This document shows positions 1 to 64,000 of a DNA stretch of 64,000 bases, in pieces (the first letter of the stretch is position 1; the number at the start of each line of letters is the position of its first letter). The stretch is from NCBI GenBank assembly GCA_037134915.1, contig JBAXLJ010000003.1, positions 81,084 to 145,083 on the forward strand. The letters are read 5' to 3'. The translations under genes and the position numbers were made by a program. The DNA is from Candidatus Falkowbacteria bacterium (GTDB lineage: Bacteria > Patescibacteriota > Patescibacteriia > Patescibacteriales > UBA12465). Below the pieces are notes generated by a model. The model searched no databases, was not told the origin of the DNA, and saw only the letters and a list, made by a program, of their open reading frames with translations.

Positions 1-664
1 CAACATTCTTAATAGTTTCCATTAGAAGAGAAATAGTTTTAGTGGAGTCGTCATTAGCTGGAATCGGATAAGTAACTAATTCCGGGTTAACGTTAGTATC
101 ACAGATAGCGATAATGGGAATATTCTTCATACGCGCTTCAGTGACCGCAGTTTCTTCCTCTTTAATATCCCAGACAAACAAAGCGTCAGGTAATTTAGTT
201 AAACCAGTTAAACCGCCAACTCGTTCTTCTAATTTTTTAATTTCGCGAGCGAATTCTAACTGTTCTTTTTTAGTATACTTTTCTAATTTACCACTAGCCT
301 TATTTTCAGTTAACTCCTTGTAATTTTGAACAGATTTTTTAACAACGGCAAAGTTGGTTAAATATCCACCTAACCATTTACCGACGATGTAAGGCATTCC
401 GGTTTCATCAGCCATTTTTTTAAGACCAGCCTTAACCTGATTTTTGGTGCCAACAAATAAAACACTCTTACCCTCGGAAATCAGTTGGCTCATAAATTCC
501 ATTGCTTCAGCTAATTTCTCGCGGCTTTTATTTAAATCGATGATATAAACGCCTTTCTTGTCAGTAAAGATATAAGGCTTCATCTTAGGGTGCCAACGAT
601 TAGTTCGATGGCCAAAGTGCATCCCGGATTTTAACATGTCTTCTACGCTTGGTAAGTTTACCAT
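1..664 (-). CDS. rpsB: 30S ribosomal protein S2, 3' end truncated by window edge
   Basis: Minus-strand translation from the ATG at 664 reads MVNLPSVEDMLKSGMHFGHRTNRWHPKMKPYIF...SVLFVGTKNQVKAGL...ANDDSTKTISLLMETIKNV, matching S2 signature motifs (GxHFGH..RWNPKM, LFVGTK). It is in frame to position 2 with no stop. It is absent from the ORF track, presumably because it runs off the window edge. Confidence 0.8.
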   Translation of the reverse strand, partial: MVNLPSVEDMLKSGMHFGHRTNRWHPKMKPYIFTDKKGVYIIDLNKSREKLAEAMEFMSQLISEGKSVLFVGTKNQVKAGLKKMADETGMPYIVGKWLGGYLTNFAVVKKSVQNYKELTENKASGKLEKYTKKEQLEFAREIKKLEERVGGLTGLTKLPDALFVWDIKEEETAVTEARMKNIPIIAICDTNVNPELVTYPIPANDDSTKTISLLMETIKNV

Positions 665-856
665 AATGTTTTTTCTTTTATCCTCCTCTTAAATAAGAGA
701 AAGCGTCCACTCCGCGAGTCTATATTTAAAACATAGACAAGAAAAATGTTCAGAGTGTGATAATTAACTTAATATTAAATAAAAATAGGTGGGGCTAAGA
801 TTTAGCTCACCTATGGCTTATAATAGCGGAAAATTTAAGGACTGTCAATATTTTGT

Positions 857-896
857 CTAAAATAAAACCCCTAATCAAATTGATTGATTAAGGGTT
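857..896 (-). terminator. Intrinsic terminator downstream of the vWA gene, closing the kinase/PP2C/vWA operon
   Basis: A 13-bp stem with one mismatch (aacccctaatcaa / ttgattaagggtt, 866-878 and 884-896) has a 5-nt loop. On the minus strand it is followed by ttttatttt. It sits 36 nt after the stop at 932. Confidence 0.45.
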
Positions 897-931
897 TAAA
901 ATTATTTCGAAACTTTTTGTTTCTTGTTAAG

Positions 932-1720
932 TTAAGCTCCGAAGCCTCCCATGGCTGTTTGGCTAAAACTGGCACCTCCCTGGCTGGCACGAACCGCAGA
1001 CTGTGAAAAAACCTGGAAGGCTCTTCTAACTTCGCTTTCACTGCCGCCAGGAGTCAGGATCCATTCAGCGGGAATTCCCATTTCCTCAAAAATCTGACGG
1101 AACTTAGTTGTGCCATCATCAATACCCATCCCGGCAATGATGTGATTTTCCGTCTTCAGCATGTCGAGCACCACCTGCTTAATTTTGGCCGGTGTTTGTT
1201 TGCGAGAATGTTCATCCGCGCCGTCAGTGACAATCAAGGTCACGCTGCGGCAAGCCACTCCGGAATTTTCAAACTCCTGGGTTTTGGCTAAAACGGTGGC
1301 CAATATAACCGCTGTCTCATCATACAAAGGAGTACCCCCCATCGGATTGTAATTGTTACTGTCCATCACGATGGCCTGATCCAATTGAGTATAACTGTAA
1401 AGAATTTCTCCATTAAGATACCGGGTCATCACCAGGATTCCATCCTGTTGTTTGGATTTTTTAAGCGAACTCAGGACCAGATTATGTCCATCGCGGACTG
1501 CCTGGCTGTTACCGGCAAAACGGATTGAACCGGAATCGTCCATCAACATTGCTACAATCACCACTTCACTGGCCGTTACATTATCAACGTTAACGCCCAG
1601 ACCGGCTTGAATCTGAGCCCCCATATCATTGATATTAATGGCCTGTGCAGCCATCGGTGACAAATTGCCTTCAGTAACAATGTTACCTATCAATTCATTC
1701 GTACTACTACTGTTTCCCAT
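932..1720 (-). CDS. von Willebrand factor A (vWA) domain protein, TerY-like
   Basis: MIDAS motif DDSGS (VIVAMLMDDSGSI). LIVTDGADE is a typical vWA beta-strand/Thr-Asp motif. Alpha/beta alternation runs over about 200 aa. The N-terminal 50 aa and C-terminal Gly/Ser/Ala-rich tail are non-vWA extensions. Confidence 0.75.
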   Translation of the reverse strand: MGNSSSTNELIGNIVTEGNLSPMAAQAININDMGAQIQAGLGVNVDNVTASEVVIVAMLMDDSGSIRFAGNSQAVRDGHNLVLSSLKKSKQQDGILVMTRYLNGEILYSYTQLDQAIVMDSNNYNPMGGTPLYDETAVILATVLAKTQEFENSGVACRSVTLIVTDGADEHSRKQTPAKIKQVVLDMLKTENHIIAGMGIDDGTTKFRQIFEEMGIPAEWILTPGGSESEVRRAFQVFSQSAVRASQGGASFSQTAMGGFGA

Positions 1721-1753
1721 CTTTTATTGTTTTTATGGTTAATGAAAAAAAAT

Positions 1754-2797
1754 TTACAACACCATGTCAGGCCAATTTTCCATCGGCCCGACAGATTTTA
1801 CCACATGCATTCCGGCATCGCGATACTTCTGCAAAGCCTCTTCAGCTTGCGGCGTAAAATCGAGACCAGCGGCCGGGATAACTACCGATGACATACAGTC
1901 TTCCAAAATATAAACCTTGCGGGCTAAACTCGGGTCCTTGGCCAAAATTTCTTCCAAGAAGTCATCAATTGATGATTTCACGCAGTGGCTGGCAGCTTGT
2001 CCGGCAATAATGACGTAATCATTTTGGAGGAGTTGCTTGGTAAACATGGCATTTTTCTGAGCAACCACGTTTGAATCATGAGCCAGCAAAACTTCCGGGC
2101 GAAAAATGGAATAATTTTCGGTCAGTGGATTTCCTCCCTTTATCTGTACTTCACTCTGGATAAAACGGGCATATGAATGAAACATGCGCGCTTCATTTAG
2201 TATTCCAACTAGAGCGTGACCTTCATCACCAATCAGGCAGTGTTCCGGCCACAACAACAGAACATATTTTCCCGTCCTTTCCAGCTCCGCTACGTAATGC
2301 TCCACATACTTAAGGAGCCAAGTGTAATTACCGTTGGCAATCCAGCTAAGAGCTGGGTTGGGACGATAATCACCGCGGCGAATCTGTTCAGCGGTAATGA
2401 CAGTAATTGATGGTAACGGTGACAAGCCTGTCTTAGCGTCAATCCAGAACGATGGAAAGAAAATTTGAAACGCAAAGTGCGTATCCATCGTAAAGACTGT
2501 ACTGGTAATAATATCCAGGTTCCGGTAAATAAATTCGGCGGTCCTAATTGAATCATCAATTGCGCCAGTACCACTGCGGCCACCGACATACAAGGTACCC
2601 TCAGGAAAACAAAAATCCTTTTGAGTGTCAATTACCATTAAGGCAATTTTTGTTTTGGCTGAAGCTGATGCATGAACGGCATGTTCCTGGCGCCAGTCTT
2701 GAGCGGCGAGAAAAACGTTTCGCAGATTGGGACGATATTCCCATTTTGCATTGTTGGGGTTAAATAACCCCGGAATCGGAAGAACTTGATTTTTCAT
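1754..2797 (-). CDS. Isochorismatase-family cysteine hydrolase with nicotinamidase (PncA)-like active-site and metal-site motifs
   Basis: VIDTQKDFC matches the PncA Asp motif (compare VDVQNDFC). MDTHF and WPEHCLIGDEGHAL match the PncA metal site (D/H...WPPHCVSGTPG). The Lys is in VQIKGG. The catalytic Cys is in GQAASHCV (compare ATDHCV). At 347 aa it is longer than canonical PncA: about 55 extra N-terminal residues and about 90 inserted between the metal-site motifs. Confidence 0.65.
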   Translation of the reverse strand: MKNQVLPIPGLFNPNNAKWEYRPNLRNVFLAAQDWRQEHAVHASASAKTKIALMVIDTQKDFCFPEGTLYVGGRSGTGAIDDSIRTAEFIYRNLDIITSTVFTMDTHFAFQIFFPSFWIDAKTGLSPLPSITVITAEQIRRGDYRPNPALSWIANGNYTWLLKYVEHYVAELERTGKYVLLLWPEHCLIGDEGHALVGILNEARMFHSYARFIQSEVQIKGGNPLTENYSIFRPEVLLAHDSNVVAQKNAMFTKQLLQNDYVIIAGQAASHCVKSSIDDFLEEILAKDPSLARKVYILEDCMSSVVIPAAGLDFTPQAEEALQKYRDAGMHVVKSVGPMENWPDMVL

Positions 2798-2831
2798 CTT
2801 TTTTTTGTGTTCGTTTTACAATAACAACTAT

Positions 2832-4700
2832 TTACTTCAAGGATAAACTCCAAATTTCTTTTGACTTAACTATCATCAGGCCATCTTTTCCCGGAAACAA
2901 ATTTGAATTGGCATCGACAAATCGAGCCGTATCCGGAAATTCTTTGGTAACAATTAACTTATCGCTGTCTGGTTCAATTCGTACAATACCATCGTCAGTG
3001 GCGGCCAGTAAAAATTTACCGGCGGCACATTTACCGCGAATAGTACCTAACCAACTACCATCGCCTTCTGGAGTTTCAGTGCTGGCTAAATAATTACCAT
3101 TTTCATCCATCAGATAACAGCGATTAATTGTGTTACCACTAGCCCGGGTAGACACTAAGAACCAAATTCTATTAGCTCCAAAAACACAAGTTGAATCAAT
3201 TAACTGTCCACGTAACTGCGGCAATTTAACTGAATCATTTAAGTTGTGTCCTAAAGCGCTAAAGACAAAATATTGGCTCATCTGACCGGCTCGGTAAAAA
3301 CCAAAACCGAATTTAGGTCCAACCCAAAACAAAGTTTGATTAGACAGCACGTCCCCAATTCGTTCAAAATATGAACTATCGAGTTCGCTCATGCGCCCCA
3401 ACTGACCATTAGTAATATAAAATACTGATTGTCCGTTAGCGGCAATAAGCGGTAGCTGTCCATAACTTTCTACTGTTAGTGAAACAGGAATCTTGGCTGG
3501 CTCAAAGATTGCAGCCTGGTTTCCCTTCGCCATGATTGTTCTTATTCCACTTAAACGATAGCGCGTATAGGGGTCTGGATTACCGTCACTCACTATACCC
3601 TTGTCTTCTCGGTAGTAATGACCATCTTGATTATATAACCAGATTAAACGGCCATCTTGATTGTCGGCAAAAATAATTCGTCCGTTGGTTTCGAAAATTT
3701 TTCTAGCCGTAACGGTTGCTGTTATTACTTCCTTCACTGACTCAACCGCCACATTGCATTCCGGGCAAACTTTACGAGCATGCTCGGCCCCGCACTTATT
3801 ACATTTAGTCCAACGCAGGTCACTAAGAAGGTTAAGCGGAAAAATTCCTCTCTTATCTTTCTCAAAAACTTGGTGAAAATATTGCAATAAATCATCCGGG
3901 AGAATCTGAAAAGGACGAGCCGGTTTCGGGTAACGCACTTCTGAATTAAACACCGTCATCCTTTTTAGCGGACGAGCATCGTTGTTTATACGAGGCTTAT
4001 TACCGTTAGGCTTATGTATGCCGCCATAAGGTCCCACATATAGAAGGCTCTGCATGAGCATTATATTGTAAGAATACCAATCTCCAAAAAGATTATGGGG
4101 TTTAATAAGCTTAGGCGAATGCGAATTGGGGTCGCACAATAATGGATCAACAAATTTACCGGTAAATAACCGACAATAAAATTGCCCAAATTGCATACTA
4201 TCAGCATCAATCAAATAAGTTTCGCTTCCCTTTACTAATACATTTAAATCATTAAAGTCCCCGATAACCGCGTTTGCTTGATGCACTCCCAAAATCAGTT
4301 GATGAAGGTCTTTGAAGACCTCAATAATTACCTGATCACTTATCCCTCCTTCGCGAAACGATCTCTCACCATAACGAAGCAGTACTTCCGCAGGATAGAT
4401 AAAAGGCATCACATAACCAACAATTTTTTGATTGCGAGTGTCTGTTGCCAGTTCTCTTGGAGCAATAACTTTTGCCGGTAGATTCTTCGGGAAAGCCGGT
4501 AACTTCAATTGATGTTCCGTTAAGCGCAAATTAGCAGCTTGCTGCTCAAGCAGCAGACCTTCATAATCAGTATGACTGGGCTGCTTAAAAAGTTTAAGTA
4601 CCCGGTTATTACCGATATCATAAATATCCGCCTCACCTCCCTTGCCGATAACTTTAGACGGGTCCAAGGTGATGGCTGTAGCTCCGATATTAACTCTCAT
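2832..4700 (-). CDS. Atypical Ser/Thr protein kinase-like protein with central zinc ribbon and C-terminal beta-rich domain (TerY-P kinase component)
   Basis: Gly-rich loop VIGKGGEADIY. Beta3 Lys in VLKLF. Alpha-C Glu in LLEQQ. Catalytic loop HQANAVIGDFNDLNVLV (the D and N of the HRDxxxxN equivalent). DAD replaces DFG in LIDADSMQFG. CNKCGAEHARKVCPECN is a CxxC...CxxC zinc ribbon. About 300 C-terminal aa are rich in G/D/Y/N beta-like repeats (YNQDG, GKFLLAATDDGIVRI). Confidence 0.65.
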   Translation of the reverse strand: MRVNIGATAITLDPSKVIGKGGEADIYDIGNNRVLKLFKQPSHTDYEGLLLEQQAANLRLTEHQLKLPAFPKNLPAKVIAPRELATDTRNQKIVGYVMPFIYPAEVLLRYGERSFREGGISDQVIIEVFKDLHQLILGVHQANAVIGDFNDLNVLVKGSETYLIDADSMQFGQFYCRLFTGKFVDPLLCDPNSHSPKLIKPHNLFGDWYSYNIMLMQSLLYVGPYGGIHKPNGNKPRINNDARPLKRMTVFNSEVRYPKPARPFQILPDDLLQYFHQVFEKDKRGIFPLNLLSDLRWTKCNKCGAEHARKVCPECNVAVESVKEVITATVTARKIFETNGRIIFADNQDGRLIWLYNQDGHYYREDKGIVSDGNPDPYTRYRLSGIRTIMAKGNQAAIFEPAKIPVSLTVESYGQLPLIAANGQSVFYITNGQLGRMSELDSSYFERIGDVLSNQTLFWVGPKFGFGFYRAGQMSQYFVFSALGHNLNDSVKLPQLRGQLIDSTCVFGANRIWFLVSTRASGNTINRCYLMDENGNYLASTETPEGDGSWLGTIRGKCAAGKFLLAATDDGIVRIEPDSDKLIVTKEFPDTARFVDANSNLFPGKDGLMIVKSKEIWSLSLK

Positions 4701-5554
4701 GATTTTCCCTCCTCAACTTTTCTGCGTATGACAATCAACGTCGTATCATCTTTAAGCGGACCGCCAATAACCGTTTGGTTTTGGACAGTTTCGCGATTAA
4801 TGATATTAAGTCTCCGACGTACCTGATCCGGATTATCAAAGAAAAAATCTTGTTCCCAGAACTGACTGAGTGGTCCAATTAATTCTTGTTTACCAGGAAC
4901 AGCTTGATTAGCTATTTTAGAAAACTTTTCAGCTCCATCAGTAGCAATCAAAATACTCTTTACTTCGCTAGTTGCAGTTGCTTCGTTTATCTGGATATCT
5001 AACCAATTTTCATTAGTTTCCTTAATATTTGACCCAGTTAAATTATAAGCAAAATATGGTGGAGCATTATTTATAAATGGCCCCAGCAAATGCAAGTCGC
5101 CGTTTAAACAATAAAGTCCATCACCAACTGAAAAAATGTAAGTTGTCTCCGGCGTTATAAGCACGCCTACAAAAGTAAACAAAAAATAATCATTGACTAC
5201 TTTTGTCAGGCTTGGGCCTAAAAGTCCGGTTATGAGCGTTAACTGATTAACAATCTCCTTCTTAACTCGCAACCAAAAATTTTCGCGAGTTATCTGCGCG
5301 CCCGGCTGATAATGAACCAACTGGATGTACTGATTAAGGATAATCTGGCTAATTAGTTCCGCTCCTAACTTGGCACCAACTTCACTGTGAGCACCGCTTC
5401 CGCAGCCATCACAGACTATTGCCACCTTAACTTCCGGGCTAACTTTCCAAAGGAAAGCGTCATGGTTGTTTTTGGCGCCTGGTTTGCCAGGCAAAGAATG
5501 ATCAGTGCCAGTGACTGAGCCACCGGCAATCTGAAAGCTGAGATTTTTATCCAC
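4697..5554 (-). CDS. PP2C-family Ser/Thr protein phosphatase
   Basis: PP2C motifs in order: GTDHSLPGKPGAKNNHDAF, IVCDGCGSG (the DGxGG metal site), SVGDGLY, IATDG, DDTTLIVI. There is a 4-bp overlap (ATGA) with the downstream kinase gene. Confidence 0.8.
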   Translation of the reverse strand: MDKNLSFQIAGGSVTGTDHSLPGKPGAKNNHDAFLWKVSPEVKVAIVCDGCGSGAHSEVGAKLGAELISQIILNQYIQLVHYQPGAQITRENFWLRVKKEIVNQLTLITGLLGPSLTKVVNDYFLFTFVGVLITPETTYIFSVGDGLYCLNGDLHLLGPFINNAPPYFAYNLTGSNIKETNENWLDIQINEATATSEVKSILIATDGAEKFSKIANQAVPGKQELIGPLSQFWEQDFFFDNPDQVRRRLNIINRETVQNQTVIGGPLKDDTTLIVIRRKVEEGKS

Positions 5555-5601
5555 TTTTAACTATTTTTATTTATTAAATTATTAAAAAACAATAACCCTC
5601 A

Positions 5602-5629
5602 ATACTACATTATTTATATATTTTGTCAA
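5602..5629 (-). promoter_or_regulatory. Sigma-70-like promoter for the PP2C-kinase-PncA-vWA operon
   Basis: The minus strand reads TTGACA, a 16-nt spacer, then TAGTAT. This is the reverse complement of plus 5624-5629 and 5602-5607. It lies about 45 nt upstream of the PP2C ATG at 5554. Confidence 0.3.
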
Positions 5630-5645
5630 TAGTTTCTTTGTTTAC

Positions 5646-5675
5646 AAAACACCACTTAAAAACCAGTGGTGTTTT
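5646..5675 (-). terminator. Putative intrinsic terminator after the transglutaminase-like gene
   Basis: Hairpin aacaccact / agtggtgtt (5648-5656 and 5665-5673) with an 8-nt loop, followed on the minus strand by ttttg. It sits between the stop at 5712 and the next operon promoter. Confidence 0.3.
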
Positions 5676-5711
5676 ATGCTAAAAATTTGTATTTAAAGGG
5701 ATTTTTGGTCA

Positions 5712-7196
5712 CTATTGCTGATAAAAACTCTTAAGCCCCTCATTGTAAGCATTGACCCGGTCATTATAAATTGCTAGTTGATCTCGGTAAACTCCCAATT
5801 CATTATTATATTGAATCACCAAGGCGTTATAAGTAACGACTAAAGTGTTATAAGCCTTGATATCACCGCTCGCTTGATAAGCACTCAGCTGGGCTTGCTG
5901 GGCACTTAAAGAAGATTGTTTGGCGGCTAAAGTCGTATTGCTTTGAGCCATAACCAACTTTTGACTTTCAATCCAGGTTCTTTCGGCTTCTAAGCTAGCA
6001 GCTTTACTCCTAGTGTTTGAAACCCCTTGGTAAACTAAACCCTGAGTTTTTTGAAAAATTTCAATTTTACTTAACCGCGATGAATCAAAAAGATTAGCCA
6101 AGCTGTCGCCGCTACCAGATAAAGCTTGCCCGTTAGAAATTTGGGGAGGAATAACTCCCACTGGAAAATAATTAGTGGTTTCCACGTAGCAATAACCGGA
6201 ATTATTAATTGATTCGGCCAGCGGACAGCTAATACCCGCAGCTGAATGATTTAAATCTGGAAAATCTAAAATAGCCGCTCCATAACCTAACTCACGTAAA
6301 ATGGCAACGGCTAAAAAAGTTTTATCTGAACAGATCCCTTTATCTTTATATAAGGTTTCGTAAGGGTAATTAGGCTGCAAAGTGTCTTGGTTTAATTTGG
6401 CATTATCATAAGGAATATATTGCACTAAAGCCAAGAGAAACTCGGCTAATTGATCTTGGCTTAAATTCCGACTAGCGGCCACACTCTTACCGTAAGCGAC
6501 TAAATCTTTAACCGCGGTATCACCGCTTTTCTTGTTAAAAAAAATGGCATAAAATTTTTCTCGAGAATCAAGTGGTTCCACATCACCTGTGTAATAAAAA
6601 GTTTTAGGCGCTGCGGCATAAGCGGAATTTAAACTTTTTTTAAGAGGTAAATCAAATTTAAAATTTTCTAAATTATAAAGCCAAGACAAGGGGTTAACAT
6701 AATCACTTGGACCAGAAATAACTGCCGCTGAAGCGGTCACTGGAGAGTTAGTCGCGCTTAGTATTTTATTTAAATTACTATTGCTAATTCCTAAGCCTTG
6801 AGATCGAAATAGCCACCAAGCATCTTGAGGCTGCCCCAAGTAATACCAATGCCGATTTAAATCGACATAATAAGCCTCCCCATGACTCTGAGGCCGAAGA
6901 TATAAACGACCACGAGCCCAAACAGGGGCGCCTTTACTCCAACTGGCAAATTCTTTTTCCGAGATGCCAGTGCTTAAGCGACGCATTAGATTATAAGCAT
7001 CATTCGGTTTTCCTAGATAATATTTTTTATTGTCTTGTGGATTAACATACCAAGCTTCACCATGGCTTTCGACTTGAAGTAAAATTCTACCAGATAACTG
7101 TCCGGCTAAAGTGACCGCTTTAACCGGGTAAACCAGTAAAGCACTACTTAAAAAAATAGTTCCAAGTATTAAAGTAAATTTTAATCTTAAAGACAT
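5712..7196 (-). CDS. Secreted transglutaminase-like (papain-fold) protein with two N-terminal tandem repeats and C-terminal Q/A-rich coiled coil
   Basis: Signal peptide MSLRLKFTLILGTIFLSSALLVYPVKA. Two copies of a roughly 45-aa repeat (QSHGEAWYVNP..YYLGKP.DA..L). GICSDKTFLAVAILRELGY resembles the transglutaminase-core Cys motif. The C-terminus is heptad-like and Q/A/S-rich. Confidence 0.45.
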   Translation of the reverse strand: MSLRLKFTLILGTIFLSSALLVYPVKAVTLAGQLSGRILLQVESHGEAWYVNPQDNKKYYLGKPNDAYNLMRRLSTGISEKEFASWSKGAPVWARGRLYLRPQSHGEAYYVDLNRHWYYLGQPQDAWWLFRSQGLGISNSNLNKILSATNSPVTASAAVISGPSDYVNPLSWLYNLENFKFDLPLKKSLNSAYAAAPKTFYYTGDVEPLDSREKFYAIFFNKKSGDTAVKDLVAYGKSVAASRNLSQDQLAEFLLALVQYIPYDNAKLNQDTLQPNYPYETLYKDKGICSDKTFLAVAILRELGYGAAILDFPDLNHSAAGISCPLAESINNSGYCYVETTNYFPVGVIPPQISNGQALSGSGDSLANLFDSSRLSKIEIFQKTQGLVYQGVSNTRSKAASLEAERTWIESQKLVMAQSNTTLAAKQSSLSAQQAQLSAYQASGDIKAYNTLVVTYNALVIQYNNELGVYRDQLAIYNDRVNAYNEGLKSFYQQ

Positions 7197-7200
7197 AGAA

Positions 7201-7875
7201 TTAATCAGCTAAAGTGATAAACAGATCTTCTTCTGGTGGTTGTGGTAAGTGATCAACGTTATTTATAAAATTAAGTCGCACATAACCATCGCGATCAATG
7301 ACAATTTTAGACAGTGATGACTGAAAAATCTCCTGAGATAAAAAACCAATTACATCCGCATTAAGAATGCCGGTAAGCAGCGCTTTAATAAAATTACCAT
7401 GAGTAAATAAAGCGATGGTTTGCCCGCGGTTATTTTTGAAGATTTCATGAAGTAAGCGCCGGGCATCAGCCTGCATGCTATCTAATTGAGCATCGAGTTC
7501 CAAATAATTTTTTAATTTCTTCGGGCGCCGCGCTTCACTGGTATTAAAATAAGGGATACGATACCAATCCCACCAATCAATTTCATTAAGACGAGAATCG
7601 ATTTCGATTTTAAGCTTCAGAATATTGGCAATCGGCGCGGCAGTTTCCTGCGCGCGTTTTAGCTCACTACTATAAATTCGATTGATTTTCAACTTAGCCA
7701 AACGTTCCGTTAAAAAACCCAACTGTTCATTACCGAAAGATGACAGCGGCATATTAAAATCTCCCAGTTTCCTTTCTTTAGTATAATCCGGGTGACAATG
7801 ACGAATTAAATAAACCACGGTATAAGGCCGACGAGTCTTTGGTCGTAATTTAACGTAAGGGTTTTGATAAGGCAT
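7201..7875 (-). CDS. Histidine phosphatase (phosphoglycerate mutase-like) family protein
   Basis: LIRHCHPDY matches the RHG catalytic motif. RAQETA matches R..QTA. There is a second His in LFTHGN. Confidence 0.6.
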   Translation of the reverse strand: MPYQNPYVKLRPKTRRPYTVVYLIRHCHPDYTKERKLGDFNMPLSSFGNEQLGFLTERLAKLKINRIYSSELKRAQETAAPIANILKLKIEIDSRLNEIDWWDWYRIPYFNTSEARRPKKLKNYLELDAQLDSMQADARRLLHEIFKNNRGQTIALFTHGNFIKALLTGILNADVIGFLSQEIFQSSLSKIVIDRDGYVRLNFINNVDHLPQPPEEDLFITLAD

Positions 7876-7879
7876 GACT

Positions 7880-8476
7880 TTAATCCTTAAGATTAGTCAA
7901 AGCAAAGTCCCAATTAGCTAAATTATCTAAAATGCCACTAACATAATCGGCGCGGCGATTCTGATAATCTAAATAGTAAGCGTGTTCCCAAACATCAATC
8001 ACAAACAAAGGGTGCTGACCATGAACCATTGGGGTGTCAGCATTAGCTGTTTTAACAATTTTAACGTTGGAATCTTCTTTAACTAACCAAGCCCAGCCAC
8101 TGCCAAATTGTGACAGAGCGGCACCCTTAAATTCTTCAATCATTTTTTCCCAAGAACCAAAAGAATGAATAACCGCATTTTTAAGTTCAATCGGAATTAA
8201 AGTTTCTTGGCTGGCCGGCTTTAAACACTTCCAGAAAAAACCGTGGTTATAAGCCTGAGCGGCGTTATTAAAAATAGCCTCCTTGCCTTCCCGACCGGCA
8301 GTTTTCAAAATTATGTGTTCCAAACTGTCATTTTCCATCGGGGTTCCGGCCACTAATTTATTCAAATTATCAATATAAGCCTGGTGATGCTTACCATAAT
8401 GAAATTCTAGGGTCCGGGCCGATAAATGAGGCTCTAACTCGCTAGGGGCAAAGGGTAAACTTGGTAAAGTAAACAT
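7880..8476 (-). CDS. Fe/Mn superoxide dismutase
   Basis: HYGKHHQAY and DVWEHAYYLDYQNRRADY are diagnostic Fe/Mn-SOD motifs. At 198 aa it is full length. Confidence 0.9.
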   Translation of the reverse strand: MFTLPSLPFAPSELEPHLSARTLEFHYGKHHQAYIDNLNKLVAGTPMENDSLEHIILKTAGREGKEAIFNNAAQAYNHGFFWKCLKPASQETLIPIELKNAVIHSFGSWEKMIEEFKGAALSQFGSGWAWLVKEDSNVKIVKTANADTPMVHGQHPLFVIDVWEHAYYLDYQNRRADYVSGILDNLANWDFALTNLKD

Positions 8477-8527
8477 ATTATTTATGGTTAATTATTAATC
8501 TTTTAGTCTATCTATTATAGCAAAAGC

Positions 8528-8556
8528 TTGACTAAAAAGGAAACTGAGCTTATAAT
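8528..8556 (+). promoter_or_regulatory. Near-consensus sigma-70 promoter on the plus strand in the sod-rlmN intergenic region
   Basis: TTGACT (8528-8533), an exactly 17-nt spacer, then TATAAT (8551-8556). It points away from both flanking minus-strand genes. Confidence 0.4.
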
Positions 8557-8582
8557 TAAAGCTCTAATTTAAAAAGTAACGC

Positions 8583-8714
8583 ATGGAAGCAAAGGACGGT
8601 TTCTTTTGGGACACGGTTTTAGTAACAGTTCCTCAAGAAAAACAGGAAGAAAAAAAAGAAGAAAAAGTCGACACAAAGTCGCCGAAGATTTACGACAGCA
8701 GCCATTATTTATAA
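8583..8714 (+). CDS. Candidate 43-aa small ORF (or noncoding sRNA) lying between the orphan promoter and the terminator
   Basis: ATG at 8583 to TAA at 8712-8714. It translates to MEAKDGFFWDTVLVTVPQEKQEEKKEEKVDTKSPKIYDSSHYL. It lies 27 nt downstream of the -10 and ends 22 nt before the terminator hairpin. No clear SD is present. The coding status is uncertain. Confidence 0.2.
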   Translation: MEAKDGFFWDTVLVTVPQEKQEEKKEEKVDTKSPKIYDSSHYL

Positions 8715-8735
8715 TTGGCTTCGTACCATAAAAAA

Positions 8736-8770
8736 AGACCCAAGCAAATTGGGTCTTTCTTTTTATATTT
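8736..8770. terminator. Bidirectional intrinsic terminator (rlmN 3' end on minus; orphan transcript on plus)
   Basis: Perfect hairpin gacccaa / ttgggtc (8737-8743 and 8749-8755) with a 5-nt loop. It is flanked by aaaaaaa upstream and tttctttttatattttttt downstream. Confidence 0.55.
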
Positions 8771-9803
8771 TTTTCTTATAGTTTTTTTTAGCGGCTAACT
8801 GTCCGCAAGCGGCGTCGATACTGCTGCCATAGGAATGACGCGTGGTTACATTAACTTCGGCGTCACTTAAAATCTTTTTAAATTTAGCGACTCTCTCTTC
8901 GGTTGAGGCTTGGAAACGACCAGTAGGATTATAAGGAATTAAATTAACCATATACAGCGGCTTAGTCATTAGAGCTGCCAGTAATTTAGCGTCATTATCA
9001 CTATCATTAATATCTTTAATCATTAAATATTCAAACATCACTTTGCGTCCAGTTTTTCTAATATATTCATCGACAGCGGGCATTAATTTTTCCAGTGGAT
9101 ACTTGTTGGCAATCGGCATATAGCGGCGACGGGATAAATCGGTGGCAAAATGCAAGGAGACCGCTAAGTTAAGCTGTAATTTCTCACCGCCAATTTTAAT
9201 AATCCCTTCTGTTACCCCAGCAGTCGAAATCGATAAGCGACGGGATCCAAAATTAAAAGATTCCGGATCATTTAACCATTTTAGGGCTTTAATTACTTCC
9301 GGATAATTTAAAAAGGGCTCACCCATGCCCATAAAGACAATGTTATCTACTTTAGCGGCGCCACCCTCTTTTTTAAGCAAACGCATAAAAAACAAAACTT
9401 GCTCCACTATCTCATGAGCCATTAAGTTTCTGGTAAAACCCATTTGACCGGTAGCACAAAAAGCACAGGCGAGCGGGCAACCGACCTGAGAAGATACGCA
9501 GACAGTATTGCGGTTCCCCTTTTGACGAATTAAAACGGTTTCGATTTGAGCGCCGTCTTCTAAAGTTATTAGAGCTTTTTGAGTGGATTCTTTAGTTTCT
9601 GTTTTAGATAGTTCAGCGTTTATTAAAAGCGGACATTCTTGATTTAGTTTTTCCCGTAAAACCCGAGGTAAAACCGAAGCCTGTTCCCAATCTTCAATTA
9701 AATCAGTAAAAACCGCCTGGTCCAGTTGCTGGTGGCGAAATTTAGGTTCATTAATAATTACTTGGTGTAAATTAGATAAATTCATAGGTGAAGAGCCTAA
9801 CAC
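8763..9803 (-). CDS. rlmN: Radical SAM 23S rRNA/tRNA adenine C2-methyltransferase RlmN
   Basis: CPLACAFCATG is the CxxxCxxC radical-SAM cluster. GMGEPFLN is present. The conserved C-terminal Cys is in DAACGQL. At 346 aa it is typical length. Confidence 0.85.
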   Translation of the reverse strand: MLGSSPMNLSNLHQVIINEPKFRHQQLDQAVFTDLIEDWEQASVLPRVLREKLNQECPLLINAELSKTETKESTQKALITLEDGAQIETVLIRQKGNRNTVCVSSQVGCPLACAFCATGQMGFTRNLMAHEIVEQVLFFMRLLKKEGGAAKVDNIVFMGMGEPFLNYPEVIKALKWLNDPESFNFGSRRLSISTAGVTEGIIKIGGEKLQLNLAVSLHFATDLSRRRYMPIANKYPLEKLMPAVDEYIRKTGRKVMFEYLMIKDINDSDNDAKLLAALMTKPLYMVNLIPYNPTGRFQASTEERVAKFKKILSDAEVNVTTRHSYGSSIDAACGQLAAKKNYKKKI

Positions 9804-9806
9804 GGA

Positions 9807-10910
9807 TTACTTTTTTCGTAAAGTGAGCACAACTATTTCCGAATTACTACCGCTTCGCATGGGTGGCCCCCAAGTCCCGACTCCAGCGGTCACTGATAAG
9901 GTGTAATCGTGGCGACGGTAGATTCCGTGACTATGATTATGATAAAAATAACGAGCTAAAAAATTAAACGGAAACATTTGTCCACCATGAGTGTGACCAG
10001 AGAGTTGCAGATCAATACCTACCCCTTCAGATTTAACCGTTTCTTTAGGTTCATGAAATAATAGAATTGACGGCTTAACGGCTGAATAACCAGTGTGAGC
10101 TAAGACAGCTCTTTTTAAATCAAAATTGCGATCAGGAGTAAAATCTAAACCAATAATCTGCAATCCTTCCCTTTCTACCATGCGGTTGCTTAGCACCGTT
10201 ATATTTTGCCCCTCAAGCAGACCCATTACCCTTTCCGCTCCTAGAATAAAATCATGATTACCCATCGAATAGTACAAACCTAAAGGGGCATTTAAATCAT
10301 TAAGAGGAGCTGTAACCCAAGAAAAATCAGACTCCGCGCCATCAAATAAATCACCAGTGATAAAAACGGCATCCGGATTAAGTTCCTTGACTTGTTTAAT
10401 TACTCGATGAAAAAAATCTTCCCGCAAAATCGGCCCCAAATGAATATCGGAAATATGAATAATTCTTTTATGTTCCCAAGTTGGCGGTAAATTCTTAATC
10501 CCCACTACGTATTTTTTTATTTTAATCTTATAAGCATTGTAAAAACTTCTAAGGGTTAAAAATATTGTACCCATTAGCAGTAAAGACCTAAAAATCCAAG
10601 CTGGCAACTCTACTCCAAAAATCTTAAACCCCCAAAAAACTAAACTAGATGCAATCGAAGCTAAACCGAAACTCAAAAGAATACCCATCCATGAAGCGGA
10701 AACTGTATAATAGATACGGCCCCACAAATTATCTCGTTTATGAACGAATACAAAAGAAAACAGCGTTGATAAAGCCAGGATGGCCACTAAAACAATCACG
10801 ATTAATTTGGCTAGCCAAGAATTTAAACCAAAAAAATGGATGATCAAATAACTAACCAAGGTATTGCCAGTCAAGAGAATAAATAAAGTAAGATAAAAAT
10901 ACATGTCCAT
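9807..10910 (-). CDS. Membrane-anchored calcineurin-like metallophosphoesterase
   Basis: Four N-terminal TM helices. Phosphoesterase motifs in order: ISDIHLG, GDLFDG, GNHD, GHTHGG. Confidence 0.75.
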   Translation of the reverse strand: MDMYFYLTLFILLTGNTLVSYLIIHFFGLNSWLAKLIVIVLVAILALSTLFSFVFVHKRDNLWGRIYYTVSASWMGILLSFGLASIASSLVFWGFKIFGVELPAWIFRSLLLMGTIFLTLRSFYNAYKIKIKKYVVGIKNLPPTWEHKRIIHISDIHLGPILREDFFHRVIKQVKELNPDAVFITGDLFDGAESDFSWVTAPLNDLNAPLGLYYSMGNHDFILGAERVMGLLEGQNITVLSNRMVEREGLQIIGLDFTPDRNFDLKRAVLAHTGYSAVKPSILLFHEPKETVKSEGVGIDLQLSGHTHGGQMFPFNFLARYFYHNHSHGIYRRHDYTLSVTAGVGTWGPPMRSGSNSEIVVLTLRKK

Positions 10911-10955
10911 ATGACGAAGAAATGAGCTGAAAAATCAGCTCATTTTTTAAACCTT

Positions 10956-12245
10956 TTATTTAGTCAGAAAAGGAAACTGAGCGTATTCCGACTTACCATC
11001 GAGTTCAGCCTCAATCGCCATTAATCTGTTGTATTTAGCCGTTCGCTCACTTCTTGCTGGGGCCCCCGTCTTAATTTGTCCGGTGCCCATCGCCACCACT
11101 AAATCAGCAATGAAGGCATCTTCAGTTTCTCCGCTGCGATGAGACACCACGGCGGTCATGTTATTTTTTCTAGCTTCATTAATCGCGGCCACCGTTTCTG
11201 TTAATGTACCGATCTGATTTAATTTTATTAAAATTGAATTGGTCGTTTTTTCAGTAATCCCCCGGGCTAAGCGCTTAACGTTGGTGACATATAAATCATC
11301 ACCCACAACTTGAACCTCGCGATTAAAAGCGTCTGTAAAATTCTTAAAGCCGGTCCAATCATCTTCAGCGAGCACATCTTCAAAAGATCTAATTGGATGA
11401 CGTTCGGCTAAATCTTTGTAAAAAGCAATCAATTCATCGCTGCTTAAGATCTTATTTTCTTTCTTTAAATGATAGGCGCCATCAGTGAAAAATTCAGTCG
11501 CAGCGGAATCAATGCCAAAAACAATGTCTTCGCCTAAAGTATAGCCGGCAGCTACCACCGCCTCGGACAACAAATGAAAAGTTTCTTCATTAGATTTTAC
11601 AGCTGGAGCAAAGCCACCTTCATCGCCGACAGTGATACCATAACCCTTATCTTTCAAAACTTTTTTAAGGGTTTGATAAATTTCAGCACACATTCTAACG
11701 GCACCAGTAATCGATTTAGCACCAACCGGCAAAATCATATACTCCTGAATATCGGTGGCCCAATTAGCGTGCTTGCCGCCGTTTAAAACATTCATCATTG
11801 GCACTGGCATTTGATAAGTACCGTTAAATTCTGGATTAAATTTGGAAAGATATTGGTATAGGGGTTGACTTAAACCAGCCGCTGCTGCCCGAGCGACCGC
11901 CAAGGAAACACCCAAGATAGCATTAGCGCCTAAGACTGCCTTATTCTCCGTACCATCTAACGCAATCATCACTTCATCAATCGCTAATTGATCCGTTGCC
12001 TCAAGTCCAATCAAAGCGGGGGCGATTTTAGTTTCGATATTTAAAATTGCTTGGGCGACGCCATTACCACCATAAACCCCCTTATCGCCATCACGAAGCT
12101 CAACTGCTTCATAGCTGCCAGTAGAAGCGCCGCTTGGCACCGCCGCCCAGCCAGAAACACCATTATCTAAAGTAACAGTAGCTGATAAAGTCGGAGTACC
12201 CCGAGAATCCAGAATCTGTAAGGCTTTAATAGTTTTTATTTTCAT
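10956..12245 (-). CDS. eno: Enolase (phosphopyruvate hydratase)
   Basis: N-terminus ILDSRGTPT. SHRSGETED is present. At 429 aa it is the canonical enolase fold. Confidence 0.95.
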   Translation of the reverse strand: MKIKTIKALQILDSRGTPTLSATVTLDNGVSGWAAVPSGASTGSYEAVELRDGDKGVYGGNGVAQAILNIETKIAPALIGLEATDQLAIDEVMIALDGTENKAVLGANAILGVSLAVARAAAAGLSQPLYQYLSKFNPEFNGTYQMPVPMMNVLNGGKHANWATDIQEYMILPVGAKSITGAVRMCAEIYQTLKKVLKDKGYGITVGDEGGFAPAVKSNEETFHLLSEAVVAAGYTLGEDIVFGIDSAATEFFTDGAYHLKKENKILSSDELIAFYKDLAERHPIRSFEDVLAEDDWTGFKNFTDAFNREVQVVGDDLYVTNVKRLARGITEKTTNSILIKLNQIGTLTETVAAINEARKNNMTAVVSHRSGETEDAFIADLVVAMGTGQIKTGAPARSERTAKYNRLMAIEAELDGKSEYAQFPFLTK

Positions 12246-12294
12246 AATTTTATTTAATTAGTATTACGTTTAGAATTTATTTTTCTTCAAAACA

Positions 12295-13323
12295 TTAGTC
12301 AGTGATATAGGTCTTATAAATATTTTCTTCCGTACAAGCAATAACTTTTTTAAGCAGTTTAACTGCCTCTAAAGAGTAGTCGCCCACTGTTGTTTCATCA
12401 GATAGCATCACCATATCCGCTCCGTCAAAAACCGCATTGGCAATATCACTCACTTCGGCTCTTGTCGGATGAGGATTTTTAATCATGGAAGTCATAACTT
12501 GGGTGGCTAAGATAGTCGGCTTATTATGCCAGTGAGAGTGTCTGATTAAATTCTTCTGAATGATCGGCAGTTCTTCGATCGGAACCTCGATACCTAAATC
12601 ACCACGAGCCACCATAATAACATCCGAAGCCATGATAATTTTATCAATATTTTTTAAAGCAATCCCCCGCTCAATTTTAGAAATTATTTTAACCTTACTC
12701 TTCTTGCCGAGTAGAGTTCGAAGACGAGTGACGTCAGCAGCTGTTTGAACAAAAGATAGAGCCACGTAATCCATGCCCGCCTTTAAACCAAATTTTAAAT
12801 CCTTAATATCTTTAGACGTGAGTCCGCCTTTTTGCATATTAGTATCAGGAACATTAATCCCTTTATTGGAGCTTAGGACACCGCCGTTAATTACTTTAGC
12901 GGTAATAATTTTATTCTTCACTTCACTAACCATCAGCTCAATCGCGCCATTACATAGAAATAAAGGATGATTCTTTTTTATATCCTTATATAAGTCATTG
13001 TTATCAATCGGGATAATACCGCCTTTTTTGTAAGGTAATTTTGAATAGGTAAATTGATAAATTTCGTCAACGTGCAAAGTAATTCCACCCTCGGGAAATT
13101 TACCAACTCTGATTCTAGGACCCTGAAGATCTAACATCAGCGAGACTTTACGCTCGCTCGTTTTATTAAAATCATCAATTATTTTTTTAATTCTCTTATA
13201 TTGATCATAGGTCGCATGAGAAAAATTAACTCGTACCATGTCAACACCATTTTTCATGAGAGCGGTTAACGCTTCGTCTGACTCTGATTTAGGGCCAACA
13301 GTGGCCACGATTTTTGTGTTCAT
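12295..13323 (-). CDS. pyk: Pyruvate kinase, short form lacking the C-terminal regulatory domain
   Basis: IVATVGP, NFSHA, KIISKIE and MVARGDLGIE motifs are present. At 342 aa it ends after the catalytic barrel. Confidence 0.8.
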   Translation of the reverse strand: MNTKIVATVGPKSESDEALTALMKNGVDMVRVNFSHATYDQYKRIKKIIDDFNKTSERKVSLMLDLQGPRIRVGKFPEGGITLHVDEIYQFTYSKLPYKKGGIIPIDNNDLYKDIKKNHPLFLCNGAIELMVSEVKNKIITAKVINGGVLSSNKGINVPDTNMQKGGLTSKDIKDLKFGLKAGMDYVALSFVQTAADVTRLRTLLGKKSKVKIISKIERGIALKNIDKIIMASDVIMVARGDLGIEVPIEELPIIQKNLIRHSHWHNKPTILATQVMTSMIKNPHPTRAEVSDIANAVFDGADMVMLSDETTVGDYSLEAVKLLKKVIACTEENIYKTYITD

Positions 13324-13389
13324 AATTATATCTTAAAAAATAAATAAGCAGCTTATAGTATAAAGGAAATATCCAGTTTTGCCAAGATT

Positions 13390-14541
13390 TTACTTAATTT
13401 TTTTTAAACTCTCCATTAAATCAGCAAAAAACTCTAAATTATTAAGACTGGCTAATTTTTGCCCTAGAGGCTCATTAACCTTAAATAAATGATGCAAGTA
13501 GGCCTTAGTGTGGTTTCTTAGTTCCGGAATCTTACTTTTAGCGTTAATCGGGGAAAAATCAGCCGTGAATTCAGCGTTGCTAATATTTAAAGTCGTGTAA
13601 AATTCCGGGGCTTCGGTAATTGGCTGATTTAAATCTTTTGGTTTTTTAAAACCTTTGAATTTTGGGGTAAAATTAAATAGCCGACCATGGCGGCCTTCGC
13701 GAGTCGGAATCACACAATCAAACATATCCCAACCCATCATATAAGAACGGTAGATATCATCCGGCGTCCCCACCCCTAAAGCAAAACGAATCGCTTCTTG
13801 AGGTATATAAGAAGCTGTTTTAAACATCACTTCCGCTAAAAAATTACCGTCTTTATCAATCGGCCGAGCGCCGAAGCCGTAACCATCAAAACCAATTAGC
13901 GCCAGCTTTCGGGCACATTTTTCCCTTAAATCTAATTCCGCACCGCCCTGAACCACACAAAATAGCAGCGGTCGTTTAGCCCCTGAGAGTTTTCGAGTTT
14001 TGATTTGTTTTAAATATTCCAGTTTGCAACGCTTAGCCCAGTCAATTGTCCGATTAACCGCTCTTTCTAAATCAAGACGAGAAAATTCATTCGGTGGACA
14101 ATCATCTAAACAAACCATCATATCGACACCTAAATCAAATTGAATTTGAATCGAGCGCTCCGGAGTCAGCTCATGACGCGAACCATCAATGGGCGATTTA
14201 AAAATAACCCGATCATCATTAATAGAACCCATGTTTGAGCTGCGATGAATTAGAGAAAAAACTTGAAAACCACCGCTATCAGATAGCAGCGGGCGTGAGC
14301 AATCCATAAATTTATGAATGCCTTTGGTTTTTTTTATTAAATCTGGTCCGGGCTGCAAATACAAATGAAAGGTATTTACCACCATCGCTGGCGTTTTAGT
14401 GCTCTTTAACTCTTCCTCGGTTAGTAATTTGACAAAACCGCGAGTCGCGTCGGGCATAAAAAAGGGCGTAGCCAAATTTCCGTGAGCCGTCTTAATCTCA
14501 CCGCGACGTAGCCCGTTTTTGCTATCATCAATTTTAAACAT
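13390..14541 (-). CDS. tgt: Queuine/tRNA-guanine transglycosylase family protein
   Basis: TPFFMPDAT and LSDSGGFQVFSL are Tgt signature motifs. It is 383 aa. Confidence 0.8.
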   Translation of the reverse strand: MFKIDDSKNGLRRGEIKTAHGNLATPFFMPDATRGFVKLLTEEELKSTKTPAMVVNTFHLYLQPGPDLIKKTKGIHKFMDCSRPLLSDSGGFQVFSLIHRSSNMGSINDDRVIFKSPIDGSRHELTPERSIQIQFDLGVDMMVCLDDCPPNEFSRLDLERAVNRTIDWAKRCKLEYLKQIKTRKLSGAKRPLLFCVVQGGAELDLREKCARKLALIGFDGYGFGARPIDKDGNFLAEVMFKTASYIPQEAIRFALGVGTPDDIYRSYMMGWDMFDCVIPTREGRHGRLFNFTPKFKGFKKPKDLNQPITEAPEFYTTLNISNAEFTADFSPINAKSKIPELRNHTKAYLHHLFKVNEPLGQKLASLNNLEFFADLMESLKKIK

Positions 14542-14546
14542 AATGA

Positions 14547-16547
14547 TTATTGAACCAAACCTGAATTATTTAAATTAGCGATGTCGTCATCTTCCAATTT
14601 AGTGGTTTTTGAATTAGTGGTTTTATTAAGAGGCGACTTAGTGTCAGAATCAACGGCACTTACAGTTGACCCCGAAAGCAAGACTAGTAAACTATTACGT
14701 TGATTTTCTAAAGGCGTCAGACTGATATTGAAATCGGCTTTAGCCTGATAAACAGAAACTGGTAGAGAGCCGATATTCCAAATAACTGAATGACTGGCCT
14801 CATCAAAACTTAAGTTACCCACGGAAACATTACTCTTATTATCATAGGAAATATAATCCGGCAGCTTGGTAATAACTCTTACGTCTTGCAAGGCATGTAA
14901 ATTATTCTCCAGCGTCCAATAAACTTTTACGCTAGTCTTTTGGCCAACCTTGGGCGGCAGTGGTCCTGAACCAACCGGCGTATTATTTTCATCAAAATAT
15001 AAAACTTTTTCCTGAAGATTTAAGTCACTATTAATCTTGGTAATAATATTGTTACTCTTGCTATCACTCAAACCTCCTTGACGATTATTAACATTAAATT
15101 GGCCATAACTTTGAACCGTAAAACTCTTACCTAAATCACTGCTATTATAGGGTCGGATACCGATTGAGAAATCAATTGTGCCTTCTTCGCCAGGGGCTAA
15201 ATTAGCTAGATCAGGAATTTGTTCTTTGGTCCAAGTAATTGTATTTTCTCCTTGTTGCCCCTTCTTAACATCTTTAAGACTGGACCAATCTAAGAAATCT
15301 CCTTTAAGCACTGCCATAATAGCCACGTTGCTTAAGGGGCCGTCACTTTTATTAGCATAAGTTAAAGTATAATTCAAAGTATCAGAAAAATTAGCCGTAT
15401 TATCGTTTTTACTGCCGTTTAAAATCAAAGTCAAATTTAAATTACTGTTCATCACATTAAGGTCAATCGTTTTCTCGGCAAAAACATAGGACTTCCCATT
15501 ATCTAATTTTTTACTTAATCTGATGATAATTGTTTGATTATCATCAACCTTCTTTTTAACTTTGTAATAAACCGGTAAAATATAATTTTTATCACTCGGC
15601 GTTAGTCCATAAGACCGCCAAATCAAATCGCTAGTTTTGTCGGTGGCTAATTTTAGTTCTGAAGACGTCGCTAAAGCCGTCACGGTCGATGAGGCGTTAA
15701 CTGGCGTCGGAGCGTTAATTAGAATAATGTTTTCCGGAAACATAAATGAAACTTCAAAATCGTCCAGAAAGTTGCTCTTTACATTGGAAAAATTCAAATC
15801 AATCTCATTACTATCACCAACTAAAGCGGCGTTAGCATATTCAAAGTTCAAATCAAAACCTAAATCATTAACTAAAACTGAAGCGACAGCCTCCTTTTTA
15901 AATTCTGTAGAAAATTCGCCTGGTTGATAGCTTAAGTCAGCGCTAAGTAAATTAGCGGTGTCTTTCTTAGAAATTATTTTACCCTTAACCACCACATTAG
16001 CCTCTCCTCCAGGATTAAGAGATGGTAAAGAAAAATAATTTTCTACCGTGCCGGTTGAAGCCGGGACTAAGCCATCGCCCGTCACTTCACTGACAATAAA
16101 ATTATCAGGATATTTAAGTTCTAGCCGTAAAGCATTTAAACTGAGCTTGCTGCGGTTTTTATAATGAACTATATAGCTAAAATCTTCCCCGGCTTTTATT
16201 TGCTCCGGAGCACTAATAGCTAAATCAATTGAAGCTGAGTCCAAGGATTTATTAGAAAAATAGGAGTAGAAACCGTAGCCTAGAACTATTAAGACCGCCA
16301 AAACAAACAGCCTTTTAATCATGGCTACTAAAAAAGAACTTTTTTCATGATGCAAATGAGAAACGTCAACCATTTTACCTTTTTTATCCAGATAAATTTC
16401 GGACAAATTATCATCAATCTCTTCTTGACGAGCTTCTCGCTTAACTGCTCGTTCAAAAATCTCCACTTGTTTCTCGCTAGGCACCGGGCGCTGGATAAAG
16501 ATTGGCTTATTGCCCTTTTTAAGTTTGCGATTAGAATCAGAGATCAT
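14547..16547 (-). CDS. Hypothetical membrane-anchored large surface protein (Ig-like/CARDB-like repeats)
   Basis: One N-terminal TM helix (LFVLAVLIVLGYGFY). It is followed by about 550 aa rich in N/S/T beta strands with repeated GEE..V/EGT..F patterns. No catalytic motif was recognised. Confidence 0.4.
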   Translation of the reverse strand: MISDSNRKLKKGNKPIFIQRPVPSEKQVEIFERAVKREARQEEIDDNLSEIYLDKKGKMVDVSHLHHEKSSFLVAMIKRLFVLAVLIVLGYGFYSYFSNKSLDSASIDLAISAPEQIKAGEDFSYIVHYKNRSKLSLNALRLELKYPDNFIVSEVTGDGLVPASTGTVENYFSLPSLNPGGEANVVVKGKIISKKDTANLLSADLSYQPGEFSTEFKKEAVASVLVNDLGFDLNFEYANAALVGDSNEIDLNFSNVKSNFLDDFEVSFMFPENIILINAPTPVNASSTVTALATSSELKLATDKTSDLIWRSYGLTPSDKNYILPVYYKVKKKVDDNQTIIIRLSKKLDNGKSYVFAEKTIDLNVMNSNLNLTLILNGSKNDNTANFSDTLNYTLTYANKSDGPLSNVAIMAVLKGDFLDWSSLKDVKKGQQGENTITWTKEQIPDLANLAPGEEGTIDFSIGIRPYNSSDLGKSFTVQSYGQFNVNNRQGGLSDSKSNNIITKINSDLNLQEKVLYFDENNTPVGSGPLPPKVGQKTSVKVYWTLENNLHALQDVRVITKLPDYISYDNKSNVSVGNLSFDEASHSVIWNIGSLPVSVYQAKADFNISLTPLENQRNSLLVLLSGSTVSAVDSDTKSPLNKTTNSKTTKLEDDDIANLNNSGLVQ

Positions 16548-16559
16548 AAAATTAAAAAA

Positions 16560-18962
16560 TTATTTATTAGAAACCAAGGCCGAATAAAAGTTATCCCGAG
16601 TCAGTGGCAAACCAAGACTTAAGCTATTTAGATATTTATCATCGGAGTTCCAGACAATACTAGCTGAAGGTGGTAGGTTTAAGTTTGTTCTGAAGGTTTC
16701 GTTTTCAGCTCCCGGCTGTTTTTGCACCGACAATAAATAAGGATAAATATTTTGGCTTAAGGGATTTAAAAAATCATTTAAACGACTTAAGAAATCATTT
16801 TTTTTCTCCTTCTTCCACAGATTAAAAGGTAATTTGTAACGTAAGGCAACGGTCATGCTACTGCCAGGGTCAAGCATTAACCAGTTAGCAAAAACCGTTT
16901 TGCCATTCTCTTGATATATTTTAGTCCCACTATTTTTATCCACCGTCGCTAAATCTTCGGTCTGGGATAAAAATTCATTATTAATCCATGACGGATCAGG
17001 ACTCTCAAAATATTTAAGATCCGGGGACACAAAACCAGAAGCCGACAAAAGTTCGCTACCCTGAGGCACGTAGACCCTTAACCAATCAACATTGCGAACA
17101 CCGACGAGTGGCGTATTTTTAGCGGCTGTATGAGTCCTGGTAATAAGCACTGTGTCAATTATCGAACCATCGCTCGAAACTGTCACCTGATGATTAATTG
17201 ACTCTTTAATCACTCGATCGGTTTTAGCTCCAGCGATATTAGTGTTTACGACCATCAGATAATCCAGTGGCGAATCAGTCATCACGCCACCCCAATTATG
17301 GTCCGCGACATTTTTCTCTAATTTAGCATCTTTAAAATAAAACATTATCTGTTTTGAAGCTAAGCTATCCTCGGAAATATTTAGTAATTTAATTAAATTA
17401 TCTTTATCTAATTTCTTTGGCAGAATCTCTAAAATTTTTGACATCAAATCACCAATAATTTTTTTGGGTTTATTCTTTTCACCTTGAGGCAAATGACTCA
17501 CGGCTTCAGGATTACTTTTAGTCAAATTATCCCTTTCAGCTGTTAGCTCGACTTGCTGCCAAAAATTATCAGCGGTAATAACTAAACCATAATCTTTAGT
17601 CATATCAATCGGCCCGGTAATGACTAACAATTTTTCAATCACACTTGGAGTAAATGAAATCACCCCATCAACTGAAGGTCCATCGCTTTTTTCATAAAAC
17701 CACATTAAGTTTTTAGCAGTGGTGGGCCAATCTGGCCACCAATTAGCATCCCAGAAATGCCATTGCGGATTAACTAACCATAAAGGAGCTGGGGCTTTAA
17801 TTTTTTCTGTTAATCCCGCTTCAGTATCATATGATCCACCGCCCGGCACTTCTAAATTGCGGATTTTGCCCTCCCGAAAATCAACCAAAGCATAGCTGCC
17901 CAAGAAACCACCAGAGCCCCTCATTTCCGCATTGTTTTGAAAAACCAGCAAATATCTTTTATCGCGTCCGGCGCCTAAAAAAGTTTTAAGTTCGTCAATA
18001 TTATCAACTACCAGCGATAGATTTTCTGGTAATTTCTCCACCTTAGCCGACAGCTCTTTAAATTTATCTTGATATTCTGCTGGTAAATTATCAATATTAA
18101 TTTTTTGCAGCTCCATCTTCAGGTCAGTCGCATCAGTTAAGGCCAGATGACTATGAATCGAAAAATCGTCTAAAACTTTTATCCAATCACTATTTTGATT
18201 ATTATTTAAACCGGATAAAGCTTGTGACATTTCACTGCCCAAACTCGAACCTAAAATTCCGATTCTTAAAAATTTCTTGCTCTCGGCGGCTAATTTCAAT
18301 TTGGGGTCAGAAGACAAGGAGGCTAGAGATAAAAGCGTATCATTGATAAAAGACATGTCTTCGCTGGCTTGTAAAAAATCAGCCCCCGCGCTAGCAAAAT
18401 GATTCTGAGCTGAAAATAAATCAAATTTAGAAGCAGCATCACCAGCCGAACTTAAATCGGAAATAGCCGATTTAGAACTTAACATTATTTTTTTTTCTAA
18501 ACTAGTTAGGTTGAAAACTTGCAACGAGGCGATGATTTTAAAAGGAATGACCAGTAACAATAAAACTAAAAAAAAGGAAAATAAAGACCGATACCAACTA
18601 AATTGCCAAAAATCAGCCATGATTATTGGTTTTTTTGGCTGTCCCAAAAATTTTTGCCGTCTTACTTTTTTGAGTTTTTTTTCACCATCGGCTAGTAGCC
18701 GGTCAAATTTATAATGCTGATTTTGAAGCGTTTTCCAAATAACTTTTTCTAAAGTATAAATTGGCTTAACAATAACTCTTTCTTGGTTCTTAACCTTTTT
18801 TTTAATAATGACTATTTTTTGGCGCCATTCTTTTTTTATCTTCCTTTTTTGAGCTGAATAGAATTCAAAACCATCAAGACCATCCAAAAAATTAGGTGAT
18901 AAACCTATTTTTTGAAAATCATTATCCAAGTTATGATCGGATTTTTTATCTCTATTAAACAT
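16560..18962 (-). CDS. Hypothetical 800-aa membrane-anchored protein (possibly DUF4012-like)
   Basis: Single TM (LFSFFLVLLLLVIPF) after a basic N-terminus. There is a large extracytoplasmic domain. The call rests on weak motif recall plus its envelope-cluster context. Confidence 0.35.
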   Translation of the reverse strand: MFNRDKKSDHNLDNDFQKIGLSPNFLDGLDGFEFYSAQKRKIKKEWRQKIVIIKKKVKNQERVIVKPIYTLEKVIWKTLQNQHYKFDRLLADGEKKLKKVRRQKFLGQPKKPIIMADFWQFSWYRSLFSFFLVLLLLVIPFKIIASLQVFNLTSLEKKIMLSSKSAISDLSSAGDAASKFDLFSAQNHFASAGADFLQASEDMSFINDTLLSLASLSSDPKLKLAAESKKFLRIGILGSSLGSEMSQALSGLNNNQNSDWIKVLDDFSIHSHLALTDATDLKMELQKINIDNLPAEYQDKFKELSAKVEKLPENLSLVVDNIDELKTFLGAGRDKRYLLVFQNNAEMRGSGGFLGSYALVDFREGKIRNLEVPGGGSYDTEAGLTEKIKAPAPLWLVNPQWHFWDANWWPDWPTTAKNLMWFYEKSDGPSVDGVISFTPSVIEKLLVITGPIDMTKDYGLVITADNFWQQVELTAERDNLTKSNPEAVSHLPQGEKNKPKKIIGDLMSKILEILPKKLDKDNLIKLLNISEDSLASKQIMFYFKDAKLEKNVADHNWGGVMTDSPLDYLMVVNTNIAGAKTDRVIKESINHQVTVSSDGSIIDTVLITRTHTAAKNTPLVGVRNVDWLRVYVPQGSELLSASGFVSPDLKYFESPDPSWINNEFLSQTEDLATVDKNSGTKIYQENGKTVFANWLMLDPGSSMTVALRYKLPFNLWKKEKKNDFLSRLNDFLNPLSQNIYPYLLSVQKQPGAENETFRTNLNLPPSASIVWNSDDKYLNSLSLGLPLTRDNFYSALVSNK

Positions 18963-20165
18963 CTATTTTTTATTCCTTAAAATCTGATTATATATTTCAC
19001 TGGTCATCCTGGCACATTCCCACCAGCTATATTTTTTAACTCGTTTAAGGCCTAAGTCGATTAAATGCTGACGTTCGCTTTCATTATTTAAAACACTTTC
19101 AATTACTCTAATAATATCGTCCTTATCTTCCGGATTAAAATATAAAGCGGCATCGCCTAAAACCTCAGGCATACTCGCCCGATCAGAACTAATCACGGGA
19201 CAATTATGGGCCATAGCTTCAAGCGGCGGCAAGCCAAATCCTTCATACAAAGAAGGAAAAACATAAAGCGTTGCCTCCTGAAATAAAGCCTCTAAATCAA
19301 CATCCGGAACATAGCCGGTAAAAACTACCGGACTATTGTGATTTTCTTTTTGCCACAAATTGTTGCTATGCGCTATTTCCTTAACCCGATTATAAAAATA
19401 ATCTTCTTTACCGACTAATACCAAACGCAAATCCGGATGCATGATCCGTAATTTGGCAAAGGCCGTAACTAATCCTTCTAAATTTTTGTGTGGGTAGGCA
19501 TTACCAACGTAAAGTAAAAATGGCCCGTGAATATTGTATAAGGCCAAGGTTTTTTTATTATCCAACTTAGCCACAAATAAAGAATCATTGCCTTTAGCTA
19601 AATTGGCTACGCCTTCATAGGTAACAACAATTTTATTTGCCATCACCTTAAATTGCCTCATTAAATCCAACTTGGTAAATTCCGAAACAGTAATTATTTT
19701 ACGAGCGTATTTAACCGCCGAAGAAATTATTAAACGATAAGCTTTGTCTTTTAACCAATAAATAAATGGATGTAAAGTTGAGGCTCGATGAGTGGGAAAC
19801 TTGGTCAAAATTAAATCATGAATTGTAACTACATAAGCCCCGGATTTTATCAAAGGAACATTAAAATGAGGAAAGTGCATTAAATCAAGCCTGGCTCGGC
19901 GCCACCGATAAGGAACTTCAAATTGTTCAGCTAAGGTATACCAACGCGATTTAATCAGCTCTTTACGAACGTTAGTGTTGGGGCAAATAAACTCATCAAA
20001 ATTATCCACCGATAGAAAAATAACATAATTAACAGAAGTGTCATTTGAAAGAGTAATCACATTATCGACTATTTCCTGAGTATAGCGGCCCAGCCCTTTA
20101 CCTAAAGGACCATAAAAACGAGCATCAATACCAATAGTTCGGTTTTTTTCTAAAGGAGTGTTCAT
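18963..20165 (-). CDS. Glycosyltransferase family 1 (GT4-type)
   Basis: C-terminal [20 protein letters not shown] is the GT4 E-x7-E motif region. It is 400 aa. Confidence 0.8.
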
Positions 20166-20180
20166 GGAATCAAAAATAAA

Positions 20181-21683
20181 TTAAACAAAGGGTAAACCAA
20201 AAGGTGGCACATTATTTCCGGCGTCTTCTTTCTTATTAGGTTTCTGGGAATTATCTTTAAGGTCGCTACCTTCAACCCAAAATAAGTCATCATTATTATT
20301 GGAATCGGGTGCCTCCGATTCGGTTTTAACTTTTCGGTCTCTAAAACTGGAGTCGCCAAAAATATCCGGCGGCAAAGATTGACTGGAATTCTCTTCAAAA
20401 ATCGGCAAGGTTGAAGGAGCGTCCGACTTGCGGCCGGGTGCTTTTTGAATAAATGGTGCCTTAACATTGGCGTCAATTGGAAAATGCCACAAAGTAGCTA
20501 ATTCCTCAATATTCAAAACTCCTGGACTACGACCAGCGCCAGAACGATTGATATAATTTTCAATCATCTTATTCTTTTTGACAATTAGTCTTTTATCTTT
20601 ATTAAAATAGGCTGTTTTAGTAGCGGTCACATTCATATCCGGTTTTAGATTATTTAAATCTAGCGCCGCGAACTGCTTAACCCAGCCCACTAAACCACTC
20701 ACCACTTTAGCACGATTTAAAACTTCTTTTTTAGCCATATAAACGGCCCTCATTTTAAAACCGAAGCCTAGTTTAGCTGATTTCATTTGAATGGCTTCAA
20801 TCTGCTTCTTCTTTTTAGGCGTAAGCTCCATCATAGATAGAGTTTTTACTTCCTTGGGTTTTATATCCTTCCAAATAGCAAAAACGTGTTCACTAAGGTC
20901 GCCGAGCCAAGTCATAAATTTCGTGGCGGCGCTTTCGGTTTTAGCAATCTTGCCTAAAATTTTATCCACTTCTTTGTCGGAAGCTTTAACCCAGTCAAAA
21001 CCAATAGGAATCACAATAAACTGAATCCAAAGCTGTTCACCTTGTCTTAAAGAACTGCATAAATCCATCAGTGAGGCCATCGGATCTTTAAATTGCGTTT
21101 CTGATTCGCCAAACTTATGCTCAAACTCCTGATAGAGTTTAATTGGATAAGCTTCTGGGCTGCCCTGAACAAATTCTGCTCCCCAAATGTCCCATTCCTC
21201 ATCGGGAAATTTAGTCGGCATCCCAATTGTATAATCATCAATTTCTGAAATTTCTGCATCAGGATATTGTGAATAAACCGCTGATTCAATCAGAGATTGT
21301 GATTCGGCTGGGGTTCGGATAAGAAATTGCGTATACCCCTCCAAGGAAATAATTTCAAAACTAAAAGATTGTTGAAATTTACCCTCAAACCATGTTTCCC
21401 AAAAACTAATAGAACCATGGGCTCCGCCTAAATAGGTAAACAAATTCTCCACCGCCTTGGGTGATTGTTCGTTGCCTTTAGGAATATCAATCGCTAAAAT
21501 AACGTTCCTTAAAGTCGCGGCAAATTTTCCTTCAATGTACATTAAATAAATTTCTCTGACCCCCAAAAGAAAGACCACGGCGATAAACATCCAACCGACA
21601 TTAACAAAAAACTGCCAGGCCATATCGGCTGGAGCGGCATTAAAGAATTGGTCTAAACGTGTCGTGTTGATAACAATATCCAT
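20181..21683 (-). CDS. Hypothetical membrane-anchored protein with low-complexity acidic C-terminal tail
   Basis: N-terminal TM (WMFIAVVFLLGV). No motif was recognised. The C-terminal roughly 90 aa are S/D/N/K-rich. Confidence 0.4.
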   Translation of the reverse strand: MDIVINTTRLDQFFNAAPADMAWQFFVNVGWMFIAVVFLLGVREIYLMYIEGKFAATLRNVILAIDIPKGNEQSPKAVENLFTYLGGAHGSISFWETWFEGKFQQSFSFEIISLEGYTQFLIRTPAESQSLIESAVYSQYPDAEISEIDDYTIGMPTKFPDEEWDIWGAEFVQGSPEAYPIKLYQEFEHKFGESETQFKDPMASLMDLCSSLRQGEQLWIQFIVIPIGFDWVKASDKEVDKILGKIAKTESAATKFMTWLGDLSEHVFAIWKDIKPKEVKTLSMMELTPKKKKQIEAIQMKSAKLGFGFKMRAVYMAKKEVLNRAKVVSGLVGWVKQFAALDLNNLKPDMNVTATKTAYFNKDKRLIVKKNKMIENYINRSGAGRSPGVLNIEELATLWHFPIDANVKAPFIQKAPGRKSDAPSTLPIFEENSSQSLPPDIFGDSSFRDRKVKTESEAPDSNNNDDLFWVEGSDLKDNSQKPNKKEDAGNNVPPFGLPFV

Positions 21684-21759
21684 GTTCTTATTTTATCATA
21701 TTTATCAAAAAACAAAAACGCCCCAAAGCAATTTTGGAGCGTTATAAAAAGAAATATTT

Positions 21760-22791
21760 TTACTTTTGCCAGCCTTTTAGACCATACATTCCGCGACCGG
21801 TTAAAACATAGCGATTATCCAGGATAAGCTCGTTGTGGACAGTGGCCGGATTGGCATTTTTACGATCGAATTTGATTTCATTTATCTTGGAAGCGATTTC
21901 TGTAAAATGCATCGGACGGTTTTCATTCTTAAGCACTAAATAAATCTTATCGTTAATGGTTTTAGGTTTAATTTCGTGAGAATCAGCTTCACCCCATTGT
22001 CCAAATTTATTTTGTTCAATATCTTTAACGGCCTGAACTAAAGAATAAATTATTTTATTAGAATTAATTATTTCCGCTTTATCAGGAAAGGTTTGACTCT
22101 TAAAAACCGGAGTGATATCAGTCTTGCCTTCTTGAAGTTTGGTTTGATTTTTGCTGTAAGTTTCTAAACTCTTAATTAAATCTAAAAGCTCTTCAGTCGA
22201 TAAAGTCTTTTGAGTTTTTTTGATTTTAACCATTAAATCATCGGCTAAATCTTCCAGATGCTTAGTTTCCGTATTTTTTAATTTGTAAGAAAGATTAAAT
22301 TTGTCAGAACCTTTAACAGTCTCTAAATCATCTTCTAATAATTTAGAAATTAAAAAATTAAAATGATTGCGATAGACTGAGCGAGTTTCTTCATTAACTT
22401 CTTGGTTATCAAAATTACCAATTTCCAAACAATAGACTGTTAAGATGTCAAGCAGATAATCACGGCGAAGCAAACCGCCATGTTCACCCAAAAGACCAGA
22501 AATTGTTTCCTTAAGAGAGCCTAAACAAGTTTCTAAATTTTCTAACTTTTTAATTTTACGAATACTGGCCACTTCTATCTGACGAACTCTTTCTCTGGTT
22601 AATTTATGCATCTGGCCAATTTTTTCCAAAGTTTCACCTTTACCGCCTTTTAAACCAAAACGACGAGACAAAACATCGCGTTCGCGATCTAAAAGCTCAG
22701 AAAAAAGACTGTTAACAATAGTAACAGCGTTAAGACGGGCTAATTCTTCGGATTTCTCCTCTTTGACCATGCGTTCTAAAACATTTTCCAT
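21760..22791 (-). CDS. Sigma-70 region-4 HTH protein fused to a C-terminal HARE-HTH (RpoE delta-subunit-like) domain
   Basis: The N-terminus (LSRRFGLKGGKGETLEKIGQMHKLTRERVRQIEVASIRKIKK) matches sigma-70 region 4. The C-terminus (RPMHFTEIASKINEIKFDRKNANPATVHNELILDNRYVLTGRGMYGLKGW) matches the HARE-HTH pattern of the RNAP delta N-terminal domain. Confidence 0.5.
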   Translation of the reverse strand: MENVLERMVKEEKSEELARLNAVTIVNSLFSELLDRERDVLSRRFGLKGGKGETLEKIGQMHKLTRERVRQIEVASIRKIKKLENLETCLGSLKETISGLLGEHGGLLRRDYLLDILTVYCLEIGNFDNQEVNEETRSVYRNHFNFLISKLLEDDLETVKGSDKFNLSYKLKNTETKHLEDLADDLMVKIKKTQKTLSTEELLDLIKSLETYSKNQTKLQEGKTDITPVFKSQTFPDKAEIINSNKIIYSLVQAVKDIEQNKFGQWGEADSHEIKPKTINDKIYLVLKNENRPMHFTEIASKINEIKFDRKNANPATVHNELILDNRYVLTGRGMYGLKGWQK

Positions 22792-22892
22792 ACTATTTTA
22801 AAAAATATAATTTTCTTATATTTAATTAATTTATAATATTGCTTTTCTATATTTTTTATCAAAGCAAGAATAACTTATCATAATAATTTATA

Positions 22893-23876
22893 TTAGTCAA
22901 TAGCTTTTTTGTCGGCCCGAGTTACCTTAATATATTCCCTAATTTTAGAATAATTATTTAATAAAAATGGCTCAAAAAAGAGAGCATAAAGACCAAATAA
23001 TAACAACTTTGCCAGAATACGAACTTTGTTAGTTAAATTCTGTTTTGACCAAAATTTAATCATCAAAAGATGCTGATTCAAAAAAGACCAAGACCTCACT
23101 TGTCGGCTTTTTGCGGCGCGACTATTTAAAGCGGCCAGAACTCCGCGACCCGCTGCCGAGACACTTCGATCGTGATAAACTAAAGCCTCTGGAACTATTT
23201 TTGATGAAAAACCCGCCAAAAATAGACGATAAGCTAAATCACAGTCTTCTTTATACATAAACATCCGTTCATCTAGATAACCAGTTTTTTCTTTGACTCT
23301 TTCTAAAGCTGACATGCGGTAAAAACCAGCCGCCCCAGAGGGTCCTAAAATAGGAAATCCCTGAAACTGACCGGTATCCTCTAGGCCCTGGCCAATATCG
23401 ACAAATTTTAGCCCCGGAAGCAATGATAAGCCACAGGTATCTATTTTAGAACTTAGTTTCTGATTAACAAAGTCCCAGCGCAATATTTTCGGAGTAACTG
23501 AACCTAACATATTGTCCGAGCTTAAGGCTTCAACTAATTTTTTGATAGTTTCTGGGGCAATGATGGTGTCAGGATTAATCATCAAAAAGGCTTCCGCGCC
23601 CCAGTCTTTAGCCTCAGAGATCATCACGTTATAAGCTCTGGAAAAACCGACGTTCCCTTCTGACCAGCGAAATTTAATCAACTCTTCATCTTTATTAAAA
23701 ACGTTTTTAATATACTCCAAATTATAATTATTTAATTCTTCGCTGTTATCTCGAGCCAAGATTAAATAATCTTCAGGAGATAAATATTCTAAAGATTTAA
23801 AAAGACTATCTAAAAAATAAGGTAGATATTTAGCCGTATCCGTATTGTAAGTGATAAAACCAAGCGCAATTTTCAT
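22893..23876 (-). CDS. Glycosyltransferase family 2
   Basis: N-terminus ITYNTDTAKYLPYFLDSL has the GT2 Rossmann start. A DxD-like motif is in INPDTI. It sits in an rml/GT context. Confidence 0.65.
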   Translation of the reverse strand: MKIALGFITYNTDTAKYLPYFLDSLFKSLEYLSPEDYLILARDNSEELNNYNLEYIKNVFNKDEELIKFRWSEGNVGFSRAYNVMISEAKDWGAEAFLMINPDTIIAPETIKKLVEALSSDNMLGSVTPKILRWDFVNQKLSSKIDTCGLSLLPGLKFVDIGQGLEDTGQFQGFPILGPSGAAGFYRMSALERVKEKTGYLDERMFMYKEDCDLAYRLFLAGFSSKIVPEALVYHDRSVSAAGRGVLAALNSRAAKSRQVRSWSFLNQHLLMIKFWSKQNLTNKVRILAKLLLFGLYALFFEPFLLNNYSKIREYIKVTRADKKAID

Positions 23877-23879
23877 AGT

Positions 23880-24605
23880 TTAAATAAGCATTTTTTTATC
23901 CAGCCTTTCTTTAGCAAAATTCTGAGCTCTTAGCAGACTTTCGAAGGTGCCGGCATCAAGCCATTCGCCAGGAACCATGGCCACCTCCAACTGATCTTTT
24001 AAAAGATAGGCATTAAGGACGTCGACAATCTCTAGTTCCCCGCGCCCACTCGGCCGCAAATTTTTAGCAATACTAACTACGTGATGATCGCAAACATAAA
24101 GACCGGTCACGGCGTAATTACTAAGATATTCCTGAGGTTTTTCAACAATTTTTTGAGCTTTTTTCGCTTCATCAAATTTAACCACCCCGAATCTTTCAGG
24201 GTCATTAACGTGCTTTGCAAATACTTTAGCCCCACCCTTAAAATTCTTAAGATCTTCTGAAAAATCATCCTCAAAAATATTATCACCCAAAATCATCGCC
24301 ACATCTTCTTGATCAATAAAGTTTTCACCAATAATGAAGGCTTGGGCTAAGCCTTCGGGCTTATCCTGAATTTCGTAAGTAAATTTAACGCCAAAGTCTT
24401 TACCGCTGCCTAGCAAATTAAGATAATCACCGGCTCGCTCCGGAGATACAATAATCAGAATTTCTTTAATACCCGCCTGAATTAAAGTATTAAGTGGATA
24501 GTAAATCATCGGTCGATTATAAATCGGCAGTAATTGCTTACTAGTTATTTTAGTTAGCGGCCTGAGTCTAGTGCCGCTGCCGCCGGACAATATAATTCCA
24601 CGCAT
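23880..24605 (-). CDS. rmlA: Sugar-phosphate nucleotidyltransferase, RmlA-like (glucose-1-phosphate thymidylyltransferase family), short form
   Basis: MRGIILSGGSGTRLRPLT is the G-x-G-T-R-L nucleotidyltransferase signature. At 241 aa it is shorter than E. coli RmlA. Confidence 0.7.
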   Translation of the reverse strand: MRGIILSGGSGTRLRPLTKITSKQLLPIYNRPMIYYPLNTLIQAGIKEILIIVSPERAGDYLNLLGSGKDFGVKFTYEIQDKPEGLAQAFIIGENFIDQEDVAMILGDNIFEDDFSEDLKNFKGGAKVFAKHVNDPERFGVVKFDEAKKAQKIVEKPQEYLSNYAVTGLYVCDHHVVSIAKNLRPSGRGELEIVDVLNAYLLKDQLEVAMVPGEWLDAGTFESLLRAQNFAKERLDKKMLI

Positions 24606-24616
24606 AGTTTTATTTT

Positions 24617-25465
24617 TTATTTTTTTAGATAATCTCTTAAAGCTTCTTGGTAAGGTCTTAGCTTAACCGCCTTAGTGTTTTTTAGAACCGAGAATTTAGG
24701 ACGACGCGCCGGGCGAGTTAAAGAGTCACTATTTATCGGAACAACTTCAGCGGAAAAATTTAGAATCTTCTTTAATTCCAAGACCCCTTGATACCAAGTC
24801 GCCGCGCCTTCATTAATTAAATGATAGATTCCAAAGGGAGACTGATTCTCAATTAATTTCTTAGTAGCTTCGGCTAAATCGGGTGTATAAGTAAAACAAC
24901 TAAGCTCTTCGTCAACTACTTTCAGCTCGCTTTTACCTAGAGCTAGAGAATACATGACATCAAAAAAACTTTTTTTAGAATACTCACTGCGCCCGGCTGG
25001 TCCAAATAATTTGGAGACTCGGATTAAGTAATAATTAGCCCCCGAAGACACAACCGCCGCTTCGCCTTGAGCTTTGGTTTGGCCATAAATATTAGTTGGA
25101 CTAACTTCATCATTTTCCACAAACTCCTGCTTGTCATGGCGACCGCTAAAAACATAGTCCGTTGAAAAATGAACTAAGGTTTTATTTTTAAGCTGGCACC
25201 ACTTGGCTAGCTGCGTCGGCAAATCAACGTTAAGTTTAACGGCCAAAACTTTCTCGGTCGCAAATTCTTCACATTTATCCACCGCGTTATAGGCCGCCGC
25301 GTTAATTATTAAATCTGGATTAGCGGCGATTAACTTAGCCTGTAAATCTGAAAAGTCCAAAAAATCAGCTTCCTGGCGATCCCAGGCTAGTAAGTCATCG
25401 GCCTTAAACACTTTAACCAGTTGTGTTCCTAAATTTCCTTCGGCTCCTAAAATAAGTATTTTCAT
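24617..25465 (-). CDS. rmlD: dTDP-4-dehydrorhamnose reductase
   Basis: ILILGAEGNLG is an NAD(P) Rossmann motif. YxxxK is in IYGQTK. It is 282 aa and adjacent to rmlA. Confidence 0.75.
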   Translation of the reverse strand: MKILILGAEGNLGTQLVKVFKADDLLAWDRQEADFLDFSDLQAKLIAANPDLIINAAAYNAVDKCEEFATEKVLAVKLNVDLPTQLAKWCQLKNKTLVHFSTDYVFSGRHDKQEFVENDEVSPTNIYGQTKAQGEAAVVSSGANYYLIRVSKLFGPAGRSEYSKKSFFDVMYSLALGKSELKVVDEELSCFTYTPDLAEATKKLIENQSPFGIYHLINEGAATWYQGVLELKKILNFSAEVVPINSDSLTRPARRPKFSVLKNTKAVKLRPYQEALRDYLKK

Positions 25466-25549
25466 AAACTTAGTATAGTCTTACTCTTGACTAAAATCAA
25501 GAAAAAGCATAAATTCAAAAGAATTCCTTAACAATTTAATACAAACCAT

Positions 25550-26575
25550 ATGAAAACAAGAAACGCCAATGATTGGAGATTTAAGTTAGAAGAAGCGCTA
25601 TCAAAGTATGCCAGGAGAAATAACGACAAATATCTGAAACTCTGGGAAGATGCTTGCAGCGAAGCTCTTCGCGAGGCTGAGGCCAGTAATTTTAATTTTG
25701 ATGAATTACTTCTTTGGAAGCATTATATCCCCGCCAAATATCAAGAGGCCTTTGAAGTCTTCTTAAAAAAACAGGCCCGAGATGAATACCAAAGATTACT
25801 GGTAGCGGTTATTTTAAAAACTGGTTGCCCCGAGAGTGAAATTAGACAAAATTTAAAAAGCGCCAGCCTGGGATCCTTAGACAAAATTATTAAAAAACTT
25901 TTAGGAAATACCGGTTCCACTTGGCGCAATGAAAAAATGAAAATCATAATTAATGAGCGTCCGGATATTTTGTTTAATTTTGAACCTTCTTTTTTTGGCT
26001 CTTTACTAAACTGTCTTCAGGGAAGCAGCTATTTCGATAACGAAAAGATGCCCTTGCTCCTGGATTATTTTAAAAAGAGCAAGGAATTAAAAGCTTTCAG
26101 TCAAAAAATACACTTTAACTCGGGATTTCAAGACGAATTCAATAAAAATGAAAAAGTTCTAGAAACCTGGAACGCGCTCTCTGAGTCTGAATTTAACCAA
26201 GTTGAAGGATTCCAAGCTGAAGGATTCTTTAAGCGAGCTAAAATTTATTTTGATGCCTCGCCTTCATGGCAAAAAGATCTAAATAACTTTAAACTTTTGA
26301 CTACAGCTATTTTAGGCAACGACGAAGTGTTGAAGAAAAATTTCTTAATTGTGGCCGCCCAGAATTTTGGAGAAGAAAGCTTCCATTACCACGCAATTAT
26401 TATGACGCTTCAAAAAATAATCAAAAAGAAAATATCAGCCAAAGGCTCTTTTGATGAGTTATTTGAGCAGGCCAACAAAGGCTCTTTTGATGAGTTATTT
26501 GAGCAAGCCAAAATGCTGGATGTAAAAATATCCAAGACTCAAAAAACCATAATCAAAGCATTTTTAAAAATGTGA
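25550..26575 (+). CDS. Hypothetical protein (lone plus-strand gene) containing an in-frame 36-bp tandem duplication
   Basis: 341-aa ORF with no recognised motif. KGSFDELFEQA occurs twice (nt 26441-26509). Confidence 0.4.
   Translation: MKTRNANDWRFKLEEALSKYARRNNDKYLKLWEDACSEALREAEASNFNFDELLLWKHYIPAKYQEAFEVFLKKQARDEYQRLLVAVILKTGCPESEIRQNLKSASLGSLDKIIKKLLGNTGSTWRNEKMKIIINERPDILFNFEPSFFGSLLNCLQGSSYFDNEKMPLLLDYFKKSKELKAFSQKIHFNSGFQDEFNKNEKVLETWNALSESEFNQVEGFQAEGFFKRAKIYFDASPSWQKDLNNFKLLTTAILGNDEVLKKNFLIVAAQNFGEESFHYHAIIMTLQKIIKKKISAKGSFDELFEQANKGSFDELFEQAKMLDVKISKTQKTIIKAFLKM
26441..26509 (+). repeat. Direct tandem repeat, 2 x 33 bp separated by 3 bp, inside the CDS
   Basis: aaaggctcttttgatgagttatttgagcaggcc (26441-26473) and aaaggctcttttgatgagttatttgagcaagcc (26477-26509). 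There is one mismatch. Confidence 0.85.
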
Positions 26576-26647
26576 CCAAATAAAATCCCTTACCAGTTGA
26601 AGCTGCTCTAAGGGATTTTTTATTTCAGCCGACAAGCATGAATAAAT

Positions 26648-27931
26648 TTATTTCCAACTCGCTCCTTGGCGAACTAAGAGTTCTGGGGCGCGCTCCGGTT
26701 CTGCCATAATACTTAAAACGACTTTTTCCATTCGCATTGATTGTGAACCTTTAACTAAAATAACATCGCCATTATTTAGCCTATTTTCTAAAAATTCCCC
26801 CGCCGCCTTAGCCTCGTTAAAATGAAAAATATGGTCTTCTTTTAAACCAGCTTCTTTGGCGCCACGACTGATAAATTCCGCTCGCGTGCCCACGGCAACT
26901 AAATAATCAATTTGACAGCTAGCGACTTTAGCCCCGACTAAAGTGTGACCCTCTTCGGTATAATCGCCAATCTCCATCATATCACCCAAAACGGCATATT
27001 TTTTTCCTTCTTTAGAAATTCTAATACCCGCTAAAAGATTTAGGGCGGCCAGACAAGCTTCTGGCGAAGAATTATAAGTATCATCAATAATAAAGGTATG
27101 GTTTAAACCCGGCAGTAAATTCATTCGGCCAGCTGGTAAATTAAAATCATTTAAAGCGCCGGCAATCTCTACTAAATTCAGATTAAAATGCAAACCGACG
27201 GCCGCGCCAGCTAAAGCCGCATAAATTGACGGCTCTGATAAAACATTTTTCATAAACACCGGAACAATCGCCCCACCATAACCCATTTTAAAATGCAGAC
27301 CGGATAAGTCATAATCACCTTTAGCAAAATTATAAGAGATATCTTGGGCTCGCAAATCAGCCCCTTCTTTTAAGCCATAAGTCATAACTTTAGCGTGACT
27401 TACTTCCGACATTTCTCGAGCTAAATCGTTGTCGTAATTTAAGACCGATAAACCGTGATTATCTACTCTTTCAATGAGAACTTGCTTTTCTTTCTTAATA
27501 TTAGCTACGCTGCCAAAATACTCTAAATGAGAGTAAGAGACCGCCGTCACAATACCCACTTCCGGCTTTACTATAGAACATAAATACGCCATATCCCCCG
27601 GACGATCAACGCCCATTTCTAAAACTAAAATTTCCGGATAATTTTTATCGCGAACTAAAATCGATTTCCAAGCTTTAAGAAAAACTAAAAACCAGCCGCT
27701 TAAAGATTTTCCGGCCGATTCATAGCCGATAATTGTTAGTGGCAACCCTAATTCATTATTATAGTTTTTAAAACTAGCCCTAACTCTGAAACGATTTTCC
27801 AGAACCTTACAAATCGCTTCTTTAGCGCTCGTCTTACCGATACTCCCGGTAATGCCAATAATATGCGGCTTATATTTGCGCATAATCATCTGAGCTAGAA
27901 TTTTCAATTTAAATTGTAGTATTTTACGCAT
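26648..27931 (-). CDS. murF: UDP-N-acetylmuramoyl-tripeptide--D-alanyl-D-alanine ligase
   Basis: The Mur ligase P-loop is ITGSIGKTSAKE. It has a Mur ligase middle and C-terminal domain pattern. It sits in the dcw cluster next to ftsI. Confidence 0.8.
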   Translation of the reverse strand: MRKILQFKLKILAQMIMRKYKPHIIGITGSIGKTSAKEAICKVLENRFRVRASFKNYNNELGLPLTIIGYESAGKSLSGWFLVFLKAWKSILVRDKNYPEILVLEMGVDRPGDMAYLCSIVKPEVGIVTAVSYSHLEYFGSVANIKKEKQVLIERVDNHGLSVLNYDNDLAREMSEVSHAKVMTYGLKEGADLRAQDISYNFAKGDYDLSGLHFKMGYGGAIVPVFMKNVLSEPSIYAALAGAAVGLHFNLNLVEIAGALNDFNLPAGRMNLLPGLNHTFIIDDTYNSSPEACLAALNLLAGIRISKEGKKYAVLGDMMEIGDYTEEGHTLVGAKVASCQIDYLVAVGTRAEFISRGAKEAGLKEDHIFHFNEAKAAGEFLENRLNNGDVILVKGSQSMRMEKVVLSIMAEPERAPELLVRQGASWK

Positions 27932-27990
27932 AATTCCTGTGGTTACTCCTTATTTATTAACCTTAGAGCGAACTCAGTGAAGCGTCAAGT

Positions 27991-30075
27991 CTAGTTTCTG
28001 GTTTTGGGAACCTGGTAGTATTGCAACATAAAAGTAGCAATATCGGTCCACAAAGGTAAGGCTGTAGCTTCAGCATAGGTGACGCCTTTTGGACTATCAA
28101 TATAAGTTAACATTACAAAACGAGGATTATCAATCGGGACAATACCCACAAAAGTATGATTGAAACGGTCCTTAGCATATTGACCATTAACCGCAATCTG
28201 CGCGGTACCAGTTTTTCCGCCGATATAATAACCGGCGATCGCGGCTTTTTTAGCGTGACCGCTTTGTACCACATTAGCCAGCATTCCTAAAATATTAGTA
28301 GCTGTTTTTTCACTAATAACTTGACGTTCCGAAACTGGAGCGATTGTATCAACCTTACCATCAGAATGCCTAACCTCTTTAACTACAAAAGGCTTCATTA
28401 AATAACCCTTATTAGCAAAGACCTGATAGGCGGAAACCATCTGCAGGGGGGTAACTGAAAGTCCTTGGCCAAAAGAAGCGGTCGCAGCGTCGATATCTCG
28501 AATATTATTCCTTAACAAATTATTAATATTACCCGGTGATTCCGAGCCTAGCTCAATTCCCGTTCGTTCACCAAAACCATAATTTTTAACATAGTCAGCA
28601 AAAGTCTTAGCCCCCGCTTGACGCATGGCAAAGATAGCCCCGGTGTTAAGTGAATTTTCCAGAACATAATTCATATCAACTACTCCGTGTCCACCTTTGG
28701 TGCTAAAATCGGAATTTCGAATCGGCTTCGACCAACCATCAATATAAATTTCACCAGCATCTTTATAGGTAGTGTTTGGTGTCACCTTACCTTGGTCTAA
28801 GGCAATAGACATAGTAATGGCTTTAAAAACTGAACCTGGCTCATATTGATCAAAGATAGCCGGATTTTTAAAGACGGCAATATCAGATACGTCTCGATAA
28901 TTATTAGGATTAAAATCAGGCACCGAACACATGGCGAGCACTGCCCCGGTTTTAGCGTCCAAAGCAATCACGGTTCCACCAATGGCTTGAAATTTGTCGA
29001 CTGTTTTTTTCAGCTGGTCACAAGCATAGAACTCAACGCTGCGATCAATGGTTAAAAGCAGGTCACTACCTGGTGTTGGTTTAACATATTCCCGGTCATC
29101 TACAATTATTGAATTATTAACACCTCGTTCGGCTTTTAGAGATCCGATTTTACCGGCTAGCTCTTCATTGAAAAATTCTTCCAGACCATAACTTCCGGCA
29201 CCAGCTTCATCGCTATAACTTACAAAACCCAATAAATGAGAAGCAATGTTCTCTTCGGGGTAATATCTAAATTTCTTAATTTCAAAACTAAAGCCCGTTA
29301 TTTTTAATTCGGTCCCAGTTTTATTGTTCATGACTTTCCCTAAAGAGACTGATAAATCCTCAGCTTTAACAATTGAAGTCGTGGCTTTATTATTCATAAA
29401 GACATAAAACTTCAGCAAATCGTCATCACTGACTTTATTTTCAATAATCGCATACATGCCACCAGGACGACTTAACTTTTTAACATAGGCACCAGTAATC
29501 GCTGCCTTTTCGTTTTCTAATTCTTGTTCCTTTTTAATTTCGGCTTGTTGTGCCAAAGTACCCGAATTTTTTAAATCAGTTTGGCGTTTAATTTCGGCGG
29601 CCAGTTTTTTCTGTTTATCCTCTGGAGTTAAAGTGTCGTCATTATTAATCGCACTTAACCTGGTTTCAAAATCAGCCTCCGTACTTTTAATAATATTGTT
29701 ACTCAAAGTCGAAGCTAAGCGAGGCTGATCAAAAAAATCATAAAGATTGGAGGCTACCTCGTCCGGATTTGTGATATCTTTAGGGATTGCGTAAAGCAAA
29801 TAAAAATCCTTATTAGTAGCCAAAGTATATTGAGTATTTTCGCCGCCAGCGGAATCAGTAATAATAATCTTACCACGATCGGGTATTAGTTTACTGGAAA
29901 TCTCGTGTTGACCGGCGGCCAGTGCCATATAGACATCACTTTGTGATATCTGAATATAATATAAACGGTAGATAAGAGAGCCGGTAAGCAAAAAAATAAT
30001 CGCGACGACTAAACGGAGGCGATTATTGTTATCTCCTTGGCGATGACTACTTGTATTTTTCTGATTTCGCCACAT
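27991..30075 (-). CDS. ftsI: Penicillin-binding protein 2 / FtsI-type transpeptidase
   Basis: N-terminal TM. Motifs SxxK (PGSVFK), SxN (SLN) and KTG (GGKTGTA). It is 694 aa. Confidence 0.85.
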   Translation of the reverse strand: MWRNQKNTSSHRQGDNNNRLRLVVAIIFLLTGSLIYRLYYIQISQSDVYMALAAGQHEISSKLIPDRGKIIITDSAGGENTQYTLATNKDFYLLYAIPKDITNPDEVASNLYDFFDQPRLASTLSNNIIKSTEADFETRLSAINNDDTLTPEDKQKKLAAEIKRQTDLKNSGTLAQQAEIKKEQELENEKAAITGAYVKKLSRPGGMYAIIENKVSDDDLLKFYVFMNNKATTSIVKAEDLSVSLGKVMNNKTGTELKITGFSFEIKKFRYYPEENIASHLLGFVSYSDEAGAGSYGLEEFFNEELAGKIGSLKAERGVNNSIIVDDREYVKPTPGSDLLLTIDRSVEFYACDQLKKTVDKFQAIGGTVIALDAKTGAVLAMCSVPDFNPNNYRDVSDIAVFKNPAIFDQYEPGSVFKAITMSIALDQGKVTPNTTYKDAGEIYIDGWSKPIRNSDFSTKGGHGVVDMNYVLENSLNTGAIFAMRQAGAKTFADYVKNYGFGERTGIELGSESPGNINNLLRNNIRDIDAATASFGQGLSVTPLQMVSAYQVFANKGYLMKPFVVKEVRHSDGKVDTIAPVSERQVISEKTATNILGMLANVVQSGHAKKAAIAGYYIGGKTGTAQIAVNGQYAKDRFNHTFVGIVPIDNPRFVMLTYIDSPKGVTYAEATALPLWTDIATFMLQYYQVPKTRN

Positions 30076-30079
30076 GAGC

Positions 30080-30427
30080 TTATTTTCTGGCTAAAGCGGC
30101 TTGACTATCCGTTAAATATTCCACATCTGAAGCCGCTACCATATTTAATTTTTTAACTTTATCATTGAGATTGCTATAAGACTGAAGATTCATGACCTTA
30201 GCTTCGCTATCTAAATTTTCACTAGCTAAAATCGTCGCTTCTGATTTAAGTTCGCGAAGAGCAAAACCTTTAACAGTTAAGTCGTTAATATTAATTAGAT
30301 AATAGCAACCAATAATAAGAGCCAAGCCCCCCAAAAAGAAATTAACCAATCGTAAGTTAAGTCTTCGGGAAATCTCAGTTCGCCCAGTAGCATAGTTTGG
30401 ACGCTTAGTGATAATAACGGCAGTCAT
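30080..30427 (-). CDS. ftsL: Cell division protein FtsL-like
   Basis: 115 aa with a single TM followed by a coiled coil. It sits between rsmH and ftsI. Confidence 0.45.
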   Translation of the reverse strand: MTAVIITKRPNYATGRTEISRRLNLRLVNFFLGGLALIIGCYYLININDLTVKGFALRELKSEATILASENLDSEAKVMNLQSYSNLNDKVKKLNMVAASDVEYLTDSQAALARK

Positions 30428-30459
30428 AGTGATTTAATTATTATATAATTTAAAAATTA

Positions 30460-31407
30460 TCAAATTTTTTGAGCCAGACGGAATTTGGCACTACGAGCCC
30501 GGGGATTTAAGTTGCTTTCTGAGTCACTAGCCGGAGTCGGTTTTTTTGTTAGAATTTTCAGGGTGGCTAAATGGCCGCAAACACAAACAGGTACGGTTGG
30601 CGGGCAAATACAATCCTTGCTTTCAGTTTTAAAAAAATCTTTTACAATGCGGTCTTCACCGCTATGGAAAGATACAACCGCTATTTTCCCACCAGGTTTC
30701 AAAATGTTAACAGCCGCCGGTAGCACTTCGCTTAAAGATTCCAGCTCTCGGTTAGTTTCCATTCTTAGGGCCTGAAAGGCTCTGGTGGCTGGATGAATCT
30801 TAAGCCGAGGATTAGGTTTAATCACTTGATAAATTATGTCTAAAAGCTCTCCGGTGGTCCTAATCCAATTCCCTTTTCTTTTTTCAATTATTTTTTTAGC
30901 TAAGGCGTAGGCTTTTGGCTCTTCGCCATAAGTTCTAAAAATATAAGTCAAACGATCTAGCGGATAACGATTAACGATGGTTGTGGTGGCCACCGAGGTG
31001 TGTCCTTCCTGATTAAAAGCCATATCAAGCGGTCGATCACCCTGAAAAGAAAAACCTCGAGTAGTATCTTCTAGCTGAGCGGAAGATAAACCTAAATCTA
31101 AAACTACACCGTCTACTTTGAAATCTTCTGGAAAATTATCTTTAATTACTTTTTCTAAATTACGAAAGTTATCTTGGAACAAGAACACGTTAGAAACTCC
31201 TGCTTGTTCAATCTTTTCTCTGGCATGACTAATTGCTAAATCATCTAAATCAAGAGCGACAACCTGTCCTGTTGGTCCAACCATTTTAGATAAAGCTAGC
31301 GTGTAGCCAGCACCGCCTAAAGTACAATCCACCAAGATTTGTCCAGGGCGTGGTTCTAGTCCAGAAATCACTTCAGTTAACATTACCGGGATGTGTTTGT
31401 ATTCCAT
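30460..31407 (-). CDS. rsmH: 16S rRNA (cytosine1402-N4)-methyltransferase
   Basis: HIPVMLTEV and VDCTLGGAGY are MraW motifs. It is 315 aa. Confidence 0.9.
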   Translation of the reverse strand: MEYKHIPVMLTEVISGLEPRPGQILVDCTLGGAGYTLALSKMVGPTGQVVALDLDDLAISHAREKIEQAGVSNVFLFQDNFRNLEKVIKDNFPEDFKVDGVVLDLGLSSAQLEDTTRGFSFQGDRPLDMAFNQEGHTSVATTTIVNRYPLDRLTYIFRTYGEEPKAYALAKKIIEKRKGNWIRTTGELLDIIYQVIKPNPRLKIHPATRAFQALRMETNRELESLSEVLPAAVNILKPGGKIAVVSFHSGEDRIVKDFFKTESKDCICPPTVPVCVCGHLATLKILTKKPTPASDSESNLNPRARSAKFRLAQKI

Positions 31408-31411
31408 GTTT

Positions 31412-31879
31412 TTAAATTCCTAAATCGCCCATTTCCTCGGCGATAGCATTACTATTTTTTTCTGATTCAGTTTTATATTTATTCCAGGCGGCTTCATTCC
31501 AAATTTCTAGATGATTATACAAACCGGTCACCACCACACTTTTTTTTAAATCTGAAAAACTTCTTAAATACTCAGGCAAAGTAATTCGACCCTGACTATC
31601 AAATTCCACATCCATCGCTCCGGCTAACATATGACGGGAAAAGGCTCGAGCTCGAGCCTGACTGATTGGTAGGCTAGCAAATTTTTTAGCAATAATTTCA
31701 AACTGTTCTTTGGAATACAAAAATAAGCAGTTATCCAAACCCTTAGTAACCACGGCGCCTTTCTTAAGAGAGACGCGAAATTTAGCCGGAATCGCTAATC
31801 GGCCTTTATCATCTAAATTGTGTTTGTATTCTCCGATGAACATAGACCTTAAAAAAATCACAGATATTTTATAATTCAC
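31412..31879 (-). CDS. mraZ: Transcriptional regulator MraZ
   Basis: It has the duplicated DxxxR motifs (LDDKGRLAIP and DSQGRITLP). It is 155 aa. Confidence 0.85.
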   Translation of the reverse strand: MNYKISVIFLRSMFIGEYKHNLDDKGRLAIPAKFRVSLKKGAVVTKGLDNCLFLYSKEQFEIIAKKFASLPISQARARAFSRHMLAGAMDVEFDSQGRITLPEYLRSFSDLKKSVVVTGLYNHLEIWNEAAWNKYKTESEKNSNAIAEEMGDLGI

Positions 31880-31911
31880 CTAAGTTCCCCACTATTTGCC
31901 TCAATACCCCA

Positions 31912-31940
31912 ATTATACACCGCTAGCCCCCTGGGGTCAA
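31912..31940 (-). promoter_or_regulatory. Sigma-70 consensus-like promoter of the mraZ/dcw operon
   Basis: The minus strand reads TTGACC (plus 31935-31940), a 17-nt spacer, then TATAAT (plus 31912-31917). It lies about 30 nt upstream of the mraZ ATG. Confidence 0.45.
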
Positions 31941-31990
31941 CACAAAGAAAATTTATTTTTTACTAAAATATATTAGCTAATTTTACAATA

Positions 31991-32025
31991 AAAAAATCAC
32001 CTGTGTATAAGTGATTTTTATTTTT
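31991..32025 (-). terminator. Intrinsic terminator after tsaB (end of the cysS-dus-tsaB operon)
   Basis: Hairpin aaatcac / gtgattt (31994-32000 and 32011-32017) with a 10-nt loop. It is flanked by an A-run and a T-run (ttttattttttcc), so it could terminate either strand. Confidence 0.4.
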
Positions 32026-32044
32026 TCCCTATTGTTATTAAAAT

Positions 32045-32440
32045 TTATTTTTTCTTCTTAAGGCCAATATTTGGTTCCCTATCATATTGCGGCGTAACAA
32101 TGTTGTAAGTGGCAAATTTTTTATCCTGAATATTTTTTATAATTTCTAAGGTGTCTTTTACTGCTTCAATCGGAATATTTAAAGCATAAGCTAAGGCATT
32201 AGCCGTAACTACGCCAATTCTCAAACTAGTAAATGAGCCGCCGCTTACGACCACTTGGATTTTTGTTAGATCGGCTAAAGACTTATTAGCATCTAGTAAA
32301 AGTTTGGCAATCGCCGGCAAAAGTTTCTCGGCTTGTTTACGGGGGGCTTTAAATTTTTTATTTTTTATTTTTTTTCCTTCACCGGACAATAGACTGATTA
32401 TAACCTCGTCATACGAAGCCGTATTTATAAATAGAATCAT
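32045..32440 (-). CDS. tsaB: tRNA t6A biosynthesis protein TsaB-like (inactive Kae1 homolog), short
   Basis: VVVSGGSFTSLRIGVVTANALAYALNIP matches TsaB GPGSFTGLRIG. It is 131 aa. Confidence 0.5.
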   Translation of the reverse strand: MILFINTASYDEVIISLLSGEGKKIKNKKFKAPRKQAEKLLPAIAKLLLDANKSLADLTKIQVVVSGGSFTSLRIGVVTANALAYALNIPIEAVKDTLEIIKNIQDKKFATYNIVTPQYDREPNIGLKKKK

Positions 32441-32443
32441 AAA

Positions 32444-33382
32444 TTAAAATTTAAAAATATTTTTTATATCTTGATAGCTTTCCGCTTTAACCAGTTGCGA
32501 CCGATAAGCTGAGGCGCCGTTTAATCCCTGAACATACCAGCATAAATGTTTTCTCAGTTCAATAATTGCTCCCTGCCCCTTTAATCTCTCAACCATTTTA
32601 GCTTGATGCAGAATTATCTTAGCCACGGCTTTAATATCTAAATCAGTTACTTTATTTTTTTTAATTTCCCGAAACAGCCACGGACGGCCCAAAACTCCGC
32701 GAGCTAAACCCAGTCCATCAGCTTGGGATAATTCTAAAGTTTTTTTGGCTTCCGTTAAATTGTTTATCCCACCATTAGCCAGAATAATTCCTGAAAAATA
32801 TTGGCGTGCTTCTTTAATTAAATTATAATCAATTTCCCCGGAAAAACCTTGCTTAACGGAGCGCCCATGAATCATCACGACCACTACCGGCAAATCGGAA
32901 ATGGCTTTTAAGAAATCTAAAGCACTGACTTGCCCCGATTTAGCTCTTATTTTTACAGATATGGGAAGTTTGGTATTAGCACAAACCGCCGCGACAACCG
33001 CATGGGCTTGAGTCAGATTACTCATCAGCTCCGCTCCGGCCCCTTGTTTAATGACCTTGCCGACCGGACAACCAAAATTAATATCAATTCCTGAAGGCTT
33101 AATTTCCTCAGTAACAATTTTAGCGGCGACAGCAAAATGTTCAGGATTACTCCCAAAAAGTTGAACTACATAGTTTTTTTCTTTCTTTTTATTGAATCGC
33201 AAAAGATCTAAAGTGGCCTGCTTATTATAAAATAAAGCGGTCACTGAAGCCATTTCACTATAAACAACATCAGCGCCATAAGCGCTGGTAATCTGTCTAA
33301 AAGCTGAATCCGAAAAACCGGCCATAGGAGCTAAAGCCAAAATCGGTTTTTTTATTTTCAACCAAAAATTATGATCAGACAT
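32444..33382 (-). CDS. dus: tRNA-dihydrouridine synthase
   Basis: LAPMAGFSDSAFR, DINFGCP and the catalytic Cys region are present. It is 312 aa. Confidence 0.85.
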   Translation of the reverse strand: MSDHNFWLKIKKPILALAPMAGFSDSAFRQITSAYGADVVYSEMASVTALFYNKQATLDLLRFNKKKEKNYVVQLFGSNPEHFAVAAKIVTEEIKPSGIDINFGCPVGKVIKQGAGAELMSNLTQAHAVVAAVCANTKLPISVKIRAKSGQVSALDFLKAISDLPVVVVMIHGRSVKQGFSGEIDYNLIKEARQYFSGIILANGGINNLTEAKKTLELSQADGLGLARGVLGRPWLFREIKKNKVTDLDIKAVAKIILHQAKMVERLKGQGAIIELRKHLCWYVQGLNGASAYRSQLVKAESYQDIKNIFKF

Positions 33383-34780
33383 TTAAATCAAACTAAATTT
33401 CATTCCTTCTTTAGTGTCCTCAACTGCATAACCACGAGTTTTTATTTCATCACGCAAACGATCAGACTCCGAAAAATTTTTTAATTGTCGAGCTGTTTCG
33501 CGAGCTAAGGCTAAAGCCTGAACCTCAATTGGCAGTTCACTAAAGGCGATTTCATTAATTACTAAATCTTTAGCTAAAGACAATCCTAAACCCAATACCT
33601 TATCAAAATCTAAAACAGTGGCTAATTTTATTTCTGGTTTTAAATCTGATCGAAGTAAATCCTGGGTAATGGCCAAGGCTTGAGGAATATTTAAATCATC
33701 ATTAATTGCCGCTAAAAAACTATCACGCCACAAATTATTTACTTCACCAATTTCACAATCTAAAACTGCTACCTGTTTAAGCAAATTATTCCAACCATTC
33801 TGCCCTTGGCGCAAACTCTCCTCTGAATATTCCATCGGTTTGCGGTAATGAACCGAAGCCGCCGCGTAACGATAAGCTAACGGCGATAGACCTTTCTTAA
33901 TCATCGCCTTGTCCAAAGTCAAAAAATTATCAGCGCTTTTACTCATTTTTTTGCCGCCCACAATATTTAAGAAAGCGCCATGCAACCAATAATTAAAAAA
34001 CTTCTCACCCGTTGCCGCTTCACTCTGGGCAATTTCATTAGTGTGATGAATATTAATGTGATCCACGCCGCCGCAATGAATATCCCTAGATTTTCCCAAG
34101 AATTTCAAGCTCATAGCCGAACACTCAATATGCCAACCCGGGAAGCCTAGACCCCAAGGCGACGACCACTCCATCTGTCTTTTAACTCCGATCGGAGAAA
34201 ACTTCCATAAAGCAAAATCGGTCGGATTTATCTTTTCAGGATTTTTCTCAACTCTTGATCCCTCCTCTAAATCTTCTAATTTTAAATGGCTTAGCTGATT
34301 GTAATCCGGAAATTTATTAGTATTAAAATAGACGCCGTCACTCGTTAAATAAGTAAAGCCTTTGGTTTCTAAAATTTTAATCAAATTAATCTGCTCGGAA
34401 ATATTGTCTGTCGCTTTACACCAGATAGTCGGTTCGATAATATTTAAATCACCTAAATCCTTTTTAAAGGCCGCCAAATAAAAATCGGCGATTTCCCAAG
34501 CACTCTTACCTTCTCGAGCAGCCCCACTTTCAATTTTGTCTTCACCGGCATCACCATCACCCACTAAATGACCGACGTCTGTCACATTCATGACGTGATA
34601 AACTTCGTATTTATTATAGATCAAAACTCTTTTGAGCCAATCCTCAAATAGATAAGTCCTTAAATTACCGATATGGGCATAATTATAAACCGTCGGACCG
34701 CAAGTGTAGAGGCCAACATAACCAGCTTTAATCGAAGCAAATTCTTCTTTTTTTCTATTTAGCGTGTTGTATAAAATCAC
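33383..34780 (-). CDS. cysS: Cysteinyl-tRNA synthetase
   Basis: TCGPTVYNYAHIGNLRTY is the HIGH region. KMSKS is exact. It is 465 aa. Confidence 0.9.
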   Translation of the reverse strand: MILYNTLNRKKEEFASIKAGYVGLYTCGPTVYNYAHIGNLRTYLFEDWLKRVLIYNKYEVYHVMNVTDVGHLVGDGDAGEDKIESGAAREGKSAWEIADFYLAAFKKDLGDLNIIEPTIWCKATDNISEQINLIKILETKGFTYLTSDGVYFNTNKFPDYNQLSHLKLEDLEEGSRVEKNPEKINPTDFALWKFSPIGVKRQMEWSSPWGLGFPGWHIECSAMSLKFLGKSRDIHCGGVDHINIHHTNEIAQSEAATGEKFFNYWLHGAFLNIVGGKKMSKSADNFLTLDKAMIKKGLSPLAYRYAAASVHYRKPMEYSEESLRQGQNGWNNLLKQVAVLDCEIGEVNNLWRDSFLAAINDDLNIPQALAITQDLLRSDLKPEIKLATVLDFDKVLGLGLSLAKDLVINEIAFSELPIEVQALALARETARQLKNFSESDRLRDEIKTRGYAVEDTKEGMKFSLI

Positions 34781-34790
34781 ATTATTTTAA

Positions 34791-35381
34791 TTATTTGTTT
34801 AGAAAATTTATAGGGACGGTGTAAGAAGCGTCGTGCTCAGCTAAGCCCGAAGGATTATCCTTAGCAATGACTAAATATCCAGAAGTCGCTGTCGTATTAA
34901 ATTCTAGCAGAGCTGAAAAAGGCACTAAGTTATCCGTCATCCAGTCACCTTCAGCTTGAGCGGGGATCGAAGCAATTAGTTGCTTCTTATCATCTAACAA
35001 CCTAACCGGCAAGCTGGCTTCAAAAAACCAATTACCACGGGCTTGTCCTTTAATAACTAGAGGACTGCTAACGGTTGCGTCCGGCAAAGGGTCTAAAACT
35101 GTTACCTGAATCTCAGTCTCTGGATTTGGGGCCACCGGTGAAGTAGTGGTTGCCGAAATGGTAGTAGTGGCCAAGGGCTCGCCTTCCAAAATAAATTTTT
35201 GATTATCCTCATTTTTAACTCCAGGACAAGCAACTCTTGGCTCTGCTGTGGTCGGATTACCGTGTCTCACCCAATAACCGTCCACACAAACCCAATTATC
35301 TTCTTCAGAAAAAATTCTGAGTATTAAAGCTGTAAAAATTATTACCGCTAAAATAATATAAACCATTTTACCTTTTATCAT
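34791..35381 (-). CDS. Membrane-anchored protein with C-terminal Gmad2-type immunoglobulin-like domain
   Basis: N-terminal TM. The C-terminus (IKGQARGNWFFEASLPVRLLD...GDWMTDNLVPFSALLEF) matches the Gmad2 Ig-like pattern. Confidence 0.45.
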   Translation of the reverse strand: MIKGKMVYIILAVIIFTALILRIFSEEDNWVCVDGYWVRHGNPTTAEPRVACPGVKNEDNQKFILEGEPLATTTISATTTSPVAPNPETEIQVTVLDPLPDATVSSPLVIKGQARGNWFFEASLPVRLLDDKKQLIASIPAQAEGDWMTDNLVPFSALLEFNTTATSGYLVIAKDNPSGLAEHDASYTVPINFLNK

Positions 35382-35623
35382 AAATTTTACTCCGCTTAAA
35401 GCGGATTAATCATTATAATCTTTTTGTTGATGCTTCACCCGCCGCTTATAAGCCTTTTTGTTCTGATGAATTTGACTTACCGGAACGGTTATCGAAGAGC
35501 CGCTTTTTTTTATTTTAAGTTCATCTTTGGGCTTAATTTTTATCTTAATTATCATATAAATGAGAATAACTCTAATCACATTATACCCTAAAAATAAGGA
35601 CCGGGAAACCCGGTCCTAAGATA

Positions 35624-36967
35624 TTATTGAATTTTCTTGAAAAGAGGCCGTAATTCGCCAGACAAAAACATTGAACCGGTAACCAAGACCAAATCTTCCA
35701 CGCCCGCCTGCTTCTGGCTCCATTTTAAGGCCGCTTGAGGATCCAAAAAAGAGGCGGCAATCAATTTGGGGTCGATTTTTAAGGCTGAATTCATTAACTT
35801 TTTGGGGTCAGCCGTTTTACGGAAAATATTTTTAGTAAATCTTGTGCAAGCCAAAGACTTGGGCTTTAAAGTTAAAAGTTCTTTTAAGAAAGTCGAATGA
35901 TCTTTATTATCAGAAAAACCAATTAGCAGGTGTAAATTATGATATTTTTTATTTAAATTTTTAACCCCTAAAATAGTTGCTTTAACTTTATCGGCGTTAT
36001 GAGCACCATCTAAAATAATATGCGGTTTAGCACCAACTACTTCAAAACGAATCGGAAACTCCGTGGCCGCTAGACCTTTTTGAATCGCTTCATGACTAAC
36101 GCCTAATTTTTTAGCGGCAGCAATTACCACTTTAGCATTATCAATTTGATGATAACCTAAATTGTTTAAATGATAAGATAAACCATCAATTTTAAAATCA
36201 GTACCGTCCCAATCTTGCTTAGTGATTGTCCCACTTTTATCACCATATCTATCAGTTTCCACTTCCTTAAATGATAACGCCTTTTTGTTTTTGGCCGCCT
36301 TTTCAATAATTCTTACTAATTTAGGGTTGTGTTCAGCGGTAAAGACATTGCAGCCCTTAGTTATAATACCGGATTTATTTTCAGCAATTTGTTCCTTGGT
36401 ATTGCCCAAAATACTGATATGGTCTAAACCGATATTTGTGATAATCGCAATGTCCTTATAAGGAATAACATTAGTTCCATCATTTTTCCCGCCACAAGTC
36501 ACTTCTAAAACCGCGTAATCAACCTTGTTTTTTGCAAAATAATAAAGAGCGATGATAGTGTTTAAACTGACCATTGAAGGAAAAGTGTAATTGGCGCTAT
36601 GGATGTATTCATCCCAAATCGGTTTTAAATCAGTCACCATTTCCACAAACTCGCGCTCCGACATGGAATGATTGTTAATTTGCCAGCGCTCCGTAATTTT
36701 TGTCGGGTGCGGCGAAGTAACCAAACCGACTTTAAAACCTTGGGCTTTTAAAATTTGACTAATCATCATTGAGACCGAGCCTTTGCCGCTCGTCCCGGTA
36801 ACATGAATATAGTGAGGAATTTTTAGTTCCGGCGAACCCGCCATTTTAAGCATTAAACGGACCCCACGGATAATTGTCGGGGTATTTTGCCAATTGCCTT
36901 TGCCTTTATACTCTCTCGGTAAATTATGTAATGAATCAAAATATTCGTAAGCCTCTTGATAAGTCAT
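35624..36967 (-). CDS. folC: Folylpolyglutamate synthase / dihydrofolate synthase (Mur ligase family)
   Basis: P-loop HVTGTSGKGSV (compare TGTNGKGS). It has Mur ligase middle and C-terminal domains. It is 447 aa. Confidence 0.7.
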   Translation of the reverse strand: MTYQEAYEYFDSLHNLPREYKGKGNWQNTPTIIRGVRLMLKMAGSPELKIPHYIHVTGTSGKGSVSMMISQILKAQGFKVGLVTSPHPTKITERWQINNHSMSEREFVEMVTDLKPIWDEYIHSANYTFPSMVSLNTIIALYYFAKNKVDYAVLEVTCGGKNDGTNVIPYKDIAIITNIGLDHISILGNTKEQIAENKSGIITKGCNVFTAEHNPKLVRIIEKAAKNKKALSFKEVETDRYGDKSGTITKQDWDGTDFKIDGLSYHLNNLGYHQIDNAKVVIAAAKKLGVSHEAIQKGLAATEFPIRFEVVGAKPHIILDGAHNADKVKATILGVKNLNKKYHNLHLLIGFSDNKDHSTFLKELLTLKPKSLACTRFTKNIFRKTADPKKLMNSALKIDPKLIAASFLDPQAALKWSQKQAGVEDLVLVTGSMFLSGELRPLFKKIQ

Positions 36968-36987
36968 AAAAAATTTTACTATAAATA

Positions 36988-37344
36988 TTAGCGAGTTACT
37001 TCGTCGCTATCTTTAAGTAAGGAGTTAGTTATAAATGAACCTAGCCATAAAAAAATCGATAATAAAACTGCCGGCAAGAAACCGGCCACTGAGAACCCCT
37101 TAACAAAGCTGGCGACAAACATTACTAGTAAACCATTAATCACCAAAGAGAAAAGTCCAAGTGTCAAAATATTAATTGGCAAAGTAAGCAATAATAAAAT
37201 CGGTCTAATTAAAGCATTAATTAAACCCAGAACAATCGCCGTAATAAGAGCAGCGTAAAAACTGCTGACGGTTACGCCGCTAATTACATAAGAGGCTAGC
37301 AGCAAGAAGAAAGCGTTAAATAATAATCTTAAAAATAGTTTCAT
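36988..37344 (-). CDS. Small 4-TM membrane protein (phage holin family IV / DUF360-like)
   Basis: 118 aa, entirely hydrophobic, with four predicted TM segments. Confidence 0.4.
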   Translation of the reverse strand: MKLFLRLLFNAFFLLLASYVISGVTVSSFYAALITAIVLGLINALIRPILLLLTLPINILTLGLFSLVINGLLVMFVASFVKGFSVAGFLPAVLLSIFLWLGSFITNSLLKDSDEVTR

Positions 37345-37458
37345 AATTTTAGAGCCGTTAAAACTAACGGCTTCATTTTAACATATTTAGCAATTTTTTT
37401 TAAGTCAATTTATCAACCTTGAAATTAAAACCGTCCTTAAACTTGAGGACGGCTTACG

Positions 37459-37532
37459 TGGTCACTCGCGGGCTCGAACCGCGGACCTCTGCAATGTGAA
37501 TGCAGCGCTCTAACCAGCTGAGCTAAGTAACC
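37459..37532 (-). tRNA. tRNA-Val (anticodon CAC)
   Basis: The reverse complement folds as a cloverleaf: 7-bp acceptor stem GGTTACT/AGTGACC, anticodon stem CTGCA/TGCAG with loop TTCACAT, and T-arm GGTTCGAGCC. CCA is not encoded. Confidence 0.8.
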
Positions 37533-37619
37533 AGATAACTCGAATTTTAAAAACCTGGTGCCATAATAGCCGATTTTTTTATTTTTGGCAACAGTCCAAA
37601 AATTGGCCAAATCAATGTT

Positions 37620-38108
37620 TTACTTATCAGACAAAATATTAAAAAAAACTGTTTTAATCTGTTTTATCTGGCCGTTTTTATAGGTCACAGCGATTTTAGT
37701 CTGAGCCGTAAAAGCCACATGACCATCTTCATAAGACACTAAAGCGATTCTACTAGGCTGCCAGACGATTTTGGTGACATAAAAAGTGCCGCCCAAAACT
37801 GCCTTCTTAGGCGATAATTTACTGATGTTATCTGATAAATATTTTTCAAAAGCGTTTTTTTCTGTGAGAGTCGCGCATAGTTTTTTGCTTTGCTGGTCGC
37901 TTAGAAGACAACTATTAATTTTACAAGCACCTAAATAGGCCAACTTAACGCCATGACAATTAAGCTCAGGCAATCCGCAGCCATAAGTCTGTCCGTTAAC
38001 ACCACAGACCGGGTCATAGCGAAAACACTCGATCTGACAATTACTGGCCGCCGAAGCTTCAAGACTAAAAGATAAAAGTAAAATTAAAATAATTACAAAT
38101 TTTTTCAT
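37620..38108 (-). CDS. Secreted protein with N-terminal Kazal-like domain
   Basis: Signal peptide. CQIECFRYDPVCGVNGQTYGCGLPELNCHGVKLAYLGAC fits the Kazal Cys/PVCG.NG.TY pattern. The C-terminus is a beta-rich domain of unknown function. Confidence 0.45.
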   Translation of the reverse strand: MKKFVIILILLLSFSLEASAASNCQIECFRYDPVCGVNGQTYGCGLPELNCHGVKLAYLGACKINSCLLSDQQSKKLCATLTEKNAFEKYLSDNISKLSPKKAVLGGTFYVTKIVWQPSRIALVSYEDGHVAFTAQTKIAVTYKNGQIKQIKTVFFNILSDK

Positions 38109-38109
38109 A

Positions 38110-39954
38110 CTAGCTATTATAGATTTCCATCACACATTTATCACAATTAAATTTCAAAGGATATTTTTTACCATTGTAAACCAAGAACAAAGGCTCCTTA
38201 AGAAGTGGCGAGTCGGCTTTAAGCCGGCGTGGACAAGCTTGCAGGAAGTAGCGCAAACAGTGTTTAGTAGTCATTAACTTTCTACCGCGGTTATCTGTTT
38301 GGAGCTCTAAAGCTTCTTCTAAAATTACACTTTTATGGCGCTGATAAAAATCTTTAGCTAAATCATTAGCAATATTATATGAATAATCCAAATTTTTCTC
38401 CGGATAAGCGTGGGTTGTTTTCTTAAGGTTAATAATTTCTCGAGGATATTTTTCTAAACGTTTAGCCATTAAAAGATCGAGAAGCTGGCGGCGCCAATCA
38501 TTTAAAAGACTCATGGGCACAAATCCAGGATTTGCCCAATTAAACTTTAATGACTCGACCCTAAAAATTGTTTCCCCAGCTTTGCTAAATTGTTTTTGCC
38601 AATTAGCTAGGGCCTGTTCTTTTTTTTCTGCCAAAACTTTGGCCGTTTCAATTAAAAGTTCGACCTTATTTTTATCTTCATCAATCGCTGAAAGTAACCA
38701 CCCCTTCTCTGTTTCGCCAATTTCAATATCAACTGCTAGACTTCGGGAAGCACCACTAGCCACCGCTTTTTCAAAAGCCTGATCCTGATTACAATAAATT
38801 AAAGTTCCAGGTTTAAGCGGAATCCATTTATTGGGATAAATTTTCCCTTCGCTAATTAAGTTAACATTCGTACCATTTAATTGGCCGCGGCTATTAAACC
38901 AACACAAACCATCGCCGTTACTTAATTTAAAAGGCGCGTCCAGAGTAAAATAACGATGATCAACTCTTTTTACTTTGCCAATATATTTTCCTAAAGATTT
39001 TTGATTATCCGGCGCTACAATTTCCGGTTGCCGACCATGTAAAAAATAATCCGTATAGCCGCGGTTAAAAGTCTTAGCCAAATCGGGAATAAAATTTATA
39101 ACTGATAGACCCGAGGAAGCGCGAGTAAATTTACCAGCACTCGCTTCAATTATTTTGTCTAGTTCGGCTCGATATTTAGCGACCACGTTAGTAACATAAA
39201 CCGAATCTTTTAAACGTCCTTCGATTTTAAATGAAGTAATTCCCGCCTCACTTAAGTCCCCTAAAGAATTAATTAAATTTAAATCCTTGGGCGATAATAA
39301 ATATTTTTCCGTCATCAGTTCTTTGCCGTCAGCGTCAACCAAAGAAAAAGGCAGACGACAAACTTGCTGACAGCGCCCTCGATTAGCACTGCGGCCCGAT
39401 AAGGCTTGGCTAAAATAACAATTACCGGACATCGAGACGCAGAGCGCACCGTGAACAAAAAATTCCAAATCAATTTTAGTCTCTTTTTTGATTTTAGTAA
39501 TTTCTGACAAACTTAGTTCCCTGGCCAGAATAACTCGAGAAAAACCGGCTTTTTCCAAAAACTTAATCTGTTCTAAATCATAATTATTAGTTTGAGTGCT
39601 GGCATGAATCGGTAGTGGTGGCAGTTCCATTTCCAAGATACCCATGTCTTGAATAATTAAGGCATCAATTCCGAGCTCATAAGCGCGCCAAATAGCTTCT
39701 TTAACTTCAACCGCCTCTTCATTAAAAAAAATTGTATTAATCGCTAGATAAACCTTCACATAATACTTATGGGCCAAGGTAATTAGCGCGGCAATATTCT
39801 CCCAGGAGTTACTGGCGGCTGAACGAGCGCCAAAATTGGGACCGCCGATGTAAACGGCATCTGCGCCGGCTAAAATCGCCAAGCGACCGCTTTCAAAATC
39901 GCGGGCCGGAGCCAAAAGTTCTAATTTAATTTTATTTGTTTTACTGATAGTCAT
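38110..39954 (-). CDS. Peptidase U32 family protein (collagenase-like / RlhA-TrhP type)
   Basis: LELLAPARDFESGRLAILAGADAVYIGG is the U32 N-terminal signature. E..HGALC is present. It is 614 aa with a C-terminal extension. Confidence 0.85.
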   Translation of the reverse strand: MTISKTNKIKLELLAPARDFESGRLAILAGADAVYIGGPNFGARSAASNSWENIAALITLAHKYYVKVYLAINTIFFNEEAVEVKEAIWRAYELGIDALIIQDMGILEMELPPLPIHASTQTNNYDLEQIKFLEKAGFSRVILARELSLSEITKIKKETKIDLEFFVHGALCVSMSGNCYFSQALSGRSANRGRCQQVCRLPFSLVDADGKELMTEKYLLSPKDLNLINSLGDLSEAGITSFKIEGRLKDSVYVTNVVAKYRAELDKIIEASAGKFTRASSGLSVINFIPDLAKTFNRGYTDYFLHGRQPEIVAPDNQKSLGKYIGKVKRVDHRYFTLDAPFKLSNGDGLCWFNSRGQLNGTNVNLISEGKIYPNKWIPLKPGTLIYCNQDQAFEKAVASGASRSLAVDIEIGETEKGWLLSAIDEDKNKVELLIETAKVLAEKKEQALANWQKQFSKAGETIFRVESLKFNWANPGFVPMSLLNDWRRQLLDLLMAKRLEKYPREIINLKKTTHAYPEKNLDYSYNIANDLAKDFYQRHKSVILEEALELQTDNRGRKLMTTKHCLRYFLQACPRRLKADSPLLKEPLFLVYNGKKYPLKFNCDKCVMEIYNS

Positions 39955-40027
39955 GCCCCCATATTAAGGGTTTTAACCTAAAAAAGCAAATAAAAAAGCC
40001 TGCCTTTTAAGGGGCAGACCTTTTGGA

Positions 40028-40399
40028 TTAATAGGCTAACTCGCACAAAGTTTTGAAGCAGCCCGAAGGAATCGCATCGTAAAAATCCAAACCGGGTTTT
40101 GGCTCAGGAACCGCTAACTTAATAGCGTCTTCTTTTTTAAGTTTATCGTGTTCCTTGTTTTTTTGACGATAATACCTCATCAGCAAAGATAAAAATTCTT
40201 TGTCATCCTGACTTAGATTATCCGGATTTTCTGATCCCGGATACTCTTTTCTCAAAAATTCTTTAATTTCCAACTCCGTGCAAGTGTCGCTGAGTGCACA
40301 ACTTTCAATACGGGCTATAAAATCAATTTTAACTGCCTTTAACAGATAGGAATTTAAAATTTCCATCTTTTCAAACTCGGACTCACTTAATTTTTTCAT
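40028..40399 (-). CDS. Hypothetical protein
   Basis: 123-aa ORF co-directional with, and 40 bp downstream of, the 108-aa ORF. No motif was recognised. Confidence 0.35.
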   Translation of the reverse strand: MKKLSESEFEKMEILNSYLLKAVKIDFIARIESCALSDTCTELEIKEFLRKEYPGSENPDNLSQDDKEFLSLLMRYYRQKNKEHDKLKKEDAIKLAVPEPKPGLDFYDAIPSGCFKTLCELAY

Positions 40400-40438
40400 A
40401 ACTAATCCTCCTCTTTGATTTTTAAAAAACTAAAAAAA

Positions 40439-40765
40439 TTATCTTGATAAAATATTTTCACAGAAATGATTTAAACTGCTAGAAGGTGGTAAGACTCCAT
40501 TATCTCTTTGATTTATAATGTAGTCATATGACTCACTTAACAATTTTTCTTGACTAATAGCATGCCCCATTCGCTTGGTAGCCTTAGTGATTAATTCTTC
40601 TAAACGGAGTTGATAATGTTCCTCCTTTTCCTCGTTAGCAGAAGTCCCAGTAATAAAATTATAAAAATCTGGACGGTCTAAATGATCGATAATAAATTTA
40701 CTTATTTCGCTGACGCTTTTTCGCCATTTTACGGCTTGCTCATTATAAGCTTCAAACTGCTCCAT
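40439..40765 (-). CDS. Hypothetical protein
   Basis: 108-aa ORF immediately downstream of tRNA-Leu. No motif was recognised. Confidence 0.35.
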   Translation of the reverse strand: MEQFEAYNEQAVKWRKSVSEISKFIIDHLDRPDFYNFITGTSANEEKEEHYQLRLEELITKATKRMGHAISQEKLLSESYDYIINQRDNGVLPPSSSLNHFCENILSR

Positions 40766-40782
40766 ATTTATTGCCTAAATTA

Positions 40783-40869
40783 TGGTGCCCGGAGAGGGAC
40801 TCGAACCCTCACAGGATTACTCCCTCAGCGACCTGAACGCTGCGTGTCTACCAATTTCACCATCCGGGC
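40783..40869 (-). tRNA. tRNA-Leu (anticodon CAG), class II with long variable arm, CCA encoded
   Basis: The reverse complement is GCCCGGATGGTGAAATTGGTAGACACGCAGCGTTCAGGTCGCTGAGGGAGTAATCCTGTGAGGGTTCGAGTCCCTCTCCGGGCACCA. Anticodon loop TTCAGGT. There is a 13-nt variable arm. Confidence 0.85.
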
Positions 40870-40965
40870 TAAACTACTACAATATTGGCATATGACGCCT
40901 AAATTATCAAGAGCACTTATCTTATTTGACTTCTTAGAGCAATAGTGGAAAAATAATACATATAA

Positions 40966-41964
40966 ATGTTAATTAACAACCTAAAAAATATAGCTATGGC
41001 AGGAGTCTTAATAATGGCCAATCTCGGATTAGATTCGTGTTTAGCCGCCACTTTAATTATTGAAAACATTAATCATATTAGCGGAATAGAAAAAAATTCT
41101 GGTTTATCAGAAGAAATTCTGCAATACAAAGAAATGCATTATGATGAGGACTTGGAAGATGGTTATGCGGGAAAGAATTATTACGAAGAAGACGACGAAT
41201 CTGACGAGGAAATTCAAGAAGATGCCCCACTGGTTTGTTTTTGTGACGATGATAATTTAGTTCAAGCCGTTGATAAATTATCGGACATATCTTCCATTCT
41301 TTTTTTTGTCGGTTACGAAGAAAAGGTTATTAAAGAGGAAATTGTTTGCCTGCTTCATAACAATCAAAGAATTTTCTTTACCAGTGAATTTTGCGCCGCG
41401 CTATCTGTTTCGACCCGGATTAAAAAAGATTTGGCCAAAGATTATTATCTCAATCTAAGACTGAGCACTGCCCGTATTTTTTCTGAAGAATATCAAGATG
41501 TTAAATTCAACAATGAATACTTAATCCCTGAAAAAATGCGCACCGTTGCTGAGAATATTATTAACCATTATTTAACCTCTTGGGCCATTGCTTATAACAT
41601 TTTTATCGGTGACGATAATCGGTTAAATCAGTTCCATTACGAGTTTTTAAAACAACTAATCTTTGAAGATAAAAATCAGTTTATCAATCGTTTATTTGAG
41701 CTTGAGAGCGAAATGGAAGCTGAAACTGAACGCCAAAGAAAGAATATAAAATATGTCGGACAAGGGGTTTATCTCTTAAAAGCGGGGTCAAAAAGATTTT
41801 TCAAGACCGAACTTTTGCGGGAAGGTTATGAAAGAGGTTTTCCTTTTTTTGCCATTCAATATGTCAAAAACCGACAGAAGAAAATCATTTCCATGGATTT
41901 TCAAAGCCAATTTTATTTTGAAGATGGTGAATTTGAATTCTGTGAAAATGTCGCACTAAATTAA
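40966..41964 (+). CDS. Hypothetical protein with acidic (D/E-rich) segment
   Basis: 332-aa ORF containing an EEDDESDEEIQED stretch. No motif was recognised. Confidence 0.4.
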   Translation: MLINNLKNIAMAGVLIMANLGLDSCLAATLIIENINHISGIEKNSGLSEEILQYKEMHYDEDLEDGYAGKNYYEEDDESDEEIQEDAPLVCFCDDDNLVQAVDKLSDISSILFFVGYEEKVIKEEIVCLLHNNQRIFFTSEFCAALSVSTRIKKDLAKDYYLNLRLSTARIFSEEYQDVKFNNEYLIPEKMRTVAENIINHYLTSWAIAYNIFIGDDNRLNQFHYEFLKQLIFEDKNQFINRLFELESEMEAETERQRKNIKYVGQGVYLLKAGSKRFFKTELLREGYERGFPFFAIQYVKNRQKKIISMDFQSQFYFEDGEFEFCENVALN

Positions 41965-41995
41965 AAAAGACCGGGAAAAATCCCGGTTTTTTTAA

Positions 41996-42571
41996 TTAAC
42001 TAGAACGATATTTTTTAAGCTCTTCCCGTCTTTTTTGATAATCAGGAATCGCTCGACTAACCAAGTGCCAAAACCTAAAGGAGTGATTCATTTCTTTTAA
42101 ATGGCACAATTCATGGACCGCTACGTAATCTAATAACTCCGCCGGCAGCAAAGCGAGACGGCAATTAAAATTTAAAGCCCCCTTTTGAGAACAACTCCCC
42201 CAACGAGTCTTTTGATTGCGAATCGAAACACTCCGATACTTAAAGCCGTATTGCTGGTTGAAAAATTCCAGACGCGCCAAAATCAAATGAGCGGCCCGGC
42301 GCTTTAAAATAATAAGTTCTTCGGGCGGAATGACCGGCGATTCTGTCTCCGGTTGGATATTTGATAAATTTTTAATAATCCAATCGGCTTTAGTTTTAAT
42401 AAATTGTTCAATAAAAATAAAGGGTACAAAAACCGGCTTAACCACCACTAACCCTTTTGGGCTAATTTCAAGTCTCATGCTTCTGGCCTGGCGACTGTTT
42501 TTAAGCTCGTAAGCAATATCTTGATGATTCAGTTTAATCAGTCTTTTAGTCATAGAAGAATTATAGCCCAA
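41996..42571 (-). CDS. YgjP/DUF45-type (M48-like) zinc metallohydrolase
   Basis: WGSCS...HELCHLKEMNHSFRFW are the DUF45 signature motifs. It is 191 aa. Confidence 0.7.
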   Translation of the reverse strand: MGYNSSMTKRLIKLNHQDIAYELKNSRQARSMRLEISPKGLVVVKPVFVPFIFIEQFIKTKADWIIKNLSNIQPETESPVIPPEELIILKRRAAHLILARLEFFNQQYGFKYRSVSIRNQKTRWGSCSQKGALNFNCRLALLPAELLDYVAVHELCHLKEMNHSFRFWHLVSRAIPDYQKRREELKKYRSS

Positions 42572-42607
42572 AAATCAAAAAAAGCGACCCTTGACGAGTC
42601 GCTTATC

Positions 42608-43699
42608 TTATCTGGAAAAAAGTTCCAATTTAGGCACTTTACCAAAATTTTCTTTTTTTAAAAACCGATCAGGATTGCAAAAATCCAGTTCCGCCCACAT
42701 CGGTATGCTGGGTAAAAATTCAGCGATAGCAAAACGAGTCTTATCGGACAACCGGTCCATAATATAATTGTCGCTAAACTTGCCGGCCATTTCACCTAAA
42801 GCCAAGACTCCTTCTTCAGACATCAGAGCCATAGTGAGCGAGGCCACTCGTTTATCTTTAAAATATCTTTCTAAGACTTCATAGGACCGAGCTAAAATAT
42901 CCTTAAGTGCTTGACGATTCATCTTATGGTAAACTTCATTGTACATAAAATCACGCACCACATGAAAACATTTGGCTTCATCTGAATCCTCAAAAGAGAT
43001 AGTATCTTTTTCTAAACTTTCAAAACATAAAGCCCGGGCACAATTATACAGGCGTTCGGTTTGGTTGCTACCTAATTTATTAAGCTCATCAGGAACGGTT
43101 AAACCGGGAAAATTGATACGCATGATGTCATTATAGTCGGAAAAAATATAAGATAATTTATCCGAATCCATTAAATCATCATCTTCCTGAATAACACCGC
43201 CGTTTACCATTTTACCGCTACCTCGTGAATGGTTACGGACGGCATGCAAAACTTCATAAGATAAGTTAATACCTAAACCATCACGCTCAATCATTTCTAG
43301 AACAAAAATAACAAAACGTTCATGCCGAAAATTTTCACCGAGGCGCTCAGCGATAAACTGCTCACCTAAGTGACCAAAGGCTACGTGGCCTAAATCATGA
43401 GTCAAAGCAGCGGCCTCAACTAAAGAAACATTGAGCCCTAAACGACGTCCGATTTGAGTGGCTAAAGCCGAAACCTCCATACTGTGAATCAAGCGGTCCC
43501 GGATGTGAATATTCTTTAAGCCGGAAATAACTTGAGTTTTACCTCTTAATCTTCTTAGAGCTTTGGAATACTGAATCTTAATTAAATCTAAACCAAAGGG
43601 GTCCATCCAATAAAGACTGGCATCGCGATCAAATTCGGGTGCTAAAGCCCGACCAAAAGTGTTCTCGCTTTTAAAGGCGAGATGTGCTAAATTTTTCAT
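42608..43699 (-). CDS. dGTPase-family HD-domain dNTP triphosphohydrolase-like protein
   Basis: HSMEVSALATQIGRRLGL...THDLGHVAFGH is the HD motif of the dGTPase clade. The start is chosen at the third in-frame ATG (43699) to avoid overlap with divergent rnhB. The ORF track extends it to 43786. Confidence 0.65.
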   Translation of the reverse strand: MKNLAHLAFKSENTFGRALAPEFDRDASLYWMDPFGLDLIKIQYSKALRRLRGKTQVISGLKNIHIRDRLIHSMEVSALATQIGRRLGLNVSLVEAAALTHDLGHVAFGHLGEQFIAERLGENFRHERFVIFVLEMIERDGLGINLSYEVLHAVRNHSRGSGKMVNGGVIQEDDDLMDSDKLSYIFSDYNDIMRINFPGLTVPDELNKLGSNQTERLYNCARALCFESLEKDTISFEDSDEAKCFHVVRDFMYNEVYHKMNRQALKDILARSYEVLERYFKDKRVASLTMALMSEEGVLALGEMAGKFSDNYIMDRLSDKTRFAIAEFLPSIPMWAELDFCNPDRFLKKENFGKVPKLELFSR

Positions 43700-43769
43700 A
43701 TAATATAGTTTTAAATTGTTAACGGACTGATTTCCTATCATCTTAAGGCTAAAGTAAAAATTTGTAAAT

Positions 43770-44393
43770 ATGCTCGATTTAAGCACCGAAAAAGGAATAT
43801 TTGAGCTTGGTTACCAGTTAGTGGCCGGCGTTGACGAAGCGGGACGCGGACCACTGGCCGGACCAGTGGTGGCCGCCTGCGTGGTCATTGGTCCCGACTT
43901 TAAAATCGACAGCGATGAGCTTAAATTAGTGGCTGATTCTAAAAAATTAAGCGCCAAAAACCGCGAAAAACTTTTTAGCGTCATTAAAGAAAAGGCTTTG
44001 GCGGTCGAAATCAGCGTGATTAGCCACTTAGTAATTGATAAGATAAATATTTTACAAGCTAGCCTGCTGGCGATGAAAAAAGCCGTTGAAGCTTGCAAGA
44101 CGCAACCGGATTTTGTTTTAATTGATGGTAATATAAAAATTCCTGGACTCCTTAAAAAACAGCAAGCCATTGTTTCTGGTGACGCCAAAGTATTTTGTAT
44201 TGCCGCCGCCTCAATTATTGCCAAAGTCAGCCGTGATTTTTTAATGTGCGAGGCTGATAAAAAATATCCTAATTATCAGTTTGCCAAACATAAAGGTTAC
44301 GGGACAAAATTGCATTTAGAAATGTTAAACACTTATGGCCCTTGCGCTATTCACCGGCGTAGTTTTGCCCCGGTTAAAGATTTACTCAAATAA
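43770..44393 (+). CDS. rnhB: Ribonuclease HII
   Basis: VAGVDEAGRGPLAGPVVAA is the RNase HII DEAGRG motif. It is 207 aa. Confidence 0.9.
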   Translation: MLDLSTEKGIFELGYQLVAGVDEAGRGPLAGPVVAACVVIGPDFKIDSDELKLVADSKKLSAKNREKLFSVIKEKALAVEISVISHLVIDKINILQASLLAMKKAVEACKTQPDFVLIDGNIKIPGLLKKQQAIVSGDAKVFCIAAASIIAKVSRDFLMCEADKKYPNYQFAKHKGYGTKLHLEMLNTYGPCAIHRRSFAPVKDLLK

Positions 44394-44426
44394 AAAAACG
44401 TTTTCTTGTGAAAACGTTTTTTTTTG
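44394..44426. terminator. Bidirectional intrinsic terminator between convergent rnhB and HAD genes
   Basis: Hairpin aaaacgtttt / cttgtg / aaaacgtttt followed by ttttttttg. There is an A-run on the other side. Confidence 0.5.
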
Positions 44427-44433
44427 TTTCATT

Positions 44434-45117
44434 TTAATGGGTTACCTTAGGCATAAGCTCCCGCAGAACGAGGAGCTCATCAATGACTTCCATGACAGAT
44501 CCGTAGATAAAATTCTCCGGAACGCCAGCGGACAGAAACCTTTCCTTGGGATAGATTCTAGAAGAAATAGCCGCAAAATCAATTTTATGTGGACCATGAT
44601 AAGCAGCCGGCAAATCGCAGATTGGAGAATCCCCTACGAACAAAATTTTTTCAACGGTAAACTCCTCTAATATATCCTCAAAAACTCGTGGATCAGGTTT
44701 CATAAAATTATCTTCACGAGTTTTTATAAGGCTAAAGAGATCCGCACCGACTTCCATGTCATCTAAAGCCTTGGTCATCATTCTTCGATTACGATTACTA
44801 ACAAGCCCTAATTTGTAACCAGCCAATTTTAAATTACTTAATTTTAATGGTAAAGAATTTGGGCTGCAAAAACGAGTATTCTCAAAGAAATATTTAATTT
44901 TCAGAGCTACTAATTCTGTTTGGGAATCAGACCAAGAACCAGCTTCCGCTAAAAGTGGGATAATTACCCCATTAAAATCGTGCCCTAAATTGCTTTCGAT
45001 TGTTTTCATATCAAAAGGCAAACGGACGCTTTCGATAATTTGGCACAAGCGAGTCACGGCTTTTTCCATGGAAAAAAGCAGAACTCCGTCCACATCAAAT
45101 AAGATCAATTCTTTCAT
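44434..45117 (-). CDS. HAD-superfamily hydrolase
   Basis: LILFDVDGVLL is HAD motif I (DxD). GDSPICD is motif IV. Confidence 0.7.
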   Translation of the reverse strand: MKELILFDVDGVLLFSMEKAVTRLCQIIESVRLPFDMKTIESNLGHDFNGVIIPLLAEAGSWSDSQTELVALKIKYFFENTRFCSPNSLPLKLSNLKLAGYKLGLVSNRNRRMMTKALDDMEVGADLFSLIKTREDNFMKPDPRVFEDILEEFTVEKILFVGDSPICDLPAAYHGPHKIDFAAISSRIYPKERFLSAGVPENFIYGSVMEVIDELLVLRELMPKVTH

Positions 45118-45165
45118 TTTAACCCTCCAATTAAATTATTAAAAAACTATCTATATAATTTATTA

Positions 45166-46953
45166 TTATTTTCTAGTCGCTCTAACGCGGTCGTTTTCTG
45201 TTAAATACTGCTTACGTAAACGGACACTTTTAGGTGTTACTTCCAAATATTCATCAGCGTTCATAATACTTAGTCCACGTTCTAAGGTAATTTCCCAAGG
45301 CGGAGTTAAGTTAATGGCTTCATCCGAACCAGAGGCGCGGACATTGGTTAGTTTCTTACCTTTAACTGGATTAACTGACATGTCATTTCCTTTGGCCACG
45401 TTGCCAATTACCATGCCTTCATAAACATCGACGTTAGGCTGGATATAAATCACACCACGTTCCTGTAAATTCCATAAAGCAAAAGCGGCCACCTTTCCGG
45501 TAATCATCGAAATCATCGAACCCAACTGACTGCGTTCAATCGGTCCAGCGTATGGTTTAAAACCTAAAAAGTGAGAGCATAAAATACCTTCACCGCGGGT
45601 ATCAACCACAAATTCATTGCGATAACCTAAGATACCACGAGTCGGAATTTCAAAGATTAAACGGCTCTGACCATTGTGATTTTTTAAATCAGTCATCATA
45701 CCTTTGCGACGAGACATTTTTTCAATGACCACACCGGAACAATTTTCAGGAATATCAATGGTGATTTCTTCAAATGGTTCCAGCTTAACACCGTCAGCCT
45801 CTTTAATAATCGCCTCTGGTTGGGAAACTTGCATTTCATAACCTTCGCGGCGCATATTTTCTAGCAAAATAGCCACGTGTAATTCACCGCGGCCATAAAC
45901 TTTAGCAAAATTATTATCTGAAAAATCAACTTTTAAACCAACATTAACCTCAAGTTCTTTTTCTAGCCGCTCTCTGATTTGGCGGTTAGTCACAAATTTA
46001 CCTTCACGGCCCGCAAAGGGTGAACTATTAACTAAAAAGTTAAGACAAATTGTTGGCTCATCAACCGTAATAGCCGGCAAAGGTTCCTGATTAACATTGT
46101 CACTAATTGTTTCACCAATATAAACATCGGGTAGCCCAGCCACCATCACAATGTCACCAGCGACAGCTTCGGGAATTTCTTGACGAGTTAATCCAGCAAA
46201 AGTAAATAATTTAGTCGTACGACCAGTGGTCATCGTGCCATCTGGTTCCTTAATATAAACTGTTTGATTAGGTTTAATGCTACCTTTATAAATACGGCAA
46301 ATAGCACAACGGCCTAAAAAATTATCATAAGCCAAATTAAAAGGTTGGGCCGCCAGAGTTAAAGTCGCCATCTCAGTCGTCGCGGCTGGAGCTACGTGTT
46401 CAACAATTTTATTCAGCAAGGGGTCAAGGTTATCAGACTCATCTTCTAAATTTAATTTAGCAATGCCCGCTCGGCCATTAGCATAAACGACTGGAAAATC
46501 TAATTGTTCATCAGTGGCACCTAAATCTAAAAACAGTTCATAAACCATTTCCTGGACTTCAGCTGGACGAGCTGCTGGTTTATCAATTTTATTAATGACC
46601 ACAATCGGCTTTAAACCTAATTCTAAAGATTTCTTTAAAACAAATTTAGTTTGCGGCATCGGCCCTTCTTGAGCATCAACGATTAAAAGCACGCAGTCAA
46701 TGGAACGCAAAATACGTTCTACCTCGGAACTAAAATCGGCGTGACCAGGGGTGTCAACAATATTAATCTTATTTTCTTTATAAAAAAGACTGCAATTTTT
46801 TGAGTAAATTGTAATGCCGCGTTCTTGCTCCAGGTTATTGCTGTCCATGCTAGCGCCGGCTTCAGTCATCCCATTTTGACGTAATAAGGCATCGGTTAAA
46901 GTTGTTTTACCATGATCTACGTGAGCGATAATGGCGATGTTTCGAATATCCAT
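45166..46953 (-). CDS. typA: Translational GTPase TypA/BipA
   Basis: AIIAHVDHGKTTL is the G1 motif. DTPGHADF is G3. NKID is G4. Both length (595 aa) and domain order match BipA. Confidence 0.9.
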   Translation of the reverse strand: MDIRNIAIIAHVDHGKTTLTDALLRQNGMTEAGASMDSNNLEQERGITIYSKNCSLFYKENKINIVDTPGHADFSSEVERILRSIDCVLLIVDAQEGPMPQTKFVLKKSLELGLKPIVVINKIDKPAARPAEVQEMVYELFLDLGATDEQLDFPVVYANGRAGIAKLNLEDESDNLDPLLNKIVEHVAPAATTEMATLTLAAQPFNLAYDNFLGRCAICRIYKGSIKPNQTVYIKEPDGTMTTGRTTKLFTFAGLTRQEIPEAVAGDIVMVAGLPDVYIGETISDNVNQEPLPAITVDEPTICLNFLVNSSPFAGREGKFVTNRQIRERLEKELEVNVGLKVDFSDNNFAKVYGRGELHVAILLENMRREGYEMQVSQPEAIIKEADGVKLEPFEEITIDIPENCSGVVIEKMSRRKGMMTDLKNHNGQSRLIFEIPTRGILGYRNEFVVDTRGEGILCSHFLGFKPYAGPIERSQLGSMISMITGKVAAFALWNLQERGVIYIQPNVDVYEGMVIGNVAKGNDMSVNPVKGKKLTNVRASGSDEAINLTPPWEITLERGLSIMNADEYLEVTPKSVRLRKQYLTENDRVRATRK

Positions 46954-47102
46954 AGTAATTTGTGTTATTGGAAAGTATCTTTAAATTCCCAAAAAAAGAA
47001 ATACACGACATTTTCCGTCGCGTAATTTATAAAATAATTAAGCTTTATCCATTATAATATATATGGCATTTTAAGTCAAGGCTTAGAATAAAGGTTTTCT
47101 AT

Positions 47103-47142
47103 AAAAAAATGGGTCCCGCTTGAATTGCTTCAAACGAGACCC
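47103..47142 (-). terminator. Intrinsic terminator 6 nt after the GHKL ATPase stop
   Basis: 14-bp imperfect stem gggtcccgcttgaa / ttcaaacgagaccc with 2 mismatches and loop ttgc. On the minus strand it is followed by attttttta. Confidence 0.45.
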
Positions 47143-47148
47143 AATACT

Positions 47149-48792
47149 CTATATTTTCTTCCCTACTTCACTTTTGGCGCGGCGGGGGTGTAACGCTGTG
47201 GCTCCAGAAATAAACAGGCCAGCACTTTTAAGCTCTCGTTGTAAGAACTCAAAAATATAAGGCCGGGATATTTCCGGTTCCAGTTGCATTTCAAGAGCCT
47301 TGATACCGACATACTCTTGGTAGAGTATTAGGCTGCGATCACCAGCTCTTTCCATTCTCTCCCAAATATCGCTTCTCATGTTGAATGAGAGGATACCGGT
47401 TTCGGGATCAAATTCCCAGTGGTGGTCATTCCCCGGCAACTCTTCGTAAACGAATTGTAAACCGGTACTTGACCCTGACACCAAACGACGTTTTTGGCCA
47501 TGAGGACCAGCTACCGTCATTACGATATCTTCTGAGGATTCTTTAGGGACCGAAGAATGACCGCCTTTTTTCTTGGAATATTTTTCCGGCGAGGAAGCCT
47601 TTTTGGATTTATGATCTTGACCCTCTTCTTTGCGCGGTACCGTGATAAAACCTTTTTTAAAGCTTTTAACTACGGCCAATAAATGCGGCAGCTCATTTTT
47701 AATGCTGGACTCCAGCATCGAAATCGCCACCGAACCAACCGCCTGCAACCACTCATCGCGTTGCGAATCCTTCATCGACACCATGGCGGGTTGGGCATAA
47801 TTTTTAGCCCATTCGTCCAAGTGGATAGCCAGATTCATTAAATGATCATCCTCTAAGAATTCTTTGCGGTTTTGATGCAAAGAACACTTATCAGAAACGA
47901 TTAAGCCCTCAAAAGTTCCCGAAGTTAGCATTTGCAGGGTTTCCGGTTTTACATAATCGGCAATTGATTTGGCAAAATCCTTAAAACCGATCCGGAACAA
48001 ATCATTCTTAATCCCGATTGATACTTCACCCTTACGACCAGAGGCCATTTTGGGGGAAATATAAATCTCGAAATAAGTTTGACCAGTAGCTAACTCGCCA
48101 TATATTACTGGCTTCATTTTTTCACCGTGAAATTCCGCGGCTTTAAAGGTCAGCTTTTCAGTTTTACCATCAGCATCCTTAATGCAAATTAATACACTCG
48201 CATTAAGTCTTTTCATGGCTTCTGAAAAACGACCCGAAATGAGGCGTTGCAATTCCACTACTGAAGCGGTTGTAATGCCGCGGTCAGTTTTAAACTCTCG
48301 GATGTTAACCTGAGTGCGCCAGTTATAGACATCCTTGTCTTTCATGGCTTTCCCTGATCTTGAGAAAATAGCTTTATTAAGTTCTGAGTGCGGAATCTCT
48401 GGCAAGTCACCATTTTTAAGAATCCGGTCCGAATTAAAAAACCATTTGTTGTATCCAGAATTTAGCCCTTTAGGAATTGAAGTAATATCAAATTCCTTAC
48501 ACTTTCCCAAAGGTGATAGCATTCCGATGCCAAACTGGCCGAGCTTATCTTTGCCTTTAAGCGAATCGCAAACTTTGCTAATCGCCTCGGAAAATTTGTC
48601 AGTGGAAATACCTTCGCCATCGTCGCGGACTTTGATGTCCCGTTTTTGATGATCAATAATAACGGCGATATCTTTGGCGTTTGAATCCAAAGAATTCTGA
48701 ACCAGTTCGAGCACTACACTCACGATTGTGGGATAGAGGTTAACAATATAACCCAGAGCTTTACCCACATGGATTCCCATTTTGTAATTCAT
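47149..48792 (-). CDS. MORC/paraMORC-like GHKL (Bergerat-fold) ATPase with large uncharacterised C-terminal region
   Basis: N-box ELVQNSLDSNA. G1 box DDGEGI. G2 region LGQFGIGMLSPLGK (the GxFGxG pattern of the HATPase_c_3/MORC type). There is no histidine-kinase H-box or TM helix. It is 547 aa. Confidence 0.6.
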   Translation of the reverse strand: MNYKMGIHVGKALGYIVNLYPTIVSVVLELVQNSLDSNAKDIAVIIDHQKRDIKVRDDGEGISTDKFSEAISKVCDSLKGKDKLGQFGIGMLSPLGKCKEFDITSIPKGLNSGYNKWFFNSDRILKNGDLPEIPHSELNKAIFSRSGKAMKDKDVYNWRTQVNIREFKTDRGITTASVVELQRLISGRFSEAMKRLNASVLICIKDADGKTEKLTFKAAEFHGEKMKPVIYGELATGQTYFEIYISPKMASGRKGEVSIGIKNDLFRIGFKDFAKSIADYVKPETLQMLTSGTFEGLIVSDKCSLHQNRKEFLEDDHLMNLAIHLDEWAKNYAQPAMVSMKDSQRDEWLQAVGSVAISMLESSIKNELPHLLAVVKSFKKGFITVPRKEEGQDHKSKKASSPEKYSKKKGGHSSVPKESSEDIVMTVAGPHGQKRRLVSGSSTGLQFVYEELPGNDHHWEFDPETGILSFNMRSDIWERMERAGDRSLILYQEYVGIKALEMQLEPEISRPYIFEFLQRELKSAGLFISGATALHPRRAKSEVGKKI

Positions 48793-48805
48793 TATTCTGT
48801 TTTTT

Positions 48806-49522
48806 TTATTGGTTTAATTTTTGGTGATAATTCTCTAAGGCTTTTTCGCTGCACAAAGCACCTAATTTTTGACTGATGCGATGAAGTGCGTTAGAAGCGG
48901 CAAATAAAGGAAAGCCGATGCGATTTAAATCGTCGCGCAAAGTAAGACGATATTCTTCAGATGAAGTCGCTAAAAAATCATTCAAGACTTTTTCCAAAGA
49001 ATTAGCATTAGCCGCGGCGGTCAGAATCAGATTAAAAAATAAATTGTAATCAAAATTCATCTCATCAACGATTTTAAGTCCAGCTTCCGGTTGTTGAGTT
49101 TCGGTTTCATCGGTTTTAGCTGCCACAAATTTAGCATTCACAGCTTCAATTAGTTGCTGCGCTTTTTCTGATAACAACCTTGAGCCTCGCAAATTGCGAG
49201 TAAATGAATCTTTGCTGATTCCGGTCATCACAACATAATCTTCAATTGTCGCCCTCTCAGACAACAAGACATAGACTGTGTCACGATTCACCTTCGGTAA
49301 ATCCGAATAACCGTCAACCTTATAACCGGCGCCTTCTAAAAGGGCAGCCGCCTTAAAAAACAGCATAACGTTACCGTTGATGCCTTTTTCTTGGTAATTC
49401 CTGAGCTGCTCATTGCTAATTTGCAATATTTTAGCAGCTCTAGGTTCCTGGCGAGCATATTCCCGCAAACAATCTTTCAGTTCCATATATATAAGTATTA
49501 AATTGTTAAATAACGTGTTCAC
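48806..49522 (-). CDS. Hypothetical protein, upstream operon partner of the GHKL ATPase
   Basis: 238-aa ORF lying 13 bp upstream of the GHKL gene on the same strand. No motif was recognised. Confidence 0.4.
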   Translation of the reverse strand: MNTLFNNLILIYMELKDCLREYARQEPRAAKILQISNEQLRNYQEKGINGNVMLFFKAAALLEGAGYKVDGYSDLPKVNRDTVYVLLSERATIEDYVVMTGISKDSFTRNLRGSRLLSEKAQQLIEAVNAKFVAAKTDETETQQPEAGLKIVDEMNFDYNLFFNLILTAAANANSLEKVLNDFLATSSEEYRLTLRDDLNRIGFPLFAASNALHRISQKLGALCSEKALENYHQKLNQ

Positions 49523-49562
49523 GTAAATATAGCATTTTATTAGATTAATGTCAATACAAAAA

Positions 49563-49593
49563 AGCCCTAATCTGGATTTGCAGGTTAGGGCTT
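49563..49593 (-). terminator. Putative intrinsic terminator after the 376-aa membrane-anchored protein
   Basis: Imperfect hairpin agccctaatctgga / tgcaggttagggct. On the minus strand it is followed by tttttt. Confidence 0.35.
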
Positions 49594-49605
49594 TATTTTC
49601 AAAAG

Positions 49606-50736
49606 TTAATAAGAAAAATCATCCATTAAATCTCCGGAATAATAGAATTCATAAGCTAAAGAGCCAAAAACATAGGTATCTTGACCAATGCTGATTTGTG
49701 AGCCGCCAACTTCAGGATTAGCCTTAGGGTGAGAATTTTGGACCCCAATATTAAAGAGGGTGGCTAAAATCTCGGGGCGATCGGAAATATTATAGCCCGC
49801 CTTTTGCCACTGCGAGGTGATTTGTTTAATAATAACGCCGCCATAAAGATAAGAAAAATAGTGATTTTTTTCATCGGTCAGCCTGGCATATCTTTCGGTC
49901 ACCGGATTATTGCTACTAAAATCTAATAACTTTTCATAATTTGCTCCTAAATAGAAATCTGAGTTTTTATTTTTCAAATTTTGCTCAGCTAAAATCGCGG
50001 CCGCCTCCTTAATTGACATCACCCCCCAGGCCATCTTATTAGCACTGGCTAAAATTTTCAGGGGCTTAAAAACCCGCTCAAACAATTCTCGTTGCGTATA
50101 ATAAAGACGAAGTTGTTCCACAATCGCGACCGATAAGAGTAGGCGCGGCGAAATATTTAATTCCTGCCCTACCCGGTTCAAAGAATCTTTATCTTTAATC
50201 ACGGCTTGGCGAATAATCTGCCAAGGTTCTTCGGTTTGCCACAAAAAAACATTAGCATCTTTGGGATTACTCAAACGCTGATTTAGCCAGTCCAGACTTA
50301 TTTCCGGAGCCTTATCCTGAGAACAGAAAGATAGGCGACTGCCTAATTCCGGCTTATCTTGAAGTCTTAGTTCTAAAGCTAAAATCATTTTTTCAGCCAG
50401 TTCGTAAGACTTATTTTTTTGGTAAGCCGTTAAGATAGTTTTAGCGTTGTAATCTGCATAATCCGACAATATATATAACTTACAATAAACTTTAGCTTCA
50501 TTGATTTTAGCCACATCACGGCTGCCTGGCAAAAAAGACATAATCTGGCGACTCGCCGTTAAACTGTTTTCTAAAGAATTATAAATACCGGTATTTTCAT
50601 CCACATCACCCGCTGTTTTAGTTAAGTTAAAATATACCGCTAAAAAACCAGTTATAAGCAAAACCAAAAAGGCTAGAGCTAAGGCACTAATTATTTTTAA
50701 AACAATTATAAGAATTTTTTTAGCTACTTTACTCAT
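49606..50736 (-). CDS. Hypothetical membrane-anchored protein
   Basis: N-terminal TM (ILIIVLKIISALALAFLVLLITGFLAVYF). It has a roughly 340-aa extracytoplasmic domain. No motif was recognised. Confidence 0.4.
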   Translation of the reverse strand: MSKVAKKILIIVLKIISALALAFLVLLITGFLAVYFNLTKTAGDVDENTGIYNSLENSLTASRQIMSFLPGSRDVAKINEAKVYCKLYILSDYADYNAKTILTAYQKNKSYELAEKMILALELRLQDKPELGSRLSFCSQDKAPEISLDWLNQRLSNPKDANVFLWQTEEPWQIIRQAVIKDKDSLNRVGQELNISPRLLLSVAIVEQLRLYYTQRELFERVFKPLKILASANKMAWGVMSIKEAAAILAEQNLKNKNSDFYLGANYEKLLDFSSNNPVTERYARLTDEKNHYFSYLYGGVIIKQITSQWQKAGYNISDRPEILATLFNIGVQNSHPKANPEVGGSQISIGQDTYVFGSLAYEFYYSGDLMDDFSY

Positions 50737-50855
50737 CTTTAAATTATAGTAAAAAATTGATTTTTTAACTAATTATAAAAATCATTTTTTGTTTATCAAA
50801 AATTCAGGTGTCTTATCCTATAATTTAAGTAATCTAAATTACTTAATAAAAATCT

Positions 50856-51530
50856 ATGAAAATCTTAATCATTGAAGATGAAACTTCAATCGCTAATTTT
50901 ATTAAAGCTAGTCTAGAAAGCCAGCTTTATATTGTTGATTTAGCTTGCGAAGGCGAACGTGGCGCTTTTTTAGGTCGCACCAATAATTACGACCTAATTA
51001 TTCTAGATTATTTACTACCCAAGAAAAATGGACTTGAAGTCGTCAAGGAAATTCGTCGCGACAAAAGCACGCCGATTATTATGCTAACGGTTTGTGGCGA
51101 ATTTGATTGTAAAGCCCAAGCTTATAGTTATGGCGTGGATGATTTTTTAACTAAGCCATTTTTACTAGAAGAGTTATTTTTAAGAATTAAAGCCTTGCTG
51201 CGCCGACCGCCTAATATTGCGGCCGAAATACTACGAGTCGAAAATCTGTCAATTGATTTGAATCGGCAACTTGTTAGACGCCAGGGGCGGATAATTAATT
51301 TAACCCGAAAAGAATATGCTATTTTAGAATACTTAATGCGTCATCGCGGCGAAATAAAATCTCGAGAAACAATTATTGAAGGCGTTTGGGATATAAATTC
51401 TGATCCGTTCTCTAATACTTTAGATACCCACATCGTCAATCTGCGCCACAAACTAAAACAAAAAGATGAATGCGAATTGATTCACACTTTTCCCGGTCGT
51501 GGTTATAAGCTAGACATTCGAAAATTTTAA
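50856..51530 (+). CDS. OmpR-family winged-helix response regulator (orphan)
   Basis: The receiver has phospho-acceptor Asp in LIILDYLLP. The C-terminal winged HTH is LTRKEYAILEYLMRH...GRGYKL. No histidine kinase is adjacent. Confidence 0.85.
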   Translation: MKILIIEDETSIANFIKASLESQLYIVDLACEGERGAFLGRTNNYDLIILDYLLPKKNGLEVVKEIRRDKSTPIIMLTVCGEFDCKAQAYSYGVDDFLTKPFLLEELFLRIKALLRRPPNIAAEILRVENLSIDLNRQLVRRQGRIINLTRKEYAILEYLMRHRGEIKSRETIIEGVWDINSDPFSNTLDTHIVNLRHKLKQKDECELIHTFPGRGYKLDIRKF

Positions 51531-53042
51531 CATTTCTTCGATTTGGGTGCGGTTATTAGAGAGCCGCGGCACTTTATGTTGGCCGCCTAATTTATTTTTA
51601 TTAGCCAACCAATCATAAAATAGACCAGGGCGAGCGACCACAATATCTGGGGCCAGTAGCGTAAGGTCTTTATAGCGCTTCGCCTCGTAATCAGAGTTTA
51701 AACTCTTTAGCGCTTCATCTAAAGACTTATTAAAATGTGCTAAATCATCGGGCTCGTGTTCAAACTCAATCAGCCACTCGTGCCGACCTTTTTCAGTCTC
51801 GGTCATAAAAACAGGCGCCGCACTAAATTCTTTAACCAAGGCTCCAGTGCGCTCACTGGCAATCGCAATCGCTTGGTCAGCATTATCAACCATTAGCTCC
51901 TCCCCAAAAACATTGATAAAGTGCTTCGTCCGACCGGAAATTTTAAAATAATAAGGTTTTAAATTGGTAAACTGAATCGTATCGCCAATAATATAACGCC
52001 ACAAGCCACCACTGGTCGAAATTATTAAAGCGTAGTTACGATCCAACTCGACTTCAGAAATTGTGTAAGCTTGTGGCTGATCTTTTTCTAGTTCTTCGAG
52101 AGGAACAAATTCGTAAAACACTCCATAGTCCAGCATCAAGAGCATATCATCGCGGCTACTATCGCAGCCAATACCAAAAAAACCCTCGGAAGCGTTATAG
52201 ATATTAACGTAGTTCATATTGGGGCCGCAAATTTTTTTATACTGACTCTGGTAAGGACCAAAAGCCACACCGCCGTGCATAAATAATTCTAAATTAGGCC
52301 AAAGATCCCGGATACTTGAAACACCACTTTCACTAATAAGTTTGCGAAGCAGCACCAACATCCAGGACGGCACACCGGCTAAAGCAACCACGTTTTCCGA
52401 CTTTGTGGTTCTAATAATTTCTTTTAACTTTGACTCCCACTCATCCATCAAGGCGACTGGTAATTCCGGGGTGCGGCCAAATTCGGCCCAGAAAGGTAAA
52501 TTATCCATTAAAATAGCGGACAGATCACCACAATAATTATCACTATTTAATTCATCTTCACGTTTTGAACCGCCTAAACTCAAAGTCTTGCCAGTAAATA
52601 ATTTAGTTTCCGGATGTCTATCGACATAAAGCGCAATAGTATCTTTCCCTCCTTGATAATGACACTCCTCTAAAGAATCTTCGGTAACGGGAATAAATTT
52701 ACTTTTATCATTAGTTGTTCCAGAGGACTTAGCAAACCATTTAACTGTCCCCGGCCATAGCACACCTATTTCTCCCTGACGCGACCGGTCTATCCAAGGC
52801 TTTAAATCATCATATGAAGATAAAGGGACTTGCAATCTAAAAAGACGAAGTGCTGCCGCCAAATCTTTAGTAGAATTTATGTCTTTAAAATTATGAGTTT
52901 TTCCCCAATCAGTGTCGGCAGCCTTATCAACTAAATAACGGAACATTTCCGCTTGCACCTCTTCTGGATATTTTTTGAACAATTCAATGTCTGATAGACG
53001 CCGGATAAATGGAAAAGAAAGAATGGAATTAAGTAGTGACAT
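51510..53042 (-). CDS. GH3-family (ANL-superfamily) acyl-acid amido synthetase-like protein
   Basis: FAKSSGTTNDKSKFIPVT matches the GH3 SSGTSxGxxK AMP-binding motif. YIIGD is the YRxGD equivalent. It is 510 aa. Confidence 0.65.
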   Translation of the reverse strand: MSLLNSILSFPFIRRLSDIELFKKYPEEVQAEMFRYLVDKAADTDWGKTHNFKDINSTKDLAAALRLFRLQVPLSSYDDLKPWIDRSRQGEIGVLWPGTVKWFAKSSGTTNDKSKFIPVTEDSLEECHYQGGKDTIALYVDRHPETKLFTGKTLSLGGSKREDELNSDNYCGDLSAILMDNLPFWAEFGRTPELPVALMDEWESKLKEIIRTTKSENVVALAGVPSWMLVLLRKLISESGVSSIRDLWPNLELFMHGGVAFGPYQSQYKKICGPNMNYVNIYNASEGFFGIGCDSSRDDMLLMLDYGVFYEFVPLEELEKDQPQAYTISEVELDRNYALIISTSGGLWRYIIGDTIQFTNLKPYYFKISGRTKHFINVFGEELMVDNADQAIAIASERTGALVKEFSAAPVFMTETEKGRHEWLIEFEHEPDDLAHFNKSLDEALKSLNSDYEAKRYKDLTLLAPDIVVARPGLFYDWLANKNKLGGQHKVPRLSNNRTQIEEMLKFSNV

Positions 53043-53122
53043 AGATTTAAATAATTAAAAATGCTTTATTAGCGTAGCACACTTGTCTAAATCTTAAAAT
53101 ATCCATATTATTAGAGATAACT

Positions 53123-54865
53123 ATGTCACCACTGCTTCAAGTCAACAATCTAGAGAAAGAATACGGCGGGAAAATAATTTTTTCTGGCCTCTCTTTTAGT
53201 ATTTTTGAAAAGCAAAAAATCGGTGTTATTGGGCGTAATGGTGCCGGCAAGTCGACGCTGTTCAAAATTATTTTAGGCAAAGAAACGGCGGACAAAGGTG
53301 AAATAATTATCGGCCGTGAAACGATTATCGGCAGCATTGAACAAGAAAGTGATTTTTTACCTCAGGAGTTAGCGATTGATTACTTAAAACGCAAGAGTGG
53401 TCAAGAAGATTGGCAATGTCAAAAAATTGCCAGCCAGTTTAGATTCGACAGCGAACAGTTAAATAAAACCGCCGCCGAACTCTCTGGCGGCTGGCAAATG
53501 CGTTTAAAACTTTCCGCTATGTTACTACTGGAACCGACTCTCTTTTTGCTCGATGAGCCGACCAACTATTTAGACCTAGGAACCATTCTTTTGCTTGAGG
53601 ATTTTTTAAAAAGCTACCGCGGTGCTTTTTTAATTATTTCTCATGACCGCGAATTTTTAAAAAATACCTGCACCGAAACTATTGAAATTACTTCTCACCG
53701 CTGTATTTCTTTTCCTCAAGGCATTGAGGCTTACTTAGCCTTTAAAGAACAACGGCTAACTAGTGATCAAAATCTTAATAAGAAAATTGACCGCGAACAA
53801 AAACACTTACAGAAATTTGTAGATCGTTTTCGCTATAAAGATTCCAAAGCGAAACAAGCCCAGGCTTTTATCAAAAAGATTGACCGCATGGAGATCCATA
53901 AAATAAGCATTGAACATAATTCCAGTTCCGTGAGAATCACCATGCCGCTGGTTGAAAAATTAAAAAAGACGATTTTAAATGTGGATAATTTAAGCATCGG
54001 CTATAATGGCAAAAGCATCGTCAGTGATTTGGATTTTATTGTTAAAGGCGGTGAAAGAATTATTGTCGTCGGTGATAATGGCCAAGGTAAAACTACTTTA
54101 CTTAGAACCTTAACTGAAGAGATTATGCCGATATCTGGAGGCTTTTCTTGGTTTACGGGTTTAAAAAAGGGTTACTACGGGCAGCAATCGACTTTGATTT
54201 TAAACCAAGACGAACAGGTGGGCGAATATTTAAGACGACTCGCGAGCAGTGACTTAAAAACTGAAAAAGTCTTACAAATGGCCGGCGATTTTCTATTTCG
54301 CGACGAAGATCTAAAAAAATCTTTAGGCGTTTTAAGCGGCGGTGAAAAATCACGTCTAGTTTTAGCCGGGCTACTTCTTAGCAAACCAGACATTTTAATC
54401 CTTGATGAACCGAGTAATCATTTAGACTTTGAGACGGTTGAATCTCTGGGTTCAGCTTTGCAAGATTACAACGGCGTGTTGTTATTTACCAGCCATGATC
54501 GCACCTTTGCTAATTTAGTGGCCACGGGAATTATTGAAGTAAACAATGGCAAGTCTAAGCGTTACTATCATGGTTATGAAGATTATATCAACCAGTTAGA
54601 AAAAAGATTAGCGATCAGTTCCCTGTTAAAAGATTTTGTACAAACTGATAAACCAAAGCCAATATATCACGAGAACAAGGAAAGACAGAAAAAATTAAAG
54701 AGTTTGGAAAATAAGTTGCTTAAATTACAAGCCGAACGCGCCGCCATTTTCCAACATTTTACTGATAATCCTATTAATTATGATAATAAAAAAATAGCCG
54801 AACTCGAAGATATTAAACAAAAAATTGAGGAGGCCGAGGCTAGTTGGTTGGAGCTAGCGGAATAA
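53123..54865 (+). CDS. ABC-F family ATPase (two tandem ABC domains, no TM)
   Basis: Two Walker A motifs (GRNGAGKST and GDNGQGKTT). Two signature motifs (LSGGWQM and LSGGEKS). There is an inter-domain linker and a C-terminal coiled-coil arm. Confidence 0.85.
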   Translation: MSPLLQVNNLEKEYGGKIIFSGLSFSIFEKQKIGVIGRNGAGKSTLFKIILGKETADKGEIIIGRETIIGSIEQESDFLPQELAIDYLKRKSGQEDWQCQKIASQFRFDSEQLNKTAAELSGGWQMRLKLSAMLLLEPTLFLLDEPTNYLDLGTILLLEDFLKSYRGAFLIISHDREFLKNTCTETIEITSHRCISFPQGIEAYLAFKEQRLTSDQNLNKKIDREQKHLQKFVDRFRYKDSKAKQAQAFIKKIDRMEIHKISIEHNSSSVRITMPLVEKLKKTILNVDNLSIGYNGKSIVSDLDFIVKGGERIIVVGDNGQGKTTLLRTLTEEIMPISGGFSWFTGLKKGYYGQQSTLILNQDEQVGEYLRRLASSDLKTEKVLQMAGDFLFRDEDLKKSLGVLSGGEKSRLVLAGLLLSKPDILILDEPSNHLDFETVESLGSALQDYNGVLLFTSHDRTFANLVATGIIEVNNGKSKRYYHGYEDYINQLEKRLAISSLLKDFVQTDKPKPIYHENKERQKKLKSLENKLLKLQAERAAIFQHFTDNPINYDNKKIAELEDIKQKIEEAEASWLELAE

Positions 54866-54878
54866 AAAAGACTCTATT

Positions 54879-56066
54879 TTATTTAGAGTCTTTTTTAAAA
54901 AATTTTTTATTCTTTAATTCTTTAGGCAGATACTCCTGGCCACTTGAATCTTCTAGTGGCGTGTATTTATAACCTTTACCATAGTTTAAATCTTTCATCA
55001 GTTTAGTTGGGGCGTTTCTAATATGTAGCGGTACCGGTAAGTTGCCGCTTTTAGCAATTTCGGCTTTAACTAATTCATAAGCCTGATAGGCTGCAATATT
55101 TTTAGTTGATTTAGCCAGATAAGCCACACAATGAGCCAAAGTTACGCCGCATTCCGGTAAACCGATTTTGTGGCAGGCGTCATAAGTGGCATTAGCCAGG
55201 AGCAACGCCGAATTATTGGCTAGACCGATATCCTCAGAGGCAAAACGAATTAAACGGCGAGCGATATATAACGGATCTTCGCCAGCTTCAAGCATCCGCA
55301 CCATCCAATAAATAGCCGCGTTAGCATCCCCGCCCCGCATCGATTTATGCAGGGCGGAAATAATATTATAATGTTCCTCGCCATTTTTGTCATAAAGCAA
55401 ATTAGGTTTATTAATTATTTGCTTAACTAATTCAAGGGTAATGGCCCGGCCGTCGGCACCAGCGCTTTCTAAAATATTTAAAGCTTTCCTAGCGTCGCCG
55501 TTAGCCACGCGAGCGATAAAATTCCAAACCTCTTTCTTAGCCTTAAAGCCCAAAAACTTAGCCGCTCGGCTAACGACTAAACTTAAATTAACTTCTGATA
55601 AGGCTTCTAAAACCACGACTTTAACTCGAGACAGTAAAGCGCCGTTAACAGCAAAACTAGGATTTTCGGTGGTGGCGCCAATTAAAGTGATGGTTCCATT
55701 TTCCACTTGCGGTAGCAGGGCATCTTGCTGAGCTTTATTCCAACGATGAATTTCATCAATAAATAAAATTGTTTTAGTGCCTAAGCGTTTGGACTGACGC
55801 GCTCGCTCCACAATTGAGACTAAATCTTTTTTGCCGCTTTCTGTGGCCGAAATTTGAATAAACTCCGCTTTAGTTTCTTTAGCAATAATAAGAGCCAGGG
55901 TCGTCTTACCGCTACCTGGCGGACCCCAGAATAAAAGAGATGGCACCTGGTCACTATAAATAGCTTTATAAAGCCAAGACTCTGGGCCGATAATTTGTTC
56001 CTGACCGACAAAATCCGCCAAAGTCTTAGGGCGGAAAAAAGCAGCCAAAGGTAAGTTATTTTCCAT
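54879..56066 (-). CDS. rarA: Replication-associated recombination protein A (AAA+ ATPase)
   Basis: LFWGPPGSGKTTLA is the Walker A. DEIHRWNKAQQD is Walker B plus sensor. The C-terminus is MgsA-like. Confidence 0.9.
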   Translation of the reverse strand: MENNLPLAAFFRPKTLADFVGQEQIIGPESWLYKAIYSDQVPSLLFWGPPGSGKTTLALIIAKETKAEFIQISATESGKKDLVSIVERARQSKRLGTKTILFIDEIHRWNKAQQDALLPQVENGTITLIGATTENPSFAVNGALLSRVKVVVLEALSEVNLSLVVSRAAKFLGFKAKKEVWNFIARVANGDARKALNILESAGADGRAITLELVKQIINKPNLLYDKNGEEHYNIISALHKSMRGGDANAAIYWMVRMLEAGEDPLYIARRLIRFASEDIGLANNSALLLANATYDACHKIGLPECGVTLAHCVAYLAKSTKNIAAYQAYELVKAEIAKSGNLPVPLHIRNAPTKLMKDLNYGKGYKYTPLEDSSGQEYLPKELKNKKFFKKDSK

Positions 56067-56113
56067 ATAAATATTCTATAACTTTCCTTATAATTTGTAT
56101 ATAAATAGGTTTT

Positions 56114-56623
56114 TTACCACCTTTTAATTGGGTGGTTTTTTCGATGCCTCGCAACTCTGGCAATCGTTGGGATTAGTGAAATTAAAAACAAGAAAAACAA
56201 AACTGGCAGCGCCCAGATTAAAATCCGATCACGACCCAGCAGCATTAAACCGCCGACCACTTGTAAAGAAAAGAAAAAGGCTAAAGATAATTCCTTAGCT
56301 TTATGCCATTGCTCTTTAAGCGCAGCACTTTCTTGATGATTGATCTTAAAGTAAGGAAAAAAGAGAAACATCATATAGACCGCTGCTAAAGCCATTGGCC
56401 AGAGGTAAGCTAACATAGTCCAGGAAATAGACTGATCAGGCTCACCAGCTTCCGTCCAGCTTAAAATTAAATCGTGCGGCAAATAAGAACTGAAGTAAAA
56501 AGCGGCCAAGAGTGATAACATAATTGTTAAAATGGGAAACCACTCAGTTTTGAAATTTGGTTCTGTCGGATTTTTCATAAATTTAATAAATTTATTATAT
56601 ATTGCCTTATTTAAGATTATCAA
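56114..56623 (-). CDS. Hypothetical polytopic membrane protein
   Basis: 169 aa with four or five hydrophobic segments. Confidence 0.35.
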   Translation of the reverse strand: MIILNKAIYNKFIKFMKNPTEPNFKTEWFPILTIMLSLLAAFYFSSYLPHDLILSWTEAGEPDQSISWTMLAYLWPMALAAVYMMFLFFPYFKINHQESAALKEQWHKAKELSLAFFFSLQVVGGLMLLGRDRILIWALPVLFFLFLISLIPTIARVARHRKNHPIKRW

Positions 56624-56680
56624 TTATCTCTTAATTTGTAAATTAAATATTTTAAAAAAGGCCGTTAGTTCTAACGGCCT

Positions 56681-57364
56681 TTACTTCCTTTTAAAATTTA
56701 AAACTATCTTCGGCATCCCTACCTCAACTCTAATTTTTTTCATGTTAGAAAAAAAGCGGTCAGAAAAATCAATCTGAGTCATAATTTTTTCAACCAGGTC
56801 CCAATGCGACTTTAAACCATCGTTAAAAAAAATAAGGTCCGCTTTTAGCGATTCATGATACTTAGGCCTAATTACCGGCCTAAACATATTAGTGGCTGAA
56901 AAAATTCTAATCTTGGCTTTTCTAGGAGCCGCAATTTTTAATTTTTCTTGAAAATCAATAGCCTTAAACGGTCCTAAAAATCTATACTCAATGACCAGGG
57001 GAATCTTAATGCTGGTTGAACTATTCATTTCAACAAGCAGTTCCGTTTCAACCAACTTAACTTCACCACCTTTAATCTTTTTAATCCAGCCATTAGGTAA
57101 TTTAATAATTGATAATGGCGGTTTACCCCAAATTGGCTTTTCATAAATAACAACCCGATTATTTTTGTAATGCAGCAAAATTAGTTCTGTATCCTGGGGC
57201 GCTAAAATTGTTACCTCCAACTTAATTACCATCCAGACCGCAATCGAAGCCGCAAGATACGCGACCAAAACAATGACCACCACCGCTAAAATTTCTTCCC
57301 ACTGATGAGCGCCAATAGTTAGCCCCATTAAAGAGGCAAATATGATAAACTTTTTCGTGTTCAT
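56681..57364 (-). CDS. Hypothetical membrane-anchored protein
   Basis: Two N-terminal TM segments followed by a beta-rich soluble domain. No motif was recognised. Confidence 0.35.
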   Translation of the reverse strand: MNTKKFIIFASLMGLTIGAHQWEEILAVVVIVLVAYLAASIAVWMVIKLEVTILAPQDTELILLHYKNNRVVIYEKPIWGKPPLSIIKLPNGWIKKIKGGEVKLVETELLVEMNSSTSIKIPLVIEYRFLGPFKAIDFQEKLKIAAPRKAKIRIFSATNMFRPVIRPKYHESLKADLIFFNDGLKSHWDLVEKIMTQIDFSDRFFSNMKKIRVEVGMPKIVLNFKRK

Positions 57365-57507
57365 GATTTCTAATTTTTAAGGTTCTGTAATCTATTATAG
57401 ACTCATCCTGATTTAAATGACAACTAAGAAGCCTTGTCCAACCAGTGACAAAAGAGTATAATTATTTAATTGCACCCTTATAATATTACCTAACCCAGCT
57501 TAATTTT

Positions 57508-57906
57508 ATGAAAAATAAGAACCAAAAAATAATTATTATTTTAATAGCGGTTATCCTAATTGCCTTAGCTTTTATAATAATCAGTCAACCAGCGCAATCT
57601 ACGAAAGAAACTAAGGAATCGAACGTAACCCTAGAAAACGGCGTTCAGGTTGCTCACATGACTGAATCAGCTAGCGGCTATACTCCTAATTCTTTTACCC
57701 TTAAAAGGGGGGTTCCGGCCAATATAATAGTCGAGGCTAAGGATCCTTACTCTTGCGCCAGTGTTTTAATTGTTCCTAAATATAAGATTCGAGAATTCTT
57801 AAAAGCCGGAGAAAATACCATCAGCTTTACCCCTCAAGAAACCGGACCGATAAAATTTGCTTGCTCGATGGGTATGTATACCGGCACCTTTAACGTTATC
57901 GATTAA
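57508..57906 (+). CDS. Secreted stand-alone cupredoxin-like putative copper-binding domain protein
   Basis: N-terminal TM/signal. NVTLENGVQVAHM...PYSCAS...FACSMGMYTGTFNVID is near-identical in pattern to the first C-terminal domain of the 61642..63492 protein. It carries conserved Cys/Met/His. Confidence 0.5.
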   Translation: MKNKNQKIIIILIAVILIALAFIIISQPAQSTKETKESNVTLENGVQVAHMTESASGYTPNSFTLKRGVPANIIVEAKDPYSCASVLIVPKYKIREFLKAGENTISFTPQETGPIKFACSMGMYTGTFNVID

Positions 57907-57965
57907 TCCTTTAAGGATAGAAAAACAGCGCCGAAAACGGCGCTGTTTTTGATTAAGCAATTGCC

Positions 57966-60900
57966 TTACTTTTTAATCTCGAAATCAGTACCCACAAAAT
58001 GCATCGTATCTAAGAGCGTTTTAGTTTCCGGCAAAATACCGGCGATAATTACGCTGCTGCCAGAAAAATCATCAATTGTATCTCCAACCTTAGTAAATTC
58101 CTTATTTTTAATCATCATCTTAGCATCGCTAAAGCCAATGTAAACTGGCAAGTAACGTTTACTGCTGAGCCAGATGGGATCAAAATTAGTAATAGCATTT
58201 TTTATTTTATCCGGTAAACCATCTTTACCTTTATAAAATATATCCACACTACCATCTTCGGAAACGACTTGAATTGAAGCCGCGCTGGTCATCTTGTTTA
58301 AGGTATTTTTATTTACTAAATGATAATTATCAATCAAGGTTCCAGTTGGTTCTAAAATACCAACCACTTTAATACTTGGCAAACCAAAAAAATTAGACAA
58401 ACTATCGCCGATACCTTTAATTAGTTTCTCCTTTTTCATCATCATGCCTTCTTCATAACCCACAATAAGCTCGTTGTCACCTAGGACTAAAGTTCCCTCT
58501 TTAGCCTTAAGCGAACTCGGCAAACTGTCGACTCCTAAAAATAATTTAGGATTATTTTCAGCAAAATTAATTTTCGACGGACTTTCTGCTAAGAAATTAT
58601 TAAGACTAGTGGCTGTTTGCGCCGAGACTAAAAGCGCCATGCCAGAATTTTCCATATTGGAGCTGATTTTGGCGAACTCAAAGAAACCAAAAGTAAAGAC
58701 AACAACCATCACAAAGGGTGCCACCAAAGACAGGTAGTTCCGTTTATTTGGCTTGAAATATTTAAGCAGCAACGAATTGCCTACCACCGAAATAGAACTC
58801 ATTGCCATCGCCAGTCCGGCTAATTCCGGCTTTAAAACCAAACCGTAAGCGGTAAAGATACGCGCTGCAATCGGAATACCAATAACATTATAAAACAAAG
58901 CGAAGAACATATTCTGTTTGATCTTGGCCATTGTTTCCTTAGACAACTGAAAGGCGGTCACAACATCATTTAAGTCATTTCTCATAATAACGATGCCGCC
59001 TGTTTCCATGGCCACATCCGTGCCGGACCCCATAGCAATTCCTAAATCAGCTTGAGCTAGAGCCGGAGCATCATTAATACCATCACCAACCATAGCTACT
59101 TTTTTATTGGCTTGCTGCAATTTTTTAACTTCATTCGCTTTTTCTTCAGGTAACACCTCGGCTAAAACGTGGTCAATACCGACTGAGGCGGCAATGGCCC
59201 TGGCCGTACGTTCGTTGTCACCGGTAATCATATAAACAGTAATGCCTAGTTTTTTTAATTTAGACACCGCCGCAGCGGAACTCGGCTTAACGGTATCGGC
59301 CACCGCTACTGACCCTAATATTTTTTCCGAAGTCGCCAGTAACATAGCCGTTTTACCCTGCTCTTCTAACTTAGTTAATTTGCGATTTACTTTATCAATT
59401 GAGTGTCCTAAAACATCCGTCATTAACCTTCGGTTGCCAAAATAATATTCAATATCATTAATTATTCCTTTAACTCCATGACCGGCGATAGCGGAGAAGT
59501 TTTTAACTTCACTCAGTGCCACCGATTCTTCATTGGCGTAAGAATAAATAGCTTCCGCTAGCGGGTGCTCTGATTGTTTTTCTAAACTAGCAGCGACCAT
59601 CAAAATTTCATCTTCATCAAGATTATCAAAAGTAATAATGTCGGTAACTTCCGGCTTACCTTTAGTGAGAGTCCCCGTCTTATCAAAAATAACCGTATCA
59701 ATGTGACAAGCCGCTTCTAGCGGTTCACCGCCTTTAACTAAGATGCCATACTCCGCCCCTTTACCGGTGCCCACCATTAAAGATGTCGGTGTGGCTAAAC
59801 CTAAAGCGCAGGGACAAGCAATCACAATTACAGCCGTAAAAGCCATCAAAGCGAAAGATAAAGTCGCACCTAAAAAGAAATACCAAACTACAAAAGTAAT
59901 AATAGCTAGACTAATTACCGTGGGGACAAAGACCGCAGAAATTTTATCGGCGAAACCTTGAATCGGCGCCTTAGAACCCTGAGCGTCCTCAATCAAGCGA
60001 ATAATCTGAGCCAAGGCTGTTTCATTGCCAATTTTATTAACTACAAATTCAAAGCTCCCGGTCTTATTAACGGTGGCACCAATAACATTATCACCTTCCT
60101 TTTTTTCAACCGGCAAACTCTCGCCGGTAATCATCGATTCATCAATGGCGGATGTTCCTTTAACAATTTGACCATCAACTGGAATTTTTTCACCCGGACG
60201 AACAATAACAATATCACCGCGAACCACCTCTTCAATCGCAATATCCGAAGTAACTCCGTTTCTTATCACCCGCGCCGTCTTAGCCTGCAGGCCCATTAAT
60301 TTTTTAATAGCATCACCGGTTTTACTTTTAGTTCTAATTTCTAACCACTTCCCCAAAATTACAAAAGTAATTAAATAGGCGGCGGTTTCAAAATATAGTT
60401 CCGGAATTTTACCGCCAAGACCAATAATTGACCGCGTCTTAATAAAGTAGCTGACAAAATTAACCAAGCTATAAATAAAAGCCGTGGAAGTACCAATAGC
60501 AATCAGACTATCCATGTTAAAGGTCTTCATTTTAAGCGAGGCCCACATCCCTTGATAAAACCTGGCCCCAATAATGAATTGAATCGGTAGGGTTAAGATA
60601 AGCGAAGTAATGCCGACATAGGGCAGAAGGGCTTCCTTGCCCGGAATAGCGAAGAAATCAAGTAACATAAAATACAGCATCGGCAAGCTTAGGGCAAAAC
60701 TAAGCCAAAAACTTTTAGCATAGTTTTTAGTTTCCTGTTCACGTTTACGTCTTTCATAATCAGCATCTTTAGCATCAACCATTTCTGCTTTATACCCGGC
60801 CTTAGAAACGGCTTCAATTAATTTTTGAGAGTTAACTTGAGACTCATCGTAAATAATATTAGCTTTTTCAGCGGCAAAATTAACGCTAGCTGAGCTGACT

Positions 60901-61412
60901 CCAGGCACTTTCTTAAGCGAGCGCTCAATAATATTGGCGCAAGATGAACAATGCATCCCAAAAAGAGATAGATTAACTCTTTGATTTGAATTCTGGTTCA
61001 AGGGTTTTACTGCCGTTACTTCCGGTTGAAAAGTTGTTTGAGAAATCTGAGATTTATTTATAGTGCTCCCAATCTGATTAACTATTCGTTCAATATCAGG
61101 ATGATTTTCCGGAATAATAAATTCCGCTGTCGTTTTAGTTTCCAGTCTAACTTTTAAAGGTTCGGCACTTTTAGAAATTGTGATTTTATTGGACTCGCCC
61201 ACAATTTCGGCTTCGTAACCGGATTTTTTTATTGAATCAATTATATCAGCCGGACTGTTTTTTGAATCATCAAGCATTAACTGGCCAGCGCCCGTCTTAA
61301 AATCAACCTCAAGCTCGCTCACGCCGGGAAGGTCGGCTAAATCTTCCTTAATAATCATCTCACAAGATGCGCAATGCATCCCCTTTATTTTAAGTAATAT
61401 TTTGCTAATCAT
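57966..61412 (-). CDS. copA: Copper-translocating P1B-type ATPase with two N-terminal HMA domains, fused to an extra TM helix and a ~290-aa C-terminal domain
   Basis: Two GMHCxSC HMA motifs. The TGE actuator is present. CPC is in [19 protein letters not shown] and GDGINDAP are present. After the last canonical TM ([19 protein letters not shown]) comes an additional hydrophobic helix ([21 protein letters not shown]) and then 290 aa with no motif. Confidence 0.85.
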
Positions 61413-61414
61413 AT

Positions 61415-61630
61415 TTATTTAACTATTTTATAAGAAGTGCCTTCAAAGCTGTTTTGTAAAGTTTCTTGGCTGATTTCGATTTCACTTTCAATTTTCGCCT
61501 CACCACTCATTAGATTAATATCCACATTTTTTACTCCCGGAACTTTCAAAAGTCTTTTGGAGGCTAATTTAACACAAGCTTCACAAGTTAAACCAGTTAA
61601 TTTTAAATTTATATTATTCATATTATTCAT
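61415..61630 (-). CDS. copZ: Copper chaperone CopZ-like HMA domain protein
   Basis: [23 protein letters not shown] is the MxCxxC HMA fold. It is 71 aa. Confidence 0.8.
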
Positions 61631-61639
61631 ATTATTAAT
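61613..61639. repeat. Short tandem repeat (attattcat x2, then attattaat)
   Basis: Three consecutive 9-bp units at 61613-61621, 61622-61630 and 61631-61639. It encodes the MNNMNN start of copZ. Confidence 0.8.
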
Positions 61640-61641
61640 AA

Positions 61642-63492
61642 TTATTCAACTTTTATAGTTCCATGGGGGACATTCATGGCGCAGGTAATTAGATAGCTGC
61701 CTGGAGTTTGCGGAGTAAATTCCATCACAATTGTTTTCCCCGCCTCAAAGCGCTGAACATTTTGATAGAGACTCTGGATTTGAATTGTTCCCATACAACC
61801 CGCTCCGTCCTCTTTAGCCGCAATCTCGAAACGCACTGGCTGACCGGCTTTTACGGTAAAACTATTTGGTTGAAGATCACCGGCCACAGTATAAGACGCT
61901 TTAATAAGCTGCACATTGTCGGAAACCACAGCTTTTGTATCGGTCGTATTTGGTACAATTTTGGCGCCGCCACCACAAGAGCCGCTACCACCACCGCAAC
62001 CGCAGCCACCGCCATTACCTGTACTAGCAACTGCCGCCCTAACACCACAAGAGCCGCTACCGCGACTAAGCGTCGGAGCGACCGTAGAGTTATCGCTAAC
62101 ACTAGGGCCAGAAGCATTATCATCATAAACATTAAAAACGCCGGTATACATTCCCATTGAACAAGAAAAAGATAGTTTACCGACTGAGTCCGGGATAAAT
62201 TCAATTATATTTTCACCAGCGACTAAATTTTTAGAAATATTTAACGCCGGCATCATAATTGAGCTGGCACAAGAATAAGGCTCCTTAGCGTCAATTACCC
62301 ATTTAACTGGCACTCCTTTTTTAATCGAAAAACTATTAGGTGTGTAGCCGTTACCGGTTTCTGCCATATGGACTACCTGAACGCCGTTTTCTAAAGTCAC
62401 ATTAGGATCACTAACTGTATTTTCTGAACTGGTATTATTAGCGCCAAAACTTTCTAAACTTAAACTAGCTAAGGTATAGCCATTATTTAAATTAAACAAA
62501 GCAAAGAAAATTACGGCTACACCCGCCACCTGAAAAAATCTTTCTTTAAATTTACCTTTTACTAAAGAAGTTAGGCCGCCAATACTAAGCAATCCGGGGG
62601 CGGTGCCTAAAGCAAATAAACCCATAACTAAAGCCCCGGACCAAAAATTTCCGGTACTCACCGCGTAAAGCTGCATCGCCTGGGTAAAACCGCAAGGCAA
62701 GAAAAAAGTTAAACCACCGATTATCATCGCTTGTGTATGACTATAGGTTTCTTTCTTCTGACCAAAACCCAAAGCCTTAGCGATTCCCTTAGGTAAAGTG
62801 AATTTAAAGTTATTCAAACGGGGAAAAATATTAATTAACTGTAAGCCCATAATTAACATCACGACCCCGATAATTAAAGTCAAAATTCCATTCGCTAGCG
62901 TTGAAAAGCGGAAGATAGTGCCTAAAGCACCTAATAATCCACCAAGAAAAGCGTAAGACAAAATTCTTCCCGCCACGAAGTATAGGTGGGGTATAAATTT
63001 TTGAGCCGAGGTAGATTCCGGATGAGCTTCAGCAAATTTAGTAGACAGCCCCAAAGACAAACCGCCAACTAAAGCCATACAAGTTGAGAAGCCTGCCACC
63101 AGCCCAATAACAACCACTAAGCCAAAGCTAGGACTACTCATATCTGAGCCTACGTTAATATTCGTTAGACCCAAAGCTTTAAGAATTAACAAGAGACCAA
63201 TCACTATTAAAAAAGCGATGCCTAAATTAACGTATTCTGTTTTGTTACTAGTAATAAAAGGCAGCTTACCAGTCTGACCTATTTCATAACCGGCATCTAC
63301 TACCGCTTTTTTTAGCAGGTTTAAATCTGGAGAGTTGCCGTCATAATGAATTACAGCCTCATTATTTTTATGGCTAACGTCAACATTTTTAACTCGAGGA
63401 ATTTCTCTGAGATTTTCTTCAATCAGTAGTTCGCAAGAACGACAATGCATACCTTTAATAGGTAGCGTGATACATTTATTATTTTGAGACAT
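61642..63492 (-). CDS. HMA domain fused to a CcdA/DsbD-like multi-TM permease and two C-terminal cupredoxin-like domains joined by a Cys/Gly-rich linker
   Basis: N-terminal GMHCRSC HMA. Roughly 8 TM helices with intramembrane Cys (GFSTCMALVGG and FFLPCGFTQAM). Domain 1 is NVTLENGVQVVHM...FSCSMGMYTGVFNVYD. The linker is SGSCGVRAAVASTGNGGGCGCGGGSGSCGGG. Domain 2 is ...GAGCMGTIQI...ITCAMNVPHGTIKVE. Confidence 0.6.
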   Translation of the reverse strand: MSQNNKCITLPIKGMHCRSCELLIEENLREIPRVKNVDVSHKNNEAVIHYDGNSPDLNLLKKAVVDAGYEIGQTGKLPFITSNKTEYVNLGIAFLIVIGLLLILKALGLTNINVGSDMSSPSFGLVVVIGLVAGFSTCMALVGGLSLGLSTKFAEAHPESTSAQKFIPHLYFVAGRILSYAFLGGLLGALGTIFRFSTLANGILTLIIGVVMLIMGLQLINIFPRLNNFKFTLPKGIAKALGFGQKKETYSHTQAMIIGGLTFFLPCGFTQAMQLYAVSTGNFWSGALVMGLFALGTAPGLLSIGGLTSLVKGKFKERFFQVAGVAVIFFALFNLNNGYTLASLSLESFGANNTSSENTVSDPNVTLENGVQVVHMAETGNGYTPNSFSIKKGVPVKWVIDAKEPYSCASSIMMPALNISKNLVAGENIIEFIPDSVGKLSFSCSMGMYTGVFNVYDDNASGPSVSDNSTVAPTLSRGSGSCGVRAAVASTGNGGGCGCGGGSGSCGGGAKIVPNTTDTKAVVSDNVQLIKASYTVAGDLQPNSFTVKAGQPVRFEIAAKEDGAGCMGTIQIQSLYQNVQRFEAGKTIVMEFTPQTPGSYLITCAMNVPHGTIKVE

Positions 63493-63554
63493 AAAAAATT
63501 ATTATTAATTTAAACAAGAAAAAATAGACAGGTTAACTGTTTAACAATAATTAA

Positions 63555-63989
63555 TTATATACGAAGAATAGTTGATTTAAGCACAGCTAACTCAGGAGGC
63601 GGTATTAGCGGATTAAGATAAATAATTGATTTTGAAACTAAGGTTAACGAAGCTTTTTCCTTAAAAAAATCACCAAGAAAAGATTGACCAATCTTTGATG
63701 ATTTAGATATATTTAAGACACTAAGATGTCCGTCATTTAGACAGCAAGAAGAGGCGGTGCCATGATGCAAAGACCCGGGCAGCGTTAGCAGTTCGGTTGA
63801 ACCACTAGATTGAATAGACTGATTACCCTCACAGCCGTCAGCGTCAACTAGAAAGTTGTTAGCGCTGGGTGCTGTTTTAGTTTGATTAAACTCCAAACTT
63901 ATCAGACTATTAAAACAAAAGCCGCTGGCCATAAAAAAGACCGCGCTCACAATTAGAAGAGAAATAATTTTAATAGAATATTTTTTCAT
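63555..63989 (-). CDS. Small secreted Cys/His-containing hypothetical protein
   Basis: Signal peptide (IISLLIVSAVFFMASG). HHGTASSCCLNDGHL is a possible metal-binding patch. It is 144 aa. Confidence 0.35.
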   Translation of the reverse strand: MKKYSIKIISLLIVSAVFFMASGFCFNSLISLEFNQTKTAPSANNFLVDADGCEGNQSIQSSGSTELLTLPGSLHHGTASSCCLNDGHLSVLNISKSSKIGQSFLGDFFKEKASLTLVSKSIIYLNPLIPPPELAVLKSTILRI

Positions 63990-64000
63990 GGGGAGACGCT

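Follow-up and report, generated by a model that had tools for sequence, protein, structure and literature searches.

Organisation of the locus

The region 47149-49522 on the minus strand of the window, by which we mean the complete stretch of 64,000 nt that was analysed from a Candidatus Falkowbacteria MAG, carries a self-contained bicistron with its own promoter and terminator. The second gene (47149-48792, minus strand) encodes a GHKL ATPase of 547 aa (MEI6835910.1, annotated 'ATP-binding protein'). The first gene (48806-49486, minus strand) encodes a partner of 226 aa (MEI6835911.1, annotated as hypothetical protein), and 13 nt separate its stop codon from the ATG of the ATPase gene. Both ORFs lie on the minus strand at the coordinates given in the original prediction, and the 13 nt spacing stated there is correct, but the length of 238 aa assigned to the upstream ORF is not, as the GTG-start ORF running to 49522 is an over-extension of the partner gene. 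We place the start at the ATG at 49486, since the -10 hexamer of the promoter ends at 49526, homologues begin with MELKD and the NCBI gene call is 226 aa. Both genes are under purifying selection, with dN/dS values of 0.067 (ATPase) and 0.126 (partner) in the comparison with the nearest relative, and by sequence criteria they are genuine genes rather than chance ORFs. A 376-aa ORF further upstream was considered as a third gene of the module and rejected, since neither the syntenic relative L046 nor any other locus has it.

The predicted promoter is of the sigma-70 type (49526-49554, minus strand; TTGACA-17 nt-TATATT, with a TG before the -10 hexamer, thus an extended -10) and deviates from the consensus at only one of 12 positions. 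The arrangement TTGACA...TAnnnT, with a partly conserved spacer, recurs in the relatives L045, L046, L008 and L001. At the other end, an intrinsic terminator (47110-47143, minus strand) with a 15-pair stem, a 4-nt loop and a T-run is found 5-6 nt downstream of the ATPase stop codon, in agreement with the dedicated terminator noted earlier.

The 5' leader contains an element at 49497-49520 (minus strand), composed of GAAC at 49520-49517 and the core TTAACAAT at 49509-49502, which we regard as a putative operator or leader element. In relatives carrying the motif GAACATTAACAAT(C), it is located in the 60 nt that precede the ATG of the partner gene. Among the sequences that served both to define the motif and to count its occurrences, L021 and L049, with ATPases of only 29% identity, have exact copies, and L051, L052 and L064 have copies with one mismatch; the clade of the window has degenerate versions, and the motif is missing from the GC-rich clades. 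An inverted copy of the element upstream of the promoter (12/15 positions) is too AT-rich to serve as evidence, and the sole other near-match within the window, at 60200, falls within a gene for a 1148-aa protein and was taken as a chance occurrence.

The GHKL ATPase

The Bergerat-fold motifs on which the original prediction was based are in place (ELVQNSLDSNA at residues 29-39, DDGEGI at 57-62 and GQFGIGMLS at 85-93) and occur in the order typical of GHKL proteins, with E29/N33 in motif I, D57-G59-G61 in motif II and G85-G88-G90 in motif III. The Pfam domain HATPase_c_3 (PF13589) matches residues 25-117 above its cut-off (E 7e-15), and E29, N33, D57, G59, G61, G85, G88, G90 and C98 are invariant or nearly so in alignments of 42 and 97 homologues. 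Judged by its motifs, the ATPase is catalytically intact, with all those for ATP binding and hydrolysis present. The predicted lack of sensor-kinase features also holds, as no HisKA or sensor domain was found.

The GHKL domain (residues 1-120; 48433-48792, minus strand) is modelled by AF2 with a pLDDT of ~90 as an N-terminal strap and an ATP-binding Bergerat fold. It is followed by a beta-rich, transducer-like second domain (residues 121-315; 47848-48432, minus strand), in which G223, G296 and R309 are invariant and F312 is near-invariant; by analogy, R309 may be the gamma-phosphate sensor. The isolated middle domain has no meaningful Pfam match. In Foldseek, GHKL and second domain together superpose on the N-terminal domain of PMS1/MutL (3h4l; TM 0.61 over 374 columns) and also on GyrB 43K and the N-M region of Hsp90/TRAP1, which is the two-domain architecture of GHKL plus transducer (S5-like) ATPases. 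Of the three features that were to be sought by structure and profile comparison, the transducer-like domain is thus found, as is an HTH domain in homologues of the partner, while no nuclease was detected.

The remainder of the protein begins with a helical segment (residues 316-376; 47665-47847, minus strand) formed by a helix of ~50 residues and a short helix (316-366 and 369-376 in the AF2 model). It continues with a K/S/G-rich linker (residues 377-424; 47521-47664, minus strand), predicted to be disordered (pLDDT <50 over residues 382-421), which varies in sequence and length and is gap-rich in the alignment. The C-terminal domain (residues 425-547; 47152-47520, minus strand) is predicted to consist of four strands followed by three helices, and its residues G444 and N471 are invariant. 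In isolation it matches no Pfam family at E<=10, and an acidic/Lys catalytic pattern (E-D-ExK) is not conserved in either the 42- or the 97-sequence alignment. We consider it a family-specific domain that may serve in dimerisation or partner binding; it could also conceal an activity.

These features might suggest a diverged housekeeping GHKL protein, namely a MutL- or HtpG-like protein, a topoisomerase subunit or a histidine kinase, which merely lies beside an unrelated gene. The top sequence matches are to MutL motifs I-II (E 3.5e-8 in the PDB; 39.8 bits for TIGR00585), the top folds are Hsp90/TRAP1, GyrB and PMS1, and the disordered linker ahead of the C-terminal domain recalls MutL. However, the scores are far below every curated cut-off. 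The TIGR00585 match covers only 50 residues against a cut-off of 180 bits, and MutL_C is not matched. The likeness to HtpG/Hsp90 exists at the fold level only (12.7 bits vs 371 for PRK05218; 17.2 vs 455 for PRK14083), Top6B models reach 12.5 to 15.6 bits against cut-offs of 274 to 381, and histidine kinase models reach 12 to 14 bits vs 350 to 775, in a protein which lacks HisKA and has its GHKL domain at the extreme N-terminus. Neither TOPRIM nor the Hsp90 middle and C-terminal domains were matched by Pfam. As strict linkage to and co-evolution with an HTH partner (see below) are also foreign to such families, we regard this explanation as highly improbable and largely refuted; the reading of the ATPase as something other than a MutL or HtpG fragment or a histidine kinase has been upheld.

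The partner protein

The partner is predicted to be all-helical, with two helix-turn-helix units in tandem ahead of a C-terminal domain that carries an invariant LC[S/G]E-type motif. The first HTH is assigned to residues ~14-50 (49337-49447, minus strand), within a region (residues 1-60) modelled as entirely helical with a pLDDT of 70-87. Its assignment comes from the family: homologues match HTH_17 (1.1e-6), HTH_23 (5e-6), HTH_Tnp_ISL3 (1.4e-5) and HTH_3 (2e-4) as well as PHROG repressor families (6e-5), and the family profile matches the P22 C2 repressor with E 0.02. The partner of the window itself has no HTH match in any library (PADLOC, NCBIfam, PHROGs, Pfam), nor do its halves, searched singly against Pfam, give a meaningful match. 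The AF2 model is poor overall (pLDDT 52.6); DdrO and SinR come out on top of the fold search but are not significant, all PDB matches having E>1. By its homologues and family profile, we classify the partner as a predicted HTH DNA-binding protein, of a subclass that may be XRE or MerR/excisionase-like.

A second, degenerate HTH-like repeat is proposed at residues ~80-115 (49142-49249, minus strand). When residues 16-46 and 83-113 of the family alignment are compared by hhalign, P is 4.5e-5 with a probability of 69%, modest support for a repeat that is weaker than the well-supported first one. The helical, family-specific C-terminal domain (residues ~147-226; 48809-49048, minus strand) is the best-conserved portion among 23 diverged partners, with invariant R180 and C212 in the motif R..LR ... 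LC[S/G]E[K/R]A; it has no Pfam match and is modelled with low confidence.

Conservation of the gene pair

That the two genes belong together, as first suggested by their operon-like arrangement, is borne out in other genomes, where they are co-conserved as a unit. In all 60 distinct loci having the relevant flank the ATPase and the partner are adjacent, and these two are the only genes which the 60 loci share, as there is no common third gene. The pair is often translationally coupled, and in roughly half of the loci the ORFs share 1 or 4 nt. ATPase and partner also co-evolve (Mantel r 0.81, a value reached in none of 2000 permutations), with the partner changing faster than its neighbours: between the window and L046, identity reaches 85% in the ATPase and 96% in BipA but 52% in the partner. 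A profile search returned 436 full-length representatives at E<=1e-30, and at 50% identity the family comprises 436 clusters or more. The pair is confined to Patescibacteria and phage-like elements. It is a large and sharply defined family that is annotated merely as 'ATP-binding protein' and 'hypothetical protein'.

A bicistron of this kind may call to mind a toxin-antitoxin or abortive-infection-like system, in which a toxic GHKL ATPase would be neutralised by the HTH protein, an antitoxin repressing its own synthesis, in a layout like that of HipB-HipA. The upstream position of the HTH gene and the overlap or close spacing of the genes are compatible with this, as are the strong promoter of the operon, the leader element that might serve as operator, the faster evolution of the putative antitoxin, a gene order that can be inverted as in some TA families, and a weak match of one partner homologue to YdaS (E 8e-4). 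On the other hand, type II TA components are typically far smaller than either protein, none of the known toxin folds was detected, there was no pattern of multiple copies or of mobile elements, and the pair is syntenic within lineages. The ATPase also retains a full clamp-type architecture, which would be superfluous for a simple toxin. We consider a toxin-antitoxin function unlikely.

Genomic context

The proteins encoded within two genes either side of the pair at ~45 loci (125 proteins) belong to housekeeping families only. No methylase, SFII helicase, nuclease/REase or defence-island signal was found within this distance, nor is the pair enriched near defence or mobile-element genes. Its position is inherited syntenically within lineages, and no presence/absence polymorphism was seen beside identical BipA genes, although the sample was small. 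The co-location with other defence genes and the restriction-modification-like linkage (methylase, SFII helicase, REase), both of which had been anticipated, are thus not observed around the ~45 loci, and the absence of enrichment near defence and mobile genes, together with the syntenic inheritance, weakens a reading in terms of genetic conflict.

The gene order is reversed in a divergent branch, where the intact pair belongs to a conserved block beside a T4 gp13-type neck gene. In this phage-like branch, it looks like a core gene pair rather than a moron. Scans of IMG/VR with three different queries returned unrelated GHKL proteins only, and none of 50,697 GenBank phage records was matched by tblastn, so that the branch lies outside the catalogued phage collections. 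Two neighbours of the pair in this branch (782 aa and 559 aa) have no informative PDB match.

The original prediction had been of a MORC/paraMORC-type module for compact, nucleic-acid-targeting anti-phage defence, with a cryptic nuclease in the C-terminal domain of the ATPase or in the partner. Several features fit this idea: the architecture of GHKL plus second domain is that of the paraMORC proteins (PMC2292703), the two-gene module has homologues in phage-like elements, the partner changes quickly, and GHKL-nuclease fusions such as VcSduA/paraMORC3 do protect from phage (PMC12137116). Of the effector sought in the C-terminal 420 aa of the ATPase or in the partner, however, only DNA binding is recovered, as the predicted HTH of the latter; neither of them matched a nuclease, TIR or other effector domain in any of the libraries searched, DUF4263 included, and a D/E-K pattern is not conserved in the C-terminal domain. 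The PADLOC matches are weak and restricted to the GHKL core, the defence-related neighbours are missing, synteny is stable within lineages, and a core-like pair in the phage-like branch is not what a moron would look like. A nuclease-based defence system is accordingly an improbable explanation.

Yet another explanation is a signalling or transcription switch, in which the GHKL protein would modify or remodel an HTH repressor, as in CapK-CapS or SpoIIAB-SpoIIAA. Regulatory pairs of GHKL and HTH proteins do exist (CapK/CapS, PMC13373217), and the motif conserved in the leader points to sequence-specific binding of DNA at the promoter of the pair itself. Against this stand the lack of STAS domains and the size of the ATPase, which with 547 aa and a transducer-type domain is not a small anti-sigma-type kinase. 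Moreover, no adjacent operon is conserved that could be regulated, as the ATPase gene of the window is directly followed by a terminator and the neighbours differ everywhere. We see only a small chance that this explanation is correct.

A proposed mechanism

Of the possible explanations, we favour an autoregulated, ATP-gated DNA clamp that is guided by the HTH partner, and assign it a probability of roughly 0.35. The ATPase would form a dimer, joined via its C-terminal domain, with an N-terminal gate that shuts upon ATP binding in the manner of MutL, Hsp90 and MORC. The HTH partner would bind specific DNA, including the GAACATTAACAAT-like site in its own leader, and for this reason the operon would be autoregulated. 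Through its conserved C-terminal motif the partner might dock on the ATPase, whose ATP cycle would then clamp, compact or release the partner-bound DNA with no nuclease being involved, the module as a whole acting as an ATP-gated, sequence-targeted DNA clamp or silencer. Its biological use would most probably be the control of foreign or mobile DNA, or else a DNA transaction common to Patescibacteria and a group of phages with a T4-type neck.

A bolder version is that the pair represents an unrecognised class of nuclease-free, two-component DNA machines, specific to Patescibacteria and T4-type-neck phages and consisting of a GHKL clamp, a tandem-HTH adaptor and a cis site. Such machines could be ATP-driven silencers of xenogeneic DNA, a new anti-phage mechanism, or a GHKL-based system for DNA positioning or partition. 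We consider this version doubtful.

Much of bacterial diversity belongs to the Patescibacteria (the Candidate Phyla Radiation), whose lineage-specific genes are for the most part without known function. The module described here unites an ATP-gated clamp in the style of MutL, Hsp90 and MORC with a predicted sequence-specific DNA binder. If the clamp-plus-adaptor reading is correct, prokaryotes would possess in it a counterpart to MORC-type DNA silencing that does not depend on restriction-modification, and it would provide a handle on DNA management in ultra-small bacteria and their phages. Should the pair instead act in defence or as a toxin-antitoxin system, it would be a new family that is missed by current defence-finding tools.

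Comparison with known systems

Prokaryotic MORC and paraMORC proteins occur in the context of SFII helicases, methylases and RE-fold/HNH/Vsr endonucleases (Iyer, Abhiman and Aravind 2008, PMC2292703). The ATPase of the window shares with paraMORC1-5 the GHKL plus S5-like module with a family-specific C-terminal extension, a small conserved neighbourhood and the Pfam domain HATPase_c_3. It was not assigned to them, as the neighbourhood of SFII helicase, methylase and RE-fold/HNH/Vsr genes that defines them was not found around the ~45 loci of the pair. It also lacks the RE-fold of paraMORC3 (the DUF4263 nuclease of GHKL-Shedu), the TIR domain of paraMORC4 and Morc6_S5, and it is accompanied by an HTH protein. 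The MORC type that had been proposed could likewise not be retained: there is no MORC Pfam match, and the profile meets MORC2 only in the GHKL core (residues 20-98, E 1.4e-4), more weakly than it meets MutL motifs I-II. With VcSduA, a GHKL-nuclease fusion of the paraMORC3 type that defends against phage (PMC12137116), the ATPase has in common a length of ~550-600 aa, an N-terminal GHKL domain, a clamp-like middle part and a separate C-terminal domain. In VcSduA, however, the latter is a DUF4263 PD-(D/E)xK nuclease, of which the ATPase has neither domain nor motif, and VcSduA is a single-gene system (PMC12137116) whereas the window has an obligate pair.

Membership in a defence system was taken to require a full-length match as well as the companion genes. 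The best PADLOC match of the ATPase is TmtA (E 2e-4, 17 bits, residues 18-91 only), with none for the partner, and Mza and the GHKL-type II REase were rejected likewise (MzaB 17 bits vs 850; BbrUII 33.6 vs 550). In PADLOC, NCBIfam, PHROGs and Pfam alike, matches of the ATPase are confined to the GHKL core.

The likeness to MutL, GyrB 43K, Top6B and Hsp90-TRAP1 comprises motifs I-III, the catalytic Glu, the Mg-binding Asn and a superposing second domain, and in the case of MutL also a flexible linker ahead of a separate C-terminal domain. That domain has no sequence relation to MutL_C or to the C-terminal domain of Hsp90. The ATPase further differs from all of these proteins in its obligate HTH partner, its narrow range and its failure to reach any curated threshold. 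Phage rIIA, which is paired with rIIB, recurs among the fold matches and also has a GHKL N-domain, a middle domain and a variable C-terminal region, but the PHROG families of rIIA are matched only weakly (E 0.005 to 0.05) and in the GHKL core alone, and the partner is unrelated to rIIB. The best phage-family match of the ATPase is phrog_6203 (E 3e-12), a PHROG without assigned function.

The pair is also reminiscent of CapK-CapS, as in both a GHKL protein and a DNA-binding HTH protein form a two-gene unit that probably regulates its own promoter (PMC13373217). CapK is an anti-sigma-type kinase with the domain order HTH-STAS-GHKL, CapS has the order STAS-wHTH, and CapKS is located upstream of immune operons (PMC13373217). 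An identity with this system was rejected, as neither protein of the pair has a STAS match and no downstream operon is conserved. For the version in which the pair would position or partition DNA by means of a GHKL protein, ParA/ParB and TubZ/TubR may be regarded as analogues.

Operon structure and gene starts

The module lies on the minus strand and consists of a GHKL ATPase gene at 47149–48792 (547 aa) and, 13 nt upstream of it, a partner ORF at 48806–49522 (238 aa from a GTG start), which NCBI names 'ATP-binding protein' and 'hypothetical protein', respectively. The original prediction had described both reading frames, their 13 bp spacing and a terminator directly after the ATPase, and all of these are present, the terminator being a 15-pair hairpin with a T-run 3' of the ATPase stop codon (47143–47110, minus strand). 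The length given there for the partner had to be revised. As the -10 hexamer of the promoter (TTGACA-17-TATATT, 49554–49526, minus strand, matching 11 of 12 consensus positions) ends at 49526, as all homologues begin at the equivalent methionine and as NCBI annotates 226 aa, the true start is the ATG at 49486, which gives a protein of 226 aa.

A distinct family of GHKL ATPases

The assignment of the 547-aa protein to the GHKL superfamily was borne out. The three Bergerat-fold motifs on which it had been based are found at residues 29–39, 57–62 and 85–93, and the sole Pfam match is to HATPase_c_3 (residues 25–117, E 7e-15). A word-indexed search for relatives returned 42 clusters, every one of 543–651 aa, and an exhaustive search with a profile yielded 436 full-length representatives at E≤1e-30, rising to 620 at 1e-10 and 7591 at 1e-3; the family is a large, sharply delimited group within the superfamily. 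Conservation was scored in a set of 42 sequences and in a set of 97 more diverse ones. Invariant in both are Y20, Q32, N33, D57, G59, G61 and G90 and, beyond the motifs, G223, G296, R309, W328, G444 and N471, while E29, D36, K79, G85, G88, C98 and F312 are invariant in the 42 and conserved in at least 90% of the 97. As the residues for ATP binding and hydrolysis are conserved in both sets, the ATPase residues are intact.

The AF2 model (pLDDT 78.5) has five regions: the GHKL domain (residues 1–120), a beta-rich second domain (121–315), a helix of about 50 residues (316–366), a disordered, K/S-rich linker (382–421) and a C-terminal domain of four strands and three helices (425–535). In a Foldseek search of the PDB, the first two domains superpose on Hsp90/TRAP1 (E 1e-12), on GyrB 43K (target-normalised TM 0.44–0.45) and on the PMS1 NTD (3h4l; TM 0.61 over 374 columns); among viral models, the fold resembles phage topoisomerase ATPase subunits, rIIA and Hsp90-like proteins. 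The closest solved proteins by sequence are MutL N-domains, over only about 50 residues round motifs I–II. That the protein is a diverged housekeeping GHKL protein is nevertheless very improbable, since it scores 39.8 bits against a curated cut-off of 180 for MutL, 12.7 against 371 for HtpG and about 13–16 against 274–381 for Top6B. Kinase models reach about 12–14 against 350–775 bits and, with HATPase_c_3 as the only Pfam match, this agrees with the lack of sensor-kinase features noted earlier. The nuclease suggested for the C-terminal region did not materialise: Pfam gives nothing for the middle and C-terminal domains even at E≤10, and no nuclease-type acidic/Lys pattern is conserved in the ATPase alignments.

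The partner protein

The window partner matches nothing in Pfam, NCBIfam, PHROGs or PADLOC, and its AF2 model is poor (pLDDT 52.6) and all-helical, with about 60 confident N-terminal residues. Its best fold matches are DdrO, SinR and HTH_3 proteins, none of them significant. The evidence that it is probably an HTH protein, and that DNA binding would reside in the partner, one of the two places anticipated, comes from family members: homologues match HTH_17 (1.1e-6), HTH_23 (5e-6), HTH_Tnp_ISL3 (1.4e-5) and HTH_3 (2e-4), the family profile matches the P22 C2 repressor (E 0.02), and a partner from the phage-like branch matches PHROG repressor families (6e-5). An hhalign comparison of residues 16–46 with 83–113 (P 4.5e-5) is a modest sign of a tandem HTH repeat. 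The best-conserved part is the C-terminal helical domain, where R180 and C212, both invariant, form part of an R..LR...LC[S/G]E[K/R]A motif.

Each protein has a conserved cysteine. Partner C212 (window 48851–48853), inside the LC[S/G]E motif, is invariant in 23 sequences; ATPase C98 (48499–48501), beside the ATP-lid/G2 box, is invariant in the set of 42 and near-invariant in the 97. The two could make up a joint metal or redox site, or else a contact at an interface.

Linkage of the two genes

Loci were gathered by encoding-contig look-ups, one genome scan and one metagenome scan, and their ORFs were searched with profiles of both proteins. Among 60 distinct family loci, the partner adjoins the ATPase in every case where the contig extends over the flank in question. 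The partner gene comes first in the Patescibacteria branch, where roughly half of the loci show an overlap of 1 or 4 nt between the two ORFs. When all the neighbouring reading frames were clustered, these two were the only genes common across loci, and their pairwise identity matrices are correlated (Mantel r 0.81, reached by none of 2000 permutations). The pair is thus clearly conserved as a unit, and the lack of co-conservation that would have counted against the original prediction was not found. Our data show the obligate coupling of an intact ATPase of GHKL plus transducer type to an HTH protein. Such a pair might be read as a toxin-antitoxin or abortive-infection system, which we consider doubtful.

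Against a 95%-identical relative (L045), dN/dS is 0.067 for the ATPase, 0.126 for the partner and 0.006 for the adjacent BipA; against the 85%-identical L046 it is 0.048 for the ATPase and 0.204 for the partner, at identities of 85% and 52%, compared with 96% for BipA.

Genomic context and distribution

In the window the module sits between typA/bipA (45166–46953) and an orphan 376-aa gene; genes for HAD, RNase HII, HD, an OmpR-type response regulator, GH3 and ABC-F lie farther away. L046 is syntenic except for the 376-aa gene, and the pair is also present in strains with identical BipA. The 125 neighbouring proteins at about 45 loci (up to two genes on each side) match 125 different Pfam families, none of which occurs more than 5 times. 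The families have housekeeping roles, among them HAD hydrolases, P-type ATPases, tRNA synthetases, peptidases, ParA/ParB, GreA and BipA, and methylase, helicase, nuclease and integrase families are absent from the 25 most frequent ones listed. Given the housekeeping neighbours and the synteny in relatives, the module is inherited vertically over moderate distances and belongs to neither a defence island nor a restriction-modification neighbourhood, so that the defence context once proposed falls away. A defence system with a cryptic nuclease is unlikely on this evidence.

Though widespread in Patescibacteria, the module is not universal there; the records that carry it are named as Falkowbacteria, Saccharibacteria, Paceibacter/Parcubacteria and Taylorbacteria. 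Seven further records carrying it (L009, L010, L011, L013, L016, L021 and L028) are titled 'uncultured Gammaproteobacteria bacterium', probably wrongly; flanking genes of L016 and L028 also occur on the Patescibacteria contig L003. In one clade (L009, 7816–9469; L010; L011, 4366–6027) parA- and parB-like genes lie directly downstream of the ATPase, which may reflect a position near the replication origin.

The 376-aa ORF (49606–50736, minus strand) carries a terminator of its own (hairpin 49558–49597) and resembles no family of Pfam, NCBIfam or PHROGs. Close strains (L089) have it too; being missing from the otherwise syntenic L046, it was rejected as a module member and is regarded as a lineage-specific orphan insertion. 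The HAD-family hydrolase adjoining typA/bipA (44434–45117, minus strand) is 52% identical to that of L045 (4561–5292), the BipA proteins being 100% identical; its version (227 or 243 aa) differs by strain (also L090–L092), which looks like allelic replacement or a recombination boundary. The response regulator gene (50856–51530, plus strand), with no histidine kinase gene nearby in the window, converges with a 21-nt overlap on the GH3-family gene (51510–53042, minus strand), which is acyl-acid amido synthetase-like and of a family unusual for a Patescibacteria genome.

A leader motif upstream of the partner

When upstream regions were aligned on corrected start codons, the AT-rich clades showed a strong promoter. 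No more than 60 nt ahead of the partner ATG there is also a leader motif, GAACATTAACAAT(C). L021 (5064–5076) and L049 (1330–1342) have it exactly, although their ATPases share 29% identity and their partners can hardly be aligned, an agreement far beyond chance. One mismatch is seen in L051 (6231), L052 (6221) and L064 (3663), and degenerate versions occur in L012, L010, L046, L081 and the window clade, where the element (49497–49520, minus strand) comprises GAAC (49520–49517) and TTAACAAT (49509–49502). With up to one mismatch, GAACATTAACAAT has 8 matches in 1.25 Mb of searched strands, 5 of them in upstream windows, a count that is partly circular because some of these sequences had served to define the motif. 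It could act as an operator or as a leader element at the RNA level, the simplest reading being an operator through which the HTH partner would regulate its own operon.

A second, phage-like branch

Ten distinct loci (L005, L007, L035, L037, L038, L068, L069, L071, L073 and L082) carry ATPases about 25% identical to that of the window, in reversed gene order, the ATPase and partner ORFs overlapping or lying almost end to end. The pair is part of a conserved block whose genes all point the same way: first come those for a CCA-adding-type nucleotidyltransferase and an M24 peptidase, then several small orphans, a 559–578-aa and an 85-aa orphan, the ATPase followed by the partner, and finally a 239-aa gene whose product is homologous to the T4 neck protein gp13 (Pfam PF26809; PDB 9mkb, E 1e-7). 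The synteny holds across GC contents of 40–61%, on contigs of up to 157 kb; block positions are L005 1–13740, L007, L035/L036 1–16708, L037 and L068–L077. The block was not found in IMG/VR or GenBank phage records, and the branch is probably an uncatalogued phage or prophage group. With the pair as a core component of such a group, an intrinsic DNA-related function would be indicated rather than that of an accessory cargo gene.

Proposed mechanism

We tentatively favour, at a probability of about one in three, a clamp-plus-adaptor mechanism modelled on MutL, Hsp90, GyrB and MORC. The ATPase would dimerise through its C-terminal domain as a constitutive interface, and its N-terminal gate would close upon ATP, with R309 as a candidate gamma-phosphate sensor by analogy to Hsp90 R380 and MutL K307. 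The partner would provide sequence-specific DNA binding and dock via its conserved C-terminal motif, and ATP turnover would clamp or remodel the partner-bound DNA.

Comparison with known systems

Prokaryotic MORC and paraMORC proteins are defined by a GHKL and S5 module in a neighbourhood of SFII helicase, methylase and endonuclease genes (PMC2292703). The pair resembles them in architecture but lacks these neighbours, and the label is not retained. ParaMORC3/VcSduA carries a DUF4263 nuclease (PMC12137116) that is absent from the window pair, and rIIA has the generic fold alone in common with the ATPase. CapK/CapS relies on STAS domains and is encoded ahead of immune operons (PMC13373217), whereas the window pair has neither STAS domains nor a downstream immune operon; a pure transcription switch of this kind, to which a putative operator would be suited, thus seems improbable beside the clamp-plus-adaptor mechanism. 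Full-text searches of the literature that joined GHKL to the Candidate Phyla Radiation, to anti-phage terms or to HTH turned up no account of the pair. What stands of the earlier interpretation is the GHKL identity, the co-conserved pair and the predicted DNA-binding partner; its MORC/paraMORC label, defence context and nuclease are not supported. The module joins a GHKL clamp-type ATPase to an HTH protein as its obligate partner and is confined to Patescibacteria and phage-like elements.
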